A stretch of 63,722 nucleotides of DNA, filler included. It is 23 parts of 23 records of this genome, joined end to end, with 100 filler letters (N's around TTAATTAATTAA, not from the genome) between each part and the next. Parts side by side here need not be neighbours in the genome. Positions count along the whole stretch, not along the records: positions 39,125 to 41,769 come from SRR36015645_61048; 22 more parts are not named here. One strand, written 5' to 3'. This document shows, piece by piece, positions 1 to 63,722 of this stretch. A program made the translations under genes and the position numbers. The notes beneath the pieces were generated by a model that was not told the origin of the DNA, ran no database searches, and was given only the letters and a program-made list of their open reading frames with translations. Position 1 is the stretch's first letter. Each line of letters opens with the position of its first letter.

Positions 1-921
1 GCGGCCATATTGGCGGCCATCTTGGATTTTCAACGTAATCACTTGGGACAAGATAACTCGGCACTCGGATAAGATATTGAAGTAGAATAAAGTTCTACAT
101 GCTCAGAATGAACAGGACAAACTTTTCTAGCATGCTTTTGATGATATCTAACCTGGAAGTATGATATCTGGTTTTTTGGAGTACAAATAAGCATTTTCGT
201 AGGCGTAAAATGAATAAGCATGACCATAAAAAATGAAATAGTACTTCAGTAACCTAATCCATGCTCAATTATTTTAGTCATATTATACTGTAAATGCATG
301 CCAAGTTTCAATGGTGAAACATGAATACTTTTTGAGAAATCCTGTCCCAAATGTCAAAAAACATCAATATTTAGAAAACGGAGAAAATTCAGTTCAAAGA
401 TACAAAAATATGTTCTTGCTATAACACATATATATTTCATAATTTCTGTACAAGATAATTCACTCCTAGAGTATCCTTTGCCACTGGATATAGCCTAGAT
501 GTTCAATAAATGTAAATTTTACACTGTAGCTACATCTGAGCCAGTAAAGTAAAACATGCAAGTGTGTTTCGCGGAATAGGCCTAGTCGTGACTCCACAGA
601 AAATTAGGCCTACTATGACTGGAACTCATTTTCAATATTGCATCTAAGGAATATAAGTTGAACAATGTACATAGGTATATAACTATGGAGTGTGTAAGCT
701 GGTTATTCTAAAAAAAATGTATTCCTTATTATAGGCCTACTGAAAAACACGCAAATTTACGTAACTAGCATGTAGGCCTATATTTGAAATTCTGATTGTA
801 GCATTGTACGTAATTTATAAGCATTGGGCCATATGCAAAACAGTAAATTTATTAAAGAACTAACTTATTCACCTCTGTTAGTCTAGGCCTATTTGAAAGT
901 TTGTGCAGTTTTTAGGCCAAC

Positions 922-2880
922 TCAAAAGTCACCATATCCAGCCTCATACTGTCGTCCTTCAGCAGCCTCACTACGGCGTGCATGCTCACGACTCGCTAAC
1001 GCTCGTTTTTCGCGACGTTTCCTTTGCGGTTTTGCCTGCATACGCTCCGCTTTCTTCAACCGTGCTGTGTCGATCTTCTTGGCAAGTTTTTCACTTTGCG
1101 GCGAAAATGAAACATCTAGCGATTCAGCTACCTCCTGAATACGTCGCGCACCTGCAGAATACTGTGCAATCCCCGACGCGACCGATGCCCGGATACGAGA
1201 AAAACCGAAAAAAACAGTTTTCGGACACGAGTGCCACACAACACTATGAAGACTTTCATTGGGGTTTTGCGTTAGGTGGAGCAAACAGCACTCTAGCAAG
1301 TCGTCGGCTGTCAAGCGTTCGTATATTGGGTGGAGTTTTGCTGCCGTTTCCTTCGACAGAGGTGTCTTGATCATTTCCTTATGTGGCTCGAATGGCAGCT
1401 CATATGCTGCCGCTTTGTTGAAAAAACACCATGAATTCCTCCCAGAGGGGCACAGTCTATGGTTGTAGTTATTGTCCGTACTTTGGCAGTGGTGCCAAGT
1501 TGCCCACGCCGCATCACGCTTTTGTCCAACAGTTTCTCCAACACGCAAAGCACGGCCGTAATAACGGGTCAGTTTATCTATTGTCTTGCCGGGAAGAGCC
1601 CCTTTTCCCAACGAGCTCTTTATCTTGCGCAGTGCGGAGCCCATTCGCTTGCTCACATGCGTGAGGCATTCCTCTTTAGGAACGGGATACTCGTCGCCGT
1701 ACGGGTTCAGCGCAACGACACTTTTGTGCGATGCACTGTCTCCGTCCCCAACAAATGGCCTCAAGCGCATTCCATACTCGAGCGAACGACTCCATTCAAT
1801 GGTTGCCAGCTTAGCTTCAATTGCCTTAGCACTGCCGTCAAAATTTTTGCTGCACTCATCTCTGCGTAGATGGTCAGCATACCACTCGCGATACACTTCT
1901 GAGTCATTTCCTAAAGCGAAAGCATTGAGAGCACACATGTGGCAGTACCGGCTGAGTACGTCATAGTCTATTGGCAGGCGCGTACGCACTTCGATGACCG
2001 CAGCGAAACCATATAATGACGTAAAACCCCGCTTCATGTATGAGCCGTCGAAAATTGCTGGCACGTCGATGATACCGTCTTGCCCAATTTCCACGTCCGG
2101 ATCATCTTCATAGACTTTCCGCACAATCTCCCTATTTTTACGCAAAATGTTGTTAGCATGCTCAATACGGGCTGCATTTACAAGTTTTTGGATTTTGTAA
2201 TATGTCTCTTCAGACATTGTAGGTAGGCCCACACAAACACTGAATCGTTCCAGTCCCGTTTCACCAAAACCAAGATCACTCGCCGCCATAACCATCTCTC
2301 TGTTTATCTGAAAGGGGGCTTGCGTGGACGCCGCGTCTCCGACTCGGTCAGACGTATAAAATGTATGCGAAAAATCACATCCTTCAACAGTGCACTCTAC
2401 TATCATACGATTCGCATACCCGTAGCGGCTACCAGATTGAACTGAAACGTCATGATTACTGTCATTTTTGCAGCCGAGAGCTTTCACAAGATTGTTTAGC
2501 TGAGTATTTGAGAAAATAAAGTACTTTTGTGCAGGCTCAGCTGCACAAATGTTCACTCCTGCCTCAATCCCCTGACCAGCTGGGTCACCGTCACCCTGGC
2601 CACGCTCGCGATGTGCCTGATGTAAATCAAACTTTACCCTAGTTGCTGAAGGGCCTGCAACCTCTTCCACACCACCACCAGCATGTCTAGGCCTAACATC
2701 AGCCTGTACAACCTGAGGCCGGTCGCGAACAATATTGTCATTGTCACCATGCTGAGCATGTTGAGCATGCTCGTCAACATGCTCGTCTGCCTGCCGCTCA
2801 TCGCGTTCCCAGCGGTTTTTAGCACTCTCTGAAGCTTTCCTCTTACGTGAGGCTTTACTAGGTGGTCGGTACTTTGGCAT
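922..2880 (-). CDS. Mutator-like (Kolobok-type) DDE transposase, complete 652-aa ORF
   Basis: ATG-to-stop ORF. Motifs FDGSYMKRGF, YCHMC, CSKNFDGSAKAIEA, FVGDGDS, KEECLTHVSKR, HRLCPSGRNSWC and TQNPNESLH match this transposase family. Basic N- and C-termini. Confidence 0.8.
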   Translation of the reverse strand: MPKYRPPSKASRKRKASESAKNRWERDERQADEHVDEHAQHAQHGDNDNIVRDRPQVVQADVRPRHAGGGVEEVAGPSATRVKFDLHQAHRERGQGDGDPAGQGIEAGVNICAAEPAQKYFIFSNTQLNNLVKALGCKNDSNHDVSVQSGSRYGYANRMIVECTVEGCDFSHTFYTSDRVGDAASTQAPFQINREMVMAASDLGFGETGLERFSVCVGLPTMSEETYYKIQKLVNAARIEHANNILRKNREIVRKVYEDDPDVEIGQDGIIDVPAIFDGSYMKRGFTSLYGFAAVIEVRTRLPIDYDVLSRYCHMCALNAFALGNDSEVYREWYADHLRRDECSKNFDGSAKAIEAKLATIEWSRSLEYGMRLRPFVGDGDSASHKSVVALNPYGDEYPVPKEECLTHVSKRMGSALRKIKSSLGKGALPGKTIDKLTRYYGRALRVGETVGQKRDAAWATWHHCQSTDNNYNHRLCPSGRNSWCFFNKAAAYELPFEPHKEMIKTPLSKETAAKLHPIYERLTADDLLECCLLHLTQNPNESLHSVVWHSCPKTVFFGFSRIRASVASGIAQYSAGARRIQEVAESLDVSFSPQSEKLAKKIDTARLKKAERMQAKPQRKRREKRALASREHARRSEAAEGRQYEAGYGDF

Positions 2881-3030
2881 TCTACAGTTTTTTTATATAA
2901 TTTCACGCTAGAAAACAAAATGTTTTACGATAAACGTTTATTTTTCACATTTGTTGACAAAGAAAATCAGAACGACGCCATGACACCTCCTCGGAAATAC
3001 ACGGAAATATACGAACGTACATGAGCGCGC

Positions 3031-3190
3031 TGATTGGCTACGAATGGCTGCCGAAGTATTGGGGCGCTCCCATTGGCTACCGAATATCGCCGATCTTTCC
3101 CGAACGCTGCCATTGGCTATCAGAATATCAGCTCATTATTTATGCACGATTTCGTCACTGAAACTATGCGCTGAATGGCTAGAATATTAG
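3031..3190 (-). promoter_or_regulatory. Cluster of CCAAT boxes upstream of the transposase
   Basis: ATTGGCTA (TAGCCAAT on the minus strand) at 3033, 3072 and 3112, about 40 bp apart, plus the variant AATGGCTA near 3174. Several are followed by GAATAT. Located 150-300 bp upstream of the ATG. Confidence 0.5.
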
Positions 3191-3511
3191 GTTCTCGCCG
3201 GTTGCCTACACCATATATGGAAAGCCCACGTGCCAAGCTTTATTTTGAAGTATGAACCGTACACGTGCGTGCCCGGATAGCAGGATGAATAGGGGTTGTA
3301 AATGGGGTATTTTGGGGGTATAAATGGGAAAAATTCCTTCTTGTTGAAGTTTTTGAGAGGAGTAGGGGTAACATAACGTCAAAAATTAGCATGAATATTC
3401 AGTAAATAGCATAAAATAAACTTAGAATTTCATTTTATAACATGTTTAGGTACAAAAAATATGCAAAAACACAGAATGCAATTTTTTTGATAAAACAACA
3501 TTTTTCGACTT

Positions 3512-3611
3512 NNNNNNNNNNNNNNNNNNNNNNNNNNNNNNNNNNNNNNNNNNNNTTAATTAATTAANNNNNNNNNNNNNNNNNNNNNNNNNNNNNNNNN
3601 NNNNNNNNNNN
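3512..3611. other. Artificial contig-joining spacer N44-TTAATTAATTAA-N44 (first of 22)
   Basis: Identical 100-nt spacer with stops in all six frames. Copies start at 3512, 7382, 10816, 13334, 15587, 18415, 21742, 24535, 26902, 29098, 31505, 33707, 36823, 39025, 41770, 45228, 47419, 49537, 51814, 55129, 57483 and 61095. Confidence 0.99.
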
Positions 3612-3997
3612 CGCCCTTTTTGACCGCGCCCGTCGCGCGTCGGTAAAAAATTGCAAAATAGCATATTTTCCCTTCCTTTTGACCAAATTAATCCAAGTAA
3701 AAAGTTATACCCATATTTTTTGAGGCGTAGAGTCGTTTAAAACATGTTAAGAGCACTTATGACAGCTACAAATTGCAATAATGCATGTTTTTTGTCCAAA
3801 ATTGGCATTTTTCATGAATTTTAGACAATAATTTCTATGGAAGAAGCATATTTTTAAAGGTATTACACACCATGCACTTGTATATTCTTACACTGTACAC
3901 TATATATACACCCAATACAATCATATTTAAGCATTAATAATATACATTTTTCTTTTATTTCAGATTGATATTCGCCATTCCAACAAACAGTAACAGG

Positions 3998-6900
3998 ATG
4001 TCCAAGCGGAAACGTACAGCAAAACATACGATACACTGTGGGCAACATGGTGGAGATGCTGATAACTGTGAACAGTGTGTTGTTATAAAGCCTCTTGATC
4101 GTTTTACCTTTTCCAAGCTTCCAAGGAATGAAGACGTACTGGGTAGATTACTGGCAATGAATGCAGAGGAACCGTATAAAAGTAATGTTAATGATGTAGC
4201 AATGACAGTTGCCTACATATGGGTACTAAGCAATGTTTACACCAAAGCTCAGCGCCATGTTCACAAAGATGTGGAGAAGTTGTGGGAACATTTCAAAGGT
4301 CTACAGAAATACTCGACGAATAAGAAGGGACCTACATTTCTTACCAAATTAAAAGATTTCAAGGAGACTTTATCAGGACTGTTTGATATCAAATGCCATG
4401 ACTTGCAACGCAACAGGAACCAAACTCTGTATTGGGGTGTGAGGATGGAGGAGGAAGACCTGCAATTCTACGAAAACCAAAAATGCACTCCTCCCATTGG
4501 TTATTGCTCAAATTCAGTCGATAGGCATGCTCTTGCTAAAACTATGAGAATGACAAGGAGAATTGCACATGAGACTGAACAGCGCAAAGAGAGTGATAGA
4601 TACAGAGCTGAATTGGAAGGGCTTGTAATGGATGACCATTTAGAATCAGTTATTGATTCTGAACTCGAACCACAAGTTCTTGAAGACAGCACTGACAAAG
4701 ACTATGCCCCAGAGTCAAGTGATTCTAAGAAGAGTAAGAGATACGAGTACCAACCCACAGTGGCTGATGTCAGTGACGATATGCCAAGCAGGTACCGACA
4801 TGTTCGGCATGGACTGCGATCAGTTAGACCAGAAGTTTATAGAGCAGCACATACACTTAACTCTGAGTACCACATGTCTTTGCACCAAATAGAAGGAGCT
4901 TTTGTGGAAATCGGTCGAGTATTTGGTAGAGAGTGGAAAGCGTTCAGGCCAAACTGTACTATAGACAATGACACCCTTCCATCTATGACTAATCTGGTCA
5001 GAACAAGAAACTACGTAGAGGCCATGGCACTGAACAACATTGTCGAAGAGGTAATGAATAGTGATGGTGGGTCAATCACCTATTCAAATGATGGGTCGGC
5101 CTTAAATAGAGTTGGCAGTTATGTCGTACAATCAATAACAGTTAATGGTATACAGAGGGCTTTACCTGCCCTGTCGATTGTGACAGAGTCGCATGAAACA
5201 CTCAAGCAATTGGAGCTGACAACTCTACAAATTCTATCTGCAGCGACCGGGTACAGGTACACAGAAGCTGAAATTGTAAAAAAGATCACTTTTGTTATGA
5301 CAGATAGTACAGCACACAATATTGGTGTGATACAGAAAGTGTGTGAAGAATTGGGTGTGGATGAAGCTGACTGCCCCAAAACATTGCTATGCAACATCCA
5401 TCCTTTGATGTTGTTTCAAAACAAGCTGAAGGAGTTCTACAATGAAATCCAGCAATTGTTTGGCACCAAGAAGCTGGATGACTGCTTCACAGTGGATGTG
5501 GACTTTAAGGACGAAAATTTCATCCTGAAAGCCATTAAGTGTTTAACAAACTTCGTGAATAAGGAGAACAGTGCAAAGCCATGGAATCGTTATTCTCACT
5601 TCTCCCAGTTCATTGCCCCTAAAAACAATGAAACAATTGCACTGAAAGACCACCGTTTCAACCGATTAAATGATTGCTGTCTCGTTGTGTTGTATCATTT
5701 TGATGATATAGCTGAATACCTGGTGAAATTTGAACAGGTGACGAATAATATGGCCATATTGGATCGCAGTTTTGTTGATATTGGGGATGTGCTGAAGCCC
5801 ATATTCTGTGCCACTGCTGTGCTAGGTCACCACATCATGCGTCCGTTCCAGCGACTACTGGTGGATGTGGATAGTACATACGAATCTCTCCTTGTAGCAT
5901 TCCCCAAACTCTATGAAGAGTTATTGGAAACGGATCCTGAACTAATGCTCACTCCTGACCAAGTGTTTAAGTTTGTGCCTGGTGAAATGTTCAAGGATAC
6001 ATTGCCAAAAGACCATTTGCTGACTAACCTTTTCAACTGCAGCAAGGAGTATAAAGACGAGGTGATAAAGATCTTAAGAATCTGTCTTGGGAAATTTCAT
6101 AGAGGATTCGACAAGCAGAAAGGTGCCATTTTTGGATTTGGTAACACTGCAAATGAGGATACTGGCCGTGTGTTGAAAATCGCAAGTTTAGCAGACAGAT
6201 CCATCCTCGCAGACACACCTGTTCACAACCTGGGAGAAGAAAGGAGTGTTGGTATGTTAAACTATGAGTTGAACTTTAGAGGTCGAGAACATTTCAACAC
6301 CAGTTCACAAAACTTGGTTGTCAACAAATCCACTGACTTGATCTCAGATTCTTTTGGGAACTTCAAGAAGTTTAGGAGGCAAGCAAAAGACATCAAAGAT
6401 TTGAAACAGCAATGGAACAAGAAGATGGAAGATATAGAGAAAGAAGGGTTATCCTCCCAAGAAGCTGCTTCCTTGACAGAAGAACGTAAGAAACTGCGTG
6501 ATTTAGAGTTTTTGAAAACCCAAAATCCTCCAGGCCCATTTACCTCAGCCGAGGAAGTCGATAAATACATGAAAAATGCTACTGTCACAGATGCAGAGAG
6601 GAACGAGCGCCTTTATATCGAGGTTAGGTATGCAAAGTCTTCTACTTCGAACATGAAGAGATCCAGTGCAGTGTTCCGGCTGAAGAAGAACTACAAACGA
6701 CTGGACCCAGAGGACTATGCTCACAATCTCCGAGTATACTTTGGCTGCATAAATTCAATCAGCACGATTACACTAGCTGATTTCTCCTACATACTGACTG
6801 GGTTAAATGCTGCTAGTAGTACTATGAGTAATGTGGTATCGACTTCAGAGCCAGCCCCAGAACAGCCAGCCTCGGAACCAGCCTCAGAGTCAGGGCAGCG

Positions 6901-7234
6901 TAACTTGGAGTTGGAGACAGGAGCACACATCGCTGGAGTGTGGTCTGATGAAGCTGATCCTACTGGCCGCACATTGACGTGGTACATTGGTGTGGTCGAA
7001 GCTGTGGACGAAGGTGGTGCCATGGTTTCATACATGGTGCAAACAAACTGCAACAACAAATCCAACTGGATGTATCCTGAAACATCTGCTACATATTACA
7101 CTCCTCGTGATCAGATAATTGCAATGGATTTGTCAGTCGAGTATAGCTGTGCAACAATAATTAGATGTAGATTAAATGCTAAAACAGTCTGTAAACTCGA
7201 TGAACTGCTTAGTGAGTACGTAAAAAGTGTATGA
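3998..7234 (+). CDS. Sola2-like DNA transposase with C-terminal Tudor/SH3-like domain
   Basis: N-terminal W..SNV..K / LFDIKC / EDLQFYENQ block. Acidic catalytic motifs SNDGS, MTDSTAHNIG, LCNIH and PVHNLGEERSVG. C-terminal WYIGVVEAV..VSYM..WMYP. First ATG is at 3998, after a polypyrimidine-CAG acceptor ending at 3963. Confidence 0.6.
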   Translation: MSKRKRTAKHTIHCGQHGGDADNCEQCVVIKPLDRFTFSKLPRNEDVLGRLLAMNAEEPYKSNVNDVAMTVAYIWVLSNVYTKAQRHVHKDVEKLWEHFKGLQKYSTNKKGPTFLTKLKDFKETLSGLFDIKCHDLQRNRNQTLYWGVRMEEEDLQFYENQKCTPPIGYCSNSVDRHALAKTMRMTRRIAHETEQRKESDRYRAELEGLVMDDHLESVIDSELEPQVLEDSTDKDYAPESSDSKKSKRYEYQPTVADVSDDMPSRYRHVRHGLRSVRPEVYRAAHTLNSEYHMSLHQIEGAFVEIGRVFGREWKAFRPNCTIDNDTLPSMTNLVRTRNYVEAMALNNIVEEVMNSDGGSITYSNDGSALNRVGSYVVQSITVNGIQRALPALSIVTESHETLKQLELTTLQILSAATGYRYTEAEIVKKITFVMTDSTAHNIGVIQKVCEELGVDEADCPKTLLCNIHPLMLFQNKLKEFYNEIQQLFGTKKLDDCFTVDVDFKDENFILKAIKCLTNFVNKENSAKPWNRYSHFSQFIAPKNNETIALKDHRFNRLNDCCLVVLYHFDDIAEYLVKFEQVTNNMAILDRSFVDIGDVLKPIFCATAVLGHHIMRPFQRLLVDVDSTYESLLVAFPKLYEELLETDPELMLTPDQVFKFVPGEMFKDTLPKDHLLTNLFNCSKEYKDEVIKILRICLGKFHRGFDKQKGAIFGFGNTANEDTGRVLKIASLADRSILADTPVHNLGEERSVGMLNYELNFRGREHFNTSSQNLVVNKSTDLISDSFGNFKKFRRQAKDIKDLKQQWNKKMEDIEKEGLSSQEAASLTEERKKLRDLEFLKTQNPPGPFTSAEEVDKYMKNATVTDAERNERLYIEVRYAKSSTSNMKRSSAVFRLKKNYKRLDPEDYAHNLRVYFGCINSISTITLADFSYILTGLNAASSTMSNVVSTSEPAPEQPASEPASESGQRNLELETGAHIAGVWSDEADPTGRTLTWYIGVVEAVDEGGAMVSYMVQTNCNNKSNWMYPETSATYYTPRDQIIAMDLSVEYSCATIIRCRLNAKTVCKLDELLSEYVKSV

Positions 7235-7481
7235 TTGAACAATGCACATTATACAGTCGGTGAAGCAAGTCACTATTTGGTAGAAACGGTTTTAAAGTGT
7301 TTTAAATATATCATTTATTAAATATAGCATTTTATTTCGTTATCTTCTTTGGTTTACCCTGCTTAAATGGTGCCCCTGAGCNNNNNNNNNNNNNNNNNNN
7401 NNNNNNNNNNNNNNNNNNNNNNNNNTTAATTAATTAANNNNNNNNNNNNNNNNNNNNNNNNNNNNNNNNNNNNNNNNNNNN

Positions 7482-10400
7482 GCAAGAAAAGTCAATAATT
7501 CAAAAGTTAAACCTACATCGGCGTTTACTGCTCAAATGCAAATGAATTCACACCCTGAATTCGTTTGTTCTGCACTTCATACCACAGTTTATGATGCAAA
7601 GGGCACAGATAAGCGTACTCTCAGCTTCATCGAAGGGGAAGAGCTAGCCACTGAGACAACACCACGCTGCGGAGCATGCAAGTGTGGTAAGTGTCCAACA
7701 GTAGGGCAAACATATTCCTTCAAAGAGGAGCAAGAGCTAAAAATGATCAGGGATAATTTGGAATATGACGACAAAAACGTGTGTTGGAGAACTAGTTATC
7801 CGTGGCTAGTTGATCCAAAGTTGTTACCAGACAACTATAATATGGCATTTAGTACGCTGCGTAACACAGAAAGTAAACTCATGAAAGATCCAGTATGGGC
7901 TACTACATATGCAGCACAGATTCAAGACATGATCGACCGCAACGTAGCTCGGAAACTTACTCCAAAGGAGATAGCTGAGTGGACTGGACCTAAGTATTAC
8001 ATCAGCCACTTAGCGGTAGTAAATCCGCACTCAAACTCGACACCTGTACGTATTGTATTTAATTCCAGTCAAGTACATAAAGGGGTTTCACTAAACTCTT
8101 GCTTAGCAAAGGGACCAGACTGCTATTTGAATAATCTACTTGGGATCTTGCTCCGATGGAGAGAAGGCGATACAGCGGCTGTTGGAGACATAAGGAAGAT
8201 GTTTAACTCCATATACCTGCAGCTACTGGAGCAGCACTGCCACCGTTTTCTTTGGAGAAATTTAGATAACAGTAAGCAACCTGATATTTACGTTATCGAA
8301 CGTGTCAATATGGGCGATAGATCAGCACCAGCTATTAGCTCGGAGGCCATATACCAAACAGCTAGAAAGTTTTATGATGACAGTCCAGCTGCTGCTGACA
8401 TTCTCAGAAATTCTACGTATGTCGATGACATCATTGATTCCTTTCCAAACAGAGAACAGGCTTTCAAGGTAGTCAGTGAGGTTGAGGAGATGCTAAATAA
8501 AGGAGGTTTCAAAGTGAAATGTTGGCAGTTCAGTAACGAAGAATCAACGCGTTCCAGTATTGAAGTACGGGATAAATCAGTTAAATGTACGAATATAACT
8601 GGGATGTTAAAAGGCAGTGCTGAAGGTTTACGAGTTCTAGGTTTGGGATGGAAACCTAAGGAAGATTCGATCATATTCACGGTCACACTAAACTTTTCTG
8701 CAAAGAAAAAAGGCATTCGTACTGGTCCTAACCTGAAAAAGGACGAAATACCAACATTGCTACCAGCAATACTAACGAGAAGAATAGTACTGGAACAAGT
8801 GATGATGATTTATGATCCTCTGGGATTAGTTTCTCCGTTCACTTTGATGGCAAAGATTTATCTACGAGAAACATGGAAATTGCACCTTGAGTGGGACGAT
8901 CCATTACCAGAAAGCTTACATGATAAATGGGTCCATTTCTTCACAAACATGTATGAACTGGAACAACTTAGCTTGCCTCGCTGTCTACAGCCGAAGAATG
9001 CTGAGGGGTTACCATGGTTGATCATACTGAGCGACGGTAGTGATTTGGCATACGGATTTGTTGCTTACATTAGATGGGAACTCACAGATGGAAGCTATTG
9101 GTGTAGACTGATTATGACAAAGTGTAGAATAGCTCCAGTCAACAAAGTATCAACACCGCAGATGGAACTAAATGCTGCCGTGTTGTCTAAAAGAGGAAGA
9201 AAGATTATAGAAAAGGAAACACGTTTCCAGTACGAGAAGGTCATTCAGATAGTAGACTCAGAAACAGTGTTAAACATGATTAACAAAACAAGTACTCGCT
9301 TCAAAGTTTATGAGGGTGTACGAATAGGAGAAATACAAGCTGCAACGAATGGCGATATGTCGTGCTGGGCCTGGATGTCGGGAAAGCACAACACAGCAGA
9401 CTGGCTCACCAGAGGACGTTGTCCAAGTAATCTCAGTGCAGATTCGGAATGGTGGAATGGACCCGACATTCTGTACAAACCGGTAGAAGAATGGGGGTTA
9501 AAGTTTGGTTTGCAAAAGGATGAACCACTTCCCGGTGAGAAAAAGATATTCACAACAGCGGCAACTGCTTCCAAACCAGTTATTATTGAATACCACAGAT
9601 TCAGTAACATAAACAAAGCCATTTGGATGTTAGCAAGAGTGGTGAATGTGTTCAAACACAAATCGTTCAAAGGTGGTCAGCGTGACATGGTAACCGTGGA
9701 AAACCTTAGAAACGCAGAAAATATCATTGTCAAAGATATTCAAAAATCCATGGAACATGAACTAGTAAAACAGGATGCTAAAGGCAGATGCGGTGGTCAA
9801 TACTCTAGACTAACTCCCGTTAAAGACAGTAACGGGCTTTGGGTTGTTGGATCACGTCTGATAAAGTATAATGCAATGACTACAGATAATCAGTTACAGA
9901 AGTTACTGCCTACAACTCACCTAGGAACTCGCTTATTCATGGATCGTGCTCACAGACATGGTCATCGAGGCAGAGATGCTACATTAGCCACGTTTCGACT
10001 ACAATACTGGACACCGCATGGAGACAAAGTAGCAAGGACTGCGAAGAACATTTGCCAGAAATGCAAATTGCTAGATGTTACATTGCTTGCACAAGAAATG
10101 GCACCTTTGCCGGAAGACCGTTTAAAGCCTTGCTCGCCCTTTACCAAGGTCATGGTTGACTTATTCGGGCCATATTTAATTAGAGGCGAAGTGCAGAAGC
10201 GCACAAGTCTGAAAGGGTACGGAGTCATATTTACAGATTTGATAATGCGAGCTGTTCATATTGAAGCTGCGTTTGGTTACGACACTAGCTCATTCCTACT
10301 GGCACTGTCGCGATTTACAAGTATTCGTGGATGGCCAGCTACACTATACAGTGACCCTGGCTCTCAGTTAGTCGGAGCGGATAGGGAATTAAAAAGTGCG

Positions 10401-10815
10401 TGGGATAAAATGGATCGCAAGCAAATAATTGCTAATGGTGTAGCAAATGGCACAAATTGGATCTTTGGACCTGCTGATAGTCCTTGGCATCAAGGTGCAG
10501 TCGAGTCGTTAGTGAAGAATGCTAAACGAGCTATTCATTTTGCAGTGCATAACCAGCGTTTGTCAGGGTCGGAGTTTCTAACAGTTTGTACTGAGGCAGC
10601 AAACCTGCTCAATGAGCGTCCTCTTGGTGCTTTGCCAAAGCAAGATTCTGACATCAACGTCTTGACCCCAAACAGCTTACTATTGGGTCGAGCTCATGCA
10701 AGAAATCCTGGTGGTTGGCTACAATGCTACGATAAAGTAGAAACTCGGTATCAGCTAGTTAACGATATTACAGATCACTTCTGGAAAAAATGGGTTGAGT
10801 TATACGCACCAACCT
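7482..10815 (+). CDS. BEL/Pao LTR retrotransposon pol (RT, RNase H, integrase), truncated at both ends
   Basis: Open from edge to edge. RCGACKCGKC, YYISHLAV, GDIRKMF, YVDD, IYDPLG, SDGSDLAYG, NTADWLTRG, H-H-C-C zinc site, VDLFGP, SDPGSQL, GAVESLVK. Confidence 0.95.
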
Positions 10816-10946
10816 NNNNNNNNNNNNNNNNNNNNNNNNNNNNNNNNNNNNNNNNNNNNTTAATTAATTAANNNNNNNNNNNNNNNNNNNNNNNNNNNNN
10901 NNNNNNNNNNNNNNNTTCCAAAATGATTTCACCAAATTTAGTAATA

Positions 10947-11190
10947 CAATGCTCTCCCCGTTATCTGAACATCCTTTATCCGAACATTCTATTAGCCAAA
11001 ACTTTGGTCCTAGAAGTTCAGATAATGGAAATGTGTAATTCTATTTCTATCTCAACACATGAAATTTTTGATTTTTTTTGCAGGGTCAGTTAAATTTTAG
11101 AGCTACTGGCCCGCAGGTCCAGTTCAAAAAAAAGGTTAATCCTCACCCCTGACCTGGAACCGAACAGATCAGCTAATGGAGGGAGCACTG
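10947..11190. mobile_element. Degenerate Tc1/mariner-pogo-type MITE with TA flanks, containing a hAT-like end
   Basis: Left end TACAATGCTCTCCCCGTTATCTGA versus right-end reverse complement TACAGTGCTCCCTCCATTAGCTGA (19/24 identical). Internal GTTAATCCTCACCCCTG ending at 11151 resembles a hAT CAGGGGTG terminus. Confidence 0.55.
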
Positions 11191-11494
11191 TATACATGTA
11201 TTATATAGGTCTTTGTAACGACAGTGTTAGTTACATAGGCCTATATATCGTATATTTTTGTAGCCAAATACGTCAGTCACAGATGCGGTTTGGTACTGTG
11301 GGCATGTTTCTACTTTTACTTTTTTGCGATACCGAGAATAACAATTGGATATCCAAATAGATGTGTATTTCATACGGAGGATACATGTAGCTACAGCCAT
11401 TCAGTGAGCAAATGGATATCAAACTGAATGTGTGACAATTTGAATAAATGGATAATTATAGCATGTTCGAAGTGGATATGTGAACAGGTGGAAA

Positions 11495-13333
11495 ATGGTT
11501 TATAAATGCTGTGTACCTGGCTGCAAAGCGGGATATTTATCTGAACAAAATAAACAGGAGGCAAACAAATCTACAATCACATTTCATACGGTACCAGATG
11601 AAAACAAAAAACCAGACTTATACAAGGAATGGCTAAGAAAAATCCCTAGAAGTGACTGGAAACCAACTAAACACACACGAGTTTGTAGCCAACATTTTGT
11701 AGAAAATGACTTTGTTAAAGTTTCGCAGGACAATACACGAAATCCAGAGCGTGAACTAACCAATCATCGCCTAAAATCTGATGCTGTTCCTTCGCAATTC
11801 CCTACGTTACCTAGTTACTTGTCGGATAAAACTAAGCTAGAGAAAAAACGTACAGCTAGCTCAACAACTACGGCCCGTTATGACAAACAGCAAAAATTAT
11901 CGGACGAACAAGAAACAGCGTATTTCGAAGCCGACAAAGTTAGAAGCTTTGTTGAGCTGAAACAAAACTTATCCTCCATAACATTACATAATTTTTTTCT
12001 TGTTAAAGAGGATAACAGCCGTGTTGTTTTCTACTCGTTGTCGGACGATGTGAGCACAGTTTTGTGCACTGTCTGTGTGGAAAGCACCCTAGTTGTCACT
12101 CCACATGTAAAAGGAATATGTGTTACAAATGACATAAATGACTTGGGATGCTTAATATCATCGTACACCCAGCTTGATAACATACTTGCAAGAGTTAAAA
12201 GTCTCGTCGATTCTGGAGGTATAAGCGCTAAATGTTATTTGGACGATGCTATAAATTGTTTAGTTAAACTTATTCAGCAAAGCAATGAAAGCAACCAAAT
12301 AAATACGAATTTACTCGGGTTTGTTCTTGAACAATTACGGTTGGTTACACTTAACAAATACGCCCGGACTTACAGTCCAGAATTGTTAACAACTGCCTTC
12401 ATATGGCAAATGCTGGCGCCAAATCTGTACGAAGAACTGCGTGAATTATTAATTCTTCCGTCTGCTCGGACGTTAAAAAATTATTCGTCTGTAGTGCATG
12501 TTTCATCGGGCGTTCAAAGTTCAGTTGTTGACTATCTAAAGAAACGCACACAGAACCTTAATAATTATGAACGCATTGTGTTACTTCTACTTGACGAAAT
12601 CTATGTTGCTAAAAAGCTGGAGTATTCTGGTGGGCGGGTGTTTGGCGTTGCTAGTGACACAGATTTAGTGCCAGCAAAAACCGTGTTGTCATTTTTCATA
12701 CAATCATTGGCTGGAAAATATAAGGATACGGTGGCTCTATATCCGATTGCCTCGCTTACGAAAAACACACTAAAAGATTGTGTCATTGCCGTGCTTCAGT
12801 TGTTATGTAATCAAGGCCTTAATGTGGAGGTAGTCGGGACATGTTTAGACAACCACCCCGTGAATAGAAGCTTTTACAAGGAATTGTGCGGTGGACAATT
12901 AACGTGCTCTGTTGAAAATCCCGTTGCACCTGGTCAAGAGCTGCATTTGTTATTCGATCCAGTACATAACTTTAAAAACATTTACAACAATTTCCAACGC
13001 AAAGTTCGTGTAACATGTCCAGCATGGCCAGGTCCTGCCTCGTCACGCCACCCGGACTCTGATTTCTCTGCGGATTTTAGTCACATCGCTTCATTGTATG
13101 AACTAGAAAGTGGAAGAGACGCAAAACTGGCTCATAAGCTCACTAAGCGGGTGTTAAATCCGAGTAATATTGAACGCACTAATGTGTCATTGGCAACAGC
13201 AGTGTTTCATGAAAGCACGAGAAATGCATTACATTATTATGGATACAATGACGAATATCCATCAGAATGGATAAACACCGCACAATTTATTGACATAATT
13301 TTAAAGGCGTGGTCAATAATGAATGTAAAATCT
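11495..13333 (+). CDS. THAP-domain P-element transposase (THAP9-like), 3' truncated
   Basis: MVYKCCVPGC..FH..P..W..RVCSQHF..AVPS THAP finger. LPSARTL, LLLDEIYV, LDNHPVNR, LFDPVHNFKNIYNN, NIERTNVSLA. Confidence 0.92.
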
Positions 13334-13736
13334 NNNNNNNNNNNNNNNNNNNNNNNNNNNNNNNNNNNNNNNNNNNNTTAATTAATTAANNNNNNNNNNN
13401 NNNNNNNNNNNNNNNNNNNNNNNNNNNNNNNNNTTTTGGGGTGCAATTCGTATGTTTATATGGGTCCGTAATACATTTTACTACTCTAGTCGGTGTAAAC
13501 ATCGCTCCGTGGAATATTTTATATTTTTGGTGTTTTTGTGTTATTTTTTGCAAGTCAACCTGCAGTATTGAGTGGTAAGTGGTGTCTAATAGTTTGGGGC
13601 ACCTAATGGTGCAGTTTTTGTGTCTGATTACTGGTTTTCACGCTTGGGATCTGATTTATAAAAATCACGATATCAATACGTGATACGCACGTTTATATGA
13701 ACGTGGTAGTGTCATACCATAATACCATAATATACA

Positions 13737-15586
13737 ATGCAGCCAGGTGATAAACAGCGCGCAATTTTGAATGTAAACCTCTGTGATGTTGGTGAACTGG
13801 CAAGTAGCAGTCAGAACATAACAGAACAGCCTAACTTAAGGATGGTTGGACAGGATAAGGATAATGCCGAAAAATCGGGGTTTGAAAATATAGACAATGT
13901 AGAAAATTCAAAAAATCTAGCATCAATATTAACCGATGATAGTGCAATCATCGAACTGGAACGTGAGCACGGGTTACTGGACAGTTTAGTACAGCATGCA
14001 AATGAAGGTGGAGATGATGGGGAGAATTTGCATACTGATAATATAACAACTGACGGGCAAGCGGCCAATATTGACCGAAATTTGAATAACAGTGTCAACA
14101 ATACAATGCCAAATAGTAAACTTGTGCCAAGTGAAGAGAGGGAAAGGAATTTAAGACCGAAACCAGGGAATGCAATAAATACGGAAAAACAGGTCTTGGC
14201 TGAACCAAATGGATCTAACCCAAAGACAAATACATATGCAAACGTCCTATCAAATAAGCAACAACAATTTTTCGCCGAAAAGCAGAAGGCAGTTTACATA
14301 TATTTAACTGACCAGGATTTAAAAAATTTGGGAAACATACCATGTGCCACTGCTTTTGTCTCGGTTGTTGGAGGGGATGCAATTACGCACGTATCCAAAG
14401 TAAACTCCAAGTTTATTGTGTATTTGAAGTCCGAGGACCATGTAAATGCCTTGCTTATGACCGGTGTAAACATAGCAGGCTATAGGCGTGACGTCAGAGC
14501 CATGCATTCTCCGTACACGTCGGTGGTTCTGTCTAATGTTTTTCCAGAAGTTAGGAATGAAATAATCGTAGACACCTTCCAACGTGGATTAGGATTAGAG
14601 GTTCAAAGCATTAAATCAATTCCTGCCGGATTCCGGGACCCTAAGCTTCGGCACATTATGTCATTTAGGAGAGAAGTGAGATATTTGAAACCGGTAGACA
14701 ACGAATCTGTGATGCCAGCAGAGCTGAATCTCTCACAAGATGGGGAAATGCACAGGGTTTATGTATCGGACCCAGGAAAGCCTATATGTTTTTACTGTTT
14801 CCGTTTTGGTCACATCCAAACCCGTTGTCCTCAGAAACTAGCAAGGCGTGTGGATGGGAACAGGTATGCAAATAATGAATATAGGAGAACAGGCGAAACA
14901 TTGAATGGAAAAAATGCGGCCGAGAAACCGGATATACCAAAACAGGACAACAAAAATAAAACTAAAGGATATAACACAAGTGTCGAAAAGCACACTGCAC
15001 AACAGCCGAATGTAGAAGATGGATCCAGTAAGTTAGATATCAATAAATCTAGGCCTAGTACATCAACTGACATTGTGGAAAATATAAACGAGGAAACCAG
15101 GGGACGCGACGGGTTTGAGGAAGTATCGTACAAGAAGGGAAAAAAGAGGAAGAATGCAAGCAACTCTCCGCAGAAAGAGGAACTCAGGCATGACAATATT
15201 AATGCAAACGAAAATGAAATGGGAGGCAGTGTAAATAAGCAGCAACAAGCGAAACAGCAAATATCCCCTATCCTAAGAAAGAAGTTTCTCAACAAAGCAA
15301 AAAGAGTCAGAGAAGAAATAGAAGAAAAAATACATGTTACTAAATCACCTGAGAAGAACGAAATGGAATGTGATGACGGAACACAGGAAAAGGGAGCCAC
15401 AGGAATTGTAGAATGTAGGGAAAATAGCAGCGATGAAATTGTAGCATTGGCAGGAAAAGAAATATCTGGCAGTAATGAAAATACGGAATTTGATGCAAAT
15501 CTGGAAAATGGCCTTGATACGCCTACAGTGATAGCAAAAAATATCCAAACCCTGTCAAGCACACCCCTTGACAACAAGCAGCATGA
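13737..15586 (+). CDS. Tx1/L1-group LINE ORF1 (gag-like, CCHC knuckle), 3' truncated
   Basis: TYANVL, RRM-like region (VVLSNVFPEV), LRHIMSFRRE, zinc knuckle CFYCFRFGHIQTRC and a basic low-complexity tail. Confidence 0.85.
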
Positions 15587-15686
15587 NNNNNNNNNNNNNN
15601 NNNNNNNNNNNNNNNNNNNNNNNNNNNNNNTTAATTAATTAANNNNNNNNNNNNNNNNNNNNNNNNNNNNNNNNNNNNNNNNNNNN

Positions 15687-18353
15687 GATGATTCATACCA
15701 GTCGCCAGAAAGTCTTAACCTTATTGGTAACATTCTGCAGAAAGCGCTTGGCAAAGTTGGTGAAGTTATGAATCATATGGGGAACATAAGAGCATCGCAA
15801 AAGAAAGAGAATGCATCTCCAAACATTTCAAGTCATAAAAGTCAAACACCGGGCAAACGAGAAAAATACCTATTTAACAATACGCGGCGCAACTATAAAA
15901 ATACAGAATCGCATAATAAAAGCATTGAAGCTGATAGAAGCAAAGACAATGGAGAAACAAGTAATAGCGGAGACGTGGATGTTATAGATCATGATCATAT
16001 CAAATACAACCGTAACAATTTCGCCACAAATAATGCACTGCGATACGGGCCTAACAACATGGAAGACAACGGCAATCGGAAAGTTGGTGCTTACATGGAC
16101 ACTGTAACTGACGAAAATGGCAGTCATGAAAACATGAACTCTAACGCCAATTTCCAAAACTCAAATCAAACAGGGACCGATATAACGACAGATATACACG
16201 ATGCTAACGCTAACAATCATCATACAAAACCAGTAATGAGTGGATGGTCAAATCCTTCGTACAATGCAGACACGCTCTCGCACAAAGCACAGACTATTAG
16301 TAAAGACGATCATATATCAAACGTTTTTGATCTAAATAAGAGATCGTACATGCAACTAAAGTATGGGCCGAGAGAGCAGTTTTTAAGCAAGACGGACCAT
16401 CATAGTAGTGAACTCGAACACCAGATGCAAAAGCTCATATCTATGTACAGCCTCATCGAGCATAAGTTAAATACTATTCAGGAACAGCACATTCCACTAG
16501 CACTGCTAAAGGAAATCGAAAGCCTCAGAGAGGAAATCAGCACAAGCAATGATAATAGCATAAGCCGTACAGTACCGTCTAGTAAGTCACGAGTTGGAAA
16601 ACAAGACAGCGTCATCAATGGGAAATTTGATGATGTGCACAAGCGTAAAAATGGTAGTGATCATTCTGGCAGTAAGAAAGCTTGGCTAGAACATCAAAAG
16701 GACATGGGCAATCGGCCGTGGCTGCCGGCCAATATAATAGATGGCAAGCATGGCCAGAGCATCCCGACTAGGATACGACCTTATGGAGAATATTCCATTT
16801 CATTCAGAAAACTTCCTAGCGCAGAATCCTCAAGGTTGCCTAACTACATGGAAAACCAGCCGTATCCAACTGTTTATCGCAACACGTTAAAAGGTGCAGC
16901 ATCTGGTACGCATTCTGATGATTTGTTAGAATCATATTGGTTGCCTAACAACATAGAAAGCAAGCCGAACCCAATTGTTTATCGCAACACGATGAAAGAT
17001 GCGGCATCTGATACACATTATAATGATGTGTTGTTAAATTCTTATCAGGAATCGCCACACTCATTAACTAGCGATGGCCAACTGATAAATTTCCAAAGCA
17101 TTTACAGCAAAAGCATTAATACTGGTAATGTTCAAACACATTCTGCCGATTCGACAAAGGGTCCACAGAAGATGCCAACACCATCTTGGTTGTCAAACAA
17201 TAGCAAACAAAGAAGGCACCAGATTACGCACAATAACAGTATAAATACAGATTCAACCTATGCATATTCTACGGATTCGACTTTAGACATAGAGATGATG
17301 CCACCAACGTGGTTGTCGAGCGACAGCAAATATACAAAGAACCAGAAGGAGACTAGTTACAACAACAACATGAAAACTGATCCTACCACCACTTATTCGA
17401 CAAATTCGGCCTTAAATTTAACAAAAATGCCTCGATCTCTATTGGCGACTGATATCAAACCGAGAGAGGACCAGAATATTTATAGTAAAGGCATAAACAC
17501 AGATGCAAGCCGTGCATATTCCACTGACATGATAGCACATTTACAGAAGCCGTCATCTTGGTTTCCAAATGACGCAACCGTCAAAAGTGCCAAGGCACAG
17601 AATGTTTATAGCAAAAAGTATATATACTTTCGTCCGGCACCACTCACTGAAGGACGAGTCAGTACTGCTCACTTAAATATGAAACGATACAATGAACGTA
17701 CGGCAGCGGGCATTGGTGGTGAGGATGTTCGTATTAACAGTAAGAACAGCCAAGATGATGGAAGAAAAAATTACTTTGATAAAATACAGCGCACGGAGCA
17801 AATGAACGAGCCGGATGAACGCATGGACTTCTTAACGTATGTTAACTACAATAGGCCAACTTCTTCGACAAAAACGAGCACGACTAGACCGTTATCAAAT
17901 ACAACTCAAGCAATACTCCAGAGCACACTCCGGGAACAAGAATCAACATTGAAGCCAGTGGAAATTTACGACAATTTAAAATCCACCAAAGAACGCTTAA
18001 TTCTCAAGAGTACACCCAATAATGCTGGCAATGGTACGTCGGAAAAATCGACTGAAAGACTTGGCTGGACGCCGATGAATCAAGAGAAAGTCATTAGTTC
18101 TATGAAGCAGATGATGCGAGAGATAAAAGCCTACATTGACGAGGCCCTGACACAAATGACAACGAAATATAATGTGCAAGTCGACAAGCACCAAGGCGAC
18201 GTGCTACCAAACTACGCTGCGATAATTCTGACTAGTCTGGACAAGGATATTGAAATAAAACTAACATCGCAAAAGGACAAGCTGACAGGTAGGAGTACAA
18301 TTCTCGGTCACTACTGCATAACATTTTTTTTTTCAGCACAGCTTCCAGAATAA
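15687..18353 (+). CDS. Uncharacterised Asn/Ser/Thr-rich protein with internal repeats (probably a large exon, 5' truncated)
   Basis: Frame is open from the contig edge for about 890 codons. Contains 35-aa and ~41-aa internal repeats and short predicted coiled coils. Possible splice donor CAG|GTAGG near 18288. Confidence 0.6.
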   Translation, partial: DDSYQSPESLNLIGNILQKALGKVGEVMNHMGNIRASQKKENASPNISSHKSQTPGKREKYLFNNTRRNYKNTESHNKSIEADRSKDNGETSNSGDVDVIDHDHIKYNRNNFATNNALRYGPNNMEDNGNRKVGAYMDTVTDENGSHENMNSNANFQNSNQTGTDITTDIHDANANNHHTKPVMSGWSNPSYNADTLSHKAQTISKDDHISNVFDLNKRSYMQLKYGPREQFLSKTDHHSSELEHQMQKLISMYSLIEHKLNTIQEQHIPLALLKEIESLREEISTSNDNSISRTVPSSKSRVGKQDSVINGKFDDVHKRKNGSDHSGSKKAWLEHQKDMGNRPWLPANIIDGKHGQSIPTRIRPYGEYSISFRKLPSAESSRLPNYMENQPYPTVYRNTLKGAASGTHSDDLLESYWLPNNIESKPNPIVYRNTMKDAASDTHYNDVLLNSYQESPHSLTSDGQLINFQSIYSKSINTGNVQTHSADSTKGPQKMPTPSWLSNNSKQRRHQITHNNSINTDSTYAYSTDSTLDIEMMPPTWLSSDSKYTKNQKETSYNNNMKTDPTTTYSTNSALNLTKMPRSLLATDIKPREDQNIYSKGINTDASRAYSTDMIAHLQKPSSWFPNDATVKSAKAQNVYSKKYIYFRPAPLTEGRVSTAHLNMKRYNERTAAGIGGEDVRINSKNSQDDGRKNYFDKIQRTEQMNEPDERMDFLTYVNYNRPTSSTKTSTTRPLSNTTQAILQSTLREQESTLKPVEIYDNLKSTKERLILKSTPNNAGNGTSEKSTERLGWTPMNQEKVISSMKQMMREIKAYIDEALTQMTTKYNVQVDKHQGDVLPNYAAIILTSLDKDIEIKLTSQKDKLTGRSTILGHYCITFFFSAQLPE

Positions 18354-18514
18354 TATTACATTGTATATAATGGTTAGCTAAAGCGGTATTTGCACCTGCG
18401 GCAATGTTAACGTANNNNNNNNNNNNNNNNNNNNNNNNNNNNNNNNNNNNNNNNNNNNTTAATTAATTAANNNNNNNNNNNNNNNNNNNNNNNNNNNNNN
18501 NNNNNNNNNNNNNN

Positions 18515-21500
18515 AGAATTGATGATAGCTTCGAACTCTACTAGTATTGTCAATAATTGAGAATGTTTTATTAATCGATTTCCAATGACCTTCCGTAGTG
18601 CTCGTTTCGTGCAGCCCACAAGTCGTTCGTAAAATCCACCCATCCAAGGAGCAGATGAAGGAAGAAACACCCATTGTATACCTGTATTTGAGATGAAATT
18701 CTGTGTCAATTCGGATGTCAGTGCCAATCTCCATGCTCTTTGGAATATCGTGTTAGCCATTTTAAAGTTTGGGGCATTGTCGGATATTATCTTTTTGGGG
18801 ACACCCCGTCTTGAAAAGAATCGTCTACAGCAGTCAATAAAGTCGCTCGCAGTTAATGCATTGGCTAATTCGAAATGCAAAGCTCTGGTTGCAGCACAGG
18901 TAAATAGACAGATCCATGTTTTTCGGTTGACGTTCAACGGTTCGTAGTCGTCACGAATTACCAACGGTCCTATATAATCCACTCCAGTGCATGAAAACGG
19001 TGTATTCGATGTAACTCTTTCCTCTGGCAGATTAGGTGGTGCTGGAGCTCTGAAATGATCTCCCTCCCAACGCCGGCAGATAGTGCAAGTGTTGATAACT
19101 TTCTTAACTAACGATCTTCCTTGTGCTATCCAATATCTAGTTCTGACTTGAGCGAGTACATGTTTTATACCAGCATGGAACAGCTTTTGATGACAATTCT
19201 GAATTATCAGTCGTGTGTATATTGACTCCTTTGGCAATAGTATGGGAAAGCGTGCATCAAACTCAAGTTGGGCATTAGCTAACCGACCTTTGCATCGCCT
19301 GATTCCATCTTTGTCTGTGAACAAATCATATCCGCATGATTTGCTTTTCAAACGTGGATCTTGACTTTCTTTAGGTAATGATTTTTGTATATGTCTTTCC
19401 CAAGATAAGCGAGCAGTATTAATTTCTTCAGTGCTGATTGTTCCTTGATTTAAGGTTGATTTGGACTGTTTGAGACGAAGGTTTGATACAAACCGATGGC
19501 ACCAAGCTGTAACTCTCAAGAGTTTTTTTAAAGTTGAAAATTTCTCTATACGTATTCCATATGGTGGTACTGTATCTTTTATATTTTCTGTGATCAACAT
19601 AGCGATGTTAGGACTGTTTTTAGATTGATATTCTGCCTCCGTATTAGTCGTTTCTTCTGGTAAGATCTGTATTGGATGTTGTGTAGGCCAATTATTTCTT
19701 GCTTGTTGTAACCATTTAGGTCCCGTCCACCAACTTTGGCAGTTTTTTAATTCCTCTGCAGTTGTCCCCCTTGTGGGAATGTCAGCCGGATTGTCCGATG
19801 TTGCGACATATCGAAATTCGATGTTTGAAGTAGATTTAATTTCCTTAATTCTATTGGCAACAAACGTACTTAAAAGCTTAGTTGTCGAAATCCATGTTAA
19901 AACACATTTTGAATCAGTCCAAAGAATCTTGTTAGAAATGTGTAAACGACACTCTTTCTCCACAAATTGTAGCAATCTCGTGCCAATCAATACTCCCATT
20001 AATTCCAGCCTTGGGATAGTGAGATTCTTTAGAGGAGCCAGGCGAGATCGACACATAATGATGTGACTTTTGGTAATGTTTTTTGACTGACAGTAGAGAT
20101 AAATAACCACAGCATAACATTTTGCTGAAGCATCAGAGAATGCATGTAATTCAAATATGGTGTCCTTCTTGTCCATTCCGTGTAGAATAAAACGGGGTAA
20201 ATTTAGACTTGATATCTTTGTAATTTCCTTTCGTATTTGATCCCATGCATTAATTACTTCTGGCTCAAGTTTATCATCCCAAGTTGACGTTTGATTCCAT
20301 GCGTTTTGCATGAGTATTTTGCCTGGTAACGTGACTGGAGAAAATAACCCTAATGGGTCGTATAAGCATGCTACAACTTGAGCTAGATCTCGTCTTGTTG
20401 ATACTGGTTGATCTATCTTTTTCGGACTTTGTATACTAATTCGATCACTATGTGTGTCCCACACAATCCCAAGTATTTTAATTATTGTTTCATTTACCTT
20501 GTCAACTGTTGGGATTTGTTTAAGAAAAGATGTTGAGTTTGAATTCCATTCTCGGAGATTCATGGATGCATTGTTAAAAATTTCTTTTGCCTTTTTATAA
20601 TATTCCATAGCTTCTGTTGGGTTTTCCTTGCCTATGATGATATTGTCTACGTAAGTATTTTCAGCAATTTCTTTAGAAATTTTGCTCCCTTCTTTCATTA
20701 AATGGTGTTTTAAACAGGCACTGAGTAAAAAGGCACTGCTTACAATACCAAACGGAACACGGCAGAAACGGTAAGTTATTATGTTAGAATTGTCGGCTGG
20801 TTTTGATGGGTCCTTGAGCCATAGGAATCGCGTTACATCACGGTCTTCGGTTTTAATTCCGATCTGTAAATAAGCTTTCTCGATGTCGCTTATAAGTATT
20901 ATAGGTGACAAAAGTATCCTGATAAGAATGCCGCATGAAGATTCTATTAGTGTAGGTCCCTTTAATAAACATTCATTTAAGCTAAGTGCTTTTTTGTTAG
21001 CCTTTGCTGAAGCGTTAATGACGACTCTAACTGGTGTAGTCGTATTGCCAACTTTGATTACGCCATGGTGTGGTAGGTAATGTTTTACATCACTCTGTAT
21101 TGTTTCTTTAGTAACTTCTTCAATGATGTCGTGGGATTTCCATGTCTCAATTACTTCATTATACTTTTGTAATAGTGTAGGATTTGTAGACAACTTGCTA
21201 TGAATGTGTTTAAGTCGTCCAAAGGCTAATTTGAAATTTTCAGGTAGTTCTGTGCGATCTCTCTTCCAGGGCCATGATATTTGGTATCTCCCATTTATCA
21301 TTTCAACGTTATCATTGAATTGTTGTACTGCCCAATCATCATCTTTGATTGTTGGATTATCCGAAATTCCGATATGTTCCAAACTCCAAAATCCTTTCAA
21401 TTCGTTTTGAACATCAAATGTAGGTACTCTTGATTCTTGGATGCATACTAGTGATGTGTCGATTTGTTCTTTACATTGAAAGTTAGTTTTGTTTCTTTGT

Positions 21501-21739
21501 ATGTTCTGCTTTCCACCAACTAACCACCCAAGTTTGCTCTCGCACAATGCTAAATTTTCTTCAATGTTAATTCTGTTATTTAGTAAAATGGAGTAATAAT
21601 AATCTGCACCAATTAGTAATGTGATGATAGTAACGTGTGTCTCTCTGGATAAGATATGAGAGTCTGCCAAATGTATTGAGTTTAGAATGGGATATTTTCT
21701 GTTGCATAAGTTGACGGTATTTAATGGGCATACAATTTC
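18515..21739 (-). CDS. BEL/Pao pol (protease end, RT, RNase H, integrase), truncated at both ends
   Basis: LLIGADY, FWSLEHIGI, YLPHHGV, SDIEKAYLQ, YVDN, YDPLG, FSDAS, DNPADIPTRG, GVDYIGP, SDNAPNF, GGFYERLVG. Confidence 0.95.
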
Positions 21740-21841
21740 ATNNNNNNNNNNNNNNNNNNNNNNNNNNNNNNNNNNNNNNNNNNNNTTAATTAATTAANNN
21801 NNNNNNNNNNNNNNNNNNNNNNNNNNNNNNNNNNNNNNNNN

Positions 21842-24534
21842 CCAACATATACATCGAAATGTTGTAATGCCATAATGACAGCCAGAGTTTCTTTTTCAAT
21901 AGTTGAGTAATTACGTTGGAAAGGGTTCAGTTTCTTTGAATAATATGCGATAGGGTGGTCAACTTTATGATCATCCATTTGCATTAAGACTGCCCCTATA
22001 CCGACGTCACTAGCATCGGTAACCAACTTAAATGGTTTATAGAAGTTCGGGCTAGCTAACACAGGAGTCTGCAACAAAAGTCTCTTCAACCTTTCGAAAG
22101 CTAACTCTTGATCCCTGTCCCATTTGAACTTAACATCCTTAGCTAACAATTTAGTTAAGGGGACAGCAACATCTGAAAAATTTCTACAAAACCGCCTGTA
22201 ATACCCTATCATGCCTAAGAAACGCATTAGTTCTTTTCGGTTACTTGGTCTCGGAAAGTGACTAATTGCATCTACCTTAGCTGAAAGAGGTCGTACCTCC
22301 CCTTGTCCTACCATGTGGCCAAGAAACTTGACTGTAGCCTTACCGAATTCACACTTCACTAAACTAAGAGTGATATTAGCCTGCTTCAAACGTTCGAATA
22401 GTGCTCGAATTCTGTTTACATGTTCTGGCCATGTATCTGAATAGATCACGATGTCATCTATGTAACAACCACAACCTTCCAAACCTTGGGTTACATTATT
22501 TATCATCCTTTGAAAACTTGCCCCAGCATTTTTCATTCCAAAGGGCATGACTTTGTAACGATACAGTCCAAAGGGTGTCACGAAAGCTGAAATATTTTTA
22601 GCCCTTTCTGATAACATGACCTGCCAATACCCTTTTAGGCAATCAAAAGTAGATACATACACAGATGTACCAACCTTATCAATGCAATCATCCATACGAG
22701 GTATTGGATAATTATCCGTAACGGTAACTTTGTTCACTTGCCGATAATCTGTACAACAACGGTCAGAGCCGTCCGGCTTAGGGACTGTTAATTGGGGCGA
22801 ACTCCAATCACTAATACAAGGTTCTATAATATCATGCAGGAGCATATATTCAATTTCCTTCCGTAACTTATCTTCCTTTACTTTGTTTACTCGATAATAG
22901 TGTTGTTTAATCGGCTTAGTCCCTTCTACAATTTCTACATCATGTACCCATGCATTAGTTTTACTCGGATAATCTGGAAAAATTGACTCAAATTCCCTGA
23001 TTAACTCAATCAGATCATTCTGTTGACTAGGTTCCAAGTGACTCACCTTACTATCAAGATTTTTCAGAACATCCGAATTCGATAGTTTAATTTTACACCT
23101 ATCCATTGTATCTTCTAACTCGTTACTAAGTTCTGTTTCAACTTCTACAGTTGCCTCTGCCACTTTATCTGAAGAGATTGCCATTACAACCTTAGCTTTA
23201 TCAGGAGGTAAGAATTCTTTCAACATGTTAACATGACATAACTGTGTAGGCTTCAACCGATCTGGAGTATTAACGACATAATTTTGATCACTCACTTTCT
23301 TTACAACTTGGTAAGGGCCATGAAATTTGGCAGCCAACGGTTTTCCCTGAACTGGAAATAACACAAGAACGTAATCTCCGACTTTGAAACTACGAACCTT
23401 CACTTTCCGTGCTCGATCAAAGTTAGCCTTCATTTTATCTTGAGCTTTACCGAGATTGTTCCGTGCTAATTCAGTTATATCAGCTAATTTATCACGAAAA
23501 TTCATAACATGTTCGACAACGCCCTTCGCTTCCTCATTTTTGGGACTTTGCCAATTTTCTTTAAGAACCGACAATGGGCCACGAACTTGGTGTCCATAAA
23601 TCAGTTCAAATGGCGTATATCCCAAGGAATCTTGTACTGAATCGCGTACAGCAAATAAAAGTAATGCTATAGATTCATCCCAATTCTTGTCGTTTTCAAA
23701 ACAGTATTTTCTCAACATTCCCTTGAATGTTTGATGAAAACGTTCTAACGCCCCTTGCGATTCTGGATGATATGCCGAAGAAAATTTATGCCGTATACCA
23801 TTTTCCTCTGCAAATTTATGAAACTCTCTAGAAGTAAAGCAACTGCCTCTATCAGATTGTAAAACCTTCGGAAGACCGACTGACGCGAAAAAACTACGCA
23901 AACATTTCACTATCTTTTTAGTTGTAATATTACGCAATGGAAACGCTTCTGGGTACCTAGAAGACAGACACATAATTGTCAACAAATATTGATTGCCTGA
24001 TTTAGTTTTCGGCAAAGGTCCAACACAATCAATTTGAATTCTAGAAAACACTTCCTCTATTACAGAAATAGGTTTTAACGGTGCTTTGGGAATAGTCTGA
24101 CCCGGCTTACCAACAATCTGGCATGTGACACAACGACGGCAGAAATCCCGAATATCCTTATTGATCAAAGGCCAAAAAAAATGACGAATAACCTTTTGAC
24201 GTGTTTTACTATAACCTGTGTGACCTGACAACAAGTGGTAGTGTGCTAAGGACATAACCTGATGGCGAAAATTTTCTGGAACCACAATCTGTTCATATAC
24301 CTGCCAACTTTGTTTAGCAGGTACATCCGGGGGACGCCATTTACGCATGAGTAATCCATCTTTTAAGTAATATCCACCAGGCTGATTATCTATTTCGGAC
24401 TCAGAGACTGCTATATCAAACAACTTCTTCAAAGTTGGATCCTTACTCTGTTCGGAAATTAACTCATCACGAGAAGCAGGAATTACGATCTTTTCTTTAA
24501 CCTCAGGTGTCACAAAGGTATGTGTTTCTGTATC
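21842..24534 (-). CDS. Ty3/Gypsy pol of Gmr1 type (integrase upstream of RT-RNase H), truncated
   Basis: One frame holds, in order: HHCC (AHYHLLSGH..CVTC), rve (IDCVGPLP, SDRGS, GALER), GPY module, RT (DYRQVN, GYWQ, MPFG, YIDD) and RNase H (TDASDVGIGAVL). Confidence 0.93.
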
Positions 24535-24634
24535 NNNNNNNNNNNNNNNNNNNNNNNNNNNNNNNNNNNNNNNNNNNNTTAATTAATTAANNNNNNNNNN
24601 NNNNNNNNNNNNNNNNNNNNNNNNNNNNNNNNNN

Positions 24635-26749
24635 TTTGGCTACTTGTCCACCTGGCAATGTAATCCCTTTGATGCTTTGGTCTTGTCTAATGGTAGAATC
24701 CAACGGTTCGCCAGTTAAAAGATACAAAATCATTGACAGTGGGCAGCCCTGTCTCAGCGATCTGGTTACTGATATAGTGTCTGTTAGTTCTCCATTTACC
24801 ATCACCATCGCTTCCATCTTGGAATAGATGATCTGTATCCATCGTCTCATGTTTGGTCCAAATCCGAACCTTTCTAGAACTTTGTGAAGCCAGGAATGTT
24901 CCACCCGGTCGAAAGCTTTAGCATTGTCCAGACACATGATAGCTGATGTTGACTGGGTAGTTAGTGTTCTTTCTATGATTCCTTGTATCAGGTAGATATT
25001 GTCAAAGATGAAGCGATCTGTTATTCCACATGTCTGGTTGATGTGAAGTAGCTTTGGTAGAACAGGTCGAAATCTTGATGCTAGTGCTTTTGTCAGTATT
25101 TTGTAGTCCAGGTTTAGAAGAGAAATAGGCCGGTAGTTATTCAGTAGACGGTGATCATTTTTCTTGTAGAGTAGTTTGATGATTGCCATTGTTAAGCTTT
25201 CTGGTAACTTGCCTGCCAGGAATGCGTTGTTAACCATTTCTGTGAGTTCATCTCCAATCAAGTACCAGTATTCCCTGTAAAATTCTTTGGGCAAGCCATC
25301 CTGACCCGGCGTTTTGTTGTTTGCCATTGATGAAAGAGCTGCGAATAATTCATCCTTTGTGATGAATGATTCCATTTTATCTCTGTCTTCTTTTGTTAGT
25401 GATGTAGAAATTCTGTTTAGAAATTGGTCTTGCACGTGTGAATCGGTCGGTTCACTCTTAAAGAGCTCTTCATAGAACTTTTGAACTACTTTCTTTAATC
25501 CTTCCTGAGTTTCTGTTATGTTTCCTGCGTCATCATACAAGGTATGGATGTACTGCTTCATATTGTTATGCTGTTCTAGGCCTGCAAAGTATTCCGGCGA
25601 AGTTTCCCCTTGCTCCAGATAAGCAGCACGTGACCTGATCTTCACGCCCTCTAGTTTTTGGGTTTCCATGATTTTCAGTGTAGATTTTGTATCTGTTATC
25701 TCTTTTAGAATCGTATCTTTTTCTGTTCTATCCTGTATCTTGTCCATCTTTTCGACCAGATTCTTTAACTTCTCAACGTTTTGGTCGTGTGTTTGTCTCT
25801 CTTGTTTGGACTTTTCCACGCAATAGCTGATGATTGTTGACTTTATCTTTGTTTTCAGCTTGTCCCACCATATCTGCATATCCTGGAATGTGTGTTTCTT
25901 CTCACGCCATTGATTGACACAGTGCTCTATCTTTGCTTTCAGGCTTTCCTCGTTTAGAACTGATGTATTGCAGCGCCAAATTCCCTTGCCCCGTGTGCTG
26001 TAGAAGCTGTTGTTGACGTGGAAGGTAACGTAGTTATGGTCGCTGTATGCTGATGGTGTTGATTCGCATTTGACTACGTGTTGGAGGACGTCAGGTGATG
26101 CATACATCCGGTCTAGTCTAGAGGCTCTTCCTTGTTGATCGTGGTGGGTAAAGTTTCGGCTGGTTGGATACAAAAAGCGATACACATCTGTTAATTTGTA
26201 TTCATCTTTTATCTCATTAAATTGTACGGAGCCGGCTGTACTATAGTACTGGACAAAATGATTTGTGTCCAGCTCTTCCTCTATCATGTTAAAATCGCCC
26301 AATATAAGGCAATTTCCGTCAATCTTACCCGAAAGATGGCGCTTTATTTCTGCATAAAATTTCTTGCGATCTGTTTTTTGGTTCACGGCGTAGACATTTA
26401 CCAAGGAATACCGCTTTTTACAAAGTGAGAAATTCACCAGCAAACAGCGCCCTTTAATGATTTCGAAAGTGTTGTGAATTTCTAAGTCATTGCCTAAAAC
26501 CGAGTTAAAAAGTATGCCTACGCCAGCTGTATAATTAGCTCTGTGATCGGCAAAACTCCAAAAACACAGCTTTTCGTTCCAATGTTTGTATATAACTGAT
26601 TTTTCGCTTTTTGACAGCTCATGAACTTCTTGTAGTACTGCAATTGAAGGATTTTTGTTTTTAAGCAGTGTTGCAATTTGCTGAGTTTTGCCTTTCATAC
26701 CATTAACATTAAATGTTAAAATGGTGTTAGTTTTTGATGTATTTGCCAT
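24635..26749 (-). CDS. Tx1/L1-group LINE ORF2 (APE endonuclease plus RT), truncated just before the YADD motif
   Basis: TFNVNG, LQEVH, NVYA, GDFN, SRLDR, SDH endonuclease motifs. KTPGQDG, NYRPISLLN, KAFDRV and RQGCPLS RT motifs. Confidence 0.93.
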
Positions 26750-27001
26750 GATAGAGGAAGTGTTTGATAATACAATAAATAAAAAGTACACAAAAATTAA
26801 GATTTCCATTTTGAGTTTTTTTGTGGTCACTCCAAGTCGTTTGTTGCACATGATCTATGTTGTCTTTGAGTTTGTTGTCTCTAGTTGGTCTTCGTCTATA
26901 ANNNNNNNNNNNNNNNNNNNNNNNNNNNNNNNNNNNNNNNNNNNNTTAATTAATTAANNNNNNNNNNNNNNNNNNNNNNNNNNNNNNNNNNNNNNNNNNN
27001 N

Positions 27002-27092
27002 TTGTTATATCTACTTCATTTATGTTACATAATTGCCTGATATAGTCTGAATGTGTATTCTCTAAGTATGGTCTCAAATGTTCTGAAGCCAT
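27002..27092 (-). CDS. Possible N-terminus of a truncated ORF (MASEHLRPYLENTHSDYIRQLC...)
   Basis: ATG at 27092 with frame open to the contig edge, on the same strand as the neighbouring ORFs. Too short to assign. Confidence 0.3.
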
Positions 27093-27164
27093 TCTGAAGT
27101 TTATCCCCCAACAACCCTTATAATTTGTTATAGTAATCCTAATTGTATAACTTCCCCTTATCAG

Positions 27165-28454
27165 AGCAATGCTGCTTTGATGTACAGTTGTACTACAATA
27201 AAGAGGCAATACTGCCTTCTTTTTCCAAACCCTTGATGCCCTGATATCCTAACACAACCTACAATTACCCTATCTTTCAATAAAGCGACAATACTGTCTT
27301 CTTTTTTCCAAACATTTTCATTTTTATTCCAACATATACATGTAGTGACATATTATTATTTATAATAACAAACAAAAATAATACTCGTCGAAGTGGCAAT
27401 GCTGCCCACTTCTTAACAAAAGTAGATCTTCCTGAAGTGACAATACCGTCCCCTTCTTAACAAAAGCACATTTTATTTAACTGAAATTACCATTCTGTCA
27501 CTTACACACTTGACCAAAGTAAATTTATTTATCTGAAGCGGCAATACTGCCCACTTCTTAACAATATCTTACCACCCTGAGTGTAACACATTTACTATTT
27601 GTCTAGCCCACTTATCTGACAATGCCCCATTAGGGTGTACACCATCTGTTAATTTATACTCCCGTAAAATGATATTTTTAATGTCCGTGTATGGTTTCAT
27701 TAGCGATCTATCGAGTCTAGGAAACTGTGTTATCCCATTCCCCCTATTATACTCTACGATTACCTCATTTGCGTTTATCAATGTTTCTAATTCCTGTTCA
27801 TTTGTACAATACCGGGGGGGTATCGTGCATAACACAACCTTGATTCCGAATATCGTGCACAAGTTTTGAATTTCTTTAACAAAAGTCTTTACAAACTCCA
27901 CCTTTTCCGTCTTGTTAATCTCATGTACATATTCCGGCTTTATTAATTCGTGCGGTTTACAGAATAATTGATTCTTTTTTGAACAGTTACAAACGTGTCT
28001 GACCCGTTTCCCATAGAGTTCATTTGTTCCTGCCACTACTATTACTGACCGTACATTATATTGTATAATTTGATCTCTTATTTCCGTCACAATGTCCTCG
28101 AATTTTGCACCCGGCTTTACTTTTACTCGTAGGCCTTCTGCTTCCCTTTTCAGCAATGTTTCGCAGTTCCTTAATAGTGAATCCGATACCACAGCATATT
28201 GGTCGAATCTTTTTGCTAGCTTCGGTAATTTTTCCGGGACGTTCTCCACCCTAGTCACGTTGCTAATAGCACTGCGCTTGTTTGTTCGCTTTCGATACAC
28301 TGAAATATAGTAATACTCATTTTTTACATTTTACAACAATGCATAAATTCTGTGGTTTGTTATCCTAATTTTTAATAGCCCCCATGTTGTCGTTATTTTA
28401 ACAATACTAATTTATTTACTGCAGATAACATAAATTAATAGCGACAATACTGTC
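27165..28454. repeat. Dispersed 12-nt hairpin motif RRCA-ATNC-(T/C)GYY, 7 copies
   Basis: AGCAATGCTGCT 27165, GGCAATACTGCC 27205, GACAATACTGTC 27287, GGCAATGCTGCC 27395, GACAATACCGTC 27439, GGCAATACTGCC 27540, GACAATACTGTC 28443. Most are followed by a pyrimidine-rich CTTCTT tail. Confidence 0.85.
27569..28300 (-). CDS. SGNH/GDSL hydrolase-fold protein (start uncertain, possibly spliced)
   Basis: Blocks VVSDSLL (I), KPGAK (II), VAGTNEL (III), VVLCTIPPR and DGVHP (V). No in-frame ATG after the upstream stop, and a TTTCAG acceptor-like site lies at the start. Confidence 0.8.
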   Translation of the reverse strand: MYRKRTNKRSAISNVTRVENVPEKLPKLAKRFDQYAVVSDSLLRNCETLLKREAEGLRVKVKPGAKFEDIVTEIRDQIIQYNVRSVIVVAGTNELYGKRVRHVCNCSKKNQLFCKPHELIKPEYVHEINKTEKVEFVKTFVKEIQNLCTIFGIKVVLCTIPPRYCTNEQELETLINANEVIVEYNRGNGITQFPRLDRSLMKPYTDIKNIILREYKLTDGVHPNGALSDKWARQIVNVLHSGW

Positions 28455-28482
28455 CCTATTTTCCCAATATTTCTGGCACACT

Positions 28483-28743
28483 TTAAGCTATTGCAAAATA
28501 CTCTTTCTTTATATCTTCCTCTGAAAAAATCTTCATTTTTTCTATGCTTTGTACAATTTCCTCTGTGTTCACTATTTCTGCATTTTTCATGTCTGCTATA
28601 ATTCTAGTGCCCACTAATTTACAATTCCTTTTGTATACATTCTCCAACTTAATACTGTGAATAATTTCTTTCAAAATGTTCTCTATAAATTCAAAATTCA
28701 TAGTACTAGGAGTTTCTGTGTTCTCTGATGTTTTATTGCCCAT
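28483..28743 (-). CDS. Small hypothetical protein (86 aa)
   Basis: ATG-to-stop ORF in very AT-rich DNA, helical charged composition, co-oriented with the SGNH ORF. Confidence 0.45.
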   Translation of the reverse strand: MGNKTSENTETPSTMNFEFIENILKEIIHSIKLENVYKRNCKLVGTRIIADMKNAEIVNTEEIVQSIEKMKIFSEEDIKKEYFAIA

Positions 28744-31606
28744 TATATCTAAGTTATATTATATATCCAATAGTAAAATCAATCCATTTCTCTACTTAAT
28801 AAATGTGATGCTCTTTACTTAAAGTTCCCAAAAAATTCGTTTTAACCGACTGCGCCAATGTAGTGGGTGGCAGGAATACTAGTACAAGTTTTACATATGG
28901 ATCGGATATTTGACAAACTCTGTGCTTAAATTCACATATTTTATTTACACTATTTACATGGAATTACAGAAAATATACTTAAACATTGAAAAGTAAGAAT
29001 GCTCTTACTCTTGTACAGAAGTTGAAGCAGGAAGACAGCAATTCTGCTAGTAGTTCCGCTCTGTCTACCGTAATACTACGGTCTCGCACTGATCATTNNN
29101 NNNNNNNNNNNNNNNNNNNNNNNNNNNNNNNNNNNNNNNNNTTAATTAATTAANNNNNNNNNNNNNNNNNNNNNNNNNNNNNNNNNNNNNNNNNNNNCTT
29201 GAAATCCGGATAATCACCGTCGTGGTAATTTCAGAAACCGGTTTACTTACTATAGCAGTGTGACAATTACCATAACAAAAGCGACCGAGAGGAAATTAGA
29301 GAGCCCTAATCGGTCATCTGTTTGTAAAAACGAAAAAACCTCTGTGACCCACATGTATATTAAAATATACTAAGCCTACTCGTGTAATATCTTTAAAATT
29401 CCTTTCACATTGGTAGGAAGTTAAAAAAAACGGTACCTGATGTTCTTTTGGCTACTGTCGCATTAATTTTCGCGACCTCAGTGATTGGTAGTATACAAAT
29501 TACTCTACACGGTAATATGTAATCTTACACTTCGGTACAGAAATATATCATTACTGAAAGCAGTAGCACGGTTATAGTCACCAGCAATGAAGACACTTGC
29601 AACTGACAGATTGTGTGACACGCCCTCTTCAATCTTACATATTGGTATTTTAATAGGTAAAATGACCTTACGGTATCATATTGGGGTGATTGAGGTTTAT
29701 AAGACACAGCATAATTATATAACCAAAGAGGGTGCTTGTTAAATTAGTGTCAATGTTTTTGGATATCTGTTGTGAATTGGTGTGTCTGTCTGGAAATCAC
29801 TGCACATGTAATTATAGATGATGGGTCCAGTACGAAGTCGTCTTATAGGAATTACATTTTTTGCAGTTGCAGCTTGCAGAAAAACACAGACAATTTTCTC
29901 GGGCGCCAAAGCGTCACAATGACATCCCAATAGCTGCACAGGCACCTGTTTCATTTGAAACCTAACAACCATAGAATAAGTTGCTCTTACAACCAATGTG
30001 CATGGATTTTTTTGCATTGTTTAGGCCTACATCATTAAAAAAAAGTGTGCATTTATTGTTCTGCTTCTTATTATAATTTGGTACCATACAATTTTTCGAC
30101 CTGCTCGTCTGGACAGAATCACTAAAACATGGATTTCGGATTATCTGTGTGATTTTCTCTTCATTTGTGCCTGTTCCACTTTTATTTGGTCTACGGCCTT
30201 TTCTCGGCCGCTATTGCAGCCATAAGTGTACACGGATCTGCACCCAGATCCTGCCGGATCCTCACTGTTAAGGCAGATAAGGATCAGGACCAGGAATCAA
30301 GGAGAGGATTCGGACCGGATCGGATCTTGCTCAAAACTAAAATATAATCATCATCGATTATTGCCTCCATCACTGTATCTGACACGCACTGTATGTACAG
30401 TATCTGGACAGGATAAGGATCCAAATGTGTAGTACAGGGCTGAATCCGGATCGGATCGAATCGTGGTCTAAGACTGCCGGATGAGGGCTTGGATCCTAAA
30501 TTTATGAATCCATGCGATTGAAGCTACTATCACAAAACTACTGTAACAAACATCGATCTCAGTGTATGGCGGTCACACTTTTAGTTTATTATAGAAATTT
30601 TACAGTTTGTACACAGGCCTACAATTAATGCTTTCCCATACATGTATGTAGCATAATAGTATCAGTATTCTTTGCGCCTGCCACGTTTGCTCGTATCGAA
30701 CACGTAAGCCACCTTGATTTCAGATAGGCGTTCTCTACTTTGCATTCAATGTCTTTAAATTGGGGAAAATCTTCTGATCGTCTTGGAACTTGGTGAGTGA
30801 GGATGCTCCTTACGTAATAGGTAAAATGTCCGATTTTATCTTTTTTTGTTGTTGCAATAGATCACTCAAAATTCAACATTTCTGCTGTTGGATTTGCAGA
30901 TAACTCTCGCTCGGCAGGGCTGCCTTGACTCAGACTTGTGTGCATTAACAGCGTTTTCCCTTTGGGTGTCCCTAATTAACCGTGCTAGTGCCAAATGAAA
31001 AAAAAAAAAAAATAACATCGTTATAAGTAAAGCCAGCAGCACGGTCGGTCCATTTGGTATTACCACCGTAGCCCATTGTTATATAGTAGCATTGATAAAA
31101 TGGAAAAATAAGTATAGCAGAAACTATGTAATCTTCAACTAAATTCTGCATTCATACAAAAAAACTGTGTTCAAATCTTAATCCTCTTTGTAAGAACTGT
31201 ATAAACCGGATCAGATGATATGTAGGGCATTCTGTGAATAACCTAACACACACATGCACAATGCACATGGAATATTAGCTCAGTCAAATACAATACACTG
31301 ATATATTAGCCTAGTCAAGTGGACATATTAGATTACTGTATATGATTGTATTCTATTCATGCATAACCACGTGAAATTACTATCTGTGCGTCTTTGTACA
31401 AATGTGAATGAAAATGGAGCTTTTTGTATTTATTATATATAGCAAAACCGAAGAAAACTGGGTCAAAAAATCAAACCGATAAAGGTTCAAGCTGTATCAT
31501 CTTGNNNNNNNNNNNNNNNNNNNNNNNNNNNNNNNNNNNNNNNNNNNNTTAATTAATTAANNNNNNNNNNNNNNNNNNNNNNNNNNNNNNNNNNNNNNNN
31601 NNNNGC

Positions 31607-32374
31607 GTGGATGAGGCCTACTTCCATGGTCTGATAAAACGGGCCATTTGTGATCCGGAATGCCTGTCAGCTATATCCGCCTACGTCAAGGCAGATATTA
31701 AGTCAGAGCTCCAAGACATCATTGATGCGCGTGTGACCGCCGCACTCAAGGAGACAGAGTCCTGCATCGCCGAACTACAGGCTGATAACACCGAGCTGCG
31801 TGCCACCGTCCAGTCCCTTAAGGACACTGTCGACCAGCAAGCTGTTGCCATTGACGACCTGGAGCAGTACGGGCGCAGAAACGCGGTTCGTTTTTGGGGC
31901 ATTCCTGAGGAACGAGGCGAAAATACCGACCAGCTGGTATTCGATATCTGCAAGAAGGCTAGCATTAACATCACGCTAGCTGATATTTCACGCTCGCACC
32001 GAGTGGGGCGCCCGTCGCCAACGCCTGCCCAGAAGCCTAGAGGCATAATCTGTAAGTTTGTCTCATACCGAGCGAGGCGAGCCGTGTACGTGGGCCGCAA
32101 GGGATTCCGCCACAAACCTGAGCTCCGCAACATCTATGTGTCGGAAGATTTAACAAGAAGACGGAACGCGCTATTCAAGGCCACGAGGAAGCTGCAGGCC
32201 GAGAAGAAAATTCAGGGTTGTTGGACGTCGAACTGTTCGATCTTGGCCAAGGACGCAAAGGGAGACATTATGGTGGTGAAGTCCTTGAACGACGTCGATT
32301 GCCTTAAGGCCGTGCATGTTGTTGCACAGGACGAATCACGAATTGCTGATAGTAGGCCTATATCTCGAAAGTAG
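31607..32374 (+). CDS. CR1/L2-group LINE ORF1 (coiled coil, L1-type RRM, FP25K-like C-terminal domain), 5' truncated
   Basis: Coiled coil, then DLEQYGRRNAVRFWGIPE, SHRVGR, PRGIICKF, IYVSEDLT and WT..C.I. Followed by a long AT-rich spacer. Confidence 0.85.
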   Translation: MDEAYFHGLIKRAICDPECLSAISAYVKADIKSELQDIIDARVTAALKETESCIAELQADNTELRATVQSLKDTVDQQAVAIDDLEQYGRRNAVRFWGIPEERGENTDQLVFDICKKASINITLADISRSHRVGRPSPTPAQKPRGIICKFVSYRARRAVYVGRKGFRHKPELRNIYVSEDLTRRRNALFKATRKLQAEKKIQGCWTSNCSILAKDAKGDIMVVKSLNDVDCLKAVHVVAQDESRIADSRPISRK

Positions 32375-33807
32375 CCTCTAGGCTATTATCGCATTATATA
32401 CATGCATGTATAATAAAATATGTGAAGTAGGCCGTCTAGCCGTAGTAATAAGCCTATTGCGTATAATTACAAGACATTTTTTATTGATTTAATACACTGA
32501 GCAAGTACATTGTATAGGCCTACATATGCAAAAGCATTGCACAGCACATAATACTGTAGTTTCTTCCAGGAATTATACCGGTGTACAATAATTAGCCAAC
32601 ACGGCCACACAGTATTGAAAAAGTATTGATATTATTATTTTTTTATATATACATGCATTTTAGCTGATCGGTTTATTCATATACTATCCATATGATAATA
32701 TGCATATTATTCGCATACTTTTATTCAATCAATATTTGTCCAATATTGTACGATACTCGAGTGTAGTCTATAGGCCTACTGCCTGTTCCCATTGCGAGAT
32801 ATACCCTGCTGACTGCTAGATTGTGTGCATTTCCTGCTCAAATATGTATTTTGACCAAATTCTTAAAAGTGTTGTTTTCACAGCTATTTCTACCATATTT
32901 TTGAAAAACTAGACTCTAACGTTACTATAGTGCAAAAATCTATGTTGACGTACATGTAAGTGGAGATCGTTAAGCAAATTAATTTTGTGCTAGAAGGTTA
33001 GTAACGTGAGCAAGCAATACACTATTAAAAAAATTCAGTTTTTCAAGTTATGCTCAGCTAGTGGCAATGAACGCCGGTTTTCAAGTGATGCTCAGCTAGT
33101 GACAATAAACGGATCTATAGGAGAGCAATATATTTTTCTTTTGCTGAACAAGTATGATTTTTGTGGTTTCACATTTTCAATAGTATAATCTACTATATTA
33201 GCATCTAAAGGATGCGGTATGAACAACTTATTAATTTGTTCTGTTTCGAAAAAGTAAAAAAACAAGTATAATATTATGAGCATTATACATTTTCTGAGAT
33301 TAGTAACAGTTCGCAGCACGAAATATTGAAATTTGATAAAATTTAATTTAGCTATACTGATAAATCTTATGTAATGGCACAAGCTATTACCCGTGTACAT
33401 ACATTTTTACAAAACTTTTTCTTTTTTGTTGTTATCCTTTTTGTGATAGGGAACTCTATTGCATATTTATGCATACTACTTTTTGTGTTATTTAAATTTT
33501 TGTTACATTGTTGTACTAACTCTTGTGATGACAGTGGCAGTAGTGTTTGGTATTCGCATTCGTATTTACATCCAAACGGTCATTTAGGTTGTGCCTGTGG
33601 TAACTTTGTGTATACCATTATAGCATTTAACGTGGACAAGGCTTCAGATATAGTTGTAATTATTTTAACTATAATGTTTCGACATGGGTAACTCTTTACA
33701 GGATTANNNNNNNNNNNNNNNNNNNNNNNNNNNNNNNNNNNNNNNNNNNNTTAATTAATTAANNNNNNNNNNNNNNNNNNNNNNNNNNNNNNNNNNNNNN
33801 NNNNNNG

Positions 33808-36800
33808 ATGATTCAAATAGTTGAAGCCAAACTTCCCAAGAGTTGGAGAATTGGTTGGAACCGTGAACAAGAGAAGTCAAGCAAAAAGAAGTACTCTTTT
33901 GGAGATCTCATTCGATTCCTGGAACGAGAAATACACATCAGAGAAATGTCTGAACTCGATTGGAATACGGATACAACTTCAAGTGGAAAAAAGTCGGATG
34001 ACAGACATCATGGCAACACATCAAGCAACTCATTTCATAGAAAGGCCAAGTCTGATATGTCTGCTTCAGCTTTAGTAGCTACCAGCAGTGAACCTTCCAA
34101 GTCTCGCTATTGTACCTTCTGTCAAAGAACCAATCATTTGCCGTACCAATGTTACACCAAGATGACATTGGAGGAGCGACGAGAGAAGGTCAAGGAAGCA
34201 AGGGCATGTTTTAAATGTGCAAGGAAGGGTCACATTGCCAGAAAATGTCGCCTAACAAAGAAGTGTGAATGTGGAAGAGTTCACATACCTCAATTATGCA
34301 CTGGTCAGAAGAAGGAGGAATCTGCAAACTCAACATATTCTTCTCATCTCGATGCAACAGCACCACAATATGTTCCTGTGGTTGCTTCAAAGTCATCATG
34401 TTCGACCTCAGCAAATGGACCACAGAAACATGGATTACGTATGAGAACTGTTTGTGTCACCATTGGAGATCAATGTGTGAGAGCACTGTGTGATACAGGA
34501 TGCACCTTCACTATGATTTCATCTTCTGTTGCCAGTAAGATTCCGAAAAGGATTTTACAGAAGCAGGCAATGACCATTGAAACCCTTGGAAGATCTATCA
34601 AGGGCGAATTCGAAGTCATAGAGACAACAGCAAGAGGGTATAACTTTCCTTCAGTCATAACGTTCCAAGCTATTGTCACAGACTGCATTGGTGGATACTT
34701 TGAAAGAATTGACCACAAGAGTATCAGTCTTCTTACTCAATGTACTGGACCTCAGAATGCGGTACTTGCGGATATTCCAGGGGATGAAATGGATCAAATC
34801 GGTATAATCTTTGGAGAAGATGTATACGACAAGCTAATTGTAGGATTGACAATCCCGTTGCCAAATGGAGTGAAAGCTACACCAACAATATTTGGTTGGA
34901 TGCTTCATGGAGGGGAAGGCAGGCCAAACGTTGCAGCCAAAGCTAGTATTTCTCCAACAACAAGAAGCTGTGTCTATCGTGGAACAATTCAAGATCAGTT
35001 AAGTGAATTTTGGAACTTGGAACACATAGGGATACTGCCAAAGGAGATGTTGGACACAAATGTAGAAGAAGAAGTTCGGAACAGCATTGAAATGGACGAA
35101 TCCGGTCACTACATACTAGGATGGCCTTGGAAAGTCAATGCTAAGAAACATTTAGCTTTAAACAAGGAAGTGTCAGAAATTCGACTCAACAAGCTTCTGA
35201 AACGGCAAAGTCCAGACGAATACCAAGCATATCATAAGCAAATAGAATCACTGTTAGAGGATGGCCACATTGAAGAATTACCAGAGGATGCTGTGCCAAT
35301 CTCATATCTTCCCCACAGAGGAATAGTAAAGAAGACATCAGAAACCACCCAACTACGTGTAGTGATGGATGCATCTGCCAAATCAAAAGGCAAGCTATCA
35401 CTGAATGAATGTTTGGAGAATGGTCCTAACTTGTTGTCTTTTCTTTGGGGAATACTCATTCGAGATAGGATTGGCTACGTCTCGGTAACTGGGGATTTAG
35501 AGAAGGCCTTTCTACAGATGATACTCAAGGAAGCAGACAGAAATGCATGCTGCTTTCTCTGGAAGACACCTCCACCCGAAAATCGATGCATCACTTATCG
35601 GATGAAGAAAGTTATGTTTGGAGCTAAGCCGTCTCCATTTCTTCTTCAAGTGACGCTAAAACATCATTTAGAAGCCGAAATAGGTGAAGTTGCAAAATCG
35701 TTGCTCAAGAATATCTACGTGGATGATGTTATCAACTCACTGGATTCAGTAGAAGAAGCAGAGGAGTTTCTGATGACAGCACAAGATATATTCAAGAAGG
35801 GTGGATTCAACTTGCGTAAGATCTACACCAGCAACCAAGAACTCACAAAGAAATTCAACAAATCACCAAAGCAAGGCATGAGCAAGGTTCTAGGTGTTGT
35901 TTGGGATCCAGATGCCGACAATCTTCTTCCATTGGCAGGTGTAACAGATTTGTCACCACATCGCTACACAAAAAGAGAAGCTGCATCTCTTCTAGCCAGA
36001 GTGTACGACCCTCTAGGGTTAGCAAGTCCTGTTGTCACCACACTCAAGTGCTTCATGCAGGATCTTTGGAAGAAAAGGCTGGGATGGGATGAGAATCTAC
36101 CTCCAGAAGATTGCAAAAACTTGGTGGACATACTTGAGAACTTCAAGGATCGTGACCAGCTTGTAGTCAGGCGTTGGATGGGTACTTACCTCCATAAGGT
36201 GGGACTAGAGAATACGCTGCACATCTTTACAGATGCTTCATCAAGAGCATATGCAGCTACTGTATACCTAAGTGTTCAAAGCTTGGATGATGTTGTTACA
36301 AACCTCCTCACTTCCAAGTGTCGATTGGGTCCAGCAATTGGAACAACCATTCCTCGAATGGAATTACTTGGTGCCTTACTAGGAGCTCGTCTGTTACGAT
36401 CCACTTTGGAAGAGTTGGAAGATGTACTCACGATCAAAGAATGCTATCTCTGGACGGACTCTACTATAGTCTTATCCTGGATCGAAAGAGGACCAGGTGT
36501 GGATGGAGTCTTTGTTTCGAATAGGGTAGACGAAATTCGGTCAGTGTCTACAAATTGGCATTGGGTTCCAACGGACTCAAATCCAGCCGACGTTCCAACG
36601 AGAGGGGCTACAATAGAACAGCTCAGCAAGAACGACTTGTGGTGGCATGGTCCATCATGGTTGTCTAAAGAACAAGAGTGTTGGCCAAGGATAAACATAA
36701 AAGCTATGCCTAACATTGTCATCCCCACTGCAGAGGAGAACTCTGAATATGTGGAGGATTTAGTAGAGCCGTTAAGAACGAGCAAATGGACTACCACTCT

Positions 36801-36822
36801 TAGAAGTCTATGTTGGATTCTG
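33808..36822 (+). CDS. BEL/Pao gag-pol (zinc knuckles, protease, RT, RNase H), truncated at both ends
   Basis: CTFCQRTNH..C, CFKCARKGHIARKC, ALCDTGC protease, YLPHRG, GDLEKAFLQ, YVDD, YDPLG, FTDAS, SNPADVPTRG. Confidence 0.95.
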
Positions 36823-37480
36823 NNNNNNNNNNNNNNNNNNNNNNNNNNNNNNNNNNNNNNNNNNNNTTAATTAATTAANNNNNNNNNNNNNNNNNNNNNN
36901 NNNNNNNNNNNNNNNNNNNNNNTACGGTAAATAACGGCGCATGAGTGCGTATAGTCCTATAAATAATTGTAGTTGCCAATGTATCATCGTATCCTAAATT
37001 ATTGCATTTAGTTTTTTTTTTCTTTACAAGTAAATGACCACGAGATCCATATAGGCACAAACTCATTACGCATTCATGTGAGGCGAGCACGAGGTGAGCA
37101 CATGGCGAGCGTATTCAAATTTTCGATCTGCGCGCCGGGACATATTTAAATATTCGGGAAAATTAGCACACCCGCAGCGCGTATAAATTTTTTGAAAAAT
37201 TAGCATATCCGCGGCGCATCTTAATATGAAATTTATTTGCATATCCGTCGCTTACCTACACGTGAGACCGCATGGCAAGCTAACATTCAGTTGGCGTTAA
37301 TATTGAACAATTTAAAACTTTTTATAGCTACAAAATTGCACAAAAATATTGCAGCAGAAAGTACTCATTAATAGCAACGTGCGTTACTGAAAAATAAAGC
37401 AGAATAATGAGATTTTTAATATTTTTTTGCTAAAAAAAAAATATTCCACAATGTGACCCTAAAACGCTAGGTCAACAACG

Positions 37481-37564
37481 AAATTTTGACCTGGGTCAAC
37501 TGTAGTACAGCAAGGTCAAACACCAAATTTTGACCTGGGTCAACTAGTATAAGGTCAAGGTCAA
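37481..37564. repeat. Duplicated TTGACCTGGGTCAA palindrome with AGGTCA repeats
   Basis: AAATTTTGACCTGGGTCAACT occurs twice, with flanking AAGGTCAA and AAGGTCAAGGTCAA. Confidence 0.7.
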
Positions 37565-38861
37565 CTTATAATGCGGGTCAGATACTTTCTGACCTAATAA
37601 CGCAGGGTGTAATAATGTCAACAAAAAAAATCACGATACAGACTATTGGCAATAAATAACAACAAATCGGCCTAGGCCTAATCAGTAGGCCTAAAAGAAA
37701 TATCAAAACTTTAGCGAAACCCGTCGCTAATTTACTGTATCGTAATGAAAATAATATCTGCAGCCGGTAATGCAAAAGAAATAAAATTAAATATATATTA
37801 GGATCAAACACAGCATGATGACATGACCGTTCATGTAGTGACTACACTTCATCGACCAGTTATATACCCTTACCATCCGGTGCTAAAAAACCTGATCCGT
37901 TCGATGCCGGGCACACGTTATGGGGCAAACACACAGTAATAAGTATACAATATAAGCTGTCACACAATAATTAAAATTACATAGCTAGCTAAGGGACAAA
38001 TTGAGCACAATAAAATCATTTGGGTAAGAAAACACAAAACACACCCCCCTCGGACAAAAATCATTTTCTTGGGAACATAAATACAATAGGGCCCCAGTAA
38101 GACAGTACACACCCCCCGGGCCAGTTAAGCAGGGTTTTTCCATTTTGCATGGTTGGGCCTATTAATTCTTACATGTTTTATTTATTTTATGCAACACAAA
38201 ATTTAATTCCTGCATTATACCAGTCGCACATGAAAATAATCTTCTCCCTCGGACCAGAATATGGACTGCTTCGTCTTGCTTCAAATAGGCAAAATAGGGA
38301 CTGCTTCATCTTGCTCCACAGGATCTAAGACCGCGTTACCCAAAGACACGATAACTTCAAGTCTTATGGCAACCAGCCAGAAAGATCCCCGTTCGTTGTC
38401 GAAAACTAGGCTTCGTCCGCAATTACACTGATAACCGTATTAATCAAAGGTTAGCGCAATACACAACCTAAGAAAAATCAGCCAACAGCACATGCGACAC
38501 GAAAACTAGTATACGACACAATCCAGCCAGGGCGACGCGACGAGAGCCGACTCCAGGGTCCCTTCCATCTATCTTAGCCGTGTTCCACGAGAGCAGCGTG
38601 AAGATTACCATATTACAAATTTGTACAGCAACATTTGCATTTTACAATAATATTACAATAGGCAGGAAAACAGTGTTATAATAACAGACGCTCTGTAACA
38701 TCAAAACGCTGTAACCAATGTAAGGAGCACAGATTTCCCAGTGCAATCACAAAATACAAAAACCGTTCAATTTGCACAGTTGAAACATACCTCTGCTTAG
38801 GCCTATACAAAATTCGAGAATAGCGTAGGCCTCTTAACATTTTGACGCAACTTTTAATCAA

Positions 38862-38918
38862 TAATGCAACTTTTAACCAAGAATACAACTTTTAACCAAT
38901 AATACAACTTTTAATACA
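38862..38918. repeat. 19-bp tandem repeat, about 3 copies
   Basis: AATGCAACTTTTAACCAAG / AATACAACTTTTAACCAAT / AATACAACTTTTAA. Confidence 0.8.
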
Positions 38919-38970
38919 TACTCAAAGATTAAAATATTTAACTTTATTCCTAGACAAGCTGGGCTCCAAA

Positions 38971-39024
38971 ATCCCTAGTCGCTGGCACCATTTATGTGAC
39001 GACGATTTTTTAGATTATCTGTTT
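38971..39024 (-). mobile_element. Putative LTR 3' end plus primer-binding site of an LTR retrotransposon
   Basis: The minus strand reads ...GTCACA-TAAA-TGGTGCCAGCGACTAGGGAT: an LTR-type CA end, a 4-nt spacer and a TGG-initiated PBS resembling tRNA-Leu/His 3' complements. Confidence 0.55.
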
Positions 39025-39124
39025 NNNNNNNNNNNNNNNNNNNNNNNNNNNNNNNNNNNNNNNNNNNNTTAATTAATTAANNNNNNNNNNNNNNNNNNNN
39101 NNNNNNNNNNNNNNNNNNNNNNNN

Positions 39125-41055
39125 TCACCTACATCCGATGTCTGGCCAAATACTACCCACCCGAGTGGAGTTTTCCGAGCGATTAGTCCGTTTTCTTCTT
39201 TTTCTACCCCAGTAAAGAGTCGTAGATGGTCTACACCGATAAGTATATCTAAATGACCCTCTTCCCGGTACAAGTTGCCTTTAATGTTAAACATTTCAGA
39301 TATCTTTTCCAAATTTATGTTATCAATATAACCAGTTATTTCCGGTATACCATATGCTTTAATTTTGTAGAATTGATCTTGCTCTATGGATCCGAGCTTG
39401 AGGTCATAAATGGTTGTATTTAGAAGCTGTGAACTTTCATTTCCTACCTTAGATAGGCTGATCGTTGTGTTTTTACCTTTAAGTCCCAGCTTACGAGCAG
39501 TTTCTTCTTTTATCAACGTTACGTTGGATCCCGTGTCGAACATAAGTAATACACTACTTAAATCTCCTTTAAAATTTCCCGCTCTGACAGATAAAACTGG
39601 ACATATTGCTGTAGCAAAATCAGAAACGTGATGGGCTTGTACATTATATGTATTCATCAACGCTTCATGAAGTAAAGGGTTGTGAAATCCTATGCACTGC
39701 TTATTGTTTCCCAAGTTAAATTTGCAATGGCTTCTTCGTTTACATGTGCCAGCGTAATGGGTTTTGTTGCCTTTTTTTAAACACATGAAGCATACATTTT
39801 CTTCTCTGCATCTGTTATACCTTTCGTGAGATGACATGCCTTGAAATATTCTGCATTGATCTACCCAGTGATCATTTTGCTGACATACCCAACACCAGTA
39901 TGCGATCATTCTGTTTTGTTGTGACTCTGTTTGCTTGTCTGTTGATCTGTTATTAATTGTTGCCCTATTATTTTCGTACATTGAATTTCTTGCTGGCTGT
40001 GATACGGATACATAACCACAAGAATCCTTTCTGATTCGCTCCACATTTTCTCTGGCAGTGATATCGTTTTCCAGGTATTTTAGCAGATTATCGAGCGTCC
40101 AGTCATTGTCCCCGTTTTTTTCATGTAAGCTAAACTGTATTGCCTCTGGTAACTTACTAAGTATTAATGGTACGAACACTATCCCGAAATTTTCTTTTGA
40201 TATTTCCAATGCTTCCAAACAGCGAATGTGAATGTTACATGTATCGTATGTTATTCTGAGTGACTGAGTTGTATTATTCGCGGATGTTAAATTAAATAGT
40301 GCCATAAAATGGGTGAATATTGCCAACTGTTTCCTGCCAAATCTTCGCTGAATTATTCCTTTTGCAATTATATAGTTGGCTGACGTTAGTGGAATGCCTC
40401 TGATAGCTCCGGATGCTTCATCTGTCAGTACTCCCTTTAAATAGTTAAATTTGTCGATATCGGAAAGTGTATTGTTATTATCTACGGCAGTTGTAAATTG
40501 ATCCATAAATTCTTGATATTTTAATGGATCGCCATTAAAATTGGGCATTTGTAGTTTCGGGAGTTTGGCATTTACCTTTATGTTTCCTGTTCCTGGATTA
40601 TTATTCGAAGAATGTTGCCTACCTTCGCTTTCGGATCTTAGTTCTAACTGTCGTAACTCTATTTCCTTTTCTTTTTCCAGTTCTAGCTTTTTTATTTCTA
40701 ACTGTCTATCCTTTTCTCTTTCTTGTGCGGATCTTTCATTTTCTCTTTCTTCGAACTCTAACTTTTTTAACTCGAGCTCGTGCTTTAATTTTTGTTCGAA
40801 CTGAAACTTTTCCAATTCGAGACTGGTAGAGGTAGGTACGGGCGTGGCGGCATTGGTGTCCCTTTTGCTTCTTCTGGTGCTTGGCCCTGGATTAGCCTCT
40901 ATGTCCATGCAAACTAGAAGGAGCAAGGCCAAACATGTTCTCACTGCAACAGAATAGCCAGACAACACCAGACCTTGTATTACTGATTTCGGTTTATGGC
41001 TGCCCCCCAAAAAACAGCCAATGGCAGCGCGCCATTGAATCAATGAATTTCCCAT
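39125..41055 (-). CDS. BEL/Pao gag-protease with an N-terminal 2A-like (StopGo) leader, 3' truncated
   Basis: CAAAATGG start. Leader MGNSLIQWRAAIGCF...LLLLVCMDIEANPGP. Coiled coil, DUF1759-type KLPKLQMPNFNGD..F..DKFNYL..NY..RFG, zinc knuckles CWVC..H..C and CFMC..H..C, HNPLLH, protease FDTGS, LGWVVFG. Confidence 0.9.
40882..40932 (-). other. 2A-like ribosomal skipping motif LALLLLVCMDIEANPG|P
   Basis: Exact D(V/I)ExNPGP consensus at residues 51-58, preceded by a Leu-rich helix. Confidence 0.85.
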
Positions 41056-41706
41056 TTTGATGTTCTTTTATTTCCCACACAACAACCTTCTGGAATAGCC
41101 CTCGAGTGGTGATGAAAATTTCCTCCACTTACACATACCGTACACAATCCTTTTTACTTAGAAACTGCTATTTTGCTTACCTCTTTCTGCTTCTCTTTTT
41201 ACGTAGCAAATATATGAGCAGAAACTATTTCACAGTACGTACATTTAAACGCTACATTTGGACACCAGAAACTAAAAATGGCCAGACCTGATTTAGCAAA
41301 GTTATGCCTCAGCTGGTCCGTAAAATTTCAGAACTTATTATGTTTTGCTAACTACATGTTTATTTTTTAAACATCATTTTTGAAAGTGTTGCGCTAATTA
41401 ATATATGGAAGCACATTTTTGTAATTAAGTTACTTTATTAACTATACATTCAAAAATGTTGCGGATATATAATTTAAAAGACATTTTAATCGGCAATTTG
41501 TGTTTCCTAGAAATCTGCATCATAATATGAAAGAAGATAATACATTTATATCCTTTGCCCAGTTCGATATTAATAACTGCAGGCCTTGTTTCGTTAGTAC
41601 GAAACACACTTCCGGGCGCCTTTGAATTTTATCCTGTACCATCCAACATTTTAACCCGACATGCAAATATAATTTCTATATACAATAAGCTAAAATCTCG
41701 ACTATT

Positions 41707-41769
41707 CTGCCTTATTAACCTGTTTACATACAACTAATAATACTGCCTTATTAAACCTGTTTACATACA
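41707..41769. repeat. ~35-bp tandem duplication at the contig end
   Basis: CTGCCTTATTAA(A)CCTGTTTACATACA occurs twice. Confidence 0.8.
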
Positions 41770-41869
41770 NNNNNNNNNNNNNNNNNNNNNNNNNNNNNNN
41801 NNNNNNNNNNNNNTTAATTAATTAANNNNNNNNNNNNNNNNNNNNNNNNNNNNNNNNNNNNNNNNNNNN

Positions 41870-44800
41870 CGGACATCATGCTCGCCAATTCTGGTCCAGT
41901 CACCGGAAGGTATTTTGGCTTAGATGAACGCAGCGAGTCTTCAAATACTGCACACATCATCGAAGAATTCTTGTCTCGCGGAGCTACCTGTTCCTTTCCT
42001 GGTCCCAAAAGCCTCATTATCGTTTGTGTGATGCCCAAAAGACCATTGCTTAACAAATGGCTCAAACTGCTAGACTGATGTTCAGAAACTAGTACAGCAA
42101 GCAGTGCAAACAGGAGTCTGCTGTGGGTTGTGTGCGAGATAGGACAGACTTCTAAAGAATTTTCTGACACAGATGGTCCGGGAAGGCTTTTGGCCAGCAT
42201 TGCACGATCTAATGCAAAAACAATCTGCCTGAGACTGTTAACACACCAAAGCTTCAACTTGGATTGTAGAATCTGTAGACGCATTCTATCGTACAGTGGA
42301 ACCAGCTCAACATCTTGCAGGCAATGTGGAAATGGCTCACTGTTGTTGTGTGTATCAAACATTGATTGCCAGCCAATGATTGTAGCATGCCTAACAGACT
42401 CAATTAAATGATTCTTTTCCACCAACTCGAGCATATACTGAAGACCTTTCAGGCGGCATGTTGCTCGTTCCACTTGGCAGTAAAGCGATCGTCTGAGCGC
42501 TTCAATGTCGATATTTTCTTCATGCATGACAAAATCTATGATGTGGTTTGTTAGCTGCATCTGGGCCGATGGATGGACTATGCGCTGGCGCAGCCATTTG
42601 TATTTCTTTGCATTTGTAACGGCTGCCAAAAGGGAATGTTTTCTACCAAAGCTCTGCTTTCTGGGCAGGACTTGAGCTGTTTCGTCTGCACCTTCATCCA
42701 CAGATGGTTGGCCCCCATCGCTTGTTCCAGGGCCCACTGGAACAGTTATCGGTGGAACAGTGTCACCTCCTCCAAAATCTTCTTGTGGAACAGGTTCAGC
42801 TACCAAACCCTCACTACTCCCTGGTGCTGCACAAGGCTCTCCAGCTTTAGCCTCTATTGCTGTATCATCTTCTGTTGGTATTGGTAAATCTATTCCTTCG
42901 TGAAGCTGTTCCTCTTGCTGTGTTTCTCCCTCTCCTGTTTGTCCGCCCTCTTGTACTTCCTGTTCTTGATCGACTTCTAGCGGCAGCCTTCTCGACATTC
43001 TTTTATTCTGTATCATGAGTCGCGTGATCTGTTTCCATCTGGCCATCAAATATGGGGTCTTAAGGTGTGAACTGGCCTGAATTTCGACCCCAATGGCCGG
43101 ACGCAGCTCCTGAAACAGAAAACGACACCTTTCTATGACTGGAATGCACACTTCTTTATAAGAGCGACTCAAATCCTGGTGTATCTTTATCAGCGATCTC
43201 TTTGTCTGGTGTACCACTTTACACACCTCTACCAGCGACTTCGGCATTGTTGGACGATGCATATGTGTCTCGTCCGGTGAATTGTCTAGCAGTATTAATG
43301 CCTCATGCACAAGGTCCAAGTGTTTTAGTAAGACGGCCCATAACAGACGCCCAACTTCTTCAACCGGATGATCGGCAGGAAACTCAAGCGGCATGACCAG
43401 GTGATGATGGTGACAATATCGCTCCACGTGAGACAGAAACAACTGTACATTTGGTTCCAGTAAACGACTATCTGCTAAATCTTTAAGAAACGTTGTTTCC
43501 ACACTCCGATTTGACTTGGGAATTCTTTCGCTTCTCGTTTTCGACTTCATCTGCACGTCAGCGCTCGCTGATGAACTAGGTAGTGGTGATGAGGTGGAAC
43601 TCCTAGCTTCGCCCTTTTCTTCGTTGTATGGGTATTGATAGCATACACTTTGCAATCCACCAGCGAAAAACTCGGAGCTTAACCACTGCTGGCATTCTTC
43701 CTCGATAGGATAAACCGGTTGGCCATGTGCCAAGTCGCTGGCATGAAGCGCTAGCAGAAGCGCCAAGTTACGTTCGGCATCTATTAGTGGTGAAGACAGT
43801 GTGCTGGTGTCCACAGTTTGAACAACGTCATACTGAGGAGAAATATAATTGCCGACATAGTACGATTTAAGGTCGTTACTGGCATTTTCAGAGTGATGAG
43901 CGGCTTCGAATGCAGCGGTAGCATCGCGGCCCGCATACCTTATGAACACGTCGGGGCCACACGGTGCATGTTCTTTGAAGTCTTGCACGTCATACACCTT
44001 GCCGTGTATTACGATCCACAGTCCGCCATCTTTATTTTGGTTCTCCAAATCTGCATAGCGAATCATAGGGGTCTCCTCGCCTGGCTTTGGACTATTGGAT
44101 GTGTGCAAAACTGACAAAACACCTGGCCACGATAATTCTACTGCCTCATTTCGATCCATTCCCGGCGCTAAGCGATTATACTTATCGAGGATGTCCAATA
44201 AGCCACTGAGCATTGTTGGGTTTATAGCATCTTTCATAATTCTAGGGAACTTTGTCTGCAATAGGACGAGGGATGTGACTAGTTCAGGAAGCAAAATGCC
44301 CGTGTCACTTTTGACAAAATTCGTGATGACTGCAAATTGGTTATTGCTGCCTGTAGCAAGACTCGCTGCAATAGGAAGCACATCGCTTACGTGCGAGCAG
44401 ACAAGAGTGACGTACTTCTGTAAAAGCTGCGCAGTCCCGAGCGTCAGTGAGTCAACAGAGGAACATGCATTCGCCGCTTCTTGATCCAGCAATATCTGTG
44501 CCACCAAGGTGCGCTGGAATCGAAGGAGAAACTCAAGACACACTGTACTCCTTCGGGAGGTGTCACTTCTTACTGTAGCCACACTTGCTGCAGTAAACTC
44601 ACTCAGTTCCTGAAAAGTAGTAAGCATCTGTACTGAAACATGCTTCAGAACCTGTTGCACTAGTTGCAACAGCGGGACCTCGGCTTCATGCACAGTGGTG
44701 CTCCCTGTCAAGTTTGCCTCCGTTTTGACTTCTTCACTGCCAGCTGCATCTTTTATAGATTCTTTCTGTCGCTTCGCTTCAGCATCAGAAATTTCTGCTG

Positions 44801-45227
44801 TCGCAGCATCGACTGCCAATCTGTCGAGTCTTCTATCCTCCACCAAGCTTGTAATGAGCAGATCAACCATGAACCTGTTTCCCGGAGTCATGAAACAATC
44901 ATCGTCCGAGTTTCCATTTGGAAGCAGTGCCGACAACGTACGGGTACGTTCTTCTAGTGTCGGTAGAAGCACCTTCCATCCGGTACAGAGCAAGGACTGA
45001 GCAGCACGCTGAATTGTTTGCAGCACACCCGTGTTGCTGGCCAAACACACAACCTGTTGCCTTAGGTTGTTAAGAATGTTGCTACCAGGTGACAGGCCTA
45101 GAGTTTCTAAGTCCACGTCACATGACATGGCCACGTGCAACTGTAACTTTAGGAGATTCATGCCACCGACAGCCATGCACTCCTTTTCCTGAGTCGGTGG
45201 CCAGTCGGAACTGCCATCCAAACCGAT
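41870..45227 (-). CDS. HERC2: E3 ubiquitin ligase HERC2, internal fragment including the cytochrome b5-like domain
   Basis: DGSSDWPPTQEKECMAV..NLLKLQLH, ADLENQNKDGGLWIVIHGKVYDV, WLSSEFFAGGL, FPADHPVEEVGRLL, RSYKEVC.PVIERCRFL, and ends at GPELASMM just before the MIB-HERC2 domain. Confidence 0.93.
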
Positions 45228-45422
45228 NNNNNNNNNNNNNNNNNNNNNNNNNNNNNNNNNNNNNNNNNNNNTTAATTAATTAANNNNNNNNNNNNNNNNN
45301 NNNNNNNNNNNNNNNNNNNNNNNNNNNGTGTATAATACTTAAATCCAATTTTACATCTTATATATAATCATTATTTTATTTAACATACTGTCTCTTTGTA
45401 TCGTATTCCAGTCACTAATTGT

Positions 45423-47418
45423 TCATATTACTGTGTCCTGTTCCTCAATCGGCAATAACATGCACAATTTGCTGATCGGTCTTTCATATAGTTGTCCCCT
45501 TTTCTGAATTTCTACACTTCGTACTCGACTATCTCGTCCCGGAAAGACTTTGGTTACCTTTGCAATAGACCATTTGCCGCGTAGCTCCTTGTTGTCGTGT
45601 AGCATGACAATGTCTCCGACTTGCACATCTCTCTGACTTTGGTGCCACTTTCGTCGTGGTACTAGTTCTGGTAGACAGAATTTTCTCCATCTTTTCCAGA
45701 ATGAGTCAGTAATCTGCTGAATGATTCTCATTCTTTGACTGAATCCACTGTCAGCTAAAAACGGACCTTGTGGCACGGTTGATGAAGCTCGGCCTAATAG
45801 CAGGTCATTAGGACAAATGTAGCATCCATCACTTGGGTGTTTTGGTATGCCTATGGGACGCTGATTCACTATGTTTGAAACTTCTTTAGAGTGTTGTTTG
45901 GAGCTCATTTGGCGTAAGTACCGTATTTCGAATTATTTTCTTCAGGGTTGCTTTGCAAGTTTTCACCAAAGCTTCGGCGCATCCATTCATGTGAGGAGCT
46001 GCAGGCGTAACAAAACTCCACTTTATTTGCTTTTCTGCTCCATAATCCTTTAAAGTTTGTTTATCAATTCTGCGACGGGATTCTCTTAGTGTGCGGGATG
46101 CACGGACTAATTGTGATCCGTTGTCCGTCATGATATGACGTGGACAGCCACGTATTGTAATAAATCTACGGAAGGCCTGGAGAAATTCATTGGTTGAATA
46201 ATCCAAGCATATATCCAAATGGACGGCTCGTACTGCAAGACATGTGAATATAACACAGAAAACGTTTATCATTTTGTTCTTTGTAAGTTTGCACACAAAG
46301 GGTCCGAAAAGATCACATGCCGTTTCATAGAATGGAGGAGACGGATTTGTCCTTGACTTGGGTAGATCGGCCATACGTTGTTCTTGTATGATAGGGTTCA
46401 GTCTTTTGCACAAAACGCATTTGTATCGAATAGACTTCACAATATCTGTAATACGGAGGATCCAGAAATTTTTCCGTATCCGAGCAATCGTAGTAGAGAC
46501 TCCTGAGTGGCTGATGTCATGATAGTGTTTTGCGATCAATTTTGATAATCCGTGTTCTTTTGGTAACAAGTACGGATGTCTTTCATCATATGTTATTTCT
46601 GCTGAATCAATGCGTCCTCCTACTCGGGTCAAACCATCGGTATCTGTAAATGGATCAAGATTTCTGTACTTGTTTATGTCCATTAATTTCTTCTGGGCTT
46701 CCCTTATCCAGAATATCGTTGCTTCTGAGTAGTCATCCGAATTTGGATGTGCACCGTGTTTGAAGGATTTATTTCGAAACATACATTTTATCATCGCGGT
46801 GATTTTCAGGACTTGCCGATACGTTGATTTTCTTTCCAGAAGTTTCACTATGCTGTTGTCGTCATTCGGTATGTTGACCAAATTTATTCGGCGTTCTGGT
46901 AATCTGTTTACTCTTGGAATATTAATGGACCATTCTTCTTCCTTTGTGCGAAGAAAATTCTGACCATTTATCCATTCTGTTTGTAGGTTATCTGCGGATG
47001 CACCCCTTGAAATAATATCTGCTATATTCATTTCTCCGGGCAACCACTTCCACTGTTCGATCTCGGTTTTTGTGTGAATTTCAGCTATTCGTACGGCTGC
47101 AAATGTGTTGAACCCTCTTGGCTCCTTTTGTATCATTGAAAATACAACATCGGAATCTGTGAAAAAGTATGTCTTTTCAAACCTTGTTCGGGAACTTTCC
47201 TTTATGAATGTCGCCAATCGTGTTGCTATAACTGCAGCCTGCAATTCTAGCCTAACAATCGTTAATGATTTTATAGGAGCTACCCTAGATTTAGCACTTA
47301 TCAGTTTAACCTGTATCGATCCATCGTTCATTGACCATCGAATATAGGCACATGCTCCATAGGCAGTTTCTGAGGCATCACTGAACAGTATCAGTTGTGG
47401 TTCGCATGAATCCTGTTT
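45423..47418 (-). pseudogene. BEL/Pao pol C-terminus (RNase H, integrase, DUF5641-type tail) with a 1-nt frameshift near 45888
   Basis: LFSDASETAYG, NIADIISRG, CDLFGP, TDNGSQL. The sequence ...ELQTTL then stop continues as KEVSNIVNQRP..PNDLLLG..FWKRW..RKW in another frame (CTC-T-AAA-GAA). Confidence 0.88.
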
Positions 47419-47616
47419 NNNNNNNNNNNNNNNNNNNNNNNNNNNNNNNNNNNNNNNNNNNNTTAATTAATTAANNNNNNNNNNNNNNNNNNNNNNNNNN
47501 NNNNNNNNNNNNNNNNNNTCTTGAGCGAATCCGGCCGAAACGTTTTGCGCCATGAAGAGTACACTTCTGTACTGGCTTTCTAAGTATATGTATAGTTCAA
47601 ACAGCTAGAGCCAAAC

Positions 47617-48999
47617 ATGCATCCTGACCAGTATTCGAAAATCTGGTACGCGTTGTTACTTTTGTTATATGCTACTTGTACATCACACTGTAAACGGGCA
47701 AGTTCTTTCGACGGTAAACACTTGATTATACTGGCAGATCTAACTGTCGATAATTTGAACACATTTAAGAAAGCTGATACACTACAAGGAGTTTACATAG
47801 ACTTATTGCACATTATACAGGATGAGTTAAATTTTACATACGAAATTCATCCGTCGCCAGATGGTCAATACGGAACTAAAAACGACAACGGATCATGGTC
47901 TGGATTCGTTGGAGCGATCAATAGACGGCAAGCGGACCTAGTCATTGCTCCAATGTCGTTTTCTGTCGAGCGACTGGCAGTTGTTGACTATTTGGTATCT
48001 TTCGATAAAGACATCCGAATGTTCGTGATGAGCGCAAAAGATCTGGATCATCAGTCGGACTTGTACGCAATTTTCCACCCGTTTCCGTCGCAGATTTGGG
48101 CGTTTATTTGTGGAGCTGCCATCGTTATTGCTATCACACTACTATTTGTGAGCTACGGATCATTAAGGGCACATTCTCGTACAAACCTTTATCTGAAACA
48201 ACTGGCCGAATTATACAGCCCGACACGTTGTTTTTGGTATATTTTTGGCTCACTTCTAAACCAAGGTGGCACGGGCTTTCCTCACGAGGCCACCTCCTAC
48301 ATACTGTTAAGTGCTTGGTGGCTCTTTCAGATTGTTATTGTCAACTTGTATTTGGGGAAGCTCGTGTCTTCGCTTGCCGTCAACACTGCTCGTTTCCCGG
48401 TTGAAAACTGGAAACAGTTAGCAAACTCTGAATTGCCTCCATGTGTTGGTACTGGAACCATCTACTTCGATTTACTAAAGCAAGGTACTCCAGCAGAAAG
48501 ACAAATTTATCATAGAATTTCATTGGATAAATCACATTTGTCTTATGAAGGAATAACCGATATGTACAGCAAAGTTTCGGATGGTTGTATCGCAGTAACT
48601 GCTGGGTACTTTTTACGCTCGTTGAATAAGGTGGATTACCCGGATGGGAAAAACTTTAAGACATGTAGCTTCATTGGCTATCCGACATTTGTTGAGGATA
48701 TAGCCTGGATCGTACAGAAGGAATCTCCCTACAAGGAAGCCTTGAACAGTGCAATTTTGCAGCTAATAGAAATGGGAGCTTTTAAAAAGACTAAATTCAA
48801 GTATTTTGGACCGGAGAGATGTATTTTTAAAGCGAAAGATCGCGTGGCCATTCCCAAAGTTACGATCGCCAACACGGGAGGCATTTTTGTAATATGGTTG
48901 TATGGAATTGGCATCGGCATATTTTTATTCTGCACAATGATCATAGTGCATAAGTGTTGTAAGAGAAAGATACATGCAAGCAATGAAGCTTGGACATGA
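47617..48999 (+). CDS. Divergent ionotropic glutamate receptor-like / IR-type receptor, intronless, no amino-terminal domain
   Basis: Signal peptide. S1 region (GVYIDLL..LNFTYE..DGQYG..GSWSGFVG..ADL..ER..VDY), PF..W M1, pore FWYIFGSLLNQG, M2 WWLF..NLYLGKLVSSL, S2, then G.F M3. Confidence 0.88.
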   Translation: MHPDQYSKIWYALLLLLYATCTSHCKRASSFDGKHLIILADLTVDNLNTFKKADTLQGVYIDLLHIIQDELNFTYEIHPSPDGQYGTKNDNGSWSGFVGAINRRQADLVIAPMSFSVERLAVVDYLVSFDKDIRMFVMSAKDLDHQSDLYAIFHPFPSQIWAFICGAAIVIAITLLFVSYGSLRAHSRTNLYLKQLAELYSPTRCFWYIFGSLLNQGGTGFPHEATSYILLSAWWLFQIVIVNLYLGKLVSSLAVNTARFPVENWKQLANSELPPCVGTGTIYFDLLKQGTPAERQIYHRISLDKSHLSYEGITDMYSKVSDGCIAVTAGYFLRSLNKVDYPDGKNFKTCSFIGYPTFVEDIAWIVQKESPYKEALNSAILQLIEMGAFKKTKFKYFGPERCIFKAKDRVAIPKVTIANTGGIFVIWLYGIGIGIFLFCTMIIVHKCCKRKIHASNEAWT

Positions 49000-49636
49000 C
49001 AAACATTGTGTAAAAGTTTCATTTTTATTTCTGGTGATAAGTTTTCTTCCTAACAAAGCAATATGGTTGCAGTAAAAATGAACTGCTATTTGCTATATCT
49101 CTCCAGCAGTCTTGAAAACAGGCCCCTTATTAAGGGTTGGTTCAAGCTTTTAAAAGTATTTGCAGCACTCTCTGAATAAGCCTGCATTTAAATAAGCCAA
49201 CTCGTTAATTATTTTTTAGCAGTTATGCAAACGGAGCAGAAAACATATCAAATTGGTTCAAAGGAAACCTTCATATCAATTTTTGTTATGACGTTTACAG
49301 TATGTCATAGGATTTTTTGCTGTAATAAATAGCATTTTTTCCAAGATGGTTTTGTATATTATTAAATGTTTGTGTGATTTCTTGTAGGTATTGTTGCTGG
49401 CCAAATTTGCATACCGGAATTTCTAAGAGCTGTACAAAATAAGAGCATCGAAATATTGTAATATCCATTTAGACATTGTAAGCAAAAACCTATCGGTAAG
49501 CATATGGGCCTAAGTGGCAAAGTTACGGTAGGGACANNNNNNNNNNNNNNNNNNNNNNNNNNNNNNNNNNNNNNNNNNNNTTAATTAATTAANNNNNNNN
49601 NNNNNNNNNNNNNNNNNNNNNNNNNNNNNNNNNNNN

Positions 49637-51532
49637 AGCTGTGTGGCTGCCAAAATGTCTCTTTGTAGTTTTTGGGACATCGCTACGGTGTTTTTCGCCA
49701 TTACCATCTTTAATATTATCAAGCGCGTTCGCATTTTCAAATTTTTTCTTTGCCACGTTCACGAAGTTACTTTGCATGCAAAACTCATTATCGTCGTTGT
49801 CGTCCATACTGTCTGGCATCAAGCTGAACCCATTCTTGTATATGTTGCCATCGCTTTTGGATCTCGAGAAGTTCGCTTTCTTGGCTGAACGTTTTGCATG
49901 TCTGCCGTCGAAAAACATCACCTTGCTACTGTTATCATTATCCATGGTTGGTGAAAGATCGATCCTACAAACATTCTGACAATCTACATTCTTAACATTG
50001 TTGCGATCGTGATAAGGTGAGGATGATACTGAATACTTCTCCGGTCTTTGCATCATGGTATCGTTGCTGGCGTAAATCTCTTCTTGAATGCGATTCTTTT
50101 CGCCGCTATATATTTCGGCATCATCATATGCCAGATCTGCCGCGGACTTCGACCTTGCAACTGGGTAGTGGGACAGCACAATTTTCGCCTTTGACGATTT
50201 GTTCGCAATCATCGGCCCTTGTGCATGTTTCACGCCATCACTGCTAGTTTTTCCGATTGGTGAACGTTTTACAATGCCCAGTTGTGCACTAATTTCTGCA
50301 CCATTTGAAAAACCAGGAGAAACGGGCTGTACGCTTGAAAAATCACCCCCATGTTGGATCGAATGATTCTGCATCATGTCTCTCCTTCGAGGTGGCGGAG
50401 TTGGCCTTTCGTTAAACACACCTGTAAATTGCCCCGCGTTAGAACCTTCTGGACTATTTCCACCAGTAAGTTCAGTATCACTTTGGTTGTGATCGGCTCT
50501 AGCGCTAATGGACTTACGGTCTGTGGAAGAGTCGCCAAGAATGGGAAATGGCTTCACATGCACACTGACAGGGCCATAGGATGTGATCTGCTTGTCACCT
50601 TCCGTCATATTAAGAACGGCTGCTTCATCTCTATCAAGATAAGCTTTTTGAACAGGAAGCCTTTTGTTAAACGATGTTTCCGCTAAGGAAACAAACTTCT
50701 GTGCCGGACTTGGATCTCGACGTTCACTGTAAAGGGATTTCGGCTCGTCGACGTACTGTACGAAACTTGAATTCTTCCGGCCAGATGGTATTTGCTCCTG
50801 AAAGCGATCATTAGCTTGCTGATTCGCTGTTCTATTCAGCGGTGCTTCAAGTGGGCTGTGTCTTCGTTTGGCACCAATTAGAAAATCTGGACTCTGACAA
50901 CCAGGTGATTTCTGCTCCTGACTGCCATCACTACTTTGATTATTTATCAGTTTATTGATTGATGCTCCAAGCGGACTGAAGTTCGGTTTTGTTTCATTTG
51001 GCGAATATTTTATCTCATTGGGTTGGTGGTGGACTGTTTTGCGATTCGCTGAAGCAAGTTGAAGCAGCCCATTTTCTCTGCCTATGGACTGCGGGCGTCG
51101 TTGGCTATAGTCGGGCCTTCCAGTTTCTACAAACATGGTTCGATCGGTTCCGTTCTCTACGTTCCGTCCGAAATTCGATCCTCGGTTCCTGATCGGGTAT
51201 TCTACATACTTAACATTGGCATTACCTTGGTCAATGTGCATTCCGTAATTGTCCATCGAGCCAATAGATGGCGGAGAGTGTTCAACAAACGAACCGCTGT
51301 CGACAATGTTACCGTTTAACACCTCAGTGCGTTGCATCTTTCCGTTGCTGATGGGTAATGGATATTGCAAATATTTCACGTTTGAGTTGATTTGATCGAA
51401 GCATCCTTTCGTTTTGTCGAGTATCTCGCGATTGTCGTTCTGCTCACCAGGTGGCGTCAAGCGCACTTGGCCCAAGATGGCAGGCTTGTTCAGATCCTTG
51501 ACACGATCGCCTGCTGGCACAAACTGATACAT
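49637..51532 (-). CDS. Uncharacterised, largely disordered Ser/Pro/Asn-rich protein, 3' truncated
   Basis: More than 630 open codons from an AAACATG start. Short linear motifs RPTPPPRRR, RSKSAAD and RSKSDGN. No recognisable domain. Confidence 0.6.
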
Positions 51533-52033
51533 GTTTGAGTCGACTGTGACGACAACTCAGATACTTCAAAACGGTAAGTTCTTTTCTAGCATTGAGCTTG
51601 AAAGTCCAAGTTTAGTGTCAACTGATAATATTCACTGTATTTATTTTCACAGGCAATCGTCCGACTCACTGCATTCAATATTCGCGTCCAAAATAGTTTC
51701 TTCTTGAAAATGTATAGCAACGGTTAATATATAAATCAATGTAGGAAATGCTTCCTTCCAAAATAGACTAAGTGCACTTGAAGCAAGTGTTGCGATAATG
51801 AATCAACCTAAAGNNNNNNNNNNNNNNNNNNNNNNNNNNNNNNNNNNNNNNNNNNNNTTAATTAATTAANNNNNNNNNNNNNNNNNNNNNNNNNNNNNNN
51901 NNNNNNNNNNNNNCTAAACGCAAAAAATACCATACGCTTGGCCTTCATAAATATTTATTAACACGTTACCGAACCTTTAGACATTGTAAGGCAATATATT
52001 ATACTCTTCAGAATTTAATTATCACATACATTA

Positions 52034-52112
52034 TTAACCCTTTCAGCGCTAAGTACGAGTATAGTCGTTCGTGTGTTACTTCCTCTGTGGGCTGAGTACG
52101 AGTATAGTCGTT
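52034..52112 (+). mobile_element. piggyBac left terminus: TTAA target, CCCT terminus and subterminal direct repeats
   Basis: TTAA|CCCTTTCAGCGCT..., with GCTRAGTACGAGTATAGTCGTT at 52048 and 52091. Confidence 0.85.
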
Positions 52113-52284
52113 TTCACTTTAACCAATGATATTGCGCGTTACAAAGCCAAATGGCATTCCGTAATACTAAAAACCGAAGCTATTATATGTTCTACAATGT
52201 TATTGGCTAAATTTTTACCATTGATACCATTAGTAGGAAGGCTTTTATGTTTTTAGCGCGACTCCCATTGTCCTAACTTTCAAA

Positions 52285-54663
52285 ATGGCTTCGGGACCAA
52301 GCAAAGTTGCCAAAAAGCGTCGTTTAGACACGGAAAAAGATGTTTTTGCGGCTATAGAGAATATTGGTGATGAAGGAGACAATATTTACGAAAACAGTGA
52401 TAGTGATTGGAGTATGAGTGAGTCAGAAGAACAGAGCGAGAGCTCCGATGATGATGGAAATGGCGATGAAAGTGGTAGGCCTAGCCGGCCCGGGCCAGCA
52501 GGTGATCATGATGATCATGCATTGCATGGTGAAATTCAAGGTACCGGTAATGCGACTCCTGATAAGGATAGGCCTTCTATAAGGGTTTCCCTAGATCTGA
52601 CTGGCATTGTTTTGCATGGTCATGATAATGATGATCAGACTCGTCAACATGATGATGGGCAGCCAGAGCAGGCGGATGGTGTCGGTCAGCCTAGCCCTAG
52701 GCCTAGTTCGGTTTTGGTAGCACCTGTTCCTGTACTGAGTGATACAGTGGTAGAGCCACCTCAGCCTGTACAGTTTTACGGCGTGCATCCGCAGGCTGCC
52801 GCGCGGGCAGTTCGGGTCCGGGCCGTCCGTGAACGGCATCAACAAGCGGCCGTAGACATGGTAGAGGAGCAGGAAGTCGGTTTGGGAGAAGCGGCACAAG
52901 ATCCGGAGCCGGTCGGTGGTTTGGAAGAACAGGAACATGGTCAGGGGGATGGTCAAGGTAATGTAGGGGATGTACATGATGAATTGGCACAAGAAGATGA
53001 TTTTGGTTGGTCCAATGAAGATGCTGAGCAAGTGCTGCATGATTTTACGGGAACTCCCGGAGTCTCTGAAGATGTACGGATTCAGTTAGGCGATCCGGAT
53101 CAGATAAAAGAACTGAATGTGTACAAATTATTTGTACAAGATGAGTTGTTTGAGCACATTAGTTCAGAGACAAACAGGTTTGCGGCAACAAACATGGGAC
53201 CTCTCCAGCGGCATTCGCGTGCCCAGAAATGGACGGAAACAAGCGCAGGTGAAATCAAGATTTTATGGGCCTTGTTTATACTCATGGGTATTGTGTATAA
53301 GCCAATGATCAGGATGTATTGGACCACACGGCGCATGTTCTCAACACCAATCTTTTCGGAACTTATGACGCGCGACAGAGCTGAATTGCTCATGAAATTT
53401 CTGCATTACGATAACAACGAAACTGCCAAAAAAGGTGACAGGTTTTCTAAAATCCGGACTTATTTCGATTCCATTAGTAGCAGATTTCCAAAGGTTTTTA
53501 CGCCAACCCGATGCGTGTCGATAGATGAGGCTTTGTGGAGGTTTTTTGGACGCTTATTTTTCAAAACCTACAACCCGATGAAACCCGCCAAGTATGGTGT
53601 GAAAGCGTACAAAGTGTGTGACATAAGTGGATATACTTGGAAAATGGAGGTATACACTGGTAAAGGAGACAAAGAAGGGGACAAAAAAGAAAAATCCTCT
53701 ATAATCAAGTTGGTTCTGCGCATGGTAAAGGACATTCTTGGGAAATGGTACATGCTATTTATGGATAATTGGTACAGCAGCCCGCAACTATACCACAAAC
53801 TATACCAACTGGGCACATATGCATGTGGTACAGCGAGATGGAACCGAAAGTTCATGCCAAAAGAAATCAAACCCGTGAAAACAGGCGTAAACAAGATGAA
53901 GCGCGGTCAGACAAAAATGAAGCGGTCCGGCGAACTCCTATGTCATGTGTGGCAGGACAAAAAACCTGTTACAATGTTATCGACAATACACCAAGCGAGA
54001 TTGGCAAATTCGGGAAAAGTGGACATAGTTACTGGTGAACCAAAAATGAAGCCGGTGAGTGTCCTGGACTATAACAAGAAAATGGGATCAGTAGACACAA
54101 GCGACATGATGTCAGGGGCCTATAGTGGTGCGCGTAAGTCGATGAAATGGTACAAGAAGATTGCTCTGTTTATAAATGATGTCGCAATCACAAATGCATA
54201 CATCATTTTCAGAATGCTTACTGGATCGACTCTAACACACATCCAATTTCGACAGAACCTCATTGAGCAGTTGGTAGCGGAAGGAATACGTGACGCGCCA
54301 AATCGACCGTTGCCAAAAAAACAAGGGAGAAGGTCAACCACACATGTAGTGAGCCGCTTAGTTTATCAGCATTCCAATCATTGGCCGACAAAAATTGTAC
54401 CTAAAGCAAATGCAAAGAAACAGAATCCGACACGCGTGTGTGAAGTGTGCAAACCGGAACCCAAACCCAAAGTTGCGGGTGAAAGTGTCCCCAGGCCTGA
54501 ATCCCGCTACATGTGCAAAGCATGTGATGTTGGACTACACCCCGAGTGTTTCGAAACCTACCATTGCAATCTAATGTTCCGTCGAAAACGCACCGCAGCG
54601 GAACCTGAAAGCGACTCTGGCAGCAGCTCACCAGCAAATATGAGCATGTCAGACACAGAATAG
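52285..54663 (+). CDS. piggyBac transposase (PGBD4-like), complete 792-aa ORF
   Basis: Acidic N-terminus. DDD triad in SIDEAL, MDNWYSS and GSVDTSD. KPAKYGVK, RKSMKWYKK and a C-terminal Cys-rich domain CEVC..CKAC..H..C..H. Confidence 0.95.
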   Translation: MASGPSKVAKKRRLDTEKDVFAAIENIGDEGDNIYENSDSDWSMSESEEQSESSDDDGNGDESGRPSRPGPAGDHDDHALHGEIQGTGNATPDKDRPSIRVSLDLTGIVLHGHDNDDQTRQHDDGQPEQADGVGQPSPRPSSVLVAPVPVLSDTVVEPPQPVQFYGVHPQAAARAVRVRAVRERHQQAAVDMVEEQEVGLGEAAQDPEPVGGLEEQEHGQGDGQGNVGDVHDELAQEDDFGWSNEDAEQVLHDFTGTPGVSEDVRIQLGDPDQIKELNVYKLFVQDELFEHISSETNRFAATNMGPLQRHSRAQKWTETSAGEIKILWALFILMGIVYKPMIRMYWTTRRMFSTPIFSELMTRDRAELLMKFLHYDNNETAKKGDRFSKIRTYFDSISSRFPKVFTPTRCVSIDEALWRFFGRLFFKTYNPMKPAKYGVKAYKVCDISGYTWKMEVYTGKGDKEGDKKEKSSIIKLVLRMVKDILGKWYMLFMDNWYSSPQLYHKLYQLGTYACGTARWNRKFMPKEIKPVKTGVNKMKRGQTKMKRSGELLCHVWQDKKPVTMLSTIHQARLANSGKVDIVTGEPKMKPVSVLDYNKKMGSVDTSDMMSGAYSGARKSMKWYKKIALFINDVAITNAYIIFRMLTGSTLTHIQFRQNLIEQLVAEGIRDAPNRPLPKKQGRRSTTHVVSRLVYQHSNHWPTKIVPKANAKKQNPTRVCEVCKPEPKPKVAGESVPRPESRYMCKACDVGLHPECFETYHCNLMFRRKRTAAEPESDSGSSSPANMSMSDTE

Positions 54664-54696
54664 GTCCATGGTAGTTTGTAAATAAGCTGTACATAT

Positions 54697-54812
54697 ATAT
54701 ACTGTTTGTTCGCATTACGACTGTTTACTACTTATGTGCATTATACTGGATTATATACAGTTTGTTCGCATTTCGACGGTTTACTGCTTATGTGCATGAT
54801 ATGGATATACTG
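54697..54812. repeat. ~56-bp tandem duplication downstream of the piggyBac ORF
   Basis: GTTTGTTCGCATT.CGAC.GTTTACT.CTTATGTGCAT.ATA occurs twice. Confidence 0.75.
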
Positions 54813-54961
54813 TTGTACATACTAACTAATACATACTTACGTTTACCGGATATGGATTTTAAATGGATTACAAAAGAAGCGCCTGGAAATTTCGCAACCG
54901 TAACCATGCAGCAGGACTAGCCTATTGGTAAGTATATATATACATATTTTCTAACTTCAAG

Positions 54962-55065
54962 CAGGGGTGCGCAAAGTCACTTGCCCACATGCCCACAGCG
55001 CCTAACTTTTTCTGTGGGCGTGTAAAATTCCTGCCGGTTAAAATTTTGGACTTTGCTCACCCCTG
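54962..55065. mobile_element. 104-bp hAT-type MITE with 17-bp TIRs and a perfect 8-bp TSD
   Basis: ACTTCAAG|CAGGGGTGCGCAAAGTC...GACTTTGCTCACCCCTG|ACTTCAAG. TIRs match at 16/17 positions. Confidence 0.93.
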
Positions 55066-55228
55066 ACTTCAAGCTAGGATAACTTTTATATATTTATTAT
55101 ATTTTAGGAACATAACATGGGGCTGAGGNNNNNNNNNNNNNNNNNNNNNNNNNNNNNNNNNNNNNNNNNNNNTTAATTAATTAANNNNNNNNNNNNNNNN
55201 NNNNNNNNNNNNNNNNNNNNNNNNNNNN

Positions 55229-57482
55229 GATATCCTCGGCCAAGCATCAATTCCTCATTACGTTAAGGAGTTTTTCGGTGACACAGCCGAATTCTTGAAC
55301 ATGTTTATCGCTAGACACATCAGTGAGTTCCGTGTTGTTGACGGAGTCGCTTTCTTACACATGCCGTGTGACATTACCAAGCTTGATGAAAGCGACGTTC
55401 AGTCGGAAATCGAGCAGTGGGTTCCGACGGAGAAAAATGCCGAGCGCGACGCACTTGCATTGGAAAAAATACGAAGCACTCTCTTGAAGGATGTGAAACT
55501 GGCGCTAGGAGGTCTACAGATCGGTGACTTGATCTGCGCATGTGGCTTTGATTTGGATGCTGAAGTGTTTTCCGTCCCAGTGAAAGAGTTTTTGTCGCAG
55601 CAGCGCAACATCAGCATCGTTGACGACACGGTTTTTATCCCCGGTCAGTTTTTTCGCCAAAACGTGCACCGCAACCGAATTGAAAGCGAGACCTCTCTGG
55701 TCGAGTTGGCCGACATCGATTATCGCGCACTCATCTTCTACAAGAATCTCTTTCTAACACTGAGCAAACAGAAGCTGAGCGTGAACTGCTTGCTCAAGTA
55801 CAAAAGCCAGTGTCCTCCGGAAGTGAGAAATTTCGCCGGAAACACGAAGGAAGAGCTAAAAACATTCCTGCTGTGGCATCCCGAAGCCTTCTGGGTAGAT
55901 GGAGACATGGTAACAATGATCGGAAGTAATGGTTTGGTGCCAAGAGCAGAAAATAACACCATGGATGATGTGCCGCCATTCATTCCTGATGCAAAGAACC
56001 TTTTGTATCTTAGCAAAGATGTGTCCAATATCATGATTGCGTTTCTAAAGCGCTATCCACATTTGTTTGGTGTTGCCAACGGTGTGGCTAGCCTGCGAGT
56101 GCAGTCGCTGAACGCAATTCTCGAAGAGAGGAATCACAAGGAGGGCGAGGTGACACGGGCAGCCGGCGACTCGGGAGACATGCCAGACACTGCCAACGAT
56201 CAGCAGGAGCTGGACAACTTGGAATGGCAGACGCTCAAAGGAATTTATAACATTCTGCGTATCGAGGGACCAACAGAAAGCACGTCACTGTTCGAAAAAC
56301 TCTCCACCTACCTCTCATATTATCTTCAGAGTGCCAAAGCCGATTCAGCCGACAATCCGGAAAATGCTGATGTGGCTGCCTTGAAAAATGTCCGAGGAGA
56401 GATCAAGTCGATTTCTCAGTCTTACGGACATATCAGGTTGATCAGTAGCGACTGCTTCTTTCACCGCAATGCCGTGTGTAACATTGACTTAGAGCTGTTC
56501 AGCTACGATCTTCGCAAGGTGTTCAACATTGGCGAGGCTGTTTACTGCGATGCCGATCTTGCACCTGAAGATGCGACAGCCAAATGGAAGGCAATACGCG
56601 TTGCACGCATCCCTTTGACGAAAGATGCAAACATCTTTGTTGTAAATAACGCTCCAGCAAAACAGACCACAAACTCTGAGAAATACCAACTATTGTTATC
56701 GTCAATACGGAAGATGTGCGGGCTGCCAGAAAACACAAAGGCCGACAGTGAAAAAAGCGATTCGATGATGCAGATAAGCTCGGACATCAATCGATGCATT
56801 GAACATGCCAGCAAAAACTGCTCCCGGGTTTCTAACAGCTTGGGTTGGTTGAAGAAAATGGGCCCGAATTATGGGATTGTTGAGTTTTATAACAAGACAG
56901 ACGAATCGTTTAACAGCGAGTGTTACTTTACTGTCGATAGTCTGGCTGGAGGGAGCGAGACCAAGCAGGCGCAGTTTGCTAATCTAAAGCCACAGCAGCT
57001 GCTTTATTGCGATGCTGTTGCTATGGACCATGATTCTGGCATGAGAGCAGGCTGGTTGGCACAGCACGTGTCTTCGCGCCCGCTACCATCCAAAAGCATG
57101 GCACCCATTTCCCCCGACACGGGCGTGATTTCAAACGACACCGACCCAATCACGCTTAGTATTCGCCAGGATTGCATACTGAATCACATTCAGAGCAAAC
57201 TGCTAGTGGACCACACTGCCACCATTACGGAGCTCATCGAACATGTTGGTCAACTCCCGCTACATCTACAGCAATTGGCAGGATTGGACAAACAGTCATT
57301 TAAATCGTTTCTACTCCAGTTCATCGGTAAGGTAAAAGTCAGCTGCAACGACATTGTGTCATGGATCGGAAGCAAGGAAACTACCAACAACATGGGTGGT
57401 GATCGACTTGGAAGACCTTACGGATCCGGAGGTTTAGCGTCACGCTCGCTGCAGCCATTTGGTAAAAAGGATAAAGATGGTT
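55229..57482 (+). CDS. Egalitarian/LIN-66-like protein with winged-helix repeats and cold-shock (OB)-like domains, truncated at both ends
   Basis: Repeated L..FL..(H/Y)P..F.V...V.L motifs (FLNMFIARHISEFRVVDGV, LKTFLLWHPEAFWVDGDMV, AFLKRYPHLFGVANGV, FKSFLLQF). Two CSD-like units (GEIKSISQSYGHI..CFFH..VYCDA..WKAIRV and GWLKKMGPNYGIV..CYF..LYCDA..WLAQHV). Confidence 0.65.
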
Positions 57483-57582
57483 NNNNNNNNNNNNNNNNNN
57501 NNNNNNNNNNNNNNNNNNNNNNNNNNTTAATTAATTAANNNNNNNNNNNNNNNNNNNNNNNNNNNNNNNNNNNNNNNNNNNN

Positions 57583-57608
57583 CCCCCCCCCGGGCGGAAT
57601 AGGGTTAA
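57583..57608. mobile_element. Terminus of a piggyBac-like element (...GGAATAGGG|TTAA)
   Basis: Reverse complement reads TTAA|CCCTATTCCGCCCGGGGGGGGG at the contig edge. Confidence 0.55.
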
Positions 57609-57694
57609 ATGCATGTAACTGGACCTATTAAACTTAGTGAAGCATTTTCAAGTACAGTTTATTATTAAAGTACGGAATTACGCTTTCATTCCAG

Positions 57695-60600
57695 GTCTTC
57701 AAAGTTGAAGCAGCAACTGAAGGGCAAGTTTCCGCAGCTTTGCTTCCACACGCCCAGACAACGGAATAAGTCAGAGATGGTGTTTTGCGAGGAACTGTCA
57801 GCTGCCGCAGTGAAGGAATCCCTTGGTTCATCAGAAGAGTCAGGCTCCACTGATGATACAGACAACGACACTAGTTTTGAAATTCCGTCTATTGGTTTGT
57901 CGCTAAATACTGATAAATTGAAAACTATTTATTGTGCTGCACAAGCTGTACGTACTTCCATAAAAGAAAGCTCTCCACTAAGTGCCCCTTGGCCACCACT
58001 TGCTTCAGATCTATCTCTAGAGGCTTCACTCAGTATTGTACCCTTAGAATTGTATAACATGCTTGCCTGGCTAATGGGTTTTTCCAGTGTACCTGAAGGG
58101 GATTTGCGAGTTGTCTTATCTGAAGAACAGCAACATAAACTTTTATCTATTGCGCAGGACATTATTTACTGTTCTTCTGGTTTCAGGAAGGTAACACCAA
58201 AACATTTGTCTTTAGCTATGGCTGTTAGACATTGGACAGGTAGCTCAAAACTCATCAACGTTCTCAATGGCCTTGGCCATAGCGTTTCCCTCACAAGTAC
58301 TGTTGAGTATGACACAGCACTTGCTAAAGTACAGCTCATGCAAGGCGATGTAGTAATACCGAAGGCTATCAAGAAAAACGTACAATCAATTCTGGTGTGG
58401 GACAACATTGATTTTGGCGAGGAGACGTTAAGTGGTAAAGGTACAACACACAACACAAATGGAATAATTATACAACCACTTGTGGAGGGACCTGAACAAT
58501 CTTCTGAAGTGAGGGAGAGCTTGCCGAAACGGCAACGCTCACTACATTTAGTGCCGGAAACACTGGAACCACACTTTCTTGGAAGGAAACAAGGCCCACC
58601 ATTATTGCCACATGACAGCATACCTGATAAGCCAACAATTCTGGAAAACCAGTATTTTGCACGCAGTTTAGATCAGTTATATATCATGCTGAAGTCTGCT
58701 AGCGCAGATGAAAACATTACCTGTATTATCCCTGGCTGGACTGGGTTCAATGTTGAGATACAAACATCAAGTATATTACCCAAGTCAACACTAGAGTATC
58801 TACCTGCCATAGCAGCTTCACCAACACAGATGAGTACAGTTGCCGAGATCTTGAAACGTAGTGACCAGATGCGTAAAAAGTTAGACCTTGATTATATTGT
58901 CATTGTATTCGATCAAGCAATTTATGCGAAAGCTCAGGAACTTAGATGGAAGAATGAAGAATTCTCAAACAAAATAGTGATTCGGCTAGGTGAATTCCAC
59001 ACATCTCTTTCATTCCTCGCTATACTAGGCCAGCGTTTTGCTGATTCCGGGCTTGCTGATGTGCTCATCGAGTCGGAAGTGGTCGCACAGGGCTCAATCA
59101 ATGGCGTACTAAGTGGCAAGCATTATAATAGATCCATGCACGCGCATAAACTCATGTTTGAAGCCTTATCGCGAATGCGTTTCGCATGCTTCCGGAATAC
59201 CTTGCCAGAAGAGGAACTAGTTGAATACGATTTGCTAATGTCGCATGCTGTAATATTGTATCCACAAATAGATGCTATCAATGAGCTTTTATCAACTGAA
59301 TCAGATACTCGTCAGAAAATAACAGATGCATTTGATAAGTTTATTGCCGAAAAATGCAAATCGTCTCCAACATTTAAGTTCTGGAGTTCCTACATCGACA
59401 TGGTACAGCTACTTTTACTGTTTGTAAGAGCCACTCGTGAGTCTAACTGGCAACTACACTTAGCAGCCATAGGCCAAATGCTACCTTGGTATTTTGCATA
59501 TGACAGGGTAAACTACTGTAGATATTTATCCACCTACTACCTTGAGATGCTAAACTTGGAAACGACTCACCCGGACTGCTATAAAGAGCTCAGTCAGCGT
59601 GGGATGTGGACTGTACAAAGGCAAGGGGAATATGGTTTTTCGTCAATCGCTTGTGATCAAGCAATTGAGCAAACCTGCAACAGGGATAGTAAGTCAAAAG
59701 GAGGTTTAATTGGTATCACAAGAAGCCATTCTGCAACACAAAGGTGGACACTATCGCAGCATGAGCGGGCCAGTATTGTTCACCAGTGTGAACGTATGAG
59801 TGGTCGAGAGCCAGAAGCCAGAAAGAAAAAAGATCTAGATAAGGTGCAAATACTAAAACACGAGACTAATGTGAAGGCCATAATAGACACAGTGGAAGCC
59901 ATGACTGATCCGTTTAGTGATGAAAGTGAGGCAGTAGTGAACCTTGCCTCTGGAATTCAAGCTACGACGGAAATTATGGTTGATATGGATGAAGCATATT
60001 CTAAAGGAGAAGACAGCTTTCAGAAGTTTGTGAGTGAAAGACTTTTACGCTCGGTCGGAGAAGAATTGCCATCTGGCTCAAAGGATTGCATTACCATATT
60101 CACACCAATAAAGCGCTCAAAGTTACGCACATTTTCGTCGTTAAGTAAAGAAACAGCAAAGAAAAGTAGTCAAAATATTGCTCTCAGGAATGACAGGAAC
60201 TTCTTTGCCAAAATGGTTGTTCTGGGCACCAAGAAAAATATTGATCTACAGGAGCTTCTTACATATTCCCTTGGCCCATCAGCCTCCTCATTATCGACTG
60301 CAGACGGCACCCTTGCAAAGACAAATAAGGCTGCACTACTACATCACTTGGAGAAGCAAACCAATTGTACAGGTGACACTGTTCCTCAAGGAGCCACATG
60401 GGTGATTGATGGTATGGCCTTATTACACTCAATCACGTGTTTACCGAGCACATTTTCTGAACTGTCATATAGGATACTGAAAGAACTTGTTGGCCTTGCT
60501 CTGTCGTCGAATAGCACGCGCGTCGATTTTGTTACGGACCGTTACTCAAAGTCGAGTATCAAGAATGTGGAACACCAGCGACGTGGAATGAAAGGGGTAG

Positions 60601-61094
60601 AAATTATGAAAATTAAAAGGCCAGAACAGAAATTGCCAAAACAGTGGAAGAAGTTTTTAGCCAGTGGTGAAAACAAGGAGAATCTTGTCGAGTTCTTGGT
60701 GAATCATTGGAAGCAGTGTGATGGCAGCATATTACGCAATGTTGACGTGTATGTAACACATGGCGAGCAATGCCACAAGCTCGTTTGCGGGCCTGATTTT
60801 AAAGTGGAAATATCCTTGGTGGAACACTTAGTTTGCGATCATGAAGAAGGTGACACCCGGATTATGTTGCATGCATACGACTCATTGTCTGTTGACAACA
60901 GGGTAGTTGTTTACAGCCCAGATACAGATGTTTTTATCCTCTGTTTGGCCATGCAAGGTTTCGTTGGACCAGCTCCCTTGTATTTCCATACAGGTGTGGG
61001 CAGATTGAGGCGAACTGTCAACATTTATCAACTCGCACAATTCATTGGGCCTACTTTGTGCAAGTGTCTGATTGGCTATCATGTTTTTACCGGC
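57695..61094 (+). CDS. Academ (AcademX-type) transposase fused to an XPG/FEN1-like nuclease; internal exon, 3' truncated
   Basis: WDNIDF..T..G..T.H, PGWTGFN, FDQAIYAKA, RLGEFH, GKHYNR and DQAIEQT.NR. C-terminal PIN/XPG motifs IDGMA, VTDRY..SIK..E..RR, HEEGDTR and DTDV. Acceptor TTTCATTCCAG ends at 57694, with an in-frame stop upstream at 57666. Confidence 0.8.
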
Positions 61095-61195
61095 NNNNNN
61101 NNNNNNNNNNNNNNNNNNNNNNNNNNNNNNNNNNNNNNTTAATTAATTAANNNNNNNNNNNNNNNNNNNNNNNNNNNNNNNNNNNNNNNNNNNNA

Positions 61196-62818
61196 TTCGT
61201 GGACATAGGATCGTGCCTCCTGCATGTCATCCATAATGCCTTTGGAAAGGCCTTGGAAGAATATGGGAAGGACGTTGGGCAGTTGTGCCTAGACATCCAC
61301 GCTCTCTTCAGGTACAGCGCGGCTAGACGGGAAGATTACCAGAAGCTGCAGCTGGAGATGAGCATGGATTTGGTGATGTTTCACCAGCACACGGAGGTGC
61401 GCTGGCTGAGTATCGGTCCTGCGCTATCTAGAATTTTGCAGCAATGGGAGTGCATTTGCAAGTTTGTGGCAGATATGGGGAAGAACCCCAAAACGGCACC
61501 AAAGAGCATCAACTACCGACGGGTATCAGCACAACTTGCTACTGGCCAGAAGAAAGTGGTCAGAGTCCAACTTGAGTTTTTGAAGAATGTCATTCCCGTT
61601 TTCGAAGACTTCTTGAGAAAATTCCAAACAAGTTCTCCAACAGTTCATATTCTCTATGACAGCATGTGTGATGTTCTATTGAAGCTAATGCGCCGAATAA
61701 TGAAACCAGACGCGGTACAGAAAGTGTATGGCATAGAGTTGTCATCTGTAGATATGAAAGACCGCGCACTTCAGATGGAAAGCCACGAGCTGGTTATTGG
61801 TGATGCAACGAGGAAAGCTCTCGGAGATCTAAAACAAGAAGAGCGGAGAGTGCCAGTTAACATGATGAGAACATTTCTGACCACAGCCATCCAGTATCTT
61901 CAGACACGTCTCCCTCTTCGGAATGGGATTCTAAAAGATTTGGGATGTATCAACCCCCTAAAGTTAAGCAGAAAAAGCACAATTACTTCCATCCAGAACC
62001 TAGCTCGTACACTTCAACCAGATTTAGACGTTTCTGCAGTAGCTGATGAATGGAAACTGTTGCAAGCAGACTGTGACGTTTCAGAGATGAGCCAACCTAC
62101 TAATGTAGTAGACTATTGGAACAGAGTTTTTGTGCTCAAAGGACTAGACGGTTTGCTTCGTTACCAAGTCCTACAACGTGTTGTCAAAAGTGCTCTGGTT
62201 ATGGCCCAATCTAATGCTGATTCTGAACGAAGTCTATCTATCAACGCCAGGATGCTAACAAAGGATCGAACACGTTTGGATGAATCTACTGTAACAGGTT
62301 TGCGAATGGTAAAGGAAGGAGTCAGGTTCTTTGATCCAGAAAACTGCAAACCCGAGAACATTCACATCACTCGTAAACTGAAACAACGTGTACGATCTGC
62401 ACGATCAGCTTATCAGGCAAAACTCGACATAGACAAAATGGAAGAGGAGAAGCGAAATACTGCAAAGAAGCGAAAACTAGAAGAACTTGAGAGTGAGAAA
62501 AATCGGAAGAGAAAGTTAGCAGAAAACAAGAAGTCGCTTTTGGAATCAGAATTAAGTCTAACTAAAGAAGAGGAGCAAGTTGAAATAGAGCTAAAAGCAG
62601 CAGATGAATTGCTCAGTGATGCAACATCCAAGTTGCAAGATGCCATTTCAGGGTCGACTGTTGACAAACAATCTGTAACAGTAGCAACCATGATGCTAAA
62701 TGCCGCGAAACAAAAAAGAGAAGAGCAAATGAAGAAGCGCGACGATATAAAAACCAAGCGTAAGGCTCTGGATTGTAAAACTCAAAAATTGTTGGACAAA
62801 GCAATTCCACCCAAATAA
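61196..62818 (+). CDS. hAT-like transposase C-terminal half plus long coiled-coil tail, 5' truncated
   Basis: CLLHVIHNAF, ARREDY, VRWLS, FQ..P..H, YW..Y..L..VVK and the SNADSERSLS dimerisation/catalytic Glu motif. Confidence 0.75.
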   Translation, partial: FVDIGSCLLHVIHNAFGKALEEYGKDVGQLCLDIHALFRYSAARREDYQKLQLEMSMDLVMFHQHTEVRWLSIGPALSRILQQWECICKFVADMGKNPKTAPKSINYRRVSAQLATGQKKVVRVQLEFLKNVIPVFEDFLRKFQTSSPTVHILYDSMCDVLLKLMRRIMKPDAVQKVYGIELSSVDMKDRALQMESHELVIGDATRKALGDLKQEERRVPVNMMRTFLTTAIQYLQTRLPLRNGILKDLGCINPLKLSRKSTITSIQNLARTLQPDLDVSAVADEWKLLQADCDVSEMSQPTNVVDYWNRVFVLKGLDGLLRYQVLQRVVKSALVMAQSNADSERSLSINARMLTKDRTRLDESTVTGLRMVKEGVRFFDPENCKPENIHITRKLKQRVRSARSAYQAKLDIDKMEEEKRNTAKKRKLEELESEKNRKRKLAENKKSLLESELSLTKEEEQVEIELKAADELLSDATSKLQDAISGSTVDKQSVTVATMMLNAAKQKREEQMKKRDDIKTKRKALDCKTQKLLDKAIPPK

Positions 62819-62924
62819 GAAAACTAGGAGAATAGAATAGGGGCCATTTTCCAAACCGAATTTATTATTCTGCTCCTCACATTAGTATCTAACAATATTA
62901 TTCTCTTGGTAAATTTGTTCGTTT

Positions 62925-63272
62925 ATAAATTGATAGTTGTGCCAGTATGGTTTTCTTTGAAACACTATGTAGAATATATTGCTGGTTAATAAGTTGATGG
63001 TTAATATTTGCTGGTTGATAAGTTGATAGTTGTACCAGCATGATTTTCTTTTGATTGCTATTAAGAATACAAATAGCCTTAATGTTTGCAGGTTGTTAAG
63101 TTGATAGATGTACCAGTATGATTTTCTTTTAAACGCCTGTAGAATACAAATAGCCTTAATATTTGCTAATTGATAAATTGATAGTTAAAAGTTGCTGGTT
63201 AATAAGTTGATAGTTGTACCAGTATGATTTTCTTTTATACGCTTATGTAGAATCCAAACACTCTTAATATTT
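62925..63272. repeat. Degenerate tandem array of about 4 units (~80-105 bp) downstream of the hAT-like ORF
   Basis: Core TTGATAGTTGTACCAGTATGATTTTCTTT near 62930, 63023, 63101 and 63207, with GAATACAAATAGCCTTAATATTTGC linkers. Confidence 0.85.
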
Positions 63273-63722
63273 GTAATACACTATATATAGATGTTAAATA
63301 AAAATGTGAAAGCCAGAAGCAGGGGCGGACTGTTACATTACCAGAACCCATCTTAAGCAGGACCGTGATATTATTAATATTATTGATGTCAGGTTTGTTT
63401 GTATGAAGAGATATCTGCCCACCAATGTTACTAAATCGAGTTTGACAAAATACCATCCTTAAAAAGGAATGGGTGCCTTTTCCAAGTTTTTGCAGTGAAA
63501 CTGCGTTTTACAAAAATAATTTGGTGGGAAAGTTGAGTGTGCACAAAAGACAAGTAAAATAAGATATATGCTAAGCTATTGACTAGGCTATATATTGTAC
63601 CGGCACTGAATGCACTGTGTTCATCATTCTAAAATCACCCAGATCAGCCAGTTTAACCTGGTATCTACAGTCCGCTCCTGAGCAAAAAATAGAGTGGTGG
63701 AACGGGATGGCTATAAGGGGTG

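Follow-up and report, generated by a model that had tools for sequence, protein, structure and literature searches.

Architecture of the reading frame

The window, i.e., the whole stretch of DNA analyzed here (63,722 bases), consists of 23 separate contigs of each 2018 to 3770 nt joined by 22 linkers, which are 100-nt runs of N that each carry TTAATTAATTAA (22 copies observed versus around 0.01 expected). Because the window is a chain of separate contigs, sequence outside positions 39125 to 41769 is unlinked to the locus described below, a minus-strand reading frame on a single contig with linkers on both sides (Table 1). The frame opens with an ATG at 41055-41053 in the context AACATCAAAATGG, with A at -3, G at +4, and an in-frame stop five codons 5' of it. 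It then runs stop-free for 643 sense codons down to 39127, a boundary set by the end of the contig, where the reading frame passes into the N/TTAATTAATTAA linker without reaching a stop codon.

The product of this frame (P0001) begins with a leader in which a conserved head, a basic patch, and a hydrophobic stretch precede a 2A (StopGo) core, and it continues through a basic linker and a long helix into a Gag domain, zinc-knuckle-like motifs, and an aspartic protease region. The preliminary description, which gave no strand, had listed a leader, a Leu-rich stretch, DIEANPG/P, RRSKR, a coiled coil, BEL Gag, knuckles, and DTGS in one frame, and every one of these features is present, as is the Met that it had noticed in place of Gly before the Asp of the core (position -8 of the 2A sequence).

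Table 1. Positions of the contig and of the features along the reading frame (window coordinates; residues are those of P0001).
Feature	Residues	Positions	Strand	Remarks
Contig carrying the frame		39125..41769	minus	2645 bases; flanked by linkers 39025-39124 and 41770-41869
Region 5' of the ATG		41056..41769	minus	714 nt; AT-rich, GC 0.325
Leader	1-57	40885..41055	minus	From ATG to Gly of NPG/P; would be a separate peptide if Gly57-Pro58 is skipped
Conserved head M-G-x4-W-R-x2-I-G-x-F	1-15	41011..41055	minus	Reads MGNSLIQWRAAIGCF
Hydrophobic helix	28-50	40906..40974	minus	Top 19-residue window of the protein, Kyte-Doolittle mean 1.96
2A/StopGo core DIEANPGP	51-58	40882..40905	minus	Asp preceded by Met instead of Gly
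Basic Ser/Thr/Pro-rich linker	59-78	40822..40881	minus	RRSKR at residues 61-65
Single long helix	77-143	40627..40827	minus	E/K/L-rich, coiled-coil-like; model pLDDT >90
DUF1759 Gag domain	173-309	40129..40539	minus	Pfam; helical throughout in the model
Three Cys/His zinc-knuckle-like motifs	388-463	39667..39894	minus	First is CX2CX4HX4C, residues 388-401
Aspartic protease region	501-643	39127..39555	minus	DTGS at 507-510; cut off by the contig end

The leader belongs to a recurrent N-terminal module

A search with residues 1-70 against 1.84 billion representative proteins gave 21 matches with E<=1e-3, of which the best reaches 6e-6 (42 bits) and none falls below 1e-10, as expected for a query of 70 residues. 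NPGP is present in all 21, and in 19 of them the alignment begins within the first 8 residues of the subject. With these 21 matches sharing NPGP and a single NPGP across the six frames of the 63.7-kb window, a chance origin of the motif is ruled out. The best full-length match is the ORF1p-like protein P0093 (49% identity over residues 1-69), in which the leader gives way to a coiled coil followed by an ORF1p-like domain. The ESM Atlas, searched with the leader, returned no usable match.

When a profile of 14 leaders (alignment A1), in which R9 and G13 are invariant, was searched against proteins of 292 to 2000 aa with 8000 word-sharing candidates scored, 62 matches with E<=0.01 were found. 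Among the 83 representatives pooled from both searches, 48 carry a two-part leader, defined as a W/Y/H-R-x3-G head within the first 60 residues that is followed by NPGP. These leaders start with MG in 31 cases, and the spacing from W-R to NPGP, which is 47 in the window ORF, lies between 45 and 53 in 29 of the 48 (range 42 to 130). Position -8 is Gly in 32 leaders and Met in a single one (P0025), and position -7 is Asp in 34.

The proteins behind these leaders are very diverse. Those of LINEs comprise P0034, P0042, P0044, P0068, P0079, and P0084, which have Exo_endo_phos and/or RVT_1 in precomputed Pfam annotations, as well as P0030, which we assigned by reading its sequence. Many carriers are proteins of 300 to 500 aa in which leader, linker, and coiled coil lead up to an ORF1p-like domain (with a weak Transposase_22 match in P0040). 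Other carriers are one hAT-like protein, C2H2 proteins, and proteins with cellular names, i.e., ankyrin-type proteins of a sponge (ankyrin-3-like and tankyrase-like; P0060 and P0074) and USP/Macro and OTU proteins. The preliminary description had presented the M-G...W-R..I-G.F head as a LINE leader, putatively of the CR1/L2 group; its link to LINEs holds insofar as the motif is real and sits on the APE/RT proteins P0030, P0034, P0044, P0068, P0079, and P0084, but the ankyrin, USP/Macro, OTU, hAT-like, and C2H2 carriers show that it is not LINE-specific. Judged by its sequence, the leader in the window is a genuine member of this recurrent module of N-terminal head, hydrophobic helix, and 2A, yet the domains that follow it here are those of a BEL/Pao Gag-protease and not ORF1p-like or APE/RT domains of LINEs.

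The remainder of the frame is a BEL/Pao Gag-protease

The DUF1759 domain is detected by Pfam (PF03564) with an E-value of 1.3e-26, scoring 93.9 bits where the cut-off is 25.4. Further downstream, gag-asp_proteas (28.5 bits versus a cut-off of 28.2) and Asp_protease_2 match at around residues 501-560, and the Pao-linked DUF1758 scores 16.1 bits, below its cut-off of 22. In a structural model covering residues 1-345, DUF1759 is confidently helical and residues 33-50 form a helix at low confidence. The top matches of a PDB fold search are all retroelement capsids (dArc1, MLV, HIV-1, and PNMA2); the best E-value is 0.077 and none is <=0.001, and the modeled structure is consistent with a capsid fold for the DUF1759 domain.

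In a collection of 5.8 billion proteins, the closest family (the P0002 cluster) aligns with residues 164-639 of P0001 at 28% identity (E 8e-55, the value for P0115) and has its own 168-residue N-terminus without the leader. The 25 long relatives (24% to 35% identity) are full polyproteins, with sources that include a sea spider, a soft coral, and a sponge, and 23 of them contain PF05380 (Peptidase_A17); polyprotein relatives with Peptidase_A17, reverse transcriptase (RT), and integrase are 24% to 36% identical to the window ORF. Neither the leader nor an N-terminal NPG is found in any of 33 BEL/Pao relatives (25 long and 8 of near length), in line with the earlier remark that such a leader is not known as a standard feature of BEL/Pao elements. 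Conversely, precomputed Pfam annotations list DUF1759, DUF1758, or Peptidase_A17 in none of the 62 leader-profile matches, and a Pfam rescan of 19 of these plus two cluster members gave no Gag domain either.

Cellular genes among the leader carriers, such as the sponge proteins P0060 and P0074 or the USP/Macro and OTU proteins, bring up the idea that the locus is a domesticated Gag-protease host gene using the leader in the same way. The contig shows no RT or integrase, and other contigs of the window appear intronless or cDNA-like, both of which would fit such a gene. However, the frame leaves the contig exactly where BEL/Pao polyproteins pass into RT, the protease retains its DTGS motif, and the relatives are all polyproteins, so that we regard domestication as very improbable.

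The junction between leader and Gag

Homology to other leaders ends at around residues 60-69, and BEL homology begins at residue 164. The ORF is a mosaic, as had been proposed, with residues 1-69 homologous to N-terminal 2A leaders and residues 164-639 homologous to BEL/Pao Gag-protease. When residues 59-163 were compared by blastp to all fetched proteins, nothing scored below E 0.06 and neither partner family was matched. This segment is of low complexity (21 E, 12 K, and 12 L among 105 residues), and its DNA is GA-rich with short imperfect direct repeats of 15 to 24 nt. Since residues 59-163 match neither side, the join may fall within this low-complexity GA-rich stretch. Low-complexity sequence is prone to erroneous joins both by assemblers and by template-switching reverse transcriptases.

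It is unlikely, though worth weighing, that the junction is an assembly chimera in which a BEL/Pao Gag was misjoined, within the GA-rich stretch coding for the coiled coil, to 5' sequence from a LINE (or other element) that bears the leader. The short (2 to 3.8 kb) and TE-rich contigs that make up the window would be compatible with such an error, and so would the direct repeats and the lack of partner matches in the low-complexity segment, the coiled coils found at the equivalent position in ORF1p-like leader carriers and in BEL Gags, and the difference in GC3 between the leader (0.43, a value from 58 codons only) and Gag (0.34). Against this, the join is in frame and the N-terminal region of Gag keeps a normal length, while the repeats are merely 15 to 24 nt long and imperfect, the GC3 contrast is limited by its 58 codons, and misassembly is without direct evidence.

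The distance from the skip site to the start of DUF1759 is 106 residues and compares to around 58 to 220 in relatives. In addition, Met is absent from residues 51 to 169, so this segment of Gag can be translated solely from the ATG of the leader. The normal length of the N-terminal Gag region and this Met-free stretch favor a clean fusion.

Another question is whether the locus could be a functionless one-off, i.e., a single rearrangement or nested insertion that placed a 5'-truncated BEL/Pao element behind the leader of a LINE (or other element) in frame by chance. The odds of an in-frame join are around 1 in 3, and the long downstream ORF would simply be the BEL ORF itself; moreover, the window holds no other copy, and no like architecture turned up in the databases searched. 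Nevertheless, such an origin seems quite improbable to us, given that the N-terminal region of Gag is not truncated compared with relatives, that 643 codons are free of stops, and that the leader retains its own start codon and all family-defining positions. The absence of a recognized LTR or primer-binding site upstream, which could also be taken to speak for a one-off insertion, is addressed in the following section.

The region upstream of the ATG

The 714 nt upstream of the start codon contain 17 ATGs with short uORFs and, where the contig ends (around 41700-41769), a 37-nt tandem duplication. Neither an LTR terminus nor a primer-binding site was recognized in these 714 nt, which represent one end of one element only; a tRNA scan of the window, made for comparison with primer-binding sites, gave 0 genes. 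The preliminary description had reported that no clear primer-binding site or LTR was visible in around 700 bp upstream and had drawn on this for doubts about the nature of the element. The observation itself stands, but the argument drawn from it is void on a 2.6-kb contig in a window of unlinked contigs. Since 2.6 kb hold a single end of a single element, the missing LTR and primer-binding site are neutral on whether the locus is part of an LTR element.

The leader-Gag junction is known from this one 2.6-kb contig. When the remaining 22 contigs of the window were searched by blastn and tblastn with this one as query, the results showed no second leader and only a distant BEL Gag-protease match with 22% identity in 33807-36822.

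Expected behavior of the 2A sequence

At D(V/I)ExNPGP preceded by a suitable helix, eukaryotic ribosomes can skip the Gly-Pro bond, and three outcomes (continuation, termination, or normal bond formation) are distinguished by Roulston et al. (2016; PMC4981915). DIEANPGP satisfies the core D(V/I)ExNPGP as given by Odon et al. (2013; PMC3708506). Saturation mutagenesis of the viral P2A and F2A, as presented in the main text of a recent preprint (bioRxiv 10.64898/2026.09.24.754024), found that changes of the -8 Gly mostly abolish activity, with only N and I described as tolerated. In the window ORF, positions -19 to -10 read RTCLALLLLV and contain five Leu, and the main text of another preprint (bioRxiv 10.64898/2026.06.17.732966) links 3 to 6 Leu at these positions to lower protein abundance and places most retrotransposon-associated 2A-like peptides in this Leu-rich, low-abundance class. 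Because of Met at -8 together with five Leu at -19 to -10, clean skipping in the window ORF may be weak. From the same two features it follows that a throttle on Gag-Pol output would be at least as likely a function as the efficient separation of two products. The RRSKR motif shortly after the skip site is a candidate furin-type site, NLS, or nucleic acid-binding element.

Proposed capture of a StopGo leader by a BEL/Pao element

The explanation that we favor, with a probability of around one half, is that a BEL/Pao element truly captured a LINE-type StopGo leader and uses it to regulate translation like a valve or to send Gag to two destinations. The contig would then cover the 5' portion of an LTR retrotransposon of the BEL/Pao type, present as a genomic copy or a transcript, that acquired a complete 57-residue cassette at the very start of its Gag-protease frame, composed of the M-G-x4-W-R-x2-I-G-x-F motif, a basic stretch with the Leu-rich hydrophobic helix, and the 2A/StopGo core. 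If the bond between Gly57 and Pro58 is not formed, the leader would be freed and a leaderless, cytosolic Gag-Pol starting with Pro would be made. If it is formed, leader and Gag would stay fused, and the hydrophobic helix could target the fusion to membranes or the ER. Finally, a ribosome that stops at NPG/P would make less downstream product. In this way, the leader would serve as a translational valve and possibly as a dual-targeting device for Gag.

The architecture of the frame, the homology of its two parts, and the lack of the leader in other BEL/Pao elements are direct results. That the junction is biological, that skipping takes place, and how the products act is inferred from evidence that points in both directions. 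The start-to-start, full-length homology of the leader, its typical 47-residue spacing, the 643-codon frame without stops, and the good ATG context argue for capture. Counting against it are the restriction to one 2.6-kb contig that has no further copy among the other contigs of the window, the fact that none of 33 BEL/Pao relatives has the leader and none of the 62 leader-bearing matches a Gag domain, the unmatched residues 59-163, the rare Met at -8, the lack of a recognized LTR or primer-binding site, and the 17 upstream ATGs.

More tentatively, the leader could be viewed as a portable, self-contained translational cassette that moves among transposon classes and host genes and, in this instance, gives an LTR element StopGo-controlled production of Gag-Pol. 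The conserved head would be just out of the ribosome tunnel once translation has brought the StopGo core to the peptidyl-transferase center. Hosts of such a cassette would include ORF1 and ORF2 of LINEs, a hAT-like transposase, the BEL/Pao LTR element described here, and host genes, and the BEL/Pao element would gain a throttle as well as a choice between free and membrane-directed Gag.

Comparison with known systems

Close precedents are the APE-type non-LTR retrotransposons (Rex1, L2, CR1, Crack, and Ingi), for which Odon et al. (2013; PMC3708506) describe 2A sequences 40 to 80 residues from the N-terminus of the main ORF with varied activities and propose that they down-regulate the downstream product. 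The D(V/I)ExNPGP core at such a distance and the hydrophobic context before it are shared with the window ORF, and homologues of its leader sit on APE/RT proteins; unlike in these elements, where APE-RT follows downstream, the window ORF continues into BEL/Pao Gag-protease and has Met at -8. LINE ORF1p-like proteins with 2A (bioRxiv 10.64898/2026.06.17.732966, main text) share the succession of leader/2A, linker, and coiled coil as well as a Leu-rich upstream part, and P0093 has this same architecture, but they carry an RRM-type domain where the window ORF has a DUF1759 capsid, knuckles, and protease.

Among host proteins, sea-urchin NLRs have N-terminal hydrophobic 2A-like sequences (SpNLR2A) that, according to Roulston et al. 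(2016; PMC4981915), act as recoding element and signal sequence in one. The split proposed there between a skipped cytosolic and an unskipped targeted product resembles what we suggest, from hydropathy, for the window ORF. The sea-urchin sequences are 26 residues long and lack the M-G...W-R..I-G.F head, in contrast to the 57 residues of the leader described here.

Regarding elements of the LTR class, a Ty3-like RT that carries 2A at its C-terminus (bioRxiv 10.64898/2026.06.17.732966) and "LTR retrotransposon-like" contigs in a count of reverse-transcribing elements with 2A (bioRxiv 10.64898/2026.09.24.754024) are precedents for 2A as such, but the main texts of the two preprints mention no BEL/Pao case and no N-terminal Gag leader, though their supplements may list one. 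Likewise, a 2A leader on BEL/Pao Gag was not described in the full-text literature that we searched, although supplementary tables may hold one. Compared to the Gag-Pol of BEL/Pao elements (Belpaoviridae), the window ORF has the same DUF1759, Cys/His knuckles, and DTG protease and differs by the 2A leader. The combination of this leader with a BEL/Pao Gag looks new: the module itself is known, and the class of element hosting it would be new.

Most documented 2A/StopGo sequences of eukaryotes belong to non-LTR retrotransposons or to a small number of host gene families, and the Gag:Pol output of LTR elements is usually set by frameshifting, readthrough, or proteolysis. If our interpretation is true, the leader would be a module that travels between unrelated transposon classes, and an LTR element would be able to use recoding right where its Gag begins. 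Capsid assembly and localization would then provide a convenient read-out to distinguish between skipping, lowered output, and targeting. The wider leader family, in which very different proteins share a conserved head and a fixed spacing between it and NPGP, may be the more general point.

Other contigs of the window

Most contigs of the window are almost wholly coding, and transposon proteins predominate. Because they are nearly fully coding and the cellular ORFs among them lack introns, these contigs may be cDNA-derived or collapsed repeats. The intronless cellular ORFs encode a Cyt-b5-containing protein of 1119 aa, for which the ESM Atlas gave no usable match, as well as proteins resembling Egalitarian and a glutamate receptor. 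The transposon proteins are Mutator-like, piggyBac-like, and THAP/P-like, besides one LINE, one element of the Gypsy type, and four further BEL/Pao pieces.

Leader family and related elements

The leader family, whose members run from an M-G-x4-W-R-x2-I-G-x-F head through a hydrophobic helix to NPGP, is carried by very different proteins (P0010-P0092; database matches, none from the window), namely LINE ORF1p-like, LINE APE/RT, sponge ankyrin, USP/Macro, OTU, hAT-like and C2H2 proteins. The conserved head keeps a set distance to the StopGo site, mostly 45-53 residues from head to NPGP. The ORF of the LINE contig has a hydrophobic N-terminal stretch and no NPGP, so the single LINE of the window is without the leader.

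Four more BEL/Pao fragments, all with Peptidase_A17, are present in the window. Only one of them overlaps the Gag-protease region, with 22% identity to P0001 (the product of the 2A-leader Gag-protease frame), and this fragment starts within Gag and thus does not cover its N-terminus. The fully open 897-aa frame with Gypsy-type Pfam families throughout encodes integrase domains (aa 85-257 and 396-441) upstream of RT (aa 584-741) and then RNase H (aa 805-897), an order that may resemble that of Gmr1-like elements.

Composition of the window

The window is made up of 23 unlinked contigs, each 2018-3770 nt long, with a 100-nt N/TTAATTAATTAA/N linker between one and the next. Findings of the preliminary description that span or lean on adjacent contigs are unsafe. 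The tandem duplication at the extreme 5' end of the main contig (39125-41769) could have arisen as an artefact of the contig end, or it could mark the edge of a repeat. Three intronless cellular-type ORFs suggest either a cDNA origin of the contigs or a genome with unusually few introns.

Features of the window
Feature	Position	Strand	Remark
BEL/Pao, Peptidase_A17	7482-10814	+	
BEL/Pao, Peptidase_A17	18515-21739	-	
897-aa frame	21844-24534	-	Gypsy-type
LINE contig	24635-26854	-	APE then RT
BEL/Pao, Peptidase_A17	33808-36822	+	overlaps Gag-protease
Linker (example)	39025-39124		adjoins main contig
37-nt tandem duplication	41700-41769	-	start TGTATGTAAACAGG
Linker (example)	41770-41869		adjoins main contig
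Cyt-b5-domain ORF, 1119 aa	41871-45227	-	cellular-type, intronless; open over entire contig
BEL/Pao, Peptidase_A17	45889-47418	-	
Glutamate-receptor-like protein, 467 aa	47596-48996	+	cellular-type, intronless
Egalitarian-like protein, 751 aa	55229-57481	+	cellular-type, intronless
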